NCBI RefSeq assembly: GCF_046119375.1
Contig: NW_027362769.1
Location: 369,148,001 to 369,212,000, forward strand
Direction of reading: 5' to 3'
Source: Phyllobates terribilis
Lineage: Eukaryota
Length of the DNA: 64,000 bases
Shown piece after piece: positions 1 to 64,000 of the stretch (position 1 is its first letter; every line of letters begins with the position of its first letter). The notes under the pieces were generated by a model that was not told the DNA's origin, did not search any database, and saw only the letters and a program-made list of their open reading frames with translations. The position numbers and the translations under genes were made by a program.

Positions 1-2026
1 ATACCGGGAACACCCCACAAGACCTGTCGTATACAGTGAACATCCCACAAGAACTGCTGTATACTGGGAACATCCCACAAGAACCGCTGTATACTGGGAA
101 CACCTCACAAGACCTGCCATATACAGGGAAAACACTCCAAGACCCTCTGTATATTGGGAACATCCCACAAGAACCGCTGTATACTGGGAGCACCCTACAA
201 GACCTGCCATAAACAGGGAAAACACTCCAAGACCCTCTGTATACTGGGAACAATCCACAAGACCTGCCATATACCAGAACACCCCACAAGACCTGTCGTA
301 TACTGGGAACACCCCACAAGACCTGCCGTATACCAGGAACACCCCACAAGACCCGCCATATACCAGGAACACCCCACAAGACCTGCTGTATACCGGGAAC
401 ACCCCACAAGACCTGCCGTATACAGGGAACATCCCACAAGAAGTGCTGTATACTGGGAACATCCCACAAGAACCGCTGTATACTGGGAACACCCCACAAG
501 ACCTGCCGTATACCGGGAACACCCCACAAGACCTGCCGTATACAGGGAAAACACTCCAAGACCCTCTGTATATTGGGAACATCCCACAAGAACCGCTGTA
601 TACTGGAAGCACCCTACAAGACCTGCCATATACAGGGAAAATACTCCAAGACCCTCTGTATACTGGGAACAATCCACAAGACCTGCCGTATACCAGTAAC
701 ACCCCACAAGACCTGCCGTATACTGGGAACACCCCACAAGACCTGCCGTATACCAGGAACACCCCACAAGACCCGCCATATACCAGGAACACCCCACAAG
801 ACCTGCTGTATACCGGGAACACCCCACAAGACCTGTCGTATACAGTGAACATCCCACAAGAACTGCTGTATACTGGGAACATCCCACAAGAACCGCTGTA
901 TACTGGGAACACCTCACAAGACCTGCCATATACAGGGAAAACACTCCAAGACCCTCTGTATATTGGGAACATCCCACAAGAACCGCTGTATACTGGGAGC
1001 ACCCTACAAGACCTGCCATATACAGGGAAAACACTCTAAGACCCTCTGTATACTGGGAACAATCCACAAGACCTGCCGTATACCAGTAACACCCCACAAG
1101 ACCTGTCGTATACTGGGAACACTCCACAAGACCTGCCGTATACCAGGAACACCCCACAAGACCCGCCATATACCAGGAACACCCCACAAGACCCGCCATA
1201 TACCAGGAACACCCCACAAGACCTGTCGTATACAGTGAACATTCCACAAGAACCGCTGTATACTGGGAGCATCCCACAAGAACCGCTGTATACAGGGAAA
1301 ACACTCCAAGACCCTCTGTATACTGGGAACAATCCACAAGACCTGCCGTATACCAGTAAAACCCCACAAGCCCTGCCGTATACCGGGAACACCCCACAAG
1401 ACCGCCATATACTGGGAACACTCCACAAGACCTGCCGTATACCGGGAACACCACACAAGACCTGCCGTATACCGGGTACACCCCACAAGACCTGCCGTAT
1501 ACCAGGAATACCCCACAAGACCCGCTGTATACCAGGAATACCCCACAAGACCCGCTGTATACCAGGAACACCCCACAAGATCTGCCATATACTGGGAACA
1601 CTCCACAAGATCTGCAGTATACCGGGTACACCCCACAAGACCTGCTGTATACCAGGAACACCCCACAAGACCCGCCATATACCAGGAACACCCCACAAGA
1701 CCTGCCGTATACCGGGAACACTCCACAAGACCTGCCGTATACCAGGAACACCCCACATGACCCGCCGTATACCAGGAACACCCCACAAGACCTGCCGTAT
1801 ACCAGGAACACCCCACAAGACCTGCCGTATACCAGGAACACCCCACAAGACCTGCCGTATACCGGGAACACTCCACAAGACACGCTGTATACAGGGAACA
1901 CCCCACAAGACCTGCCGTATACCGGGAACACCCCACAAGACCTGCCGTATACCGGGAACACTCCACAAGACCTGCCGTATACCGGGAACACTCCACAAGA
2001 CCTGCCGTATAACAGGAACACCTCAT
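1..2026. repeat. 30-bp minisatellite (consensus ~ATACCGGGAACACCCCACAAGACCTGCCGT) with higher-order blocks; runs off the left edge
   Basis: 30-bp periodicity is visible, giving 10-aa periodic ORFs in several frames; blocks recur at 390-bp spacing (ORFs at 573 and 963). Confidence 0.95.
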
Positions 2027-2088
2027 AGAATTTGCTGTTGAGGATACATCCCCTCCCTGACAGGCGCCATTGCCCCCAGATGTTAATG

Positions 2089-2520
2089 TCAGAGCTGAGC
2101 AGTGAAATCTTCTGAGTCGTCCTCTACAATCAACTTGCTAAATTTTCTATTCATATATTTCTTATTTATATCTGTTTTTGGGAAAGCTGAGTAGCAATGA
2201 ATATGCACGAGCCAATGGAGATCCCACAGGGTCGTCACCCAGCTTTTCTCAGCTGTTCTGCCGTTCAGGGCTTTAAGAAAGTTGGGTGGCAATGCTCTGC
2301 TATCTCTTATGTGTAGTAAAATCCTTGCAGATATCAAGTACAGAATAATAAAACAGAATACAAGAAGGTTGTGGAGGGTGAAGAACCCTACAACCCAAGA
2401 TGGCTGGAAAAGCACCTGTAACATAAAAGCCAGGACCACAAATGACAAAATGGCTATAAACTGCCCCCTACATGTAGTAAAGTGTCCGGGCGCAGCCACA
2501 GAATGAAGGATCCTGTCCGG
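2089..2520 (-). other. Unassigned hydrophobic open frame (~140 codons), possibly an exon of an unidentified gene
   Basis: Non-repetitive open frame with two hydrophobic stretches; no ATG start, poor acceptor and no recognisable family. Confidence 0.15.
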
Positions 2521-2976
2521 TTACCACCTATATTACCCAGAAATGGGAGGCACTAACAACAGTAACATCGTTATATCTATAAAAGTACCATCTACCAAAA
2601 TATAACGTTTTTTTTTTTTTTGTTAAAAAAAGAAGAAAACGCCAGAATTGCTGTTTTTTTTGTTGCTGTACTTCCCCCCAAAAATGCAATAGAAAACGAT
2701 CAAAACGCTATATGGACCCCAAAACATACCAATAAAAACTACAGCTGCCATCCTAAAAGAAAAAAGTTTAGAAAAAGAAAAAAGTTACTGGTCTCGGAAA
2801 ATAGTGACAAAAATCAAACTTTTTTTTTAAACTTTTTACAAAGTTCTGAACTTTTTTAAAAGCATATAACAGCAGAGAAGACCATAGTGGACCTATGTAG
2901 GATTACACAAGATTGATCTTCCTACAGAACGTTCATCCATCAAGTCGCCATGGCTCGAGATAGAACCAAAGGCCAT

Positions 2977-2979
<3 letters not shown>

Positions 2980-3023
<44 letters not shown>
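2980..3023. repeat. (TA)n microsatellite
   Basis: Direct inspection. Confidence 0.95.
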
Positions 3024-3028
<5 letters not shown>

Positions 3029-3554
3029 AAGGAGCCCCCGCCCCCAATCATGATGGTGCAAGTGGGGCAAATTGGGCGAAATCTATCCAAAATGCTGAAT
3101 GATACAAACTCACTCAACTTGCACATTACACTCTTTTTTTTTACATACATGTATATTAATGACTTGCACCAAAAAATAAAAAATGCTGCACATTTTACGC
3201 TACTTATCGCAATTTATTTAAAAATTTGGGCAAATTTTCCCTATAAATGTCCCGCACAGATTAACATTTTTGAAAGTAAATTTTTCGGCAATTTCGTAAT
3301 AATATTTAATTCTGACATTTGCTACAATTTTAACTATATATTTAACATTGTAGCAAACGTCAAAATGAAATATTATTATGAAATCACCAAAAACTTTACT
3401 TTTAAAAAATGTTTATCGAAAGCTCAAGTTTCCATCCCACTCCACCTGCAGAGGACACACCAGGCTGCTCTCCTGCGGCAGCCACAGAGGAGGGGTTTGT
3501 AGACAATACCTTTAAACGGTTGAAAAACCTCCACAATCTGATTGGACCCTGCAT

Positions 3555-3830
3555 GCACAGGGTACTTGGCAACCGACAACCAATCAGATGTCAGAGTTCT
3601 GTTTAAAGGGCTAAGCTCCCTGGGGAGGTAAGGTGGCAGAGGCTGCAGCTCAGTGTACGGTGGGATCATTTATCAGAGAACATCGGCCCCAACCCTCGAA
3701 TCCTTCCCCCAGGTGAGACCTTCTTATGCTTTATATGTCTTTCATGCAATTTTAGCTTGTTATCACTTTTAGATTCTTCCTAGAGAAATGCTTCCATAAC
3801 TGGGGTGGAACTACAAGTCTCAGCATGCCG
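3555..3830 (+). promoter_or_regulatory. Candidate promoter or first exon: RFX half-site, CCAAT, donor at 3713, ZNF143/Staf-like motif
   Basis: GGCAAC at ~3568, CCAATCAG at ~3581, CCCCAG|GTGAGA at 3712/3713 and ACTACAAGTCTCAGCATGC at ~3810. Motif matches only. Confidence 0.3.
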
Positions 3831-4479
3831 GACTAATAGGGCACACTTATGGTGGTGACCCATTACCGAGAATTAACCTTAATGATGCAAACCCCCCTCC
3901 CAAAAAAAAAAGACAAATTCAGCTCTGCTACATCTCTATAGATAAAAGTGCATAGATGGCATAGGGGTGTTGTAGGGTCGGGGGCATCGTGGGTTCGGAG
4001 GAGTATTGGCCACCTGTTTGCCGATCAGATTGCCAGGTGATTTGATCCGGTCACACATATCTCAGGGAAGCGTCACCTCCTGCACATCAGCTGTTACAGG
4101 GAAGACCGCCGACATGGCGGATACGCCTCTACTTCTATATCATCTCCATTGATCCTCACATCAAAGGACAAAATCCTCAACTTTCCCCACTTTTTCCGAG
4201 CAAGGCACTTTTTTATAGAAAGTATTATATATCTGCAGTTTTCTGTACTGTCCCAGTGCGCGGAGGTAGCAGAGCTGAGCTTGTCATCTGGCACACAGCG
4301 TTGTGACACTGAGTTGTGGGGTCTATGGTAATGCACAGTATCGTCCTGCATCTGTATAGTCATTTATCACACTGATAAGCAGCCTGGTAGAAGTGCACGA
4401 CACGTTCAGCTCAGCTACATCTGAACATTACAAGTACCATTCTCTTCTTACATTGATTGTAATACAAACCACAGCGATA

Positions 4480-5930
4480 CTGTATCCTGCTATCACATGG
4501 GGCATCACACTTTACTACTATATCACCCTGTAATACCGCTACATCTTACTAGCATGTCACACCGTAATACCATCATATGTTACTAGTGTATCAAACTGTA
4601 ATACCACTGTCACACCGTTATACCATCATATGTTACTAGTGTATAAAACCGTAATAACATTATATCACACCGTAATCCTATCATATGTTGTTAGTGTATA
4701 AAGCCGTAATACCTCTGTCACACTGTAATACTATCATATGTTACTACTGTATAAAACCGTAATACCACTTTAATCACACCGTAATCCTATCACATGTTGT
4801 TAGTGTATAAAGCCATAGCACTATTATATGAAACCGTAATACTATCATATCATACTGTAATACTATACTACCACCCCATAATACTATCAAATTACATTGT
4901 AATGCTACCATATCACACTGTCATACTATCATATCACACCATAATGCAATCATATGTTGCTAGTGTATAAAGCTGTAATACTACATGACACCGTAATACT
5001 ATTATATCACACTGTAATACTATCATATCACCCAATAATACTATCAAATTACACTATAATACTACCATATCACACCGTAATACTATCACATCACCCATAA
5101 TACTATCATATTAAACCGTAATGCTATCATATGGTGCATCACACTTTACTACAACTATGTCACCCTGTAATACCATTATATTTTACAAGCATGTGACACT
5201 TTAATACTATCATATCTTACTAATGATTAAAACCATAATAATAACATATCTTATTAGTGTATAAAACTGTTATACTATAATATCAAACCATAATACTATT
5301 ATATCACACTGTAATGCTAGCATATCTTAATAGCTTATAAAACCGTAATACTATCATATCACATCATAATGCTAACATATGGTGCTCCACATTTTAATAC
5401 AACTATGTTACCCTGTAATACCATTGTATCATACTAGCATATCATACCGTAATAGTCATATCTTACTGATGTATAAAACCGTAATACTAACATATTTTAT
5501 TAGTGTACAAATCTGTAATACTATCACATCTCAGTCGTGTATCACACCGTAACGCCATCATAACTTACTATCCCTGGGGGACACAGGCAGAAGAGGGCCC
5601 CTGTGCAGGAGCGATATATGGGCCCTTCACAGTCCAATATATAGTCATAATGCACAATTCCACCTGCTCTGGGGGTGGTAGTGGTCTCCTTACCTCTTGG
5701 GCAACTGTGCGGTTGTACAGGTTGCACCAATGGTATGTCCACCCCTGCTTAATACCATATTACACCATAATACTATAAAATCACACCGTAATCATACCAT
5801 ATCGCACTATCCTACTATCATATGTCAACTATATTCAACCAGTGTTTGATCATGTAATGTTATCACCTGACTACTATATCCTACTATCACGCTATTATAT
5901 CGTACTATCAAATCAGAAAGCACTGAAAGA
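4480..5930. repeat. Degenerate AT-rich tandem repeat (ATCACACCGTAATACTATCAT-like)
   Basis: Recurring ccgtaatact/atcatat motifs. Confidence 0.85.
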
Positions 5931-6007
5931 AGAGGACCCTCTATACCACACTTGTGAAACTCTGGCCCGTGGGCCAAATCTGTCCCGTGACCCAAGAACC
6001 ATCACCC

Positions 6008-9000
6008 CTATGTGGGGCCCATTATACTGTATGGAGGACTATGTGGGGCCATTATTCTGTGTGGGGGACTATGTGGTGCCCATTATACTGTATGGAGGAC
6101 TATGTGGGGCCATTATACTGTATGGAGGACTATGTGGGGCCATTATTCTGTATGGAGGACTATGTGGGGCCATTATTCTGTATGAAGGACTATGTGCCAT
6201 CATTCTGTATGGAGGACTATGTGGGGCCCATTATTCTGTATGGAGGACTATGTGGGGCCCATTATACTGTATGGAGGACTATGTGGGGTCATTATTCTGT
6301 GTGGGGGACTATGTGGGGCCATTATTCTGTATGAAGGACTATGTGGGGCCATTATTCTGTATGGAGGACTATGTGGGGCCATTATTCTGTATGAAGGACT
6401 ATGTGGGGCCATTATTCTGTATGGAGGACTATGTGGGGCCATTATTCTGTATGGAGGACTATGTGTGGCCCATTATACTGTATGGAGGACTATGTGGGGT
6501 CATTATTCTGCATAGAGGACTATGTGCTGCCCATTATACTGTATGGAGGACTATGTGGGGTCATTATTCTGTGTGGAGGACTATGTGGGGCCATTATTCT
6601 GTATGGAGGACTATATGGGGCCCATTATTCTGTATGAAGGACTATGTGGGGCCATTATTCTGTGTGGAGGACTATGTGGGGCCATTATTCTGTATGGAGG
6701 ACTATATGGGGCCCATTATTCTGTATGGAGGACTATGTGGGGCCATTATTCTGTATGAAGGACTATGTGGGGCCATTATTCTGTATGGAGGACTATGTGG
6801 GGCCATTATTCTGTATGGAGGACTATGTGGGGCCATTATTCTGTATGGAGGACTATGTGGGGCCATTATTCTGTATGAAGGACTATGTGCCATCATTCTG
6901 TATGGAGGACTATGTGGGGCCCATTATTCTGTATGGAGGACTATGTGGGGCCCATTATACTGTATGGAGGACTATGTGGGGTCATTATTCTGTGTGGGGG
7001 ACTATGTGGGGCCATTATTCTGTATGAAGGACTATGTGGGGCCATTATTCTGTATGGAGGACTATGTGGGGCCATTATTCTGTATGAAGGACTATGTGGG
7101 GCCATTATTCTGTATGGAGGACTATGTGGGGCCATTATTCTGTATGGAGGACTATGTGTGGCCCATTATACTGTATGGAGGACTATGTGGGGTCATTATT
7201 CTGCATAGAGGACTATGTGCTGCCCATTATACTGTATGGAGGACTATGTGGAGTCATTATTCTGTGTGGAGGACTATGTGGGGCCATTATTCTGTATGGA
7301 GGACTATATGGGGCCCATTATTCTGTATGAAGGACTATGTGGGGCCATTATTCTGTATGGAGGACTATGTGGGGCCATTATTCTGTATGGAGGACTATGT
7401 GGGGCCATTATTCTGTATGGAGGACTATGTGGGGTCATTATTCTGCATAGAGGACTATGTGGGGCCATTATCCTGTATGGAGGACTATGTGGGGTCATTA
7501 TTCTGCATAGAGGACTATGTGCTGCCCATTATACTGTATGGAGGACTATGTGGGGCCATTATTCTGTGTGGGGGACTATGTGGTGCCCATTATACTGTAT
7601 GGAGGACTATGTGGGGCCATTATACTGTATGTAGGACTATGTGGGGCCATTATTCTGTATGAAGGACTATGTGCCATCATTCTGTATGGAGAACTATGTG
7701 GGGCCCATTATTCTGTATGGAGGACTATGTGGGGCCCATTATACTGTATGGAGGACTATGTGGGGTCATTATTCTGTGTGGGGACTATGTGGGGCCATTA
7801 TTCTGTATGAAGGACTATGTGGGGCCATTATTCTGTATGGAGGACTATGTGGGGCCATTATTCTGTATGAAGGACTATGTGGGGCCATTATTCTGTATGG
7901 AGGACTATGTGGGGCCATTATTCTGTATGGAGGACTATGTGGGGCCCATTATACTGTATGGAGGACTATGTGGGGTCATTATTCTGCATAGAGGACTATG
8001 TGCTGCCCATTATACTGTGTGGAGGACTATGTGGGGTTATTATACTGTGTGGAGGACTATGTGGGGCCATTATTCTGTATGGAGGACTATATGGGGCCCA
8101 TTATTCTGTATGGAGGACTATGTGGGGCCATTATTCTGTATGGAGGACTATGTGGGGCCATTATTCTGTATGGAGGACTATGTGTGGCCCATTATACTGT
8201 ATGGAGGACTATGTGGGGTCATTATTCTGCATAGAGGACTATGTGCTGCCCATTATACTGTATGGAGGACTATGTGGGGCCATTATTCTCTATGGAGGAC
8301 TATATGGGGCCCATTATTCTGTATGAAGGACTATGTGGGGCCATTATTCTGTATGGAGGACTATGTGGGGCCATTATTCTGTATGGAGGACTATGTGGGG
8401 CCATTATTCTGTATGGAGGACTATGTGGGTTCATTATTCTGCATAGAGGACTATGTGGGGCCATTATACTGTATGGAGGACTATGTGGGGTCATTATTCT
8501 GTGTGGAGGACTATGTGGGGCCATTATTCTGTATGGAGGACTATGTGTGGCCCATTATACTGTATGTAGGACTATGTGGGGTCATTATTCTGCATAGAGG
8601 ACTATGTGCTGCCCATTATACTGTATGGAGGACTATGTGGGGTCATTATTCTGTGTGAAGGACTATGTGGGGCCATTATTCTGTATGGAGGACTATGTGG
8701 GGCCCATTATTCTGTATGAAGGACTATGTGGGGCCATTATTCTGTATGGAGGACTATGTGGGGCCATTATTCTGTATGGAGGACTATGTGGGGCCATTAT
8801 TCTGTATGGAGGACTATGTGGGGCCCATTATTCTGTATGGAGGACTATGTGGGGCCCATTATTCTGTATGAAAGACTATGTGGGGCCCATTATTCTGTAT
8901 GGAGGACTATGTGGGGCCCATTATTCTGTATGGATGACTATGTGGGGCCCATTATACTGTATGGAGGACTATGTGGGGTCATTATTCTGTGTGGGGACTA

Positions 9001-10398
9001 TGTGGGGCCATTATTCTGTATGAAGGACTATGTGGGGCCATTATTCTGTATGGAGGACTATGTGGGGCCATTATTCTGTATGAAGGACTATGTTGGGCCA
9101 TTATTCTGTATGGAGGACTATGTGGGGCCATTATTCTGTATGGAGGACTATGTGGGGCCCATTATACTGTATGGAGGACTATGTGGGGTCATTATTCTGC
9201 ATAGAGGACTATGTGCTGCCCATTATACTGTGTGGAGGACTATGTGGGGTCATTATTCTGTGTGGAGGACTATGTGGGGCCATTATTCTGTATGGAGGAC
9301 TATATGGGGCCCATTATTCTGTATGGAGGACTATGTGGGGCCATTATTCTGTATGGAGGACTATGTGGGGCCATTATTCTGTATGGAGGACTATGTGTGG
9401 CCCATTATACTGTATGGAGTACTATGTGGGGTCATTATTCTGCATAGAGGACTATGTGCTGCCCATTATACTGTATGGAGGACTATGTGGGGCCATTATT
9501 CTCTATGGAGGACTATATGGGGCCCATTATTCTGTATGAAGGACTATGTGGGGCCATTATTCTGTATGGAGGACTATGTGGGGCCATTATTCTGTATGGA
9601 GGACTATGTGGGGCCATTATTCTGTATGGAGGACTATGTGGGTTCATTATTCTGCATAGAGGACTATGTGGGGCCATTATACTGTATGGAGGACTATGTG
9701 GGGTCATTATTCTGTGTGAAGGACTATGTGGGGCCATTATTCTGTATGGAGGACTATGTGGGGCCCATTATTCTGTATGAAGGACTATGTGGGGCCATTA
9801 TTCTGTATGGAGGACTATGTGGGGCCATTATTCTGTATGGAGGACTATGTGGGGCCATTATTCTGTATGGAGGACTATGTGGGGCCCATTATTCTGTATG
9901 GAGGACTATGTGGGGCCCATTATTCTGTATGAAAGACTATGTGGGGCCCATTATTCTGTATGGAGGACTATGTGGGGCCATTATTCTGTATGGAGGACTA
10001 TGTGGGGCCCATTATTCTGTATGGAGGACTATGTGGGGCCCATTATTCTGTATGAAAGACTATGTGGGGCCCATTATTCTGTATGGAGGACTATGTGTGG
10101 CCCATTATACTGTATGGAGGACTATGTGGGGCCATTATACTGTCATTATACTGTATGGAGGACTATGTGTAGCCATTATGCTGTATGGAGGACTATGTGG
10201 GGCCATTATTCTGTATGAAGGACTATGTGGGGCCCATTATACTGTATGGAGGACTATGGGGGGGCCATTATACTGTATAGAGGACTATGTGGGGTCATTA
10301 TTTTGCATAGAGGACTATGTGGGGCCATTATTCTGCATGGACAACTTTATGGGGCCATTATTCTGTATGGAGGTTTATGTGGAGCCCATTATTCTGTA
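6008..10398. repeat. ~4.4-kb 30-bp minisatellite (GGAGGACTATGTGGGGCCATTATTCTGTAT) with 28/31-bp variants and higher-order duplications
   Basis: 10-aa periodic ORFs (MEDYVGPLFC); ORF blocks repeat at 693-bp and 1213-bp offsets. Confidence 0.97.
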
Positions 10399-10849
10399 CA
10401 CTGGTTGGCCCGCGACTTTGTCCAAGTTTTTCATTTTGGCCCTCTGTGTGTTTGAGTTTGACATCCCTGCTCTATATGGTACATGGGTCTCTATATTTTC
10501 AATAGCTCTTCATCAATTGCCACCATTATAGGCCGACAATTATAAAATCTTCAGTAAATGTGAGCCGTAAAATCCATTACCTCTGCCCCTTATACAGTGT
10601 CCTCCTTTATTAACTTCTAGTGCCCGATGTATCTGCACTTTACAAATATGTTATAGCCGCCTCTGATCAGATCTTATTATCCCACCCTCATACTTTCATG
10701 TCTCACTCTTATGTCCCACTGTCACATTGTCTGATCTAAGTACGGTATTTCGTGTGATCACGGTATGCCATAATGGGACATGGGATCCTTATAATTTAGT
10801 GATTCCTCGTTACAAGCTAGGAGAGGGTTTGCATTAGCGTATGTGACTG

Positions 10850-10935
10850 CGCTCCCTGGGTGACCCGGGCACACGCGCAGGCTGCTGGAACAAGCGCTAT
10901 TTGTTCTGAGAACGTTTGAACAAACAGTCCCTGGG
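10850..10935 (+). other. foxj1.2: Candidate non-coding first exon of foxj1.2
   Basis: The coding exon begins with an acceptor (tttgcag|gggaccATG at 12142/12143), so an upstream exon is required. This GC-richer patch ends in CTGGG|GTGAGG (GT at 10936). The start is a guess. Confidence 0.3.
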
Positions 10936-12148
10936 GTGAGGTCTTGGGGGAGGTGGTGCCGCGGTGACTGTGCCCATTGCGGGATATTATCCGGCTATAT
11001 TTACTGTCATTAGGGAAGAGGCAGCTAAATGGAGAGCAAACGGCAAACAAGTGGGGACAGAGGCTTGAAGGAAAGGCATGTAACTAGCCTGTTTTATATG
11101 GCACCATATAGATGACAACCTATGTTACTCCCTCCTCCCTCTTGTAAATTGCCCTAAACTGCAATACCATATACAACCTGCAGACAGGGGGGCGCTGTCT
11201 TTTTTTTTTTTTTTATTGGTGGAAAAACCCTTTTAATAATTCAATTTGCTACTGTTGGTAACTGTGCATGTGCGACGTATAATACAAGACTCTCCCTCCA
11301 GTCTCACAGGTACCAAGGCATGGGTGCCACTGGTACCTCTGCAGCCCTATGGCTATGACCATGTGGTTTTTTATGACATATGGGTAAGATGAGTTAATCA
11401 TTATCGTATCTCTGCTAGAAGTAACTTTAATCGTCATCATGATAAATAGATTAAGGAAATTATAATAATTTCTTAAAGGGATTGTCCATGTTCGGAAAAC
11501 ATTTTTTTGGGTAAGAAGGGTCACACAAGATAATAAACTGATAGAATAATTGTAATCTACATGGAGCATCCATTCATCACCCATTTTAGATATTTTAGAA
11601 CATTCCTTAAAGGGACTGTCCACTATCTACAAGAAAAAAAGGTTCAAAGAAAATAGAGGGTCGGACAGTGCCCTGAATGTAGTGGGGAGGGTAGAATATT
11701 TTTTTGTAACCCATTAGGAAACTTAAAAAAAAAAATGGTAGAAGTGGACAACCCCTTTAAAAGATATTAAAGGAGCATCATTCAAGCATATGGACTGCAG
11801 TCTCATGGTACAGTGACCTGGGCATGCATGCAAGGAATTTGGGTTTGTTATACTAGTAATGATTATGGGAGTTGCTTTATCTCTTAAAGTGATATTCCAG
11901 AAAGATGATTGCACACATCCCTGGTTCTCCCATACTCCATGATTGAGAAGGGTCATATAACACTGTTCATCCTAAGCATCCTGGTTCATGCAGACCTACT
12001 TTGATAGTTACACAGATGGAGCAAAATAATAATAAAAACAAGGACCATAGATGGATGTAGATGGTTGTATGCCAACAGCTAGGTCTTACTTACTAAATAA
12101 TTGTGATGAATTTATTACAGATCTGCCATTGGTCCTTTGCAGGGGACC

Positions 12149-12607
12149 ATGCCTGTCCTTTCTTCCAACCATCAAACTTCTCACATGGATAAGGACAATA
12201 TCCGAGAAGATGACAGTTTAACCAACCTACAGTGGCTTCAAGACTTTTCCATTTGGAGCTCAGACTTGACTTCATTTGCTAATTCTTGTCCTCCTGCAAC
12301 CAACAAGACTCAAGGTCCGTGTAGCCCTCCAGCTGGAGATACGGCCTCCTTCCAGGCTCCTCGTACAGGGAAACAGAGGTCCAACATCGGATCCAATGCC
12401 TGGCCATCTTTACCTTCTTCTGGACCAAATCCCATGCAGGAAGTGGATTATAGAACAAATCCTAATGTTAAACCGCCATATTCCTATGCCACCCTCATAT
12501 GCATGGCCATGGAGGCCAGCCAGCAGAGAAAACTGACCCTGTCCGCCATATACAACTGGATCACCCAGAACTTCTGCTACTATAGGCATGCTGACCCGAG
12601 CTGGCAG
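12149..12607 (+). CDS. foxj1.2: FOXJ1-family forkhead transcription factor, coding exon 1
   Basis: MPVL start, DDSLTNLQWLQDFSI and SPPAGDTA FoxJ1 motifs, forkhead N-half KPPYSYATLICMAM...WQ, donor CAG|GTAAGA at 12607/12608. The .2 paralogue call is an inference from the MPVL-type N-terminus and short length. Confidence 0.93.
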
Positions 12608-14207
12608 GTAAGATCTGTTTACTGCTATAACCTTGGACAAGATCACCAATTTCCAAAGTATCTAGATGGAGGTCCTAGCAAGAGGGATAGCCAAAGCTGC
12701 CACGTACCATGTCCCTACCTGATGTGGCCCCCAGAGTCACCAGGGTCAGGTATAACTTAGGTTCTAGTAGACCATATTGTGGCCATAAAAAGTGAACTAA
12801 GTCAAGGCCTACTTGGTTTTAGGACTGGTACCAACTCAAGTTTTCCCAGTATCAAGGACGATTGAAGCGTATGAGTGTGTATGTTGTAGATGTAGGCATG
12901 TGGCAGAGGACCAAGGGTAGTCTCGTAGTCAGGAAGGTGTCCCATAAATGTTTGTTCATACTATTTTTTGCTGAGTTTTTGGAATTGAAACTGAGCAGAA
13001 ACTCCAATTTTTTGAGGAGTTTTGTGTTTTTGAGGAAAATTTGGACAGTCACCGGCCGCCAACTTCCTGCTCCAAAAACTCTATAGAAAACTCAGTGTGA
13101 GCATACCGTAACTGTTCTCTGAAATAAGCCCCCAATCTGGTCCTTTAGTCCACATATATTGCATAACTAGTTTTCTCCCAGACCTTCCAATTCAGAACTC
13201 TAGAAACTCAACGTAGAGTCCTCTAACAGGTCCCTTAAGGACTTTTTATATCTGGTTCATCTGTAGTATTTAATGACGCTACAAGTATAGGATCGAGGTA
13301 GGACCTAATTTGAAAACTTGAGGATCAGCAAATCTTAACTATAAATCTAAATAAGAAAACGGAGATTGAGATGGTGATGACTGACATCATCTTTACTGTC
13401 TGTGTAGGAGACACGAGGTCTAGGATATTGGTGACCTAAAGTATCTGCATACAGAAGGTAATAGCTATAGGACAAAGGTAACTGAGCTTTGTCAGTGACG
13501 GTAGATGTAATTCAATAATTTAGGGTCATATCACAAGGTAAAGGCATATTTTGGAAGCCCCTTCACATGTGGTTGCAAATTCTGCATCCCCTATAATTAC
13601 GTCCCCATCAGGCAGCAATGTGGACATAGACTATCTTGCATAGCCTGAATTTTTGGCTAGAAATACTTCCTTCTTAGATACATACCCTGGGATATTACAT
13701 TTGTCCTTTTTTTGTTTTGACCCACAGAGCATCTGTGCGTCTACTCTTACTTCTTGATAGGACATGAAAGGACTTCAGTGTAAAGGGCATAAGAGGAGTT
13801 TTGTATGGCGAGGGAATCAATGACCTGTTCATGTTGAGGTGGGAATCCTCCTGTGACTATGGTACACTGCATTATTCATGACCAGCCTCATCTTTTGGTG
13901 AGGTCCTTGCCAGGTGTCCTTCTATAGTCAACTGTAGACTACCTGCCTGGCTGTCAGAGACAGCTGCATAATGGGGCACTTTGTCCTGCCAGTAAGGGAC
14001 ACCTGAGCAGGTATGATGTGGGGGAAGACAGAGATGATGGGATCATTCATCAACTTTTCAGCAGTCATACTCCATTAACCAGACTTGAAGTAGGCAACGT
14101 GTTGCACCAATTGTGGTGGAACCGCACATCTTATGTATGCATAAACTTGTACATTAGAGCATCTGTCTCATCATTCCTTCCATCTTCCATCCTTTTTTCC
14201 ATTTCAG

Positions 14208-14855
14208 AATTCCATCCGGCACAACCTCTCTTTGAATAAATGCTTCATGAAAGTCGCCAGAGGAAAGGATGAACCTGGGAAAGGAGGATTTTGGCAGATG
14301 GATCCTCGTTACGCTGATATGTTCGTGAATGGAGTATTACGAAGGAGAAGGATGCCAGCTTCTCATCTTGACCCTCCAAGGTGCAGCAACGTACCGATCC
14401 ACCATCCCTACCAGTCATCACCAAATAACCGCCAAAACCCACGTTCTTCTTGCAGTTACAAGCAGCTAAGAAGACAAGAGAAGCCCAGTCCTGTTTTGCC
14501 AGCCCTGAGGTCACAGGAACGACATGGGGACAACTTCTTTTCTTCTGAAAGTGATCATCTGCATGGAAGCAACTTTGATGACCTTGATCTGCAGACAGCC
14601 TTAATATCAATGTGGTGGGAAGGAGACATAGGACCTTCTGGGGTCAATGCCTCAGTTGTGAACGCTTCCAATTTGGAAGTAGCCCATCAGGAACCTGCCA
14701 TAATGGATAGCCAATGGTTCCTGCCTACTGACCAACATCCAACTTGGCAAGAGTTGAAAGAGGAACCTGTGGCGAATCAGTGGTTCATAGACAATGGTTA
14801 TGTCGAAGATGTTTTGTATGAGTGCCCACCATGGGAACGGGCTGAGACATTATGA
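14208..14855 (+). CDS. foxj1.2: FOXJ1-family forkhead transcription factor, coding exon 2
   Basis: Acceptor tttcag|AATTCC; [13 protein letters not shown]...PGKGGFW completes the forkhead domain in frame; TGA at 14853-14855; 368 aa in total. Confidence 0.93.
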
Positions 14856-15391
14856 CCTGTTGACAGGAAACCCAAGCCTTAAAGCAACTTATGGTTGGAT
14901 TTCAGATTATAAGGACTGATGAGAAAAAAAAAAAACTTGAACTGAGGAACTTTTCAGACCTTTGGTCTCCTTGACCTTTCATGGCCAGAAAGTTGCATTT
15001 GAGGTGGGTCTTTAGGTCTAAGTAAAACTCACATTGGTGAGGATATGAGGCCATTTGGATCACCAAAACCTAAAGGACCTTAGCCATATGACGACACGCA
15101 GGTGTTTTTTTAAATTCCAGGCCTGGACTTTAGGCCTTTTCTTCAGCCTGCACTAATGCGACAGCACCACTTCAGAGAACTTTAAGGTCACAGCCATTTT
15201 ATTACATCAAGCAGAAATATATTTTTACAAATCCTTTAAAATAATAGGTTATATATGAACAATGCGGAGAGCTATATTGAGAGCAATTATCATAGACTTT
15301 ATGTTGACAGTACATGGATTTCATATGTGATGTGAAGGATAGTCAGATCTAGATATGAGGCCTAGGAATCGGGCCCATCTGACATATGCAA

Positions 15392-15397
15392 AATAAA
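15392..15397 (+). promoter_or_regulatory. Candidate foxj1.2 polyadenylation signal
   Basis: AATAAA followed by a GT/T-rich tract ~25 nt downstream. Confidence 0.35.
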
Positions 15398-17473
15398 TGA
15401 AGCAAAATTAAACAGTGTCTTTTTGTTTTTTTTTCCTCTGGAATATTTAATGTTTGTTTTTTTGGTTTGTTTTTTTATTCGTTATCATTTGGTAATAGGA
15501 TTAATTAATTTTATTTCCTTAAAGTAACAGCGCCGCTTTTATCCACAGGCTGTGTCTGGTATTGCAGCTCAGGCCTATTCAAGTGAATACTGCAATACCA
15601 CTCTCAGCTCTTTGACAAGAGTGGCGCTGTTTCTTGAAAATATTTTGGTTTTGAATCGCATACAACTTTTTAAACCTTTTATGCATCTGACCAATAACTG
15701 ATTATATACTTGTTGTGTTCCAACGGAGGGGGCAGATCAAGGTGATTTATGATGGCTGAGGCTTATCTCTGGACACCAATACATTCTCTATAACAGGACA
15801 ACCCTGCACCTACCATCAAGGCATAATGCAAGTGAACGGGGTCGTATTGCAACCTGCAACATACCGCAGCAAGCAAGTTGCAAAAAAAAGTTATAACTAG
15901 TTTGATTTTTCATGATGTACTTGTCGTGGCACTTTGTGAGTTGCTATGCACCTGTATTATTCTGCATAGAGAGTAGTTTGGCCCACTCTCCTATATATTT
16001 TTTTTTTAGAAACATGGCCACCATTGTCTCTAGGTTATGCCTGGTATTGCAGTATTCACTTCAATAGGGCTGAGCTGCATTACCTAACACAACCTATAGA
16101 CAATGGTGGCGCTAACGAACAGGACACTCAAGGAAGGGCAGCATACAAAATTAAAGTTTTGGGCTTTTTGTTAATCTTTTGTTTTCAGACTGTTCTTCGT
16201 TGTGGGTAGCTAATAGTCCCATACACTGAGGTCTGAGGACAGGGTATGGGAACCTCCCCGGCGAGCGCGGTCCCTGCATTTTATCATGTTCCCTGTGTAA
16301 TCTTAGATCTCTGTGTGATTAGCTCGGCAGATGACAGCTCATTATTTCCAGCAGGGGCTCAGTTTCCCGTGGTATAATTACACAGGAGGGAGGGAATGAG
16401 GTGTAGGAGTCGGATTTGGATATAAGGCACCATGTCACCCCCGTGACCTCACATTTAATGAGACTATGTGGGAGTCAGACAAGGTTGGCAGACCCCAAGT
16501 ATGCAAGTCACTGAGCCTATTGGTTATCGGTGGTCTTTATCTGCGTCTCAGTCCATGCACTTGACTATATCCTCCATCAGTCTTCAAAATCTCTCTTCAT
16601 GGTCAGCAGGTCATGTCAGATTAGGGAGGAAATATGGGAGTGCACACTTCACTTCCTCTATGGATGGGAAGATTTGACATATAATTCTCTTTATCCACAG
16701 CTGAATTAATCGTCCTGTATAGTAAATTCCATATTCCTTCACTATTAGGCCGATTTCACATATCCGCCCGAGTGTGTAGCGCGATGTACGGACCGGCCAC
16801 GGGTCTCCTGGCCTGAACTCAACAGTCTCATAGGCATATAGGTTTGGATCAGGGAGTCCGCGGCCATTTAGTGCATCACGGTCCATAGTCGGACCATGAT
16901 ACACAGGGAAGTCTGAGGCTGAGGGCGATGCTAGCGGCCATGTTGATTTCCAGGCCTGACTACATGGTTTCCTAGGTGCCCCGCAGCAGAGCGCTTCCTC
17001 AGCCAACTCGTCACCCGCTCCAGCCTCCACTCCACCAACTCTCCCACAACTGACAAGTCCACGGCTAACGAATATATAGACCAAAACATCCTCCTCATGC
17101 ACCAGTGCTAAAAAACACTCCCATATTTACACTTTATTTTGCCTCTCTCGGCCATGTTGTGGCCCTATTGTTAAACATCACTACTGCTAAGTCAGCGTGA
17201 GGCGTTTTCTGGTCCCAAACAGACGCTGGCACCTTCTCCGTTATTATGACAGGATATGGCTACACATTATGACCTGACAGGCACTGAACCATAGTAAAAT
17301 GGTGGCATTGCTGCAAATCACGAGCAAACTCAATGTTCCCTTATGTGAAAAACAACAAACAATTTTGCGATCTGAATGAGTTGTGACTGTTCCCCTCAAA
17401 AAGGGAACATTGAAGTCGGTTTAACAATTACCGTTGTTTTTTTATTTAGTGCACTGGACCCATTTTTGGTCCA

Positions 17474-17796
17474 TGCATCAGTTTTTGCAATCGTTGTTGC
17501 ATCAGTTTTTGCAATCATTGTTGAATCAGTTTTTACAATCGTTGTTGAATCAGTTTTTGTAATCGTTTTTGCATCAGGTTTTGCAATCGTTTTTGCATCA
17601 GTTTTTGCAATCATTGTTGAATCAGTTTTTGCAATCGTTGTTGCATCAGTTTTTGCAATCGTTTTTGCATCAGTTTTTACAATCGTTTTTGCATCAGTTT
17701 TTGCAATCGTTGCATCTGTTTTTACAATCATTGTTGAATCAGTTTTTACAATCATTGTTGCATCACTTTTTACAATCATTGTTAAATCAGTTTTTC
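17474..17796. repeat. 24-bp minisatellite (GCATCAGTTTTTGCAATCGTTGTT-like)
   Basis: 8-aa periodic ORFs on both strands. Confidence 0.9.
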
Positions 17797-19344
17797 ACGT
17801 ATGAAAAAAAAAATCTTAGCTTTTACTACCCCTTAAACAGCTGCGTGCTATCGTTTTTTTTTTTTGTTTTCTGTGGGGTTATTGACTTGCATTGACGAGT
17901 TAAATAAACCAGACAAAAAAAAAAAAAAAAAAAATCAACTAATGTGTCAAACCGGCCTAATGCTGCAGTCTTGGGCTATGGCTATGTCTTACTTTCTTAA
18001 TTGCTATTTCTTAAAATGTTTCCTGATGTGGTTTTCAATAATTTTTGAAAAGTTTTTTTTTTCCTGAAGCATTTTTTATTTCTGCAGTGTTTTGATTGAA
18101 GAGTGCCTATATTGGAGTCGATTCCATTAGCGCCCGCACTTGCACTTTTTTTTCCACCAGACGTTTTTCAAAACTTTGTCAGGAAAAAAAATTGCCAATA
18201 AAACCCTCCTTATAAGAACAGAAAAATGGATTTCCCAAATGATTAGGAAAAATTATCCAATTTTTTTAAGCGGTTTCTAAGGGGGATTTTGGAAAGGATC
18301 TGCTCTAAAACTCTTAAAAGAATGGATCAGCCCCAAAACACTTTAAAAACTGTTCCTATTCATTTATGCAGGAAATCCAATTTTTTTTTGCTTATTGCAT
18401 TTTTTTTGTGATTTTTTTACATGAATTTTTATTGCATACTTTTCAGATGCGGTTTTTGCCTCTTTTTAGTATGTCTTGTTTAAAATAAAACTACTTTGTT
18501 TTGGAAACTTCCTGTTTGCTGAGTTATTAAGCTTTTTGGTAAAGTCATGTATGTATTACATGAGATTTTACTACGTTTCGGCTGCTGAAACGCACTAAAA
18601 ACACATTTGCAGCTTTAATCTGCATGTTATTTAAGTCTATGGGGAAAATCCGCGAATAAAGTGCGGATTTTAAAAAAATGCACCACAGGTTAATTTCTGC
18701 AGCGTAAAAAAAGCACAGTAAAATGTATACAAATCTGGAATGGTAATACGCTCTGTTTTTGTTTTGTTTTTTTTTCATGGAAGAAAGGCACCAAATACTC
18801 ATTGTGGGAACTTAGCCTTAAAAATGTTTCAGGAATTGAAACCTTCTTCAAAAATTCTTAAAAAAGTAGCATTTCGAGAAGTGGTTCCCACTTGACTGCT
18901 GAGCACTTTTGATCGGATTCCAGTGTCGTGGCCCTACCCTTACCAGTTCTTCCATACTTCCGAACTGGTCTATAACTGGTCTACCGGATACCATCTAATT
19001 TGAGACTAAGTTAACTCATTCTGATGTAAGCAGGAACGTCTCCCCTCGTGAAATGGATCTCACGGGCATGTGTGGCACCACTCCCTCACTAACACACAAG
19101 CTGTGAGCAAACACGAGCTCGATAAATATTCCAAGACTGAGTGAATTATTAATGGGATCCCGTCACCTGTCAAGGACCTGTCACGCACCTGTCGCCCCAC
19201 ACTCATCCCTCCACTCTGTAATGTGCTTTCATCTCAACTTACCCCATGATATGGTGGCTGACATATCAGACCCTTCACTGTGGGTAAATTATTATAGCAT
19301 AGTATTAGGCAATTTATTAAATTCTATTAACAGTGAGGAATTAA

Positions 19345-19617
19345 AGTACAGTGAGGCATAAAAGAGTACCAATATTAACATATTATATAATAACACCATT
19401 ATAGACCCTTGCCCCTGAGGACACCAGTCAGGCGAAACATGCCAGAGAGGTTATGAGAGATTCTTTAACAGCATATGCGACTGTATCAAGCATTACTAAC
19501 ACAATCTAAATGTGATACTGTTATGGGCTGCAGTCATCACAGTTATTAATATAGTATTACCTCCTACCTTAATGTTTCGCCTGACCAGTGTCCTCAGGGA
19601 GATGGGTCTATAATGGA
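19345..19617. mobile_element. Small inverted-arm element, copy 1 (truncated), carrying two hammerhead-like motifs
   Basis: Colinear with 19997-20510; the internal arms are inverted. Confidence 0.7.
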
Positions 19618-19787
19618 CATAGTATTTAGCCAGTTTCATAATGGTAGGTGTGATTATTCAATATAAGCCCGGGGCCAATACCTGAGGCCTATATATAGTA
19701 TTTACTATGTACAGATTGTCAAACTCAAAAAAAATCGCTAAACTCTAAACTGCAAAATAAAACATAATTTTTATAGTATCCTATTAA

Positions 19788-19979
19788 GGCCATGACACCA
19801 CCATCAGCATTTGGACAGTATTTTTTCTCAGGAGTGGGAAGCAAAACCAGGAGTGGGTGATAAATGCAGAATTGGTGACTTGTTTCTATTATACATTTTC
19901 TCTGATTGTTCCTCACCTGGTTTTGGCTCCCACTCCTGAAAAAATATACTGACCAAATACTGATAGTGGGGCCGAGGCC
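19788..19979. mobile_element. PIF/Harbinger-type MITE
   Basis: Inverted ends, TAA/TTA flanks; reverse complement of 20165-20357. Confidence 0.8.
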
Positions 19980-20068
19980 TTACAGTGTGGAACTAGAGTA
20001 CAGTGAGGCATAAAAGAGTACCAATATTAACTTATTATACTATAACACCATTATAGACCCATACCCCC

Positions 20069-20097
20069 CTGAGGACGCCGGACAGGTGAAACATGTC
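20069..20097 (+). ncRNA. Minimal type I hammerhead ribozyme-like motif (best preserved of four)
   Basis: CTGAGGA-C-GCC GGACA GGT-GAAAC-ATGTC: conserved core, 3-bp stem II, palindromic ACATGT stem III, GUC triplet. Stem I pairing is poor. Confidence 0.5.
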
Positions 20098-20164
20098 AGA
20101 TAGGTTATGAGCTATTCTTTTAACAGCATATGCGACTGTATCAAGCATGACTAACACAATCTAA

Positions 20165-20357
20165 GGCCTCGGCCCCCACTGTCAGTATTCGGTCAGTATT
20201 TTTTCTCAGGAGTGGGAGCCAAAACCAGGTGAGGAACAATCAGAGAAAAGGCATAATAGAAACAAGTCACCAATTCTGCTTTTATCACCCACTCTTGGTT
20301 TTGGCTCCCACTCCTGAGAAAAAATACTGACCAAATACTGATAGTGGGGCCGTGGTC
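20165..20357. mobile_element. PIF/Harbinger-type MITE nested in the inverted-arm element
   Basis: TAA TSD at 20162-20164 and 20358-20360; the empty site is seen at 19507-19509. Confidence 0.85.
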
Positions 20358-23300
20358 TAAATATGATACTGTTATGGGCTGCAGTCATCAGTTATTTATA
20401 TAGTATTACCTTCTATCTTAATGTTTCGCCTGACCGGTGTCCTCAGGGGGATGAGTTTACAACGAATCTATAACATGAAATCTTAATATTGCTACTCTTT
20501 TATGCCTTCTGGTTAACATAGTACTTATAATATTTGCAGTCTAGACTTTAGGGTCTTTTTGCCTGTTTATTACAAATGTATTATCTCATGCCCACCTAAA
20601 CTTGCTGGATGTTGATATTTTTGCTTACATATGGTAGACAGCCTCTGGCATATTACAGGTGGAGCAGAATGTATTGATACTGGCAGCAGGCACCGTGTCC
20701 ATCCCTTTAGGTCAGTCAGACAATAACGTGTGACGTGACCACGCGACAGTAATTTCCCGTTCTCTTCCTTGTGTTACATGTAAAGAATAAAGCCACGTAA
20801 CCTCATCTTTTAGTCGCGCGCAGATCGGGTGTCGGGAGGGTTAACCCTTTTACAGCTGAGCTGGGTGTAAGGAAATATCACTTGTGTAATTGGAATGACT
20901 TCTTTTTTGTTAACTGGTAGAAGCTGCTGGGAGTTGTAGTCCCACTTGTGTTGAAGATATATTGACAACCCCTATGGTCGCTTTAATGGTTGCTAGTGGT
21001 GGGTGTCAGCTTTGGGAAAGCAAATTTTATGGTGCTAGGTATAGAAAGCAACAAGGGGCACCCACAGAAAGGAGCACCCGCAAAAAGGGGCACCCGCAAA
21101 ACAAGAGAGCACCTGCAAAAAGGGGCACGATGTGATCCCATTAACCAGCTCCTTCCTGGCCGCCAACATTCCAACACACTGGTAATCCACCGGCTGCAAA
21201 GGGCTCGGCCATTCTGAACAGGTCCATCAACTTTTTAACCCTTCATACTATCACCTAGGAATGTTCAGCATGAACGGACCTGCCCGGGTGGTTGACAGCC
21301 CCCCTCCGATTCTTTCTTTTATACCTCCCAGGGCATTGTGACTGGCAGGGACACAAAGTGCACTATCACCCAGGCCTGCCGAAACATGTCCCCTTGTGTC
21401 ACAGCATGCATTCCTCCAACCGTAGACTTAACTGTTTGATGGCCAAAGAGGTCCAGGGTAATTGTTGCCACATTGCAGCGACATTAACCCACGATGATAT
21501 AACAGACTGTCCAATCTTACAGAATGCAGAGCGGTGACGTTCACACGTTTGATTTTCCACATACGATAAAGATAGACCAATTATTCTGATCAGAGTTTGG
21601 TCCTAGTGTCATCCGTTTTTATTGTACGAGATATAAAAAAAAAGTTTTTCCATCTTCTCCTTTCTGACAGTCCATCAAAATCAGACCGCACTCGGATGTC
21701 ACCCGAGTGCAGTCCAATTTTTTCACGGACCCATTTAACTTGCATGGCCAATTTTGATCCGACCCTCAAAGCAAAATTGGACACGTCTCCGTGATTTTTC
21801 ACTGACGTCTCCATCCGCAAAAAAAGATCACAGACATGTGAATGGCCCCATACACTATCACAGGTACGAGTGCTCTCTGTGAAAACCACGGGCGGCGTTC
21901 GTACGTGAAAATGAGACGTCTGAATGAGGCCTAAACCAAAGAGTCTTTATGGCATACAGTGAATTGGCACTGATCAGAGATTCTCCACGGGTATAAAGCG
22001 TGTAAAGCAGCAGGCACCTAAAGCCAGGTTCAGATTAGCGCGTTTCGGGCAGAGTGCAAAACGGGAGAGACCACGGACCGCCATAAAATGTCTGAAATCG
22101 GTCTATGGTAGCACCGCATTCTTCATTGGGCGCAATTAGAGGTAAGCAAAAATATTCAGAGTGCGGTTTGCTTTTCGCAGAGTGTCAGTCTGGAGAAACT
22201 CATTTTTTTTCTTTCCGTGTACAAGAAAAACTGATGACACTCGGACCTCACACTGATGGACGTCAGATCGGAATAATCGTATCCGTTTTTCTCCTACGTG
22301 GAAAATACTGGCATGTGGATTTCTGAAATCTCATGGATGTTGCTTATTTTTTTTCCTTCCTAATTTGAAACAATTTCAACGTCAGTTTTTCAGCCTTTCT
22401 TCGCTTATTTTAATTAAAAAACACAAAAAAAAAGTCAAAAATGTGCGTATTTTTTGTGTTTTTGCTGCCAACACGTAAGTATAGGCAGCAGAAAAAATCT
22501 GAACGTGTACACATACCCTTACATAGGTTTTTCATCTGGCTGCTTTATCCCCAAAACAGCGCCACTTCTGTTCACAGGTTGTGTCTGGTATTGCAGATGA
22601 GTTGTAGTGCTATAAGATTTCTCCAAATCTTCTCCTAAGCTGTGTGCTCCCCTCGTCTACAAAGGAGTTGGTATAGCAGATACTCTGTGATGGAGGGGGG
22701 GTTTGTGGCCTGGCTCTATGACAGTATAGGAAAATTGCACAACTAAAAACTCCTTAATGGCGCAGTCAGATGGCCGTAAAAAAAAACGGACAGAGATCGG
22801 AATGCAGTGCACGGACTGACCAGCGGCTCTATCGACCAGGGCGTGACAGCTGCATAGAAATACATGAAGATGTCACGCTCGGGTGAGGAGAGCTGCCGGC
22901 CAGTCCGTGCCCTGCATCCGATTTATACGGCCGTCTGACTGCGTCCTAACATTAAGTCATTGGTCTGCAATGGCTCCATCTATTGTCTTCTCTCTATGCA
23001 AACCTCATAGCAGTTATTATGATGCTGCCAGTAGGACTTTTTATATCGGACCCCATCGATACACAGGAAATAGGCCAAGAAACAATGGTTCTAATATACT
23101 TTATTATTTGACAACACTTTTGTCATAAATAGAAAACATCCAAAGGGTTTCACAATGACTGGTGCAGCGATGGAGCAAAAAGCAACCCATGAGGAACCAA
23201 AATGTTGTGTAAGCACACTCGATCACTCACACACACGGTATAACCTAACATACAAGACACGTATTCATGTACAGCTAGGTGGGGGCATATATACTGTATA

Positions 23301-23402
23301 AAAGTCTAGTTCTCTAGATTTACCATTTACAGAATGACAACTGGTAGGATTCTTATATAATGTGCATGTAAAGGTGTGCAATAAACATACTACACACAAA
23401 AT

Positions 23403-23940
23403 AATATAATGGAGAACGGCCGCATAGTCCGTACACCCAGGACCCACGCAATAGAGAACGGCCGCACAGTCTGTACACCCGGGACCCACACAATGGAGAA
23501 GGGCTGCATAGTCCGTACACCCGGGACCCACGCAATGGAGAACGGCTGCATAGTCCGTACACCCAGGACCCACGTAATGGAGAGCGGCCGCATAGTCTGT
23601 ACACCCAGGACCTACACAATGGAGAACGGCCGCATAGTCCATACACCCAGGACCACGTAATGGAGAACGGCCACATAGTCCATACACCCAGGACCCACGT
23701 AATGGAGAGCGGCCGCATAGTCTGTACACCCAGGACCTACACAATGGAGAACGGCTGCATAGTCCGTACACCCAGGACCCACGTAATGGAGAGCGGCAGC
23801 ATAGTCTGTACACCCAGGACCTACACAATGGAGAACGGCCGCATAGTCCATACACCCAGGACCACGTAATGGAGAACGGCCACATAGTCCATACACCCAG
23901 GACCCACGCAATGGAGAACGGCCGCACAGTACGTACAGCC
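23403..23940. repeat. 41-42-bp minisatellite (AATGGAGAACGGCCGCATAGTCCGTACACCCAGGACCCACG)
   Basis: Direct periodicity. Confidence 0.92.
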
Positions 23941-25003
23941 AGGACCTATCCAATTCATAACATACTGATATCCCAAGACATGGACTACATCGCTAAAAGT
24001 TTATCTGCACTTTCACAAAACATTTGACAGAAGTTGTATTCTGGTTGCTAAAACGGAGGATCATAAGTGCCGTCTGGTTCTGCTTTCCTCTGCCGGGCTC
24101 ATATACCTTCTATAGAGCCCATCTTTCGATTTGGAGGTCAGGTGAACGCTTATGTTCTTCCATTTATATGTGCAATCATAATATATAGCATGTGAAAAAC
24201 TTTTGTGAAAGTTCGAAAACTTAAGTAATTGTCCATTTTTCTTTATGTCCTCCATATGCTGTGAAGCCCCTCTGCCCAAGTAAACCAATAATGTAAAATC
24301 GCCCACTAAGGTGTGGTCGATTGACGGAGTCCCTGCTGTGTGTCAGCAAGGGAGGTGGAGCCCTCTACACGGAGGAAACAGTAGATGACTTCTAAGAGAT
24401 GATTCCCCGTCTGTCCTCCTTTCTGCTGCTACAAGGAAAAGTGCAACAGGGTTAGATCAAGTGGAGAAGTCTCCAGATTATTGCAATAGGTGGCGAGTTT
24501 TTATTTCACGATTAAGCTTCTTTTCCAGAGATGGATTTTAGAAGGTCATAATGTAAATACAGGACCCTTACACCTCCCCCCACCCCAACTAATTTTACTG
24601 AAGTGAGGTTGAATCATTATGGAATCCTATGGTGATCTATGGCTCTGTCCACGTTGTGTTCAGAGTCTTACGTGTAAATGTTGGGCTTTGTCCACACATA
24701 TAAATTATGCACCTTTACTTTTTAATAAGACCCTATGCCTGACATTTGCTACTGGAGGCCTATATAGTGGCATACGTCGGGCTCTTACATCAAAAATCTT
24801 TCCAAAGCATGAAAAGCTCCACGTAGTGTGCAAAGAGCCCAAGCTTGGATTAGGAAAGCCACAGGGTGGGGAGGGGGGTCCGAATCTTACAGATGTAACA
24901 AGGACACGCAGATTTCTTTAATAAAACCTGGTTCACATACACCAGGAAGAGCGGAAAAGTCCACCGTTTTGGCAATACGGAGAAAAAAAAAAAAAAAACT
25001 TAA

Positions 25004-25562
25004 AGGGATTTTCCCCACGAAAAAAAGTATATTTTAATTAACTGATCTTGGAATAACAATAAGTTACACAATTGGATGTGTTTAAATAAAATGTTCCTGT
25101 GCTGAGATAATGTTATAAATGTGCCCCTGCTGTGTACTGTGTAATGGCTGTGTCTGACCGTGCAGGAACATGGTCTGATCATACCACAGCTCCTGGGCAG
25201 GGGAGGAAGCAAAAGAGTATACAGACATTACAGCAGGGGATCACAAATAATTCTTTCTTTGAGGTAAAACATTGCTTAAAAAACAGGCAGTGAAATGTTT
25301 TGCCTCAAAAAGTTATTTGCAATTCCATGCTGTAATGTCTGTATACTCTTTTCCTTCCCCCCCCTGCCCAGGAGATGTGGTATGATCAGACCATGTTCCT
25401 GCACGGTCAGACACAGCCATTACACAGTACACAGCAGGGGCGCATTTATAAGATTATCTCAGCACAGGAACATTTTATTTAAACACATCCAATTGTGGAA
25501 CTTATTATTATTATTCCAAGATCTAGTTAATAAAATGAACTTTTGTTCGTGGGAAAAGCCCT
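25004..25562. mobile_element. TTAA-flanked MITE with long inverted arms (T2/Kolobok-like)
   Basis: TTAA at 25000-25003 and 25563-25566; arms match in reverse complement; a related copy lies at ~50185-50910. Confidence 0.8.
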
Positions 25563-26390
25563 TTAAGTGCATATGGTAACATGACTATATCCTTAAAGGA
25601 TGTGTCCGGTTCCTTTCAATTCACCATCGAAAGGCAGCTAATGAGATTATATCAGAAGATGCCTTCCAGGACACATGAACGACGTGCCATGAGTCGTGAC
25701 GCTTGTGTACACGCATACATAACCTCGCAATGTGAGCTTCGCCAGACCACCCTTTTAAATATAACCACTCTCCGGAGGAGGCCTACACTATCTTTAGTGC
25801 CAATCCTGGATCTGCAATAGTTCAAATTTTTGGTCAAACCCGCAATACAGAGCTGTCTGCATATCCCTTAATATACCTGTCATCATCACGGTCAGTTATA
25901 CGCTGCTACCCACGCGGTACATTGTCTGATAAAACATAACCCGCCATCTACGGATCAAAATGACAGAATGGAAGGGGTTAAAATCCGCAGGCGATTTGCA
26001 CAAAAGTCTTCTGCAGAAAAAAGTTTCTTAGAAAAACTGATATTGAGAAATGCAAACTGGAGAGCAATGGGCATACGTAGTCAATTATGGTGGAAGGTTT
26101 TGAAGTGAAGGGACTGCGAATTTTTCCCCCTTCTCACATGTTTATTACCACCCAATTACGAAGTGCACGGGGCCGACTAAGGCCGTTACAGTATGTGCTG
26201 GCGAGATAATAGATTGATTTTGTGTAACAGATCTTACATTTAGTTCATGTACTTATATGAGCAAACGCATGTACGTGGACAAATGCAAATTCAGTGCTAA
26301 ATATATATATATATATTTTATTATATGTATTATATAGATGTGTTGATATAATATATTATATCAACACATATATTATAATAATCATATATA

Positions 26391-26531
26391 NNNNNNNNNN
26401 NNNNNNNNNNNNNNNNNNNNNNNNNNNNNNNNNNNNNNNNNNNNNNNNNNNNNNNNNNNNNNNNNNNNNNNNNNNNNNNNNNNNNNNNNNNNNNNNNNNN
26501 NNNNNNNNNNNNNNNNNNNNNNNNNNNNNNN
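26391..26531. other. Assembly gap (141 N)
   Basis: N run. Confidence 1.
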
Positions 26532-27671
26532 NCCCCCCCCCCCCTCAAAAAAAAAAAACAAAACACAAAAACATGCTGCAAATATGATACAGGCCATAAA
26601 AGGTACACAATGTAAATGTATGGATTAGGAAGCCAAGGCTGGACAAAAATCTGATTAATAAGCCGGGCAGAGACGTGCCATGATGTGACGGTGGCCATTC
26701 AGCTTTTAATCATTAAAGTAAATTAAACACATGGAGCCGAGGTCGGGGGCAGCCCCATGCCACACTTTGTGCCATTCATTACCGTTATATTAATCAGGTA
26801 TTTGTGGCATAAGTATAATGAGAATGCTTTTGCAAAAAAGAAAAAAAAAGGCTAGCAGTAGGGTTAAAAAAAATTGCACAACGCAATTACTTGGCATCTG
26901 CCTCAGTTGACGCCAACTCTTGCCAGTTGGCATATAGATAGGACCCCAATGTACACACCCCACCATTGTGTTCTGGGATGGGTCCTCACCTACACTCTGT
27001 AGGATAATGTCAGTATCGGTCGGACCGCATACAACACATAAGGAAGACCTGAATGGGAAGGGAAAGGCGATCATGTCCTCTACATAGCAGAGGCCTCATA
27101 AACCGCTGCATAGTTCTGCATGGCCCCCACCCATCCCATAGATATATGTAAAACTCAGCAACCATGTAGACACCAACATCAACTGATTGTAAGGAAAAAA
27201 TATAAGTAATAATAATAATAAAAAAAAATTAGACATGCAGCTCCAGGCTACAAAAATAGGGCAGAATGTAGGCTGCTTCCTGTGTCGCCGGAGAGAACGG
27301 GATCTTCTTAGAAAAGTTTTCATTAGGAAACCATAAGGGTTATATAGCAGCAGCCAGAAAGTAATGAAGATCCCATTATAAGGTCCTGTAAATAAATGTG
27401 TGCAGGACAGATCCTGGGCTGCCGAGAGAGCGGAAGGGATGGCCGACCCCGTGTCCTATGACCGTGTCGCTCCTCTGGCAGCCAGCGTGCAGTCACGGAG
27501 ATGTGCAGCCATGGGGATCTGCGGGAAAATGGAGAAATTATTAGGTGTCTGTGTACTGTCACCAGTGACGAGTAGTCCCATCAGCATAAGTGTATGATCA
27601 TTGGGAGCCCCAGCTGTGGAGATCCCCCACAAGGATCCCAAAGTCCCATGACCATGTGAGACCACCACTCC

Positions 27672-28626
27672 TGTGCAGCGATGTAGGCGCATCTCCAGGC
27701 GTGCAGCGATGTAGGCGCATCGCCAGGCGTGCAGCCATGTAGGCGCATCGCCAGGCGTGCAGCCATGTAGGCGCATCGCCAGGCGTGCAGCCATGTAGGC
27801 GCATCGCCAGGCGTGCAGCCATGTAGGCGCATCGCCAGGCGTGCAGCCATGTAGGCGCATCGCCAGGCGTGCAGCCATGTAGGCGCATCGCCAGGCGTGC
27901 AGCCATGTAGGCGCATCGCCAGGCGTGCAGCCATGTAGGCGCATCGCCAGGCGTGCAGCCATGTAGGCGCATCGCCAGGCGTGCAGCCATGTAGGCGCAT
28001 CGCCAGGCGTGCAGCCATGTAGGCGCATCGCCAGGCGTGCAGCCATGTAGGCGCATCGCCAGGCGTGCAGCCATGTAGGCGCATCGCCAGGCGTGCAGCC
28101 ATGTAGGCGCATCGCCAGGCGTGCAGCCATGTAGGCGCATCGCCAGGCGTGCAGCCATGTAGGCGCATCGCCAGGCGTGCAGCCATGTAGGCGCATCGCC
28201 AGGCGTGCAGCCATGTAGGCGCATCGCCAGGCGTGCAGCCATGTAGGCGCATCGCCAGGCGTGCAGCCATGTAGGCGCATCGCCAGGCGTGCAGCCATGT
28301 AGGCGCATCGCCAGGCGTGCAGCCATGTAGGCGCATCGCCAGGCGTGCAGCCATGTAGGCGCATCGCCAGGCGTGCAGCCATGTAGGCGCATCGCCAGGC
28401 GTGCAGCCATGTAGGCGCATCGCCAGGCGTGCAGCCATGTAGGCGCATCGTCAGGCGTGCAGCCATGTAGGCGCATCGTCAGGCGTGCAGCCATGTAGGC
28501 GCATCGTCATGCACGCAGCAATGTAGGCGCATCGTCATGCACGCAGCAATGTAGGCGCATCGTCATGCACGCAGCAATGTAGGAGCATCGTCATGCACGC
28601 AGCAATGTAGGAGCATCGTCATGCAC
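27672..28626. repeat. 28-bp CpG-rich minisatellite (GCAGCCATGTAGGCGCATCGCCAGGCGT), ~34 copies
   Basis: Near-perfect array; the ORF period of 28 aa equals 3 units. Confidence 0.97.
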
Positions 28627-29225
28627 GCAGCAATGTAGGAGCATCAAGTCTAGTAATCAGAGGCGGCTCTGGGGTTGCCGGCAGTTAGGGGGAAGATCAC
28701 TGGGCTACCGCTGTGGCCACTGAACCAGTGTCCTGAAACTCTAATGACCAATGCTCCATTGCCTGTCATGTGAATGGAGCAGTAATGCACATGGGGACCC
28801 CCCGTTATCAGGGTCGGTGATAACCATTAATGCAGCAGTTAATAAAAAAAAAAAAACATATCTGCGGACACATGCAGCCATCTCCCCCACCAACCAAGGA
28901 AGGGTGTCCCCCAGTTCTTTCTATAGATAGGAAAACCATTTTTAATTGTATTGTTACATCTGATAGGACAGCGCCCCCTGTGGCCAAAGGAACTTCCGGA
29001 TTATACGCAGCACAGGAATACCCTCGTGTTCGGTTTTATGCCTAATAGGATTCATTGATATAAACTCATTTACATTATTATTTTATCCTTAATGGATAAG
29101 GGATTTCCCAGTTGGCGGAGTCCATTTCTTCCATTCACTGCAAGCATCAGTTCTCCCTCCGGAAATAGGGGTAGGGTACCAATGTCAGGAGGGGTCTATG
29201 GTGACCAGACATTTATAGTGTATCC

Positions 29226-29481
29226 ATGGTTAGCACTGCAGCCTTGCAGCGCTGGGGTCCTGGGTTCAAATCCCACCAAGGACAACATCTGCCAGGAGTT
29301 TGTATGTTCTCCCCGTGTTTGCGTGGGTTTCCTCCGGGCTCTCCGGTTTCCTCCCACACTCCAAAGACATACTGATAGGGAATCTAGATTGTGAGCCCCG
29401 ATGGGGACAGTGACGATAATGTATGTAAAGCACTGGGGAATATGTTAGCGCTATATAAAAATAAAGATTATTATTATTATT
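29226..29481 (+). mobile_element. tRNA-derived V-SINE-like element with L2-type tail
   Basis: B-box GGTTCAAATCC, GGGTTTCCTCCGGG...TCCGGTTTCCTCCCACA core, (TTA)n end. Confidence 0.85.
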
Positions 29482-29735
29482 AAAGGGCTTGTGTGCGGTG
29501 TTGCAGCTCAGCTCCATTCACTGGGGATGAGATGCAGTAACACATATAACCCATAGTCGGGGGTGGTGCTGATTCTGGACAAAATCAGTCATGTTTTTTT
29601 CTAATCCTGAAAAACCCCTTTAAGAAAATCAACTCGCTCCTTCTAGATGCTTGGAATAATATGACCTTTACTCAAAATGTTGACAAGAAGTTGACGAGAG
29701 ACAGTGCCGCGAGAGACAGTGCGCCGTACCTGTTA

Positions 29736-29892
29736 TCACATGGTGCGACTGTACTCAATGCCGCTCTTTGCAGAGATGCCGGACCAGGGAAGTAAGCTAC
29801 GCAGCAGGGTGTGGGCCTGGCGGTAGATCCTCTGTGGCAGTGAGCATGGGCTGAGACCGGCCAGGGCAGAACCCAGGTGCTGCAGATAGTCC
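29736..29892 (-). CDS. naa60: N-alpha-acetyltransferase 60, last coding exon
   Basis: DYLQHLGSALAGLSPCSLPQRIYRQAHTLLRSLLPWSGISAKSGIEYSRTM*; a further donor follows 6 nt after the stop (CAG|GTACGG at 29730/29729). Confidence 0.96.
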
Positions 29893-30596
29893 GTAAAGAA
29901 ACGTTAAGGAAAATAAATAATTAGAGAAAGCATGGACAACTTTCAGTGTTGACATTAACGGTCTGTGCTTAGTATGTCAGATTGGAGGGGGTCCAACACC
30001 CTGCACCCCGACTGATCAGCTGTTTGCAGCAGGATGCATAGTGCACTACGTAGTGGACGCTTTGGGGTACTGCAACTCAGCTCCTATTCACTTCAACAGG
30101 AGCTGACCTGCAGTACTCGATAACGACCACTATACAGTGCTATTCCGGTGCAATACATCAGGCCGCAAAGAGAGCTGCGTAAAGTTGATCGGTCGGAGGG
30201 CTGGGTGTCGGACTCCACCGATCCGATATTCTAAGGAAAGAACAACAATATCCAAGTAGAGGAAAACCCTTTTCAGGTGGCCAAACCTGCAAAGTGTGTT
30301 GGAAACGACTGACCAGTAAATGTGTTTGCAGGCTGGACTCTCCTCTGACAGCAAATGTTTTCGAAGGGTCAGGCATGTTGGATTTTAACATGCCTGATCC
30401 TTTGTTCTCAAAGGAGTTAACCCACTGACAAAAGGTGCCTGGCAGCTCCTTACATTCCTCTTCCCATTCAGAACACATGCATGCTCAGCCGAAGTGAGCG
30501 TGCATGTGTATATGGGAGGAGAGGAAAATCTGTGTGAAGGATCTTCTATCCTGACATATTAGTGACATAAAGCCCCCATTAATCTGTGAAGGATAT
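29893..30596 (-). other. naa60: U12-type (minor spliceosome) AT-AC intron of naa60, 704 nt
   Basis: 5' site ATATCCTTC, branch site TTTCCTTAAC 10 nt before a terminal AC; joining restores ...WTVMDYLQHL in frame. Confidence 0.93.
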
Positions 30597-30831
30597 ATCA
30601 CAGTCCAGGGCGGGTGGCCTCCGTTGAGGTATAGCACATAAGTGTAGGCGTCCTGTAGCACCCCGCGGATGGAGTAGTAGTACGGCAGATAGTGGTGCTG
30701 ATGGAAGTGCCGGTTCTCGTAAAAGCGAATGGCGTTGCTGTTGGTGGTCAGCACGTGCAGGTATAGCGCCTTGCACAGGTCCTGGGCGGTACTGGAGATG
30801 TGACTCTTCAGACTTTCCAGCAGCAGGGACC
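30597..30831 (-). CDS. naa60: NAA60 coding exon 4 (GNAT core)
   Basis: SLLLESLKSHIS...YLHVLTTN...YYYSIRGVL...NGGHPPWT; 235 nt; acceptor tttatcag. Confidence 0.97.
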
Positions 30832-30901
30832 CTGATAAAGAAAAGCCCATTAGTGAGTAACCACAGATGCCAATGCCAGTCTCCGCAGCAGTGCGTCTTA
30901 C

Positions 30902-30998
30902 CAATACCCTGCTTCCTGAACTCCTTCACCACGCCCAGGCTCAGGATATATGCCACCTGTGTGTCGCTGGTGAAGCTGGATGCCAAGATGTCCCCATC
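30902..30998 (-). CDS. naa60: NAA60 coding exon 3
   Basis: DGDILASSFTSDTQVAYILSLGVVKEFRKQGI; AG/GT bounded; 97 nt. Confidence 0.97.
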
Positions 30999-31080
30999 CT
31001 AGGAGCACAGAAATCAAGACTTACACAAGGTGACGATGCCAAGGAGGGCGATATAAGATGACGGAGAGGCGTTCACCCAC

Positions 31081-31210
31081 CTCTTTGTGCACTTTGGTCC
31101 TGCTCTTTATTTCGGCTACAATCATGCCCACTATTTGCCCATTGCAGGTGGCTGCCAGGGAGAAGAATTTCTTGTTCGATGTGATGTCTCGGTACCAGGA
31201 ATCCGGGTAC
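31081..31210 (-). CDS. naa60: NAA60 coding exon 2
   Basis: YPDSWYRDITSNKKFFSLAAT...GMIVAEIKSRTKVHKE; 130 nt. Confidence 0.97.
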
Positions 31211-31240
31211 CTGCGAATTATGGTAATAAGGGATGACTTA

Positions 31241-32361
31241 CCGTATTTTTCGTACTATAAGACGCATTTTTTTCCTACAAAATTTTGGAGGAAAGTGGGG
31301 GGATGCGTCTTATAGTCGTATTATTGTATGGCCGCATGGTGGTGGGTTTGGGGGAACGGCAGCCTAGCTGTGCCCGCTACTAAAGAAAATGAATATTCCC
31401 TGCTCCCCACGCCCATGGGCGTAGAGAGCAATGAATATTCATCTCTCTTAATAGCCGGCACACTGAAGCTGCAGCACGACTCCTGCTGCGCTCTGTGGTC
31501 AGTGTGCCCGCTATTAAAGCTCATGAATATTCGCTACAACCCACTCCCATGGGTTGTAGTGAATATCCATGGTCTTTAATAACAAGCACACTGACCACAG
31601 AGCGGCAGCAGGAGCCGCACTGTGGTACAGTGTGCCGGCTATTGAACAGACTGAATGGTCACTGCTCCCCACGCACAGAGCCCGGCATGGGGAGCAGTGA
31701 CTATTCCAGCACAGCGTCTCCTGTGTGAGGGCGCATGGCAGGGACACAGTGAGTGTCAGCAGCAGAGCAGGACAGCGCTGGAGGAGAGAAGAGGTGAGTA
31801 GGATTGTTTTTGTTTTTTTTTTTGCAGCGTGATGGGGGCTCAGAAGGTGCCATGCAAACCAGCATGGGGACTCCGAGGGGTGCCATGCATAGAAAGGATG
31901 GGGACTCCGAGGGGTGCCATGCATAGAAAGGATGGGGACTCCGAGGGGTGCCATGCATAGAAAGGATGGGGACTCCGAGGGGTGCCATGCATAGAAAGGA
32001 TGGGGACTCCGAGGGGTGCCATGCATAGAAAGGATGGGGACTCCGAGGGGTGCCATGCATACCAGGATGGGGGATAAAGGGTTGCCATGCATACCAGGAT
32101 GGGGAATAAAGAGGTGCCATGCATACCAGGATGTGGGATAAAGGGGTGCCATGCATACCAGGATGGGATGGGGGCCACTTATACCAGGAAAGAGGGGATT
32201 GGGGGACATTACCCCAATACCAGTGTCAGCAGCAGACCCCCTCCCCCATAACAGGACATCATGACCACATTTTTTTGCTTACATTTTTTTTTTACATTTT
32301 CCTCCTTTAAAACCTAGGTGCGTCTTATGGTCTGGTGAGTCTTATAGTCCGAAAAATACGG
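31241..32361. mobile_element. Tc1/pogo-type non-autonomous element containing a 34-bp minisatellite
   Basis: TIR CCGTATTTTTCG(T/G)ACTATAAGAC at both ends, TA TSD; 34-bp repeat at ~31860-32170. Confidence 0.85.
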
Positions 32362-32410
32362 TACATAGCATATTCACTACTGGCCGGGACCCCCTCAGGA
32401 ATAGACTTAC

Positions 32411-32520
32411 TCGATGGGAAACCAGTCGGCACATAGTTCTTTCACTGAGTCTATGTCATCATGGCACAGGAAGCGCAGGACCGTGTCAGCGAGAGCAGCG
32501 GGGGAGCCCTCCTCGCTCAT
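32411..32520 (-). CDS. naa60: NAA60 coding exon 1
   Basis: MSEEGSPAALADTVLRFLCHDDIDSVKELCADWFPIE; acceptor 6 nt upstream of ATG (exon starts at 32526); donor GTAAGT. Total CDS 729 nt = 242 aa. Confidence 0.96.
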
Positions 32521-32627
32521 TCACACCTGGCAACGACAGAAGAAGGAAAAAAAAAAGTTTCATGGGAAATTCTCCTACAGGGGGCAGTACAGTTTTATGT
32601 GAACAGCTTTTTCCAGGTCTTCTACCA

Positions 32628-35600
32628 ATCCCCACCCAACCCATCCAGATGCTGCTACCACCCCCTACCCAACCCATCAAAACGCTACCACCCCCACCCA
32701 ACCCATCCAGACGCTACCACCCCCACCCAACCCATCCAGACGCTACCGCCCCCCACCCAACCCATCCAGACGCTACCGCCCCCCACCCAACCCATCCAGA
32801 CGCTACCGCCCCCCACCCAACCCATCCAGACGCTACCACCCCCCACCCAACCCATCCAGACGCTACCACCCCCCACCCAACCCATCCAGACGCTACCACC
32901 CCCCACCCAACCCATCCAGACGCTACCACCCCCACCTAACCCATCCAGACGCTACCACCCCCCACCCAACCCATCCAGACGCTACCACCCCCCACCCAAC
33001 CCATCCAGACGCTACCACCCCCACCTAACCCATCCAGACGCTACCACCCCCCACCCAACCCATCCAGACGCTACCACCCCCCACCCAACCCATCCAGACG
33101 CTACCACCCCCCACCCAACCCATCCAGACGCTACCACCCCCCACCCAACGCCTCCAGATGCTACCACCCCCACCCAACCCATCCAAACGCTACCACCCCC
33201 CAAACAATCCATCCAGACGCTACCACCCCCAACCCATCCAGACGCTACCACCCGCCACCCAACCCATTCAGATGCTACTATTCCCCATCCAACCCATCCA
33301 GACGCTACCACCTACCACTCAACCCATCCAGACGCTACCTCCCCCACCCAACCCATCCAGACGCTACCTCCCCCCACCCAACCCATCCAGACGCTACCTC
33401 CCCCCACCCAACCCATCCAGACGCTTCCTCCCCCCACCCAACCCATCCAGACGCTACCACCCCCCACCCAACCCATCCAGACGCTACCACCCCCCACCCA
33501 GACGCTACCACCCCCCACCCAGACGCTACCACCCCCCACCCAACCCATCCAAACGCTACCGCCCCCCACCCAACCCATCCAGACGCTACCACCCCCCACC
33601 CAACCCATCCAAACGCTACCACCCCCCACCCAACCCATCCAAACGCTACCACCCCCAAACAATCCATCCAAACGCTACCACCCCCAACCCATCCAGACGC
33701 TACCACCCATCCAACCCATCCAGACGGTACCACCTACCACTCAACCCATCCAGACGCTACCTCCCCCCACCCAACCCATCCAGACGCTTCCTCCCCCCAC
33801 CCAACCCATCCAGACGCTACCTCCCCCCACCCAACCCATCCAGACGCTACTACCCCCATCCAGACGCTACCACCCCCATCCAGACGCTACCACCCTCCAC
33901 CCAACCCATCCAGACGCTACCACCCCCCACCCAACCCATTCAGACGCTACAGCCCCCCACCCAACCCATGCAGACGCTACCGCCCCCACCCAATCCATCC
34001 AGACGCTACCGCCCCCACCCAACCCAACCAGATGCTACCACCCCCACCCAACCCATCCAGAAGCTACCTCCCCCCACCCAACCAATCCAGACACTACCTC
34101 CCCAACCCAATCCATCCAGACGCTACCACCCCCACCCAACCCATCCAGACGCTACAACCCCCGACCCAACACATCCAGACGCTACAACCCCCAACCCAAC
34201 CCATGCAGACGCTACAACCCCCCACCCAACCCATGCAGACGCTACAACGCTACCAAACAATCCATCCAGACCCAACCCATCCAGACGCTAACACCCCCCA
34301 CCCAACCCATCCAGGCGCTACAACCCCCCACCCAACCCATCCAGGCGCTACAACGCTACCAAACAATCCATCCAGACCCAACCCATCCAGACGTTACAAC
34401 CCCCCACCCAACCCATCCAGACGCTACAACCCATCCAGACGCTACAACCCCCCCACCCAACCCATCCAGACCCTACAACCCCCCCACCCAACCCATCCAG
34501 ACGCTACAACCCCCCCACCCAACCCATCCAGACGCTACAACCCCCCCACCCAACCCATCCAGACGCTACAACCCCCCACCCAACCCATCCAGAATCTAAA
34601 ACCCCCCACCCAACCCATCCAGGCGCTACAACGCTACCAAACAATCCATCCAGACCCAATCCATGCAGACGCTACAACCCCCCACCCAACCCATCCAGAC
34701 GCTACCACCTCCCCCTCAACCCATCCAGACACTACCATCCCCCACCCAACCCATCCAGACGCTACCACCCTAACCCAACCCATCCAGACGCTACCACCCC
34801 CCACCCAACCCATCCAGACGCTACCACCCCCCACCCAACCCCATCCAGACGCTACCACCCCCCACCCAACCCCATCCAGACGCTTCCACCCCCCACCCAA
34901 CCCCATCCAGACGCTTCCACCTCCCACCCAACCCCATCCAGACGCTTCCACCCCCCACCCAACCCCATCCAGACGCTACCACCCCCCACCCAACCCCATC
35001 CAGACGCTACCACCCCCCACCCAACCCCATCCAGACGCTACCACCCCCCACCCAACCCCATCCAGACGCTACCACCCCCCACCCCAACCCATCCAGACGC
35101 TACCACCCCCCACCCCAACCCATCCAGACGCTACCACACCCACCCAACCCATCCATCGCTCATTCACACCTGGCACAGAAGAAGAAAAAAAAAAAGTTTC
35201 ATGGGAAATTCTCCTACAGGGGGCAGTACAGTTTTATGTGAACAGCTTTTTCCAGGTCTTCTACCAATTCCCACCCAACCCATCCAGATGCTACCAGCCC
35301 CCACCCAACCCAACCAGACGCTACCACCCCCACCCAACCCATCCAGACGCTACATCCCCCCACCCAACCCATCCAGACACTACATCCCCCCACCCAACCC
35401 ATCCAGACGCTACATCCCCCCACCCAACCCATCCAGACGCTACAACCCCCCACCCAACCCATCCAGACGCTACAACCCCCCCACCCAACCCATCCAAACG
35501 CTACCACACCCACCCAACCCATCCAGACGCTACCACCCCCACCCAACCCATCCAGACGCTACCACCCCCACCCAACCCATCCAGACGCTACCACCCCCAC

Positions 35601-35746
35601 CCAACCCATCCAGACGCTACCACTCCCACCCAACCCATCCAGACGCTACCACCCCCACCCAACCCATCCAGACGCTACCACCCCCACCCAACCCATCCAG
35701 ACGCTACCACCCCCACCCAACCCATCCAGACGCTACAACCCCCCAC
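32628..35746. repeat. C-rich ~30-bp minisatellite (CCCACCCAACCCATCCAGACGCTACCAC); resumes at 36959-37475
   Basis: Periodic Pro-rich ORFs; interrupted by a duplicated unique block at ~35156-35270 and by a hAT element. Confidence 0.95.
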
Positions 35747-35919
35747 CAGGGCTGTGGAGTCGGTAAGTCAAACCTGCGACTCCGACTCCTACATATATTG
35801 CTTATATTTAAGTGAAAAATGTATTGTAGTACAATGTGAACATCAGACATTTAATCATTTTTATGATACAATAATCAAGATATTTAGATAGAATATAATG
35901 ATGGATAGATGGATAGATA

Positions 35920-36206
35920 CAGTTAGGTCCATATATATTTGGACAGAGACAATATTTTTCTAATTTTGGTTCTAGACATTACCACAATGAATTACTTTTG
36001 GTCCCTTTAAAAACAGGGTGGCACATGTTAAGGAGCTGAAACTCCTAAACCCTTCATCCAATTTTAATGTGAATACCCTCAAATGAAAGCTGAAAGTCTG
36101 AACTTCAACTGCATCTGAATTGTTTTGTTTAAAATTCATTGTGGTAATGTCTAGAACCAAAATTAGAAAAATGTTGTCTCTGTCCAAATATATATGGACC
36201 TAACTG
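35920..36206. mobile_element. Tc1-like MITE nested in the hAT element
   Basis: TIR CAGTTAGGTCCATATATATTTGGACAGAGACAA; left TA intact, right flank TG. Confidence 0.85.
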
Positions 36207-36436
36207 TGGAGGGATGGATGGATGGAGGGAGGCATGGATGGATGGAGGGAGGGAGGCATGGATGGATGGAGGGAGGGAGGCATGGATGGATGGATGGAGG
36301 GATAGATGGAGGGATAGATGGAGGGATAGATGGAGGGATAGATGGAGCACTGCAGCAAACAAGTGAGTTTTGATAGGTGCGTGCCCCTGCTTCTATGGGG
36401 GGGGGGCAGCTGCCCCCCCTGCCCCTCGCTGGCTAA

Positions 36437-36772
36437 GGCCATGATTCACGCACAGCGTTTTTACGGATCCATTTTTTTGCAGTAAAATGCAGTGACTCTG
36501 GGCATCCCAGCAAAGTCAATGGGTTTCAAGATATGACATTCAGACACATCGTTTTGGGAGGATCAGTTTTTGGGCTCAAAAACGGATCCTCACAAAGAAT
36601 GAGCATGTCAGTTTGTTCGGCGTTTTTCTAATCTGCTTTTGCTATTGAAAACATTATCTATGAGCTCAAAAACCTTTCAGGTGATGAGGTTTTTTAAAAA
36701 GCTAATCTGCTTTTGCAGCTGAAAAAGGTATCCTCAAAAAACGTAGCAAAAACGCTGTGTGTGAATGTAGCC
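36437..36772. mobile_element. Harbinger-type MITE nested in the hAT element
   Basis: GGC...ATTCAC / GTGAAT...GCC ends, TAA/TTA flanks. Confidence 0.75.
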
Positions 36773-37794
36773 TTAGAACAGGAATAGGACAGCCATTTAT
36801 AGGACATTTCATAACTTTCCCAAATTCCTATCAAAAAATATTCCCCACAAACTGCATTGATCTACTGTACCCAATTTATTATATATTTTAGGAGTCGGAG
36901 TCGGTCCATTTTATACCGACTCCACCAAATGAGCACCGACTCAGACTCCACAGCCCTGCCCCCCACCCAACCCATCCAGACGCTACAACCCCCCCACCCA
37001 ACCTATCCAAACGCTACAACCCCCCACCCAACCCATCCAAACGCTAGCACCCCCCACCCAACCCTTCCAAACGCTAGCACCCCCCACCCAACCCATCCAG
37101 ATGCTACCAGCCCCATCCAAACCCATCCATCCAGACGCTACTACCCCCCACCCAACCCTTTCAGACGCTACCTTACCCTACCCAACCCATCCAGACGCTA
37201 CCTCACCCCACCCAACCCAACGCATCCAGACGCTACCACCCCCACCCATTCCGAAGCTATCACCTCCCACCCAACCCATCCAGACGCTACCACCCTCACC
37301 CAACCCATCCAGACGCTACCTCCCTCCAACCCAACCCGTCCAGACGCTACCACCTCCACCCTAACCCGTCCAGATGCTACCACCCCCCACCCCAACCCAT
37401 CCAGACGCTACCACCCCCATCCCAACCCATCAGATGCTACCACCCCCACCAAAGCCATCCAAACGCTACCACCCCCAGCCTCTTCCAAAGAGATGAATTA
37501 CAGGATTATACTTCCCGTATCCTGTATCCAACCATTGTAACCCAAGAGCAGTCTCAGGTATCAGGCACCCAAGTCACAGCGGTCTCCTGTATGAAGTGCC
37601 AAGAAACAACCGCCTTTGTCTACCCAGACACAGAGACTGTGTGGCCAGCAGTGATTGCTGTACCCTGGCACGTAGCGGCACTGGCACAGCAAAGATTACA
37701 CACACGCCCGGGAGATCAAGAGAGGACGTATCCTACATGTAGTACAGGCATGGAGGCAGCGGATTACGGGGCGACAGAAAGCAAACAGCCTCAC

Positions 37795-37877
37795 CTTGGT
37801 TCTGGAGCAGCGTGGCCTCAGATCAGCGTCTCCCGGCCGATCCCCGAGCTCCTCCAGGTTTACAGAGACTCCATGAG
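37795..37877 (-). other. naa60: Candidate naa60 5' UTR exon (83 nt) with a 4-codon uORF (MESL*)
   Basis: Strong acceptor tctcctttctgtctgcag| and donor AAG|GTGAGG, located between the promoter and coding exon 1. Confidence 0.55.
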
Positions 37878-39301
37878 CTGCAGACAGAAAGGAGACGAGA
37901 GTACAGATTACTCACGATGGTGCTGCAGATCCTGCTCACTACTACTAGCAGATGGCTGGGTTCACAACTATATGGCGGCATAATATCTTGTATACGTGGG
38001 GTGGTCTAAAAGCCCTGAAAGAAGGCAGACATGACTTTTTTTATGTTTTTTTTTTTTTTAAAGGGGTTGCTCTGGTGCGATTCACTTCTGCATCAGGAGA
38101 GGATGACGTCCCGTTGACAAGTGCCTGACAGGGTGCACACGTCCTGGCAGACACCTGCAATCCCATAGAAAATTAATGGGGTGTTCCAGCGTCGGGACCT
38201 CCAGAGACCACCTATCCTATGGATCGGAGATAACATGCTACGATAGAATACCCCTTTAAGCTGAATTAAAGAGGTTACACAGGTATTAATAGACTCGGAC
38301 AAATTAAAGGGGTATTCCTGTGATCTCTCTTCACGAGCTCCTGATGATTATGCCGCAGGCCCGAACTGTCCTCTTTCTTTTTGCAAGCAGAGGAAGACCT
38401 CAGGGGCACCGAAGCTGGATGTATCCAGCCAGCTACAGATCGGTGCTTACAAGCTCTACATCAACAAGCTTGTAAGCCCTGTGCTCTTTCCTATGCTGCA
38501 AGCAGAGACCGCTTTACCGCCGCAGCATAGGAAAACGGCGGCTTCAGAGCACCGCTTACAAGCTCTACATCAACAAGCTTGTAAGCGCTGTGCTTTTTAA
38601 AAAACAAAACAAAAACAAAATTGCTTGTTTTTACAAGCGCTTTGCAATTTTACCCATTTAAAGGGGTTCTCTGGCAATGTATAGATACACAGCTGTCATA
38701 GCGATAAATACACAAGAAGCGGTCAGTTTGCAAAATACAGTAGTGTGAAGGAGGATGAGATCTTAACAACTCTTATCCACATCCCGTGGAAAATTTCCAA
38801 GCAGAAAGTGACCGTGGTGCAGATTGTTAAATACGGTGCATGTAAATTCCTGTCCGGTCCCCATCGATGACGTGTAGCCATAGTCTGCAGCGGCCGCACG
38901 TCATCCCCCGGTATTTTTGCAGAAAGGAAATCCGCAAGATTCGGTGCCATTTTTTTTCCGTTGCCGACTTCGAAGGGATTTTTCTCAGTTTTGGCGCAGA
39001 AATTTTTCCCAGAAAATCTATCATACGTGAATGTGTCCGGCAGGAGGGTCCGCATTGGGCAGAACTGCTGCGGATTTTACCAGCAGATTGGAACAGATAA
39101 AATCCATTAGTAGGCGAGTGAATGGGACTGCACTTTTTTATGCACAAAGTGAAGTTAAAATCTGCACCTTTTGACGATTTTCACTGCAATAGGGGTGAAA
39201 TCAGCAGCGGAATTTGCAGATTTGCCGTGAAATCCATCAGTGGATTTTCCAAAAATTTAAAGGGGTCTTCAGCCAACGCTAAAGCTGTAAATCACCAAAA
39301 A

Positions 39302-40205
39302 GGCTGCGTGCCCAAGAAGCAGTTTCCAAGAGTTTATGCTGTGGAATTTACGCAGCGTCAACGCTTGGGAAACGCTTGATAATCCGTCCCCCATGGTCCC
39401 CAATGACAAGCCGCAATGTCAACGCCCATGCTGCGGATTTTTACGCAGCATTTATATTGCACGCAAAAATCCGCATGTCCATTAATTTTTGTGGACACGC
39501 AGACTAATCGCCGCCATTGACTTGCATTGGACCGCGTGACATCCGCATCACTGCATCTGCACAAGCGGATATCACACGGTTCAATGTGAGGATGGTACCC
39601 GGGTCTGGAGAAGAGGAGACTCTCATCCAGACCCGGGTACCATAGAAACTGTAAAAAAAAAAAAAAAAGAATTTAAAATAAAAAATAAAGCTTATACTCA
39701 CCTTCCGATGTCCTCCGGGTGTTTTCTCCCCTCCGTTTGGTCTGCTGTATGGGTAGCGGTGTTGTGAAGGACCTGCCATGACGTCATTGAGTCATGTGAC
39801 CTGTCACATGACTCAATGACGTCACCGCAGGTGCTTCACACCACCGCGAGCCGCCCAAGACACCGGACGCAGCAGAGAAAACACCGGGAGGACATCGGAA
39901 GGTGAGTATAAGCTTTATTTTTTACCATTCTTATTCTTTTTTTTCTAACTAACTTGGTCACACTACTATAAATCCATGCCGGTTGCATGGATTTATATAG
40001 TGTGAACAAGTTGTCAGGCACTTTCCAAATGATGCTAAAATCGCTTGGAAAAGCGCTTGATAACCCTCAAGCAGAAATGCATGCAAAAACGCTTGACAAA
40101 CGCTTCTACCTGGCGGGAAAAACACATTTTAAAACCGCATGCGTTTTTCCTGCCAGGGAGAAGCGGAAAAAATCTGCAGCATTTCTGCATCGTGGGCGCT
40201 TAGCC
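39302..40205. mobile_element. Harbinger-type MITE with internal inverted arms; sister copy at 44688-45447
   Basis: Ends GGCTGCGTGCCCA / TGGGCGCTTAGCC; shared internal sequence with 44688-45447. Confidence 0.75.
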
Positions 40206-40411
40206 TAAGTTGCACGCGACTCACACTGAGGAGTAATGTTGCTGCAACCGGCAAGTTTTGGGGTCTTTAATGTGAGGCCAGGTCTACGTTCCGTGTCCGG
40301 ACCCCCCCGGACCCAAGCTCACAAGCTTCGTGTATGCCGATAAGGCCTGTGGGTCAGGAGACCACCGGACCATGGCTGCCAGACATGTGGACTGGCCTTA
40401 AAGGGGGTTCT

Positions 40412-40669
40412 GGTGGCTCAGTGGTTAGCATTGCAGCGCTGGGGTCCTGGGTTCAAATCCCACCAAGGACAACATCTGCAAGGAGTTTGTATGTTCTCCC
40501 CATGTTTGTGTGGGTTTCCTCCGGGTTCTCCGGTTTCCTCCCACACTCCAAAGACATACTGATAGGGAATCTAGATTGTGAGCCCCGATGGGGACAGCGA
40601 CGATAATGTATGTAAAGCGCTGCAGAATATGCTAGCGCTATATAAAAATAAAATAAAGATTATTATTAT
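40412..40669 (+). mobile_element. tRNA-derived V-SINE-like element, near full length
   Basis: A-box TGGCTCAGTGG, B-box GGTTCAAATCC, V-core, L2-like tail; closely similar to 29226-29481. Confidence 0.88.
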
Positions 40670-40927
40670 ATATACACATACAACTCAATTAAAGGGGTCC
40701 TGCAGGGAATTAAAAGTGTCCTTCACATACAGAAATAGATACCAATTAAAGGGGCTTTGAGGTTGCGTTATTGGATCCCTTTAATTCAGGAGGAGCCCTT
40801 TAATAAGGAGATGGCAGTGCTGGGGATGACTTATCTGGCAGGTGTATGGTTTCCTGCAGCTCCCAGGATCTGATCTCACTATGTATCCCTCCGCCAGGGG
40901 CCTCACACACACTCATGGCCGTATTAC

Positions 40928-41500
40928 CCGCGTCTCCTCCGCGCTGCTCTCTCCTTCCTCCCGGTACTTCCGGTGTGGTGACGCCGTCGCCGCTGCTGTT
41001 CCTCCGGTTGTTTTGCTGTCAGCAGCACAGGAACAGGAAGGCGATCCTCTCCTGCTCACAGGCACGAGCGTCCCCGGCAGGCCGCCTGCTGCGCGCATAG
41101 TGCGTGCGTGAGTGAGTGAGCGCGCGCGGCGATCTCCATAGCAACAAAGGCCGCGAGTCCGGTCTCTACGCGCAGGCGCGACCCGGTCATACGCTCACAC
41201 TGACCCCGGCGCTGACGGATACACACATGGGTACACTCCGTGTCTGAGTTATGGCACCTGCTTGTGGCTGGTTCGGAAACTGCAAACGCACCGTGTGAAC
41301 TGTATATTGTTCTAAATGAGAAATCAACTTAATAAATAAATCTGTGGCCCCTATGAGTGTATGTAGGGGGGTCAAAGGAGAGCCGGGACACCTGCCAGAC
41401 CCAGTTTGCTGCAAGTTATTGTGCACCGTCCTTATTTGTTACAGAAACTGTGATAACGGTACCGGATCCTTTATTGACATAATGGCGTCCGGATCGCTGG
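40928..41500 (-). promoter_or_regulatory. naa60: CpG-rich promoter and first exon of naa60
   Basis: CpG-dense; ETS CCGGAAGT, X-box-like GTTGCTATGGAG, NRF1-like GCGCAGGCGC and YY1-like ATAATGGCG motifs; candidate donor GG|GTAATA at 40928/40927. Confidence 0.65.
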
Positions 41501-44500
41501 CGGACTCTACCAATGCAGCCTAACGCGGGGGAATGTTGGGTCCTCCAGTAAAAAGACTGTGAAGACCCGGGGTCGTCCATGGGTGTAATACCACTCACAG
41601 AACACGGTGCGGGTAAAACAGCGTGGTAATACTTTATTGACCCACAAAGCGGACAATAAACAGAACAGTCCCAGCAAATACCCAAGATGGTGCAACATTA
41701 CACAGTCTCACGCTTCTGCTCCGCCCGCATTGGGGTAGAACAGCTGCGACTTTGGGACTTCCAGGGCCGACTACCTCAACCAGTGACCCCTCCCCACTCC
41801 CCCCCCCCCCACACTTGTGGCGGGCCCCCACAGAGAGGATAGGAAGCCGACAGTCAATTGAGGTACAAGGCCAGGAGACCTGAGGGGACAAATATGGCCT
41901 CTCCGAGAGTTTCCATGGGGCTAGGCGACCGGTGGGTGCCTCCTGGCAACTCCAAATGGAGCAAATCCGAATCTTTCCAGTCAGGGCCGGTACCCTTAGG
42001 CTAGAATAATATAGAATTCAAATCTGTGTCTCTTTGGATAATGCCATGCAATCCATCTGCTGCCCTGAAGGATGTCTCTCATTCTCCTTCTAAAGTCTTT
42101 CTGATTCTCTGTCCCAAGAGTGAATCTGTCTCCAGCACTACAGACATTCCTGTTTAGATTTACATCTGTGTGAGGTCATCAGGCATAAGTAAGAGGTAAA
42201 GGTGCAGGGCTCAGTTATTATTGAGCTAATCTATTTATATAGTTGGTAGCACAGGGACTGTTGTAAATAGATGGATTTTAGTGCAATTAGCATATTAGCA
42301 AATAACACTGTTTCCAGGAAGAGACCACAATCAGGGTTAGACAAATACTGGTCTGACATTTAGAGCTACACAAATATGTAAAGACAATTTAAAACACAAT
42401 AGTGTATTCTCTTGACTTAACAAATCTAAACGTCTGGCTTATTAAGATTTTACTTAGTATCTTCACACAGACCCTTTTTTGTAACTTAAAGGGAGTGTGT
42501 CGGCCCAAACTGACAGTATAAATAAAACGCACACCCTTGTAGAGGATATCATCCCAATAATAATCGCAACTTTTGTTATTATGATCACTGCCTCTGTTCT
42601 GCAGAAACTGAAGTTCAATTACATATGCTAATGAGGTTATTAGTGTACCCTGGGCGTGGCCAAGCTTAATGCCCTGCCCACTGATCTTGCATGCCCCTCC
42701 TGGTGATTGACAGAACTGGCTTGTCTATGTTTTGTCACCAGGTATCAATCACCAGAGGGAGGCGGGGCATGCAAAATCAGTAAGTGGAATGGTACACTGA
42801 GCCTCTTGGCACCGCCCAGAGTGCACTGAACACCTAATTAGCATATTGGATAACACCTTAGTTACTGCAGAACAGAGGCAGCAATTAGATCTCTAAAAGG
42901 TGCAATATCCCCTCCAAGGCTGTGCACTTGGGCAAATCCATAGGGTAGAGGATAACGTGCAGATCGCTGGAGGTGCGACTTTTGGGATAAGTAGTGATCA
43001 GAGCTCTGTTGTCCCATCCTGAATGCAGTGGCAGTGCGCCTGCTCACTGTCTGCACCATTCATCGTCTATGGCACTGCTGAGGACAGCGCTCCGCTATTT
43101 CTGGCAATCCCATAGACAATGAATGGAGCGGAGGTGGAGTATAGGCACCACCACTGCATTCAGGATGGGGCAACAGAACCCTGATCTCTGGGGTTCCCAA
43201 CGTCGCACCCCCAGCGATCACCAAGTTATCCCCCAAAAATCAAGTTAAGATTCCCTTAAAACGTGGTAACACTTAATATTTTTTTAATATGTTGTAGATG
43301 TTGAAAAGTTCTGCAGATCGGTGGGGGAAGCCGGGTCACAAGACCCCCACCGATTGCAGACGAGAATTGTCAGAACTGCACAGAGTAGTGTATAGATCAG
43401 GCTACCCCTAAGCACAGCACTCCCACCTGCTGAGCAGCACACTCCTGACTAGTATATTGAGTGATCAGTGGCAGCCAGTCCCATTCACCCGAATGGTCAT
43501 CTCACTGGCAAGGGAACGCCATTCCTTCCTGATCAGTAAGGTCAGACCCCCCCAAGAGTGACAGGGCCGCAGCGCTGCTGTAATTCAGCGGCACCATCAA
43601 TGTGTCCCCTGCACAGCTGCCACCTGCTGTGAAGAAACGCAGCACCACCTTGTTCAAATGAATGGCCCCTGCAGTGAAAGGGTGGAAGCACTGAACCAGA
43701 CCGCAGCCTCCCATTGCTCAGGATCAGTGGGGGTCCCAGAGGTCAGACTCCCACCAGTTATGAAGACAGCTGAACGATTCCAAGAGCCATTTTTCTCCCT
43801 CGTAGGCAAGCGAAGACCATAAAATTTAAACAGGATGCCCAGTCAATATAGCAAGGTGGTCTTATACTTGCATCTCTTCAGTACGACTCCCACCAGGCCC
43901 TATTAGAGCATGATGGGGGTGTTACTATTAGCAGAGCTGAAGCAATGCAACAAGTGGATAACATCTCTAGGTACAAAGACCTGGAGGCTCTAACCTGTTC
44001 CTATTGTGCCACATGAGATATTAATGTATAATGCCAGCCCACAGGGAAATTTCTGTATGTGGATCCCCCCCCAAATCCTGTGCTTCCGAGGCGGAGGATG
44101 AAGGGCGAGGGGGCCGTGTACATGGGCACCCTTGTTTGCCAGGCAGGACAGGGGTCTTCTGGATATAGATCAGACCTCACCAATCAGACATGCATCTATA
44201 ATAGATGTCTGAGGTTACACTACCCCTTTAACATCCATAAAAGACCCTCAATCCAGGTAGCGTAAGAAGCGTTAATATTCGGGTCTTATTACACAGATGC
44301 AAAACCAGCCTTACCTGTCATTCAGAAAGATCTGCTCGGCGGTGTCTGATAATTAGCATTTCATTTCTTTACACACACACACACACACATATATATATAC
44401 ATCTATCTATATATTTTATATATACATAATAAAAAAAAATTCCAACCCAATAGCCACTATGCTTCTTCCCAATCCAGCTCCAACATGACCGCACAAGGTA

Positions 44501-44687
44501 AAACAGCCAGAAATCTATAGGGTAGGGGATAACTTACTGAGCGCTGGGGGGCCTGATGTTGGGATAACTGGGCTCACTATGAGAGGGTTGTACTCCACTC
44601 TTTCCGTAGACAATGAATGGAGAGGTGGTCAGATCCATAGCAATTAATAAGTTTCCCACTATCCCACAGATGGGGGATAACCCCTTA

Positions 44688-45447
44688 CGCTGTGTGCCCA
44701 CGATGCGTTTCAGCGTTTCCGCAGCGGCAAAAACGCTTAAAAAAAGCATGGTAGAAGGCCTGCCATGTCCCCCAAAGATAATCCGCATGTGCTGTGCACA
44801 TGCTACGGAAATTTCCGCTGCAGATTATCATTGCGGAAAAAAACGCAGCACTACCAATTATTTTGCGGAAGTGCAGCGTTTTCGCCGCCATTGACTTGCA
44901 TTAGAACGCGCCAATTCCGCAAGACTGCATCTGTACTTGCATAATTGGTGCGTTCTAATGTGCGGAGGGTACCCGGGTGTAGAGGAGAGGAGAGTCTCAT
45001 CCACACCCAGGTACCATTAAAAAAGCTGTAAAAAAAAAAAGAATAAAATAAAAAATAAATATATACTTACCTTCTGGCGGCCCGCGCTGCACTCCTCCTT
45101 GCTTCCCGGCACTTCACGATGGAATGAAGGACCTGCGCCGATGTCAGAGTCATGTGACGGGTCACGCGACGCTGACGTCGGCAGGTCCTTCAGTGTACCG
45201 CTGCCGGCAGCCGGGACGGTGAAGCAAGACAGCGCGGGCCATCGGAGGGCAAGTATACATTTATTTTTTGACATTCTTTGGGGTCACACCATATAAATCC
45301 ATGCTGGTTGCATGGATTTATATAGTGTGACCAAGTTGACAAGCACTTTCCAAGTGATGCTAAAATCGCTTGGAAAGCGCTTGTCAACCCGCATGCGGAA
45401 ATGCATGTGAAGAACGCTGAGCATTTCTGCATCGTGGGCACATAGCC
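44688..45447. mobile_element. Harbinger-type MITE (sister of 39302-40205)
   Basis: TTA TSD on both sides; inverted ends TGTGCCCACGATGC / GCATCGTGGGCACA. Confidence 0.78.
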
Positions 45448-45657
45448 TTAAAGAGAATAGTCTCTTTTTTTTTCCCCACCTACATCCAAAATGTGAATGA
45501 TATTGATCTTCTATTACAGTCCAGACAGGGCAACTGTGATCTAATGGTGGAAGCTTGTCCGTCCCTGGCCTACTGTAGCCTGTGTGTGATGCCATCTTTC
45601 CGTTTACGTCAGTCCTCTGTGACTATGAGTCCATCTCCAGAAGATTGTAGGAGGCAA

Positions 45658-46015
45658 TCAACGCATCGGTCGAAAAGGAAAGGTCATGCCAGGCATGAAT
45701 GTCTGTACAGGATGTCCTGGTAGTGCGGGGAGTGTTGGCAGCGCTGCATGGGCGGGCAGAGCAGGGTGTGTAGGCAGCGTTGCATGGGTAGGTAATGATG
45801 CATGGCCAGGTAAAGCAGTATGAGCGGGTAGGGCAGTGTGTGCTGGAAGAGCAGCATGAGCAGGCAATGCCGTATGTGCTGGTAACGCTGCATGAGCCGG
45901 GAGTGTGGGGTAACCCAGAGGTGGCGTATGAATGTGAGGGTAGAACGCAGGGGTCAGAGTCGGATGTGAGGGTGGCTGCGGCTGCACAGGACCGGACACC
46001 ACCAACTGCATCAAG
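45658..46015 (-). CDS. ints15: Integrator subunit 15 (C7orf26), last coding exon with LPxHxA repeats
   Basis: LMQLVVSGP...FYPHIHTPPLGY...GMTFPFRPMR*; acceptor at 46016-46017; in frame with exon 5. Confidence 0.92.
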
Positions 46016-46328
46016 CTGGAAGAGAAAAAAAAAATTATGTGGAAGGAAAGGCATTAAATAAGAGTTGTCTACAGTTTTGGACATTTTTTGTTTTACTTAA
46101 ATGCATGCATTCGGTGCTAAAAATAATTTTTGCAATTGGGTTACATTTCAAATTTTGCACCGATTTGCTTCCTGCACATTCAACTTTAATGTGGTCATAA
46201 ATCAGCTGAGATGAGCTCAGAAAAAAGATGAATAAAAGAAGTACAAATTCCCTGTCAGATCTTCATAGTGAGCTCACTAACAGATACTCAGTTAACTCAT
46301 TCTGCAGCCAGCAATAGACAGTGCAAAA

Positions 46329-46483
46329 TTGTAGATTGTGAGTCCTCACGGGCAGGGTCCTCGCTCCTCCTGTACCAGTCGGTGACTCGTTTGTGTTCAA
46401 ATTATTGTACTTGTTTGCTATGTATACCCCTTTTCACATGTAAAACGCCATGGAATAAATGGTGTTATAATAATAAATAATAA
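46329..46483 (+). mobile_element. 5'-truncated L2 3' tail
   Basis: TAGATTGTGAG...GGGCAGGGTCC...TGTAAAACGCCATGGAATAAATGG, (TAA)n end. Confidence 0.7.
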
Positions 46484-46719
46484 CAAAGAGGCTGTAGAAA
46501 GCAAACGGTGCAAGATGTTTAATGAAACCCAATTGCAAAAATGATTTTTATTAGACACTTTAAAACAGAGAATATACATACTTATACAAGTGTGTGTCCC
46601 CACCCTCCCCCAAAGTAGGACTCCCAATAGGATCTAATAGATTTTTTTTCAAAAATTAATTTTATTTTAAAGCCGAAGAAGTTAGGTGAAAGGAGTTAAT
46701 TTTTCTATTTTAAGTCTAA

Positions 46720-47188
46720 GGCGATGTTCACACATGTTGGGTTTTTCAGCGGGACAAATCTGCAGCAAAACTTAATCTCTGGCAGGAAATCAGCTGCATG
46801 AAAAACGCAGGTTTTGCTGCGTTTTTTCACTGTTCTTCTGTCTCTATTTACGCATCTACATAAAGTTCTGTGAAAAAAAAAGAACCCCATTCTATTTTGC
46901 CATCAAAAACGCTGATGCAAATTTTGGTGCATTTTTGATGCGTTTTTTTTCACCATCCATTACATCCTATGGGTGAAAAACCGCTGAAAGAAGTGACATG
47001 CTCTATTTTTCAGAAACCCAACCAAGGCACAAAATACGCAGCAAAAAAACAAAAAAAAAAAACAAGATGTGTGAACAGAGAATTCTGGTTTCTCATAAAC
47101 TTTGCTGGTACTGCAAAACGCAGCTGAAAATTTGCATAAAAATCTGCAGCAAAATACGCTGAAAAACCCAACATGTGTGAACATAGCC
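46720..47188. mobile_element. Harbinger-type MITE
   Basis: ~32-bp TIR ATGTTCACACATGTTGGGTTTTTCAGCG, TAA TSD. Confidence 0.88.
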
Positions 47189-47225
47189 TAAAACATCAGT
47201 CCATAGTCGACAATGGGGTACTCAC

Positions 47226-47265
47226 TTGTTATGGGGGAGTCGTGCGCAGAGGGTCCTCAGGTCAT
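47226..47265 (-). CDS. ints15: INTS15 coding exon 5 (40 nt)
   Basis: DDLRTLCARLPHN; AG/GTGAGT bounded; phases match the neighbouring exons. Confidence 0.92.
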
Positions 47266-47837
47266 CTGCAAGGGAAACAAAAGTGATAAACTGTTAAAGA
47301 CTTGCGGTCATACATCGAATCCTGTAGGACGTGCACCGGGTCAAATCAGAATTCAAGCTTCCCAGTTTTGCCATGATACAAAGTGACGGCAGATCCCTTG
47401 GATTTGTGATCAATGGGGAGTAGAGATTTGCAGGTCTCTGATCGAGCAGCCATGTCTGTAGTCAGTGGCGACCAGATTAGGGCCCTGCAAACCTCCTACA
47501 ACCTACGGTATTCCCAACGCCCTACTAATCAGGAAAGGCGACCAGGATACTGCAGGCAGGAGGAGGTTCACGGTGCTCAGGTCTGGTGGCCGCTAGACCA
47601 GGATCCTGCATCACCCTAGTGCTGATCCAATGTCTGGGACCTTCCCCAATCCCAAAAATGATGGCATCTTGGTGCTGCAGCCCCGTCACTGTGCTGTGCA
47701 GGGAACATTCACATCACAGGAGCGGCGCTGCGGTTCTCCTGCACAGTGGGCATCAACTCAGAAAGTGGCACCGTTGATTACAATGTGACCCTGCCATGAG
47801 GCCCATTAGTCCTGGATTTATCTATTGTAAAAATTAC

Positions 47838-48323
47838 CCCGAGTGCAAAGTAACGCTCCGGTAGCCATAGAGACTTGTAACGCTTGCGCCAGCCGGTCCA
47901 ATGCCAGTTCCATCTCTTGCTCGGCATTCAGCGGGTTAAGCTCTTCGCAGAGTTGCCCCAGTTCCTCCACCAGCGGCACGAGCTGCTCAAATATGATCAG
48001 TGCTAGACGCCCATACAGGCTTTTCTCTGTCAGGTGGGCCTGGAGGACCATGAGACCTTGTAGGACACTCAGATGTAGCTTGGAGTAAAGGTTCTGGTCT
48101 TCCCCAATAGGAACGCCACCAGCAGCCTTTTGTTTGCGTCTGTAAGCCAAAGGGGCTATCACACACCACCGCACCAGACCCATCAACGGAGAGAAGTCCA
48201 AGTAACCAATAGGCAGGTTGGCCGTAATAGGAGTGTTAAGGAAAGTGATCAGAATGAGACGAGGATCCTCGAAAATCCAAGAAACGATCATTTCCAGAAG
48301 GTCGTGAGGGGGAATAAGTTCTT
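47838..48323 (-). CDS. ints15: INTS15 coding exon 4
   Basis: EELIPPHDLLEMIVSWIFEDPRLILITFLN...LDRLAQALQVSMATGALLCTR; 486 nt. Confidence 0.95.
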
Positions 48324-48399
48324 CTGCAAAAATAAAAATAATTGTTTTTATAAAGGTTCATCCACGATGGAATCACCCATATAGGATACAATCTCTTAC

Positions 48400-48565
48400 C
48401 TGTGGACATGTCATACAGTGCTGCGACTGCAGTGATGAACTGGCAGCAAAATCGTGGGCTGACATTAAAGATTTGCTTCAGGGTCTGCACAGAGCCAGGA
48501 ACTAAGCCGCAGTAGTCGCCCACAAGAGCCTTGGCCAGACGTACACAGTACACGGCAGGAGTGCG
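48400..48565 (-). CDS. ints15: INTS15 coding exon 3
   Basis: RTPAVYCVRLAKALVGDYC...SPRFCCQFITAVAALYDMST; 166 nt. Confidence 0.95.
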
Positions 48566-48677
48566 CTAAGTCAGAGGACACGACAGAAGTGTAAGACGAC
48601 GTGCAAAGGAAAAAATATTATTCTGCATTCACTGACAGCAAGCAGAGATTGAAAACAGTAAAAATTTGACTTTGTAC

Positions 48678-48899
48678 CTGGAGCCACGACGCTGCACACT
48701 CCAGCACCGGCAGCCGGCACACCGCCACTGCCATGGACGTCAGCTTCCCCAGGAGCACCATGCGCTGCTCATCTGCCTTATTCCCCTGCGGGCTGAACAG
48801 CGAGGAGAAGATGACCTGGCGGACTGCCTCCTTGGTTTGGTCTTGGAAGTAGTTGCAAAGAATCTCCAGCAGCTGCAGCTCTTGCATGGCGGTAAATCG
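48678..48899 (-). CDS. ints15: INTS15 coding exon 2
   Basis: RFTAMQELQLLEILCNYFQ...LFSPQGNKAD...LECAASWLQ; 222 nt. Confidence 0.95.
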
Positions 48900-50184
48900 C
48901 TGAAGGGAGGAAAAAAAATCGGGTCAAAATTAAGCATCACTTATTAGGGTCCATATGTTTCCTATATGTACGATATTGATAATACGGGAAGTGGGGCACT
49001 GGCCACTAACAAGTATTTGCCTATCCCAGGATTGCACTATTTGGGACACTTACTGACTGAGCCACTTGTCAGTGAGTTGGTGCCACATAATGTGATTAGA
49101 TAGACATCGTAGCTTTACTTGCAAGATTTTCAAAGCGTGCAGATTAACGAGTTATTCCCCATCTGTATAATAGGGGATGCTTTACTGATCGCTAGGGAAA
49201 AGCTGAACATGGCGCTGGGCCACTTCTGACAGATCTACAGACAACGAATGGAGCAGAGGTCAAAAAATGCGCACCACCGCTCCATTCAAGACGAGGTTCT
49301 ATAGAACCCTTTTCTCAGTGGTCGGACCCCCAGTAATCAGTAAGGAACCCCCTACGTTATGGATAGTAGTGCATAAAGAAAAAAGGAGAAAATGCTTCAT
49401 AGAGCAACAATACTCATATCAGTAATGCTGCAACAACATAAGTGATCAAATCCTTTCAGAAACCAAAGAGATGATTGGCAGCCACCTCTCCCTCTCGGGT
49501 CGCCCATATGGGTTCAGCCATAGTAAAAAGCAAGCAGTATATTAAAAACGAGGGTATAGTAAGGGGCGCCGATAAAAACATAGATGAAGGAATATAATCC
49601 AAAAATAGCTTATTTGGGTGGCAGAAAAAAAAACTGGCTTCAGGGCTTAACCGTCTCCTTAGCCAGGCAAGCACATCAATCAATGATTACTGTGCTTCTT
49701 TGACGAAGGGGCCGGGTGACCCTAAAACCAGTTAGTTATTCAGGTGGCAGAAAGCATCTTATTCGGGGGGAGAACTAGACCCTGTATCCAAGCACACCAA
49801 TCAATATTTAGCATGCTTGTCTGATGTAGGAGTCCACTCGCCTCTGAAACACCTTGCTTTCTGCAACCTTAATAAACTAACACATTTCAGGGTACCCCGG
49901 CTCCTTTGTATATATATAAAAAATAAAAAAAAAAACACATTTATGACCAGTCCACATAATAGGAGATAAATACTGAATATTTACTCCCTCTTATTATGAG
50001 AATAGGTGTCCCATGTCTCCCATAGGTGGTCAATGACATAGACAGCACTTCTCTGCCAGTCTATAAACTTTAAATGACGTAGTAGCGTGGATGCGGGACA
50101 ACCGCTCTATTCAAAGGGCAGATGAGATCCTTGTACTCGTGACGGATATGATTGCTGTGGGGGATCCTACTATACGTTGAAGAG

Positions 50185-50910
50185 AAGGGGTTGTCCCAAA
50201 AAATAAAGTACATTTTAATGAATAAATTTTGGAATAATAATAAGTCTCGCACTTGGATGCGTTAAAAAAATGTTCCTGTCCTGAAATAATTTTATAAATG
50301 TGCCCCTGCTATGTCTGACCGTGCAGAGCTGCACCAGTTCTTGGTCGGAACATATCACAGCTCCTGGCCAGGGAAGGAAGCATCAGTACACTTATGATAA
50401 GGGAGCATATAGATGATAGAAGCAACTGCGAGTCCCTGCTGTTTCTGTGAGGCAACACATTTCCCTGCCTGTTTTATCACAGGAGTGAGTGTTTCTGCCA
50501 TGTCTCCCGCCTTCTGAGCTCATCATAAATTAAGTCAGTGACGTACTGGGGTATGATCACACCAGTGGCCATCGGAGCTTGAATGTCTTTGACTTGGTTT
50601 ATGATGAGATCAGAAGGCTGGAGACATGATAGAAACACTCCTGTGATAAAACAGGCAGGGAAATATGTTACCTCACAGAAGCCCCTGCTGTGTCATCTGT
50701 ATGCTCCCTTATCATAAGCGACTTATGCTTCCCCCCTTCCCAGGAGCTGTGGTATGATCAGACCATGTCCCTGCACAGTGAGACACAGCCATTAGACAGC
50801 AGGGGCACATTTATATAAGATTATCTCAGCACAGGAACATTTTTGAACACATTCAATTGTGAAACTTATTATTATTCTAAGATGTACGTGGTTCACTGGA
50901 GAGCCCTTTA
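50185..50910. mobile_element. Long-inverted-arm MITE related to 25004-25562
   Basis: Shared arm sequence (ATAAATGTGCCCCTGCT...) in both orientations. Confidence 0.7.
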
Positions 50911-51203
50911 AAGAGCAGAGATCTGCAATAACAGAAGACAAAGCTGGAAGCAAAATGGGCTGCAGAGGTTTTTGTTACTTTTCCCTTCATCTGAACGGGG
51001 CTTGCAGAGAACCATGCGCTGACTACAGAAATGGTTATGAGAATCAGAAATTTCTGCAGGACACAAATACTGTGATTTTATGATCCTTTTCCCCAATATA
51101 ACCTTAGATTTCACACATCCCACTCATGGGCTGTGACCGGACATCAGGGGAGCAGGACCTGACCTTCCTGCAGAGTGATACAATCTAACGAGCAGACAGA
51201 AAC

Positions 51204-51395
51204 CTTGTTGTGGGATCCTCGATCCTTGGGAACTTGGAAGATGAACTCTTCAAGCAAATCGATGGGTCCCTTCTCCACCATGGGCACGGGGGCGCTCTGG
51301 AGCTGGCTGCTGAAATAGATATCCAGGTGGTAAAGGACCTCCTTGGCTGCGCTAAGGGCGTCCCGCCGCAGGAGAGAATGGCGGATGTCGCTCAT
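51204..51395 (-). CDS. ints15: INTS15 coding exon 1
   Basis: MSDIRHSLLRRDALSAAKEVLYHLDIYFSSQLQ...; preceded by an acceptor at 51403-51404, so a 5' UTR exon lies upstream. Total CDS 1464 nt = 487 aa. Confidence 0.96.
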
Positions 51396-52278
51396 CGCAC
51401 TTCTGTGGGAAGAAAACAGATACTTTGCCTTTAATAAGTGCAGCATGCGTCAACTACAGTACTACAAGTCCCAGCATACCCCATCAGGTAGCACAATAAG
51501 AGCTGTAGTTCACAACTACCAATGTGTCCCCTCTTAAAGCAACAATACTGAAAACTGACAAATCCTATATTACTGCCAGCAAGCAGAGGTATTGAAACTA
51601 CAGCAAGTGCATTACATGGCTGCTGTCAGCATGGAGCTCGGTCACCCCTCCCCAGCACACACATACATCTTTATTATTATTGACTTGCCCTGCTGCCTCT
51701 ATTCACCTCTCGCCTCTGACCTCGCTCTTCCAACTACCGTTTCCTTTCCTTTACAGGAACCACGGGAGCCGAAAAGGCTCAATTTGTGTCCCTCCCGGCT
51801 ACCGTAGCTGTGGATGGGCGTGGTTATAACCAAGCCTCGCTACCAGCCACGCCGTAGGAAGACAGTTTTTTTTTTCTTCAATTCAAAGATAACTTTACTT
51901 ATAACGTACATTATGAAAGCAGACAAATAATATAAAGTTAGACCTCTTGATTGCGATCTGATCGATGTTCTATCTTTATACAACGATTAGGTTTCAGTAT
52001 TCAGTTCAGATTAAGGAGAATTTTCCCTATAACTTCTGAAAAATCTCAAAGTGAATATAAGTCCAGGTTGTGTCCTCGATTTATCCGATTGTTGAAAAAA
52101 TGTTGTTCTGACATTATATTATTCTATCAGTGTCTGGGAAAGCTGGGTGGTGGACAATACGGACACTCAGGGGCGGTCACCCAGCTTTCCCAGAGTCCTG
52201 CATGGCAATCTGGGATTTTGGAGCTGATTCTGCGCTGAAAAAAAAAAACATATTATAAAGAAAAGTTTAAAGTACGCT

Positions 52279-52723
52279 ATAAAGGGTGGTCCGGCCTTAG
52301 GGTACAAGTCTTCAGTCACTCTACGTTGCTAGCTGTCAGGATTCTCTGGCGCCAGGAGCGGCAGGTGCATGACCGCAAGGTATGTGATTTCATGCACACA
52401 GTCACGTGCCGACTAGACGTGTCCAACCTTGCTCTATGCAAGTGTATTGAGAGAGAATGGACACGTCTAGTCGGAATGTGACTGGAAGTATGTGATTTGC
52501 ATGCATGCGGTCACATGCTGACTAGATGTGTCCAACATTGCTCTGTATTGAGAGAGGATGGACACATCTAGTCGGAATGTGGCCAGAACTATGCAAATCA
52601 TATAATTGTGGTCACATGACCACCCGCTTCCAGCACCGGAGAATCCTCATAGCATATTCTCAATTCAGCAGTCACATGGATGGAGTGCAGACTTGAAGCC
52701 TAAGGTCGGACGACCCCCTTTAA
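52279..52723. mobile_element. T2/Kolobok-like MITE
   Basis: Imperfect TIR AAAGGGTGGTCCGGCCTTAGG / CCTAAGGTCGGACGACCCCCTTTAA; internal direct duplication. Confidence 0.7.
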
Positions 52724-54256
52724 CCTTTTCAGGACCGTGCAATTTTTCATTTTTGCAATTTCCTTTTTTGCTCCATTCCCACCTCCCCTCCAAGAGCCAT
52801 CATTTTTTTATTTTTCCGTCCACGAGGGCTTGTATTTTGCAGGACAAGATGTAGTTTTAAATGACATCATTAATTTTACCATTCGATATACTGGAAAACG
52901 GGAAACAAATGGCAAGTGGAAGAAACGGTGAAAAAAAATGTAATTCCACCATTGTTTTTTGGGGGTTTCCTTTTTTTATGCATTCAATGAACGGACCAAA
53001 GTAACCTGGTGACATGATTTGAATACACCAAACGTGGAATAGCTTTTTTTTATTATTATTATTATTATTTTAGAGGTAAAAAAAAATCAGAAGTTGTTTG
53101 GGGGAAGTGCAGTCACCGGAAAGAGGATAGAGCTTGTAAATACAAGCAATTTTGTAATTTACTGCTTATTCAAATTTTCAGCCGTTCTTGAGACATTAAC
53201 ACTTTTCTTCTGTGAACAACTCGTTTCCTTGGAGACCGACCGCCGCTGGAAGACAGAAGAACATGTACAGTGCTTACAACCTCTTTTTTATTGAGCTTGT
53301 AAGCACTGTTCTGAATCCGTCCAGAATCGTAGGAGTATGCTGTTGCCTCCTAGTCATGGCCAGCTTCAGCGCAGCGCTTACAAGCTAGACAGCAGCGGTG
53401 GTCGGTCTCCTAGGCAATGAGTTATAATCAATTGTTAATATCTGAAAAACTATTGCAAATTTTAACAAGCTTTACAGTTGTTTGGTAATAATGGAGATTT
53501 ACGGTGGATCAGATGATAACAAATCAATTCATCACTAATCGAATTTGTGACAAATGTTTACAAATTTGTTCAACATGGCGAATTTGAACAATATAAAGTT
53601 CGCCTGTGATGGTCACTTCATTTTTCCCAAGACTTTCAAAAGACTGCATCAGCCAGTGAAGGCTCACATGGCCTTGGGAACGCCAGGCCAGCTTCCTCAT
53701 AATGCATTGCAGTTATCACATCACATAGTTTTGCACAGCCAGTTAGCAGGGACTATCATAGCCTGTATAAAAGCCGAGGCAGGGAATGCAGGAGCTATAT
53801 TGTACTGAATCAGGAAAATGAGAGGACGTCACAGTTTGCATCACAGCTTAGCCAAAGAGATAGGGAAAGAAAAACATAAAGCACTGAATAAATATTACAG
53901 ACCGTGTGTGACAGCATGGCAGTGACAAAGATTAGTGTGTGAGGAAAAGAGAATAGTGTTATACACATTTTCCCAGGTAACTAAAGGCTTTGGAGCACTT
54001 TAGATTCATAGTGAACTGATTTTTCACAAATTGACCTTCTTGGGTGACTTCGGCAGAGCTGACAAATGTGAATTCTAAAAGATTCATTAGTCTATAGCAG
54101 ACCTGGGCAAAGTGCGGACAGTGGGCCACGTTCGGCCCTCTGGTTGTTCCTGTCCAACCCGTGGACCGAGACAGCTGAAGGGCCGAAAACAGTGGCCCAC
54201 AAGCCGCATCATGCCCTCGCCTGTCCGCCACCGCCGGCATCCCGATGTCACTATTA

Positions 54257-54659
54257 GGGTACGTTCACACTGCCATATAATACGGACGAGTGCTATGGAA
54301 TGTTTTATTGTATAGAACGCGGCCCAATGTTATACTATGGGTTAGTGCAGATCTCATGCCGAGTGGCTTTGATATTCGGAACAAGCTCACCTATACAAGT
54401 CTATGGGTGTGTGAAACTTCGGACTGCACTCGGATGTCATCTGAGTGCAGTCCGATGTACTCGCACAGAGTCAATGGAGAAGATGGAGAAATTAAGTTCT
54501 CCGTCTTCTCTGCACCTGTGCTGCGATTCTATCATGCGAAAGAATCGGATCACAGAAAGATGACACTCGGATCAGAGTCTGATAGAGTTTAATCCGAGTG
54601 TCAGCATAATTGGCCCGATTCTCTTGCAAAAGAGAACATACAATAGTGTGAGCGAACCC
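54257..54659. mobile_element. Harbinger-type MITE
   Basis: GGGTACGTTCACACT / AGTGTGAGCGAACCC ends, TTA TSD. Confidence 0.8.
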
Positions 54660-54894
54660 TTATTTGCATCCTCAGGATACAGGCAGCAGTAAGTATAATG
54701 GCGGAGAAGGGAACCGGCGGCTCCTTCCACCAATCTGCGTGTGCGACTGAGACAGCAGATGCAATGGTGTCACTACATCATGTCTGCTGTGCGGAGCCTC
54801 AGGGCATCGGAGACTGGAGGAGAGTGTTAGGGGAACGGGAACAAGGTGATTATGTTGTTTTTTTATATGTGTATGGGATACCTATAGTATATAT

Positions 54895-56220
54895 GTGAGA
54901 GCTCATACTCTATTTAGGGGGCTATGTGGGGACTCTTACTGTGTATAGAGGGGCTATGTGGGTGTTCACACTATATGTAGGGAGCTGTGTGGGAGCTCAT
55001 ACTGTATATAAGGGGTGCTGTTTATTGGAGCTCATACTGTATATAAGGGGGGCTGTGTGGGGGCTCATACTGTATATAAGGGGGGCTGTGTGGGGGCTCA
55101 TACTGTATATAAGGGGGTTGTGTGGGAGTTCATACTGTATTTAAGGGGGGCTGTGTGGGAGCTCATACTGTATGAAGGAAGATGTGTGGAGGCTCATGTT
55201 GTATATAAGGGGGCTGTGTAGGGGCTCATACTGTATATAAGGGTGGCTGTGTGGGGGCTCATACTGTGTATAAGGGTAGCTGTGTGGGAGCTCATATTGT
55301 ATATAAAGGGGCTGTGTGGGGGCTCATACTGTATATAAGGGGGGCTGTGTGGGGACTCATACTATATGTAGGGAGCTGTGTGGGGGCTCATACTGTATAT
55401 AAGGGGGCTGTGTGGGGGCTCATACTGTATATAAGGGGGACTGTGCTGTGTGGGGACTCATACTCTATATAAGGGGGGCTTTGTGGGGCTCATACTGTAT
55501 ATAAGGGGGCAGTGCTGTGTGGGGGCTCATACTGTATATAAAGGGAGCTATGTGGGGGCTCATACTGTATATAAGGGGGGCTCATACTGTATAAGGGGGG
55601 CTGTTTTGGGGCTCATACTTTGTATAAGGGGGCTGTGTGGGGGCTCATACTGTATGTAGGGAGCTATGTGGGAGCTCATACTGTATGTAGGGAGCTGTGT
55701 GGGGGCTCATATTGTATATAAGGGGGGCTGTGTGGGAGCTCATACTGTATATGAGGGGAGTTGTGTGGGAGCTCATACTGTATGTAGGTGGCTGCGTGGG
55801 GGATCATACTGCAAATAAGGGGGCTGTGTGGGGGCTCAAACTGTATATAAGGGGGGCTGTGCTGTGTGGGGGCGCATACTGTATATAAGGGGGGCTGTGT
55901 GGGGCTTATACTGTATATAAGGGGGCTGTGCTGTGTGGGGGCGCATACTGTATATAAGGGGGGCTGTGTGGGGCTTATACTGTATATAAGGGGACTGTGC
56001 TGTGTGGGGGCTCATACTGTATATAAGGGAAGCTGTGTGGGGGCTCATACTGTATATAAGGGAGGCTGTGTGGGGGCTCATATTGTATATAAGTGGGGCT
56101 GTGCTGTGCGGGGGCTCATACTGTATATAAAAGGGGCTATGTGGGAGCTCATACTGTGTTTAAGGGGGCTGTGTGGGGCCTCATACTGTATGTAGGGAGC
56201 TGTGTGGGAGCTCATACTGT
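54895..56220. repeat. ~30-bp minisatellite (GGGGGCTGTGTGGGGGCTCATACTGTATATAA), split by the L2 and resuming at 61284-61585
   Basis: Same unit on both sides of the LINE. Confidence 0.92.
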
Positions 56221-56408
56221 GCAGATCTGTGCAGATCTAAGCAGATACGTCCCTATATATTGAGACTTAGTTAAGGGGAGGCATTTATGCGGGGGCATTT
56301 ATGCATATAGCATTTATGCATACTTTATCGAAGTGCCATAATTTAGCAAAGTGCCCTGGCAGTTAGAAAATGGCATTGCTAATATTCATCTTTCTTCTCT
56401 TCTTACAG

Positions 56409-57348
56409 GTATATATTTTTCACTGCTTGTGTGATCTGTCCTGAAAACTGCATTATATCTCCATGCAATGCTCTGCAGCCTATCAATTTCTGGTATATAT
56501 TTTTCACTGCTTGTGTGATCTGTCCTGAAAACTGCATTATATCTCCATGCAATGCTCTGCAGCCTATCAATTTCTGGTATATATTTTTCACTGCTTGTGT
56601 GATCTGTCCTGAAAACTGCATTATATCTCCATGCAATGCTCTGCAGCCTATCAATTTCTGGTATATATTTTTCACTGCTTGTGTGATCTGTCCTGAAAAC
56701 TGCATTATATCTCCATGCAATGCTCTGCAGCCTATCAATTTCTGGTATATATTTTTCACTGCTTGTGTGATCTGTCCTGAAAACTGCATTATATCTCCAT
56801 GCAATGCTCTGCAGCCTATCAATTTCTGGTATATATTTTTCACTGCTTGTGTGATCTGTCCTGAAAACTGCATTATATCTCCATGCAATGCTCTGCAGCC
56901 TATCAATTTCTGGTATATATTTTTCACTGCTTGTGTGATCTGTCCTGAAAACTGCATTATATCTCCATGCAATGCTCTGCAGCCTATCAATTTCTGGTAT
57001 ATATTTTTCACTGCTTGTGTGATCTGTCCTGAAAACTGCATTATATCTCCATGCAATGCTCTGCAGCCTATCAATTTCTGGTATATATTTTTCACTGCTT
57101 GTGTGATCTGTCCTGAAAACTGCATTATATCTCCATGCAATGCTCTGCAGCCTATCAATTTCTGGTATATATTTTTCACTGCTTGTGTGATCTGTCCTGA
57201 AAACTGCATTATATCTCCATGCAATGCTCTGCAGCCTATCAATTTCTGGTATATATTTTTCACTGCTTGTGTGATCTGTCCTGAAAACTGCATTATATCT
57301 CCATGCAATGCTCTGCAGCCTATCAATTTCTGGTATATATTTTTCACT
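56409..57348. repeat. 84-bp tandem repeat, 11 full copies plus a partial one, appearing identical
   Basis: GTATATATTTTTCACT recurs every 84 bp from 56409 to 57333. Confidence 0.97.
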
Positions 57349-57658
57349 CCTCTAGCTTTTTTATTCCATGATACTTAAAGGTCATCACACTTACTTTAAG
57401 AGTTTATGATCCATGCCGAGTTTACTAGTCTGTTTTTTTTTTTTTTTTTTTTTCCCTGCACTTTATGGTCTCCTGTTGTCTTTTAAGCTAGTGATTGATT
57501 GTTAATGAGTTAAATCTGTGCAGATCTAAGCAGATACGTCCCTATATATTGAGACTTAGTTAAGGGGCAGCATTTATGCGGGGGCATTTATGCATATAGC
57601 ATTTATGCATACTTTATCGAAATGCCATAATTTAGCAAAGTGCCCTGGCAGTTAGAAA

Positions 57659-60600
57659 ATGGCAGTTGGACAGGGCAGGAGACAGGTAAGACATGCAAGA
57701 CAATTAAACAAACTTGCTTCCAGGTCATCTTTTTGGCAAACAGTATTCACCATTTGTATCTGTGCCATTTATACTCTGGTTGCTACAATCATCCACATTC
57801 ACCGTTCTCCCACAAATGCGGCACACTTCATCCATATTAATCCCTCACTCCTCTCTTCTCCTATGTACAGTTGTCATGCTCTCTTCACAATGTTATACCA
57901 CGCAGATCCATTCATTCCCACCATACAACGCAGGAAACGCTCTCACAAATCACTCAATCATCTGCTCACTCTCTGTATCTTCCTTCTATTAGTCGCAGGT
58001 GATATTTCTCCCAACCCAGGACCCTCCAGTAATAATAACACTAACTCTTTCCCTGTTACATTCAGAAACCCTGCTAATCTCATTAATATTCCCTGCATAT
58101 CTTCTGTCTCATTCAACTGTGCCCTTTGGAATGCACGCTCAGCTTGTAATAAACTCTCTTACATCCATGACTTTTTCCTCTCTAATTCCCTCAACCTTCT
58201 GGCTCTCACTGAAACCTGGATCCAGCAGTCGGACACCACCGCCGCTGCAGCTCTCTCCTATGGTGGCCTACATTTCTCTCATACCCCGCGACCTGACAAC
58301 AGATCAGGTGGAGGTGTTGGTCTGCTTCTTTCAACAAAATGTACTTTTCAGGTTATCCCCCCTGTACCCTCCCTTATCTTCCCGTCCTTTGAGGCCCACA
58401 CAGTCAGACTCTACCGGCCCTTCTCCCTGCGAGTGGCGGTTGTCTATCGCCCCCCAGGTCCCCCCCGTCAATTCCTGGATCACTTTGCTGCCTGGCTTAC
58501 AAATTTTCTATCCTGCGACATCCCCACGATAATCATGGGAGACTTTAACATCCCAATTGGCGATCCTCTTTCCCCATCTGCCACGCATCTTTTATCATTA
58601 ACCTCCTCCTTCGGCCTTTCACAGCTTGCTAATTCTCCTACACATGAGGACGGGAACACATTGGACCTGATCTTCTCCCGGCTTTGCTCAGTACATGACT
58701 TTACTAACTCTCCCCTTCCACTCTCTGACCATAATCTTCTTTCATTCTCTGTCAAGAACTGTGACTTTACTCAAGACACTCCCACCGTCCACACTTATAG
58801 AAATTTACGCGCCATTAACACCCAGAAATTTATAAAAAGGTTGCAATCATCATTGGCCCCAATCTCCTCACTCTCATGTCCCGAATCTGCATTGAAGCAT
58901 TATAACAAAATAATGCTATGCGCCCTGGATGAAGCCGCACCTCCTACACAAAGAACAATTCGGCATAGACGGCGACAACCCTGGCACACGCCTCAAACAC
59001 GTCTTCTCCAGAGGTACTCCAGGTGCGCTGAACGGCTGTGGAGAAAATCAAATCTGCCCGAAGATTTCCTCCACTATAAATTTATGCTGAAAACATATAA
59101 CTCTGCCCTTCACCTCTCCAAACAAACCTACTTTAACAACCTCATCATCTCACTTTCCAATAATCCTAAACGACTCTTTGACACGTTTCATTCTCTCCTC
59201 AATCAAACAGCACAGGCCCCGACCACCGACCTCAGCGCTGACGATCTGGCTAACTATTTCAAAGAAAAAATTGACCATATCCGACAGGAAATTTTCTCCC
59301 AATCCCCAAATGTTATGCATGCTCCCCCCCGCCACATTGTATCTTGCTCATTTTCTGACTTCGAACCAGTCACGGAAGATGAAGTGATCAGGCTCCTTGC
59401 ATCTTCTCGCCCTACCACCTGCACCAGCGACCCTATTCCCTCACATCTCCTTCAGTCCCTTGCTCCAGCTGTCACCTCTCACCTAACTAAAATTTTCAAC
59501 CTTTCCCTCTCATCTGGTATCTTTCCCTCTTCTTTTAAACACGCCAGCATACAACCATTACTTAAAAAACCATCCCTCGACCAGAACTGCAAGGCCAACT
59601 ACAGACCTGTTTCCAATCTTCCCTTTATCTCTAAACTCCTGGAACGCCTGGTCCACTCCCGTCTAATCCGCTATCTCTCAGACAACTCTCTTCTTGACCC
59701 TTTACAATCTGGTTTCCGCTCTTTACATTCTACTGAAACTGCCCTCACTAAAGTCTCTAATGATCTACTAACAGCTAAATCTAATGGTCACTACTCCCTG
59801 CTGATTCTCCTGGATCTCTCTGCAGCATTTGACACTGTGGATCACCAGCTCCTCCTCACTATGCTCCGCACTATTGGCCTCAAGGACACGGTTCTCTCCT
59901 GGTTCTCCTCTTATCTCTCTGACCGCTCCTTCTCTGTGTCTTTTGCCGGCTCCTCCTCCTCCCTACTTCCTCTTACTGTCGGGGTTCCTCAAGGATCAGT
60001 CCTAGGCCCCCTTCTTTTCTCCTTATACACCGCTCCTATTGGACAAACAATCAGTAGATTCGGTTTTCAGTACCATCTCTATGCTGATGACACCCAATTA
60101 TACACCGCTGCTCCGGACATCACCCCTGCATTACTACAAAAGACCAGTGATTGTCTTTCTGCTGTGTCTAACACTATGTCCTCCCTCTACCTAAAACTGA
60201 ATCTGTCAAAAACTGAACTACTCGTCTTTCCTCCCTCCATTAATCTACCTGTGCCCGATATTGCCATCTCCGTTTGTGGCTCAACCATTACTCCCCAGCT
60301 ACAAGCCCGCTGTCTTGGGGTCATTTTTGATTCAGATCTTTCTTTCACTCCTCACATCAAATCACTCGCTCGTTCATGTCATCTACACCTCAAAAACATC
60401 TCAAGAATCAGGACTTTTCTCACCTTTGACTCGGCAAAAACTCTTACTGTCGCTCTTATTCATTCTCGTCTTGACTATTGCAACGCTCTACTAATCGGTC
60501 TCCCTCTTACTAAACTCTCCCCTCTCCAATCCGTCCTGAACGCAGCAGCCAGGATCATATTCCTCGCCAACCGCTACTCAGATGCCTCTTCCCTGTGCCA

Positions 60601-60997
60601 GTCATTGCATTGGTTGCCCATCCAATATAGAGTTCGTTTTAAACTTATCACGCTTACCCACAAAGCGCTCCATGCTTCAGTACCCCCCTACATCTCCTCC
60701 CTTGTCTCAGTCTACCACCCTACACGTGCCCTCCGTTCTGCAAATGACTTGAAACTAAAATCCTCCATAATCCGAACTTCCCACTCCCGTCTCCAAGATT
60801 TCTCGCGTGCTGCGCCAATTCTCTGGAATGCATTACCCAGGACAGTTCGATTAATTCCCAATACCCACAGTTTCAAGCGAACCCTAAAAACACATTTCTT
60901 TAGACTGGCGTATCACCTAAACACACTCTGTCCATCCCAGCTTTCCCCCATATTAAAATCTTCTTCAACTTCGGGTTCAAACCAACCATGCACATAA
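57659..60997 (+). CDS. L2 ORF2: 2A-like peptide + APE endonuclease + reverse transcriptase (1112 aa)
   Basis: LALTETW, YRPPG, GDFN, LDL, SDH (APE); [14 protein letters not shown] (RT); LHWLP C-terminal motif. Confidence 0.96.
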
Positions 60998-61821
60998 AAG
61001 CCTCTGTCAGGACTGCACACATACTGGCTGGCGACCAGTCCATGTATTATTATTTATCCTATTCAGTATATCAAGGCTGCATTATACAATATATGTACTT
61101 TTTACCTTTTGTGTCTCCCCCACTTCCTCATAGACTGTAAGCTCGCGAGCAGGGCCCTCACTCCGTTTGATATGAGATATGCTTATTCTGTATTGTCTGT
61201 ATAAGTCCCCCCTAAAATTTGTAAAGTGCTGCGGAATATGTTGGCGCTATAAAAATAAACTATTATTATTATTATTATTATTATGTAGGGAGCTGTGTGG
61301 GGGCTCATATTGTATATAAGGGGCTGTGTGGGTGCTCATACTGTATATGAGGGGAGTTGTGTGGGAGCTCATACTGCATGTAGGGAGCTGTGTGGGGGCT
61401 CATACTGTATATAAGGGGGGCTGTGTGGGGGTTCATACTGTATATAAGGGGAGCTGTGCTTTGTGGGGACTCATACTGTATATACGGGGGGCTTTGTGGG
61501 GCTCATACTGTATATAAGGGGGCTGTGCTGTGTGGGAGCTCATTCTGTATATAGGGGGCTGTGTGGGGTCTAATACTGTATAGGGGGTGTCACCAAACTT
61601 AATTCTGCTTATAATTAAGTGATACAAAGACTATTAATCTAAAATATTAATTATGATTAATATGTTACTATTAATATTGAGCAGAATTAATTTCAGCCTA
61701 TTGGTTTGGCCTCCACAATATTCATGGTTTCTCATGTGACCCCTTGGGAAAATTAATTGCCCAGCCCTGATCTATAGTGATAAATATTTTGTACAATATA
61801 CATCATTTGGCAACAAAAAGG

Positions 61822-62063
61822 TGTAGCGCCGGCGTCTCTGCATTCTGCCTCTGTTCCCCGGCAGAGACGCCAACCCCCTTACAGCCGCGGTCCCGGTCCT
61901 GTGCGTTCCGCTCCTCCTTCCGGTTTCCAAGCTGAGCCTGCCCGGGGTGCGCGACCGTGTGCAGATCCCCGGGCTCTGTGCTTAGGGCGAGCGCGCTCCC
62001 TGTCCCTTAAAGGGGCCGCACGAGCGCCGTCCTAAGATATCCCCAGCCAATGGCCAGAGAGCA
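61822..62063 (+). mobile_element. Probable 5' fragment of an LTR, cut by the CR1
   Basis: Starts TGT, CpG-rich, 11-bp hairpin, CTTAAAGGG and CCAAT motifs. Family assignment is an inference. Confidence 0.4.
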
Positions 62064-62093
62064 TCTACTACTGCACCTGACGAAACAGAGGAA

Positions 62094-62798
62094 TTGAAGC
62101 ATGTGACACAGAGAAGCAGGAGGATCGAGAGGCAGTCAGCACCCATACTGCTCAGGAACCAGTACCAGGCTCTCATGCAGGAGAACGATGAAGAAATACA
62201 GCAAAATAAGACTTTGCCAGCAATGAATAACCTTGTAAGCCCTCAGAATCCTCCTGGATGGAGAAAGAAGAATGTTGTGAAGAAAAAACGGAGAGTGGTG
62301 GTCATGGGGGATTCCCTGTTAAGAGGAACAGAGGCCGCTATCTGCAGACCAGACATAACCTCAAGAGAAATGTGCTGTCTTCCAGGAGCAAAAATTAAAG
62401 ATGTGTCTGACAGGATATCAAGACTCTTCAGACCTACAGATCACTACCCATTCCTGCTAATACATGTGGGGACAAATGACACCGCAAGAAAGGACCTGGA
62501 AACCATCTGCAGTGACTTTGAAGACTTAGGCAAGAAAGTGAAAGAATTGGGAGCGCAGGTGGTCTTCTCATCCATCCTCCCAGTGGATGGCCATGGAACA
62601 ATGAGGTGGAATAAGATTCTACAGGTGAACAACTGGCTACGTCGATGGTGCCGTCAACAAGGATTTGGATTTCTGGATCACGGAATGAATTACCTATACG
62701 ATGGACTACTTGCTAGAGATGGGGTGCACCTTACGAAGACTGGAAAACATGTATTTGGAAGTCGCCTTGCTACACTCATCAGAAGAGCTTTAAACTAG
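62094..62798 (+). CDS. CR1 LINE ORF1 (SGNH esterase-like), 5'-truncated
   Basis: LRNQYQAL, VVVMGDSLLRG, HVGTND, DGVHL and RALN* motifs; no upstream ATG in frame. Confidence 0.92.
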   Translation: MKHVTQRSRRIERQSAPILLRNQYQALMQENDEEIQQNKTLPAMNNLVSPQNPPGWRKKNVVKKKRRVVVMGDSLLRGTEAAICRPDITSREMCCLPGAKIKDVSDRISRLFRPTDHYPFLLIHVGTNDTARKDLETICSDFEDLGKKVKELGAQVVFSSILPVDGHGTMRWNKILQVNNWLRRWCRQQGFGFLDHGMNYLYDGLLARDGVHLTKTGKHVFGSRLATLIRRALN

Positions 62799-62920
62799 AA
62801 CAATGTGGGAAGGGAAGCAAAAGGCCAGAAAAAGCCATACAGCTGACAAATACTATTGAGATCTCTGCTACTGGAAGTGGAAAGGAAGAACAAAGACAAA
62901 ACAATTTAAATAATAAAAAT

Positions 62921-64000
62921 ATGGGAGGAAGAGAAACCAATCACAAACTAAAATGTTTTTATACAAATGCACAAAGCATGGGCAACAAACAAGGAGAATT
63001 GGAACTACTAATGCAGGAAAAGGAATATGATGTCATTGGAATCACTGAAACTTGGTGGGACGATACACATGATTGGAATAAAAGGCTAAAAGGATACAAC
63101 TTATTTGCAAGAAACAGACTTGATAAACGAGGAGGAGGTGTTGCATTGAATGTTAGAAAAGCGTATATCTGCACAGAGATTGAAGCTTCAGAGACTGGGA
63201 GTTCTGTGGAAACTGTTTGGGTAAGAATACAAGGAGAGAACAACGGAAAGGACACCATTGTAGGCATTTACTACAGGCCACCTGGGCAAGCTGAAGATAT
63301 GGATGAACTCTTTATGTATCAAATGACCAAGTTCTCCAAAAAATATGACGTAGTGGTCATGGGAGATTTCAACTATCCAGACATTTGTTGGGAATCTCTC
63401 TCAAGTAAAACTAACAGGTCAAGCAAATTCTTATCCTCTCTTGCTGACAACTTTATCTTCCAAAAGGTAGGGGAGAAAACAAGGGGATCTGCTACTTTGG
63501 ATCTAATCCTTATAAACAGGGAGGAAATGGTTGAGGAGGTAAAGGTGGCTGGGACGCTAGGAGGCAGCGATCATGCTATTATAGAATTTTGGATAACTAG
63601 AGGAGGAAGACATGTGAAGACTCAAACTTCAAGGTTAGATTTTAGAAAGGCAGATTTTAAGAGACTCAGAAAGAGAATAGGAGGGATCCAATGGCTGGAT
63701 GTCCTTAAGGACAAAAATGTCCAGGAAGGATGGGAAATTTTTAAAAATGAGATTCTCAAAGCACAATCATTAACAATCCCGAAAAGTAGGAAGAATGGGA
63801 AGCATTTAAGGAAACCAGGATGGATGAACACAGAACTTAAACACATGCTAAAAAGAAAGAAAGAAATGTTTATTAAATGGAAAGAGGGAGGCATATCTAA
63901 AGAAGATTATAATGCAGTCTGCAGATCCTGCAGGGCACGTATCAGGTTAGTTAAAGCTGACAATGAATTAAGGCTTGCAAGAGATGTCAAAAGCAATAAA
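62921..64000 (+). CDS. CR1 LINE ORF2 (APE endonuclease onward), running off the right edge
   Basis: Absent from the ORF track because it has no stop. Hand translation gave LKCFYTNAQSMGNK, IGITETWW, GGGVAL, YYRPP, MGDFNYP, LDL, SDH with no stop over 360 codons. Confidence 0.92.
   Translation, partial: MGGRETNHKLKCFYTNAQSMGNKQGELELLMQEKEYDVIGITETWWDDTHDWNKRLKGYNLFARNRLDKRGGGVALNVRKAYICTEIEASETGSSVETVWVRIQGENNGKDTIVGIYYRPPGQAEDMDELFMYQMTKFSKKYDVVVMGDFNYPDICWESLSSKTNRSSKFLSSLADNFIFQKVGEKTRGSATLDLILINREEMVEEVKVAGTLGGSDHAIIEFWITRGGRHVKTQTSRLDFRKADFKRLRKRIGGIQWLDVLKDKNVQEGWEIFKNEILKAQSLTIPKSRKNGKHLRKPGWMNTELKHMLKRKKEMFIKWKEGGISKEDYNAVCRSCRARIRLVKADNELRLARDVKSNK

What the first reader, a model, noticed from the sequence alone, without database searches (positions are those of the whole stretch)
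19345..20510. Four minimal hammerhead-ribozyme-like motifs in inverted pairs inside a small repeated element
Seen: CTGAGGA-C-(G/A)CC/ACT-5-nt loop-GG(C/T)-GAAAC-AT occurs on + at 19415-19443 and 20069-20097, and on - at ~19569-19597 and ~20418-20446. Each element copy carries one sense and one antisense motif in its inverted arms. The 20069 copy has a palindromic ACATGT stem III and a GUC triplet. The stem II differences are mostly CpG transitions from an ancestral GCC/GGC stem. Known: minimal type I hammerheads with palindromic stem III work as dimers and mark Penelope-like elements and retrozymes. Inference: a non-autonomous family whose transcripts from either strand would carry a ribozyme. 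Stem I pairs poorly here, so these copies may be dead.
Basis: partly seen in the sequence, partly recalled or inferred. Interest (0 to 1): 0.72.

Follow-up and report, generated by a model that had tools for sequence, protein, structure and literature searches.

The report
Hammerhead look-alikes in a dead palindromic repeat
The four hammerhead-ribozyme-like motifs are four copies of one 30-base block sitting in the inverted arms of an old, decayed, palindromic transposon-like element in a frog genome, and nothing tested here shows that they are or were working ribozymes.

Summary
The sequence observation is correct. CTGAGGA..GAAAC occurs four times, at the stated places and on the stated strands, against 0.37 expected by chance in the window.

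The four motifs are not independent. They are the two arms of one palindrome, times one local duplication.
- The full element runs 19712-20578 and is flanked by TA on both sides. It is about 476 bp, with arms of about 160-190 nt, and is split twice by a very abundant 192-bp MITE.
- A 304-bp internal fragment of it lies at 19313-19616.

At 80% likeness or more, two genome read sets show no other copy. A related species has the locus as single copy. So there is no detectable family.

No Rfam hammerhead model matches, even at E up to 10 on 86-base slices. The block is no better conserved than the rest of the arm (p 0.08). All stem II changes are neutral-looking CpG transitions. The isolated motifs fold no better than shuffles, and the whole transcript folds as a long hairpin.

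Two of its pairs rest on changes private to that copy.

My odds are about 6:3 for a chance look-alike in a MITE-like relic over a dead relic of a real Penelope-type minimal hammerhead. Earlier notes of this scan describe Penelope-type inverted hammerheads elsewhere in this genome, but not this sequence.

The parts
19712..20578 (.). Full palindromic element (E2). It is about 476 bp once the two nested MITEs are removed. It is flanked by TA at 19710-19711 and 20579-20580, and its ends read TA|CAGATTGT.. and ..ACAAATG|TA.
   Evidence: Arm-to-arm alignments give 79% identity over ungapped columns. The palindrome stops at the TA dinucleotides.
19712..20094 (+). Left arm of E2, 188 nt without the nested MITE. 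The hammerhead-like block sits at its inner end.
20421..20578 (-). Right arm of E2. The hammerhead-like block sits at its inner end.
   Evidence: (I2, I6, I7)
19313..19616 (.). E1, a 304-bp partial duplicate of the inner part of E2. It carries the inner arms and the centre, and lacks the outer arms and termini.
   Evidence: BLAST gives 88.5% identity over 304 columns. The flanks outside show no homology above shuffles.
19415..19443 (+). Hammerhead-like block, E1 left arm. The core is intact, position 10.1-11.1 is A.C, the site reads GCC instead of GUC, and there is no stem I.
19559..19603 (-). The only topologically complete hammerhead-like motif.
- Stem I is 19603-19598 paired with 19564-19559, 6 bp including one G.U.
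- The core starts with C3 at 19597, followed by an extra C.
- Stem II is 2 bp plus an A.C mismatch.
- Stem III is 2 bp with a 6-nt loop.
- The predicted cut is after A17 at 19565.
   Evidence: Descriptor scan, chance estimate, energies.
20069..20097 (+). Hammerhead-like block, E2 left arm. Position 10.1-11.1 is G.U, with the ACAUGU palindrome and a GUC site. Only one of the first five stem I positions can pair.
20408..20452 (-). Hammerhead-like block, E2 right arm, the duplicate of 19559-19603. Position 15.2-16.2 is mismatched (AUA) and two stem I positions are mismatched.
19788..19979 (.). Nested abundant palindromic MITE, copy 1, inserted in the outer left arm of E2 (flanked by TAA / TTA).
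   Evidence: (I3)
20165..20357 (.). Nested abundant palindromic MITE, copy 2, inserted in the centre of E2. The TAA target duplication is at 20162-20164 and 20358-20360, and E1 shows the empty site.
   Evidence: (I4)

Best explanation
The region holds the decayed remains of one palindromic, TA-flanked mobile element of the MITE or foldback kind.
- The element runs 19712-20578, with arms of about 160-190 nt and a centre of about 130 nt.
- A very abundant 192-bp MITE later inserted into it twice.
- A 304-bp internal fragment of the same element was duplicated about 100 bp upstream (19313-19616).

The four hammerhead-like motifs are copies of a single block of about 30 nt at the inner end of the arms. 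Palindromy puts the block on both strands and the duplication doubles it.

The block matches the low-information hammerhead core by chance. It is not a working ribozyme now and probably never was. Any transcript of the element folds into a long hairpin in which the block is fully paired with its mirror copy.

Shown here: the anatomy, the low copy number, the missing hammerhead model match, the missing extra conservation, and the fold.
Inferred: DNA-transposon origin (from the TA flanks and symmetric arms) and the chance origin of the motif.
For: - Anatomy: symmetric arms end on TA|CA.. at both sides. E1 is a fragment, 88.5% identical to E2.
- Copy number: contig depth on the element is 1-2 times the single-copy level (13.7 to 28 in X1, 10.4 to 19 in X3). 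It reaches 1e5-1e6 on the nested MITE.
- No other copy lies in the window. None turned up in the viral or metagenome collections.
- No hammerhead family appears at Rfam gathering score, at E<=10 on 1.35 kb, or on 86-nt slices around the two best copies.
- The block is 27/30 identical between arms against 79% overall. The permutation p is 0.08 for that window and 0.41 for any window.
- Between E1 and E2 the left block differs at 4 of 27 positions, which is worse than the 88% average.
- Stem II changes are G-to-A (breaking the pair) and C-to-U (giving G.U) at CpG sites. None is compensatory.
- Three of the four copies fail even a relaxed descriptor.
- In the best copy the hammerhead fold is -2.5 kcal/mol. 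The minimum-energy fold is -7.4 kcal/mol and pairs CCUGA with UCAGG, which buries the core.
- The isolated motifs fold no better than shuffles, with z of +1.55, +1.26, -0.84 and -0.66.
- The E1 transcript forms a hairpin of -113.9 kcal/mol, z -9.
- Two pairs of the best copy rest on states private to E1. At 19567 both E2 and the related species read T. At 19600, E2 and both left arms read the other base.
- The motifs converge at the inner arm ends, unlike head-to-head Penelope repeats (PMC8557442, PMC3846280).
Against: - The minus-strand copy at 19603-19559 is a complete type I hammerhead in topology. A hit that good is expected only about 0.003 times per window from the composition of 1274 core candidates in 30 Mb of simulated sequence. 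That simulation gave 2 hits with stem I of 4 bp or more and none with 5 bp or more.
- The extra nucleotide after A9, the likely ancestral G10.1-C11.1 pair and the palindromic loop 3 are published hallmarks of Penelope-type minimal hammerheads. Frog genomes hold thousands of those, about 9,000 in Xenopus tropicalis (PMC4209133).
- The TA duplication and termini rest on a single full copy. No transposase partner or other family member was seen, so the DNA-transposon assignment is an inference.
- Rfam models may be insensitive to minimal hammerheads that lack stem III.
Confidence: 0.6

Rival explanations
1. The block is a dead relic of a genuine minimal type I hammerhead of the Penelope or retrozyme kind. 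Its sense strand is the minus strand. The unit was turned into a palindrome by snap-back (self-primed) synthesis or by inverted duplication. That copied only the 5' half of the ribozyme, up to GAAACAU, into the other arm. This would explain why the minus-strand motif has a stem I and a cleavage site while the plus-strand motifs do not. Decay, mostly at CpG sites, has since killed all copies.
For: - The minus-strand E1 copy passes a relaxed hammerhead descriptor with a 6-bp stem I. The chance expectation is about 0.003 per window.
- The extra nucleotide between A9 and 10.1, G at 10.1 in one copy, and the palindromic ACAUGU match the features listed in PMC4209133. That paper also reports pairs of minimal hammerheads 100-700 bp apart on opposite strands.
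- Tail-to-tail Penelope palindromes through self-priming are discussed in PMC3846280.
- Four of the five block differences are CpG transitions, which is compatible with a GCC/GGC stem II in the ancestor.
- First readers of this scan noted Penelope-type inverted hammerheads elsewhere in this genome. These notes are unverified.
Against: - Stem II is 3 bp at most, against the 6-8 bp reported for Penelope minimal hammerheads (PMC4209133).
- Loop 3 of the complete copy is 6 nt and only partly palindromic.
- Two of its pairs are private to E1 and absent from E2, and one of them is also absent from the related species.
- No hammerhead model matches.
- No related copies exist at 80% likeness or more.
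- No Penelope ORF was found in ORFs within about 5 kb.
- The orientation is opposite to the common head-to-head form.
- A 5-bp alternative hairpin buries CUGA in all four copies.
Confidence: 0.28
2. The element belongs to a live or recently live non-autonomous family whose transcripts from either strand carry a working (dimeric) hammerhead.
For: The core is intact in all four copies. In a transcript of either strand the sense motif lies in the 5' arm, so it would be made before its complement (seen directly in the sequence).
Against: - There is no family at 80% likeness or more, and no contigs on the element in the run guessed to be RNA.
- The plus-strand motifs have no stem I.
- The two copies differ by 12% with uncompensated changes.
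- The folds do not favour the hammerhead.
Confidence: 0.04
3. The palindrome matters as a hairpin RNA rather than through any ribozyme. Transcripts fold into a long double-stranded stem that feeds small-RNA pathways, and the hammerhead resemblance is irrelevant.
For: The E1 transcript folds into a hairpin of -113.9 kcal/mol, z -9.
Against: No expression was seen on the element itself in the one run guessed to be RNA. The arms are decaying at a neutral-looking rate, 79% identity between arms. Such hairpins are a by-product of any palindromic repeat.
Confidence: 0.05

Closest known systems
Minimal type I hammerheads of Penelope-like elements (Cervera and de la Pena 2014, PMC4209133)
   Same: The CUGANGA and GAAA core, an unpaired nucleotide between A9 and 10.1, a short palindromic stem III/loop 3 (ACAUGU in one copy), and motif pairs on opposite strands 100-700 bp apart. 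The host is a frog, and frog genomes are rich in such motifs.
   Different: - Stem II is 3 bp at best, against 6-8 bp.
- Position 10.1-11.1 is A.C in three copies.
- Stem I is present in one copy only.
- There is no pLTR or ORF context and no family.
- The motifs converge at the inner ends of the arms instead of diverging as in head-to-head pLTRs.
MITEs and foldback-type DNA transposon relics with long terminal inverted repeats (Tc1/mariner-like by TA flanks)
   Same: Symmetric arms of about 160-190 nt around a unique centre, ends reading TA|CA.., TA on both flanks, a non-coding element of about 476 bp, and nesting with other MITEs.
   Different: Only one full copy and one fragment are detectable at 80% likeness or more. 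No transposase partner or other family members were seen, so the superfamily is unassigned.
Amphibian retrozymes / satellite 2
   Same: Non-coding repeat units of a few hundred bases with hammerhead-type motifs in a frog or newt genome.
   Different: Retrozymes are direct tandem units, each with a canonical hammerhead that Rfam models recognise. Here the units are palindromic, low-copy and not recognised by any hammerhead model.

Membership tests
Hammerhead ribozyme (type I, incl. minimal Penelope type) | Catalytic core C3-U4-G5-A6-N7-G8-A9 and G12-A13-A14 | tested here: met
   All four copies have it.
Hammerhead ribozyme (type I, incl. minimal Penelope type) | A15.1-U16.1 pair followed by H17 at the cleavage site | tested here: inconclusive
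   Present at 20095-20097 (GUC), 19567-19565 minus strand (GUA) and 20416-20414 minus strand (AUA, with 15.2-16.2 mismatched). Absent at 19441-19443 (GCC)..
Hammerhead ribozyme (type I, incl. minimal Penelope type) | Stem II of 4 bp or more closed by G10.1-C11.1 | tested here: not met
   At most 3 bp after a bulged C. Position 10.1-11.1 is A.C in three copies and G.U in one.
Hammerhead ribozyme (type I, incl. minimal Penelope type) | Stem I of 4 bp or more flanking the core and the cleavage site | tested here: inconclusive
   6 bp in the minus-strand E1 copy only. The other three copies fail.
Hammerhead ribozyme (type I, incl. minimal Penelope type) | Match to a curated hammerhead covariance model | tested here: not met
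   No hammerhead family at gathering score or at E<=10, even on 86-nt slices.
Hammerhead ribozyme (type I, incl. minimal Penelope type) | Covariation in the stems, and a core more conserved than the flanks | tested here: not met
   There are no two-sided changes among the four copies. The block is 27/30 identical against 79% for the arm, p 0.08. The sample is only four related copies.
Hammerhead ribozyme (type I, incl. minimal Penelope type) | Self-cleavage | not testable with these tools
   Needs in vitro transcription of natural copies.
Penelope-like element (pLTR remnant) | Reverse transcriptase / GIY-YIG ORF or a recognisable pLTR family nearby | tested here: not met
   Ten ORFs between 14.2 and 24.9 kb gave no RT or GIY-YIG hit. 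Decayed ORFs would be missed.
Penelope-like element (pLTR remnant) | Head-to-head inverted copies, with hammerheads pointing outward towards the 3' ends | tested here: not met
   The motifs point inward from the inner ends of the arms. The usual arrangement is described in PMC8557442 and PMC3846280. Tail-to-tail forms are mentioned there as less frequent.
Penelope-like element (pLTR remnant) | Multi-copy family in the genome | tested here: not met
   Depth is 1-2 times single copy at 80% likeness or more. Older, more diverged copies would not be seen.
Retrozyme | Direct tandem units, each with a hammerhead, giving circular RNA | tested here: not met
   There is one full palindrome and one partial copy in direct order, not unit-length tandems. 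No RNA contigs lie on it.
MITE / long-TIR DNA transposon relic | Terminal inverted repeats | tested here: met
   The arms align at 79% identity out to both ends.
MITE / long-TIR DNA transposon relic | Target-site duplication | tested here: inconclusive
   TA sits on both flanks of the one full copy. A 2-bp match in AT-rich DNA is weak evidence.
MITE / long-TIR DNA transposon relic | Many dispersed copies | tested here: not met
   None at 80% likeness or more. This is compatible with a very old family but does not show one.

The most novel reading that the evidence does not exclude
A transposon-like palindromic element carries a minimal hammerhead at the inner end of each inverted arm. A transcript from either strand would then make a sense ribozyme in its 5' arm and could cut itself before the complementary 3' arm is transcribed and locks everything into a hairpin. 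That would be a hammerhead-bearing element outside the Penelope and retrozyme classes.
Probability: 0.05. Interest if true: 0.7.

Novelty: already known. Interest (0 to 1): 0.15.

Why it matters
If the motifs had been real, they would have tied hammerhead ribozymes to a palindromic, DNA-transposon-like element. That would be new.

As it stands, the case mainly shows how easily the short hammerhead core turns up inside repeats. Palindromy and local duplication can make one chance or relic motif look like four independent ones. Frog genomes really do hold thousands of Penelope-type minimal hammerheads, so telling relics from look-alikes needs family-level data. A single locus cannot provide that.

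Tried and rejected
- Rfam at gathering score on the whole window, at E<=10 on 19250-20600 and on two 86-nt slices. No hammerhead appeared. The only hits were sub-threshold miRNA-type matches on the nested MITE and a 16.8-bit chance match to GP_knot2.
- Exact-pattern scans for the block and for the conserved mid-arm block in viral and metagenome contigs found nothing. These collections are not expected to hold frog DNA, so this says little.
- Full-text search for six sequence words of the element found no paper.
- nhmmer and BLAST of the element against the window found no further copy.
- I looked for outer arms around E1 and found none above shuffles. I therefore dropped the idea of two full elements homogenised by gene conversion.
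- I rejected a simple tandem duplication of a 457-bp unit, because 19617-19769 has no counterpart after 20462.
- I considered an inner MITE nested in an outer palindrome. I rejected it as less parsimonious than one element with long arms.
- The supplement of PMC4209133 and the paper PMC5785218 are not held. The published Xenopus minimal-hammerhead consensus families could therefore not be compared.
- The differences of the related species in the left arm were not listed by read laying, so that arm could not be polarised.
Full report
**Observation.** CTGAGGA, 12 bases, then GAAAC occurs at 19415 (+), 20069 (+), 19597 (-) and 20446 (-). Shuffles of the window give 0.37 such matches on average and never four. 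A 27-nt version of the block matches the same four places with 0-3 mismatches. The copy at 20069 reads ACATGT and then GTC, ending at 20097. Four of the five differences among the blocks lie at CpG sites. The facts as stated are therefore right.

**Anatomy.**
- The second copy is a complete palindrome from 19712 to 20578. Its ends read TA|CAGATTGT.. on the left and ..ACAAATG|TA on the right, and the symmetry stops exactly at the TA dinucleotides.
- Two insertions of an unrelated 192-bp palindromic MITE lie inside it, at 19788-19979 and 20165-20357. The second has a clean TAA duplication, and E1 shows the empty site.
- Without those insertions the element is about 476 bp. The arms are 188 and 158 nt, 79% identical, around a centre of about 130 nt.
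- The hammerhead-like block is the innermost 30 nt of each arm.
- The first copy (19313-19616) is only an internal fragment, 88.5% identical to the second over 304 columns. Homology stops abruptly at both ends, and its flanks match nothing above shuffles.
- The four motifs are therefore one ancestral block, doubled by palindromy and doubled again by one local duplication. The comparison with chance has to be made for a single event.

**Copy number.**
- I laid the contigs of two genome read sets of this species, one of a related species and one run guessed to be RNA on 19300-20560 at 80% likeness.
- On the element the summed depth is 13.7 to 28 in X1 and 10.4 to 19 in X3. That is one to two times the single-copy contigs that cover it without a difference.
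- The doubling is confined to the left arm, where the two local copies cross-match.
- On the nested MITE the same measure reaches 1e5 to 2e6.
- The related species has single-copy contigs on 19324-19456 and 19467-19617 at about 88% identity, continuing into the unique spacer. The locus is therefore orthologous and old.
- The RNA-like run has nothing on the element.
- No other copy lies in the window. Pattern scans of the viral and metagenome collections were blank, as expected for frog DNA.
- So there is no detectable family. If one existed, its members now differ by more than 20%.

**Is the block a hammerhead?**
- *Rfam.* No hammerhead family appears at gathering score, at E up to 10 on 1.35 kb, or on 86-nt slices around the two best copies.
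- *Literature.* Rfam may be weak on minimal hammerheads, so I read the defining paper (PMC4209133). Penelope-type minimal hammerheads have:
  - an unpaired nucleotide between A9 and 10.1;
  - a conserved G10.1-C11.1 pair;
  - a palindromic 15.2-16.2 or loop 3;
  - a stem II of 6-8 bp and a stem I of 4-5 bp.

  They also occur as pairs on opposite strands 100-700 bp apart, and X. tropicalis has about 9,000 of them.
- *What the block shares.* It has the extra nucleotide (C) and the palindromic ACAUGU in one copy. If the CpG argument is accepted, the ancestor had a G10.1-C11.1 pair.
- *What it lacks.* Stem II is 3 bp at most, and position 10.1-11.1 is A.C in three of the four copies.
It lies on the minus strand from 19603 to 19559:
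  - stem I AUCUCC/GGAGGU, 6 bp;
  - the core, followed by a bulged C;
  - a weak stem II;
  - stem III of two pairs closed by a 6-nt loop;
  - a GUA site, with the cut after 19565.
- The other three copies fail. The plus-strand copies have no stem I at all.
- *Chance of the complete copy.* In 30 Mb of simulated sequence with the window's dinucleotide make-up there were 1274 core-plus-site candidates. Two had a stem I of 4 bp or more with the other conditions met, and none had 5 bp or more. From those counts a hit as good as the complete copy is expected about 0.003 times per window. This is the one result that speaks for a real hammerhead origin.

**Why I still favour chance.**
- Two of the pairs in the complete copy depend on bases private to that copy.
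  - At 19567 (position 16.2), both the second copy and the related species read T.
  - At 19600 (position 2.3), the second copy and both left arms read the other base.
- The common ancestor of the two copies therefore had a mismatch in stem III and one in stem I. A motif of that grade is 10-30 times more likely by chance.
- The block is not significantly better conserved than the rest of the arm. It is 27/30 identical against 79% overall, with permutation p 0.08 for that window and 0.41 for the best window anywhere.
- Between the two copies the left block has 4 differences in 27 positions, which is worse than the average.
- The stem II changes are what neutral CpG decay gives. G to A breaks the pair, C to U leaves G.U, and none is compensated.
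- Energetically, the hammerhead fold of the complete copy is -2.5 kcal/mol. The minimum-energy fold is -7.4 kcal/mol and pairs CCUGA with UCAGG, burying the core. That hairpin is available in all four copies.
- The four isolated motifs fold no better than shuffles.
- A transcript of the first copy folds into a hairpin of -113.9 kcal/mol, z -9, in which the block is paired with its mirror image over 29 consecutive pairs.

**Penelope context.**
- Penelope insertions often carry an inverted 5'-truncated copy at the 5' end, the head-to-head form. The hammerhead sits near the pLTR-ORF junction, roughly 100 bp from the 3' end of the insertion (PMC8557442, PMC11167929, PMC3846280).
- Hammerheads in such palindromes therefore point outward.
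- Here they point inward from the inner ends of the arms.
- A tail-to-tail form by self-priming is discussed in PMC3846280 as less frequent. It would produce symmetric arms and would explain why only one strand has the 3' half of the ribozyme. I keep it as the main rival.
- No reverse transcriptase or GIY-YIG hit was found among ten ORFs within about 5 kb. The only hit is the end of a forkhead domain at 14232-14855.

**Weighing.** Chance occurrences of core plus GAAAC and real hammerhead-derived motifs should be about equally common in a frog genome, so the prior is roughly even.
- Against a real origin: the short stem II, the missing model match and the missing family.
- For a real origin: the complete minus-strand copy, discounted for its private changes.

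My estimates are:
- about 0.6 for a chance look-alike in a MITE-like relic;
- about 0.28 for a dead relic of a real minimal hammerhead;
- about 0.05 for a role as a hairpin RNA, plus a small remainder.

Under every one of these the present copies are very unlikely to cleave.

**Relation to earlier notes.** Word look-ups show that first readers flagged retrozymes and Penelope-type inverted hammerheads elsewhere in this genome. One follow-up called a similar case a decayed Penelope remnant. The by-sequence look-up for this element was blank. I used these notes only as leads and did not check them.

**Limits.** The frog genome itself could not be searched, so family-level covariation could not be tested. 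Read laying listed only part of the related species' differences. The TA target duplication rests on one copy.

Noticed in passing
window 19788-19979 and 20165-20357: A 192-bp palindromic MITE. Its ends read GGCC..CGGCCCC.., with a 3-bp TAA target duplication (PIF/Harbinger-like by inference). Its summed contig depth is 1e5-2e6 against about 14 for single-copy DNA. It is also present in the related species and in the run guessed to be RNA. It gives sub-threshold Rfam hits to MITE-derived miRNA families (MIR2619 50.6 bits, MIR8562 36.9 bits).
   Followed up: partly
window 14232-14855 (+): An ORF of 207 aa whose first 31 residues match the end of the Forkhead domain (PF00250, 28.9 bits). It is probably an exon of a FOX gene about 5 kb upstream of the element.
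   Followed up: no
window 21589-22257 and 22802-22917: Two more inverted-repeat structures. One has arms of 42-55 nt spanning about 670 bp. The other is a tight hairpin with 54-nt arms and an 8-nt loop.
   Followed up: no
window 20375-20560: The related species has contigs on 19324-19729 at about 88% identity but none on the right half of the full element. It may carry only the fragment-like copy, or the right half may be more diverged. A gap in contigs proves nothing.
   Followed up: no
window 19558-19621 (-): A weak Rfam match (16.8 bits, gathering 80) to the gag/pol readthrough pseudoknot GP_knot2, resting on sequence similarity in the unpaired 3' part. I judge it chance.
   Followed up: partly
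window 19330-19365 and 19982-20020: The left arm carries an 18-bp tandem duplication of its CAGTGAGG..AAAG stretch that the right arm lacks. A third TGAGG occurs in the hammerhead-like block, so CTGAGGA may be a variant of a repeated subterminal motif.
   Followed up: partly
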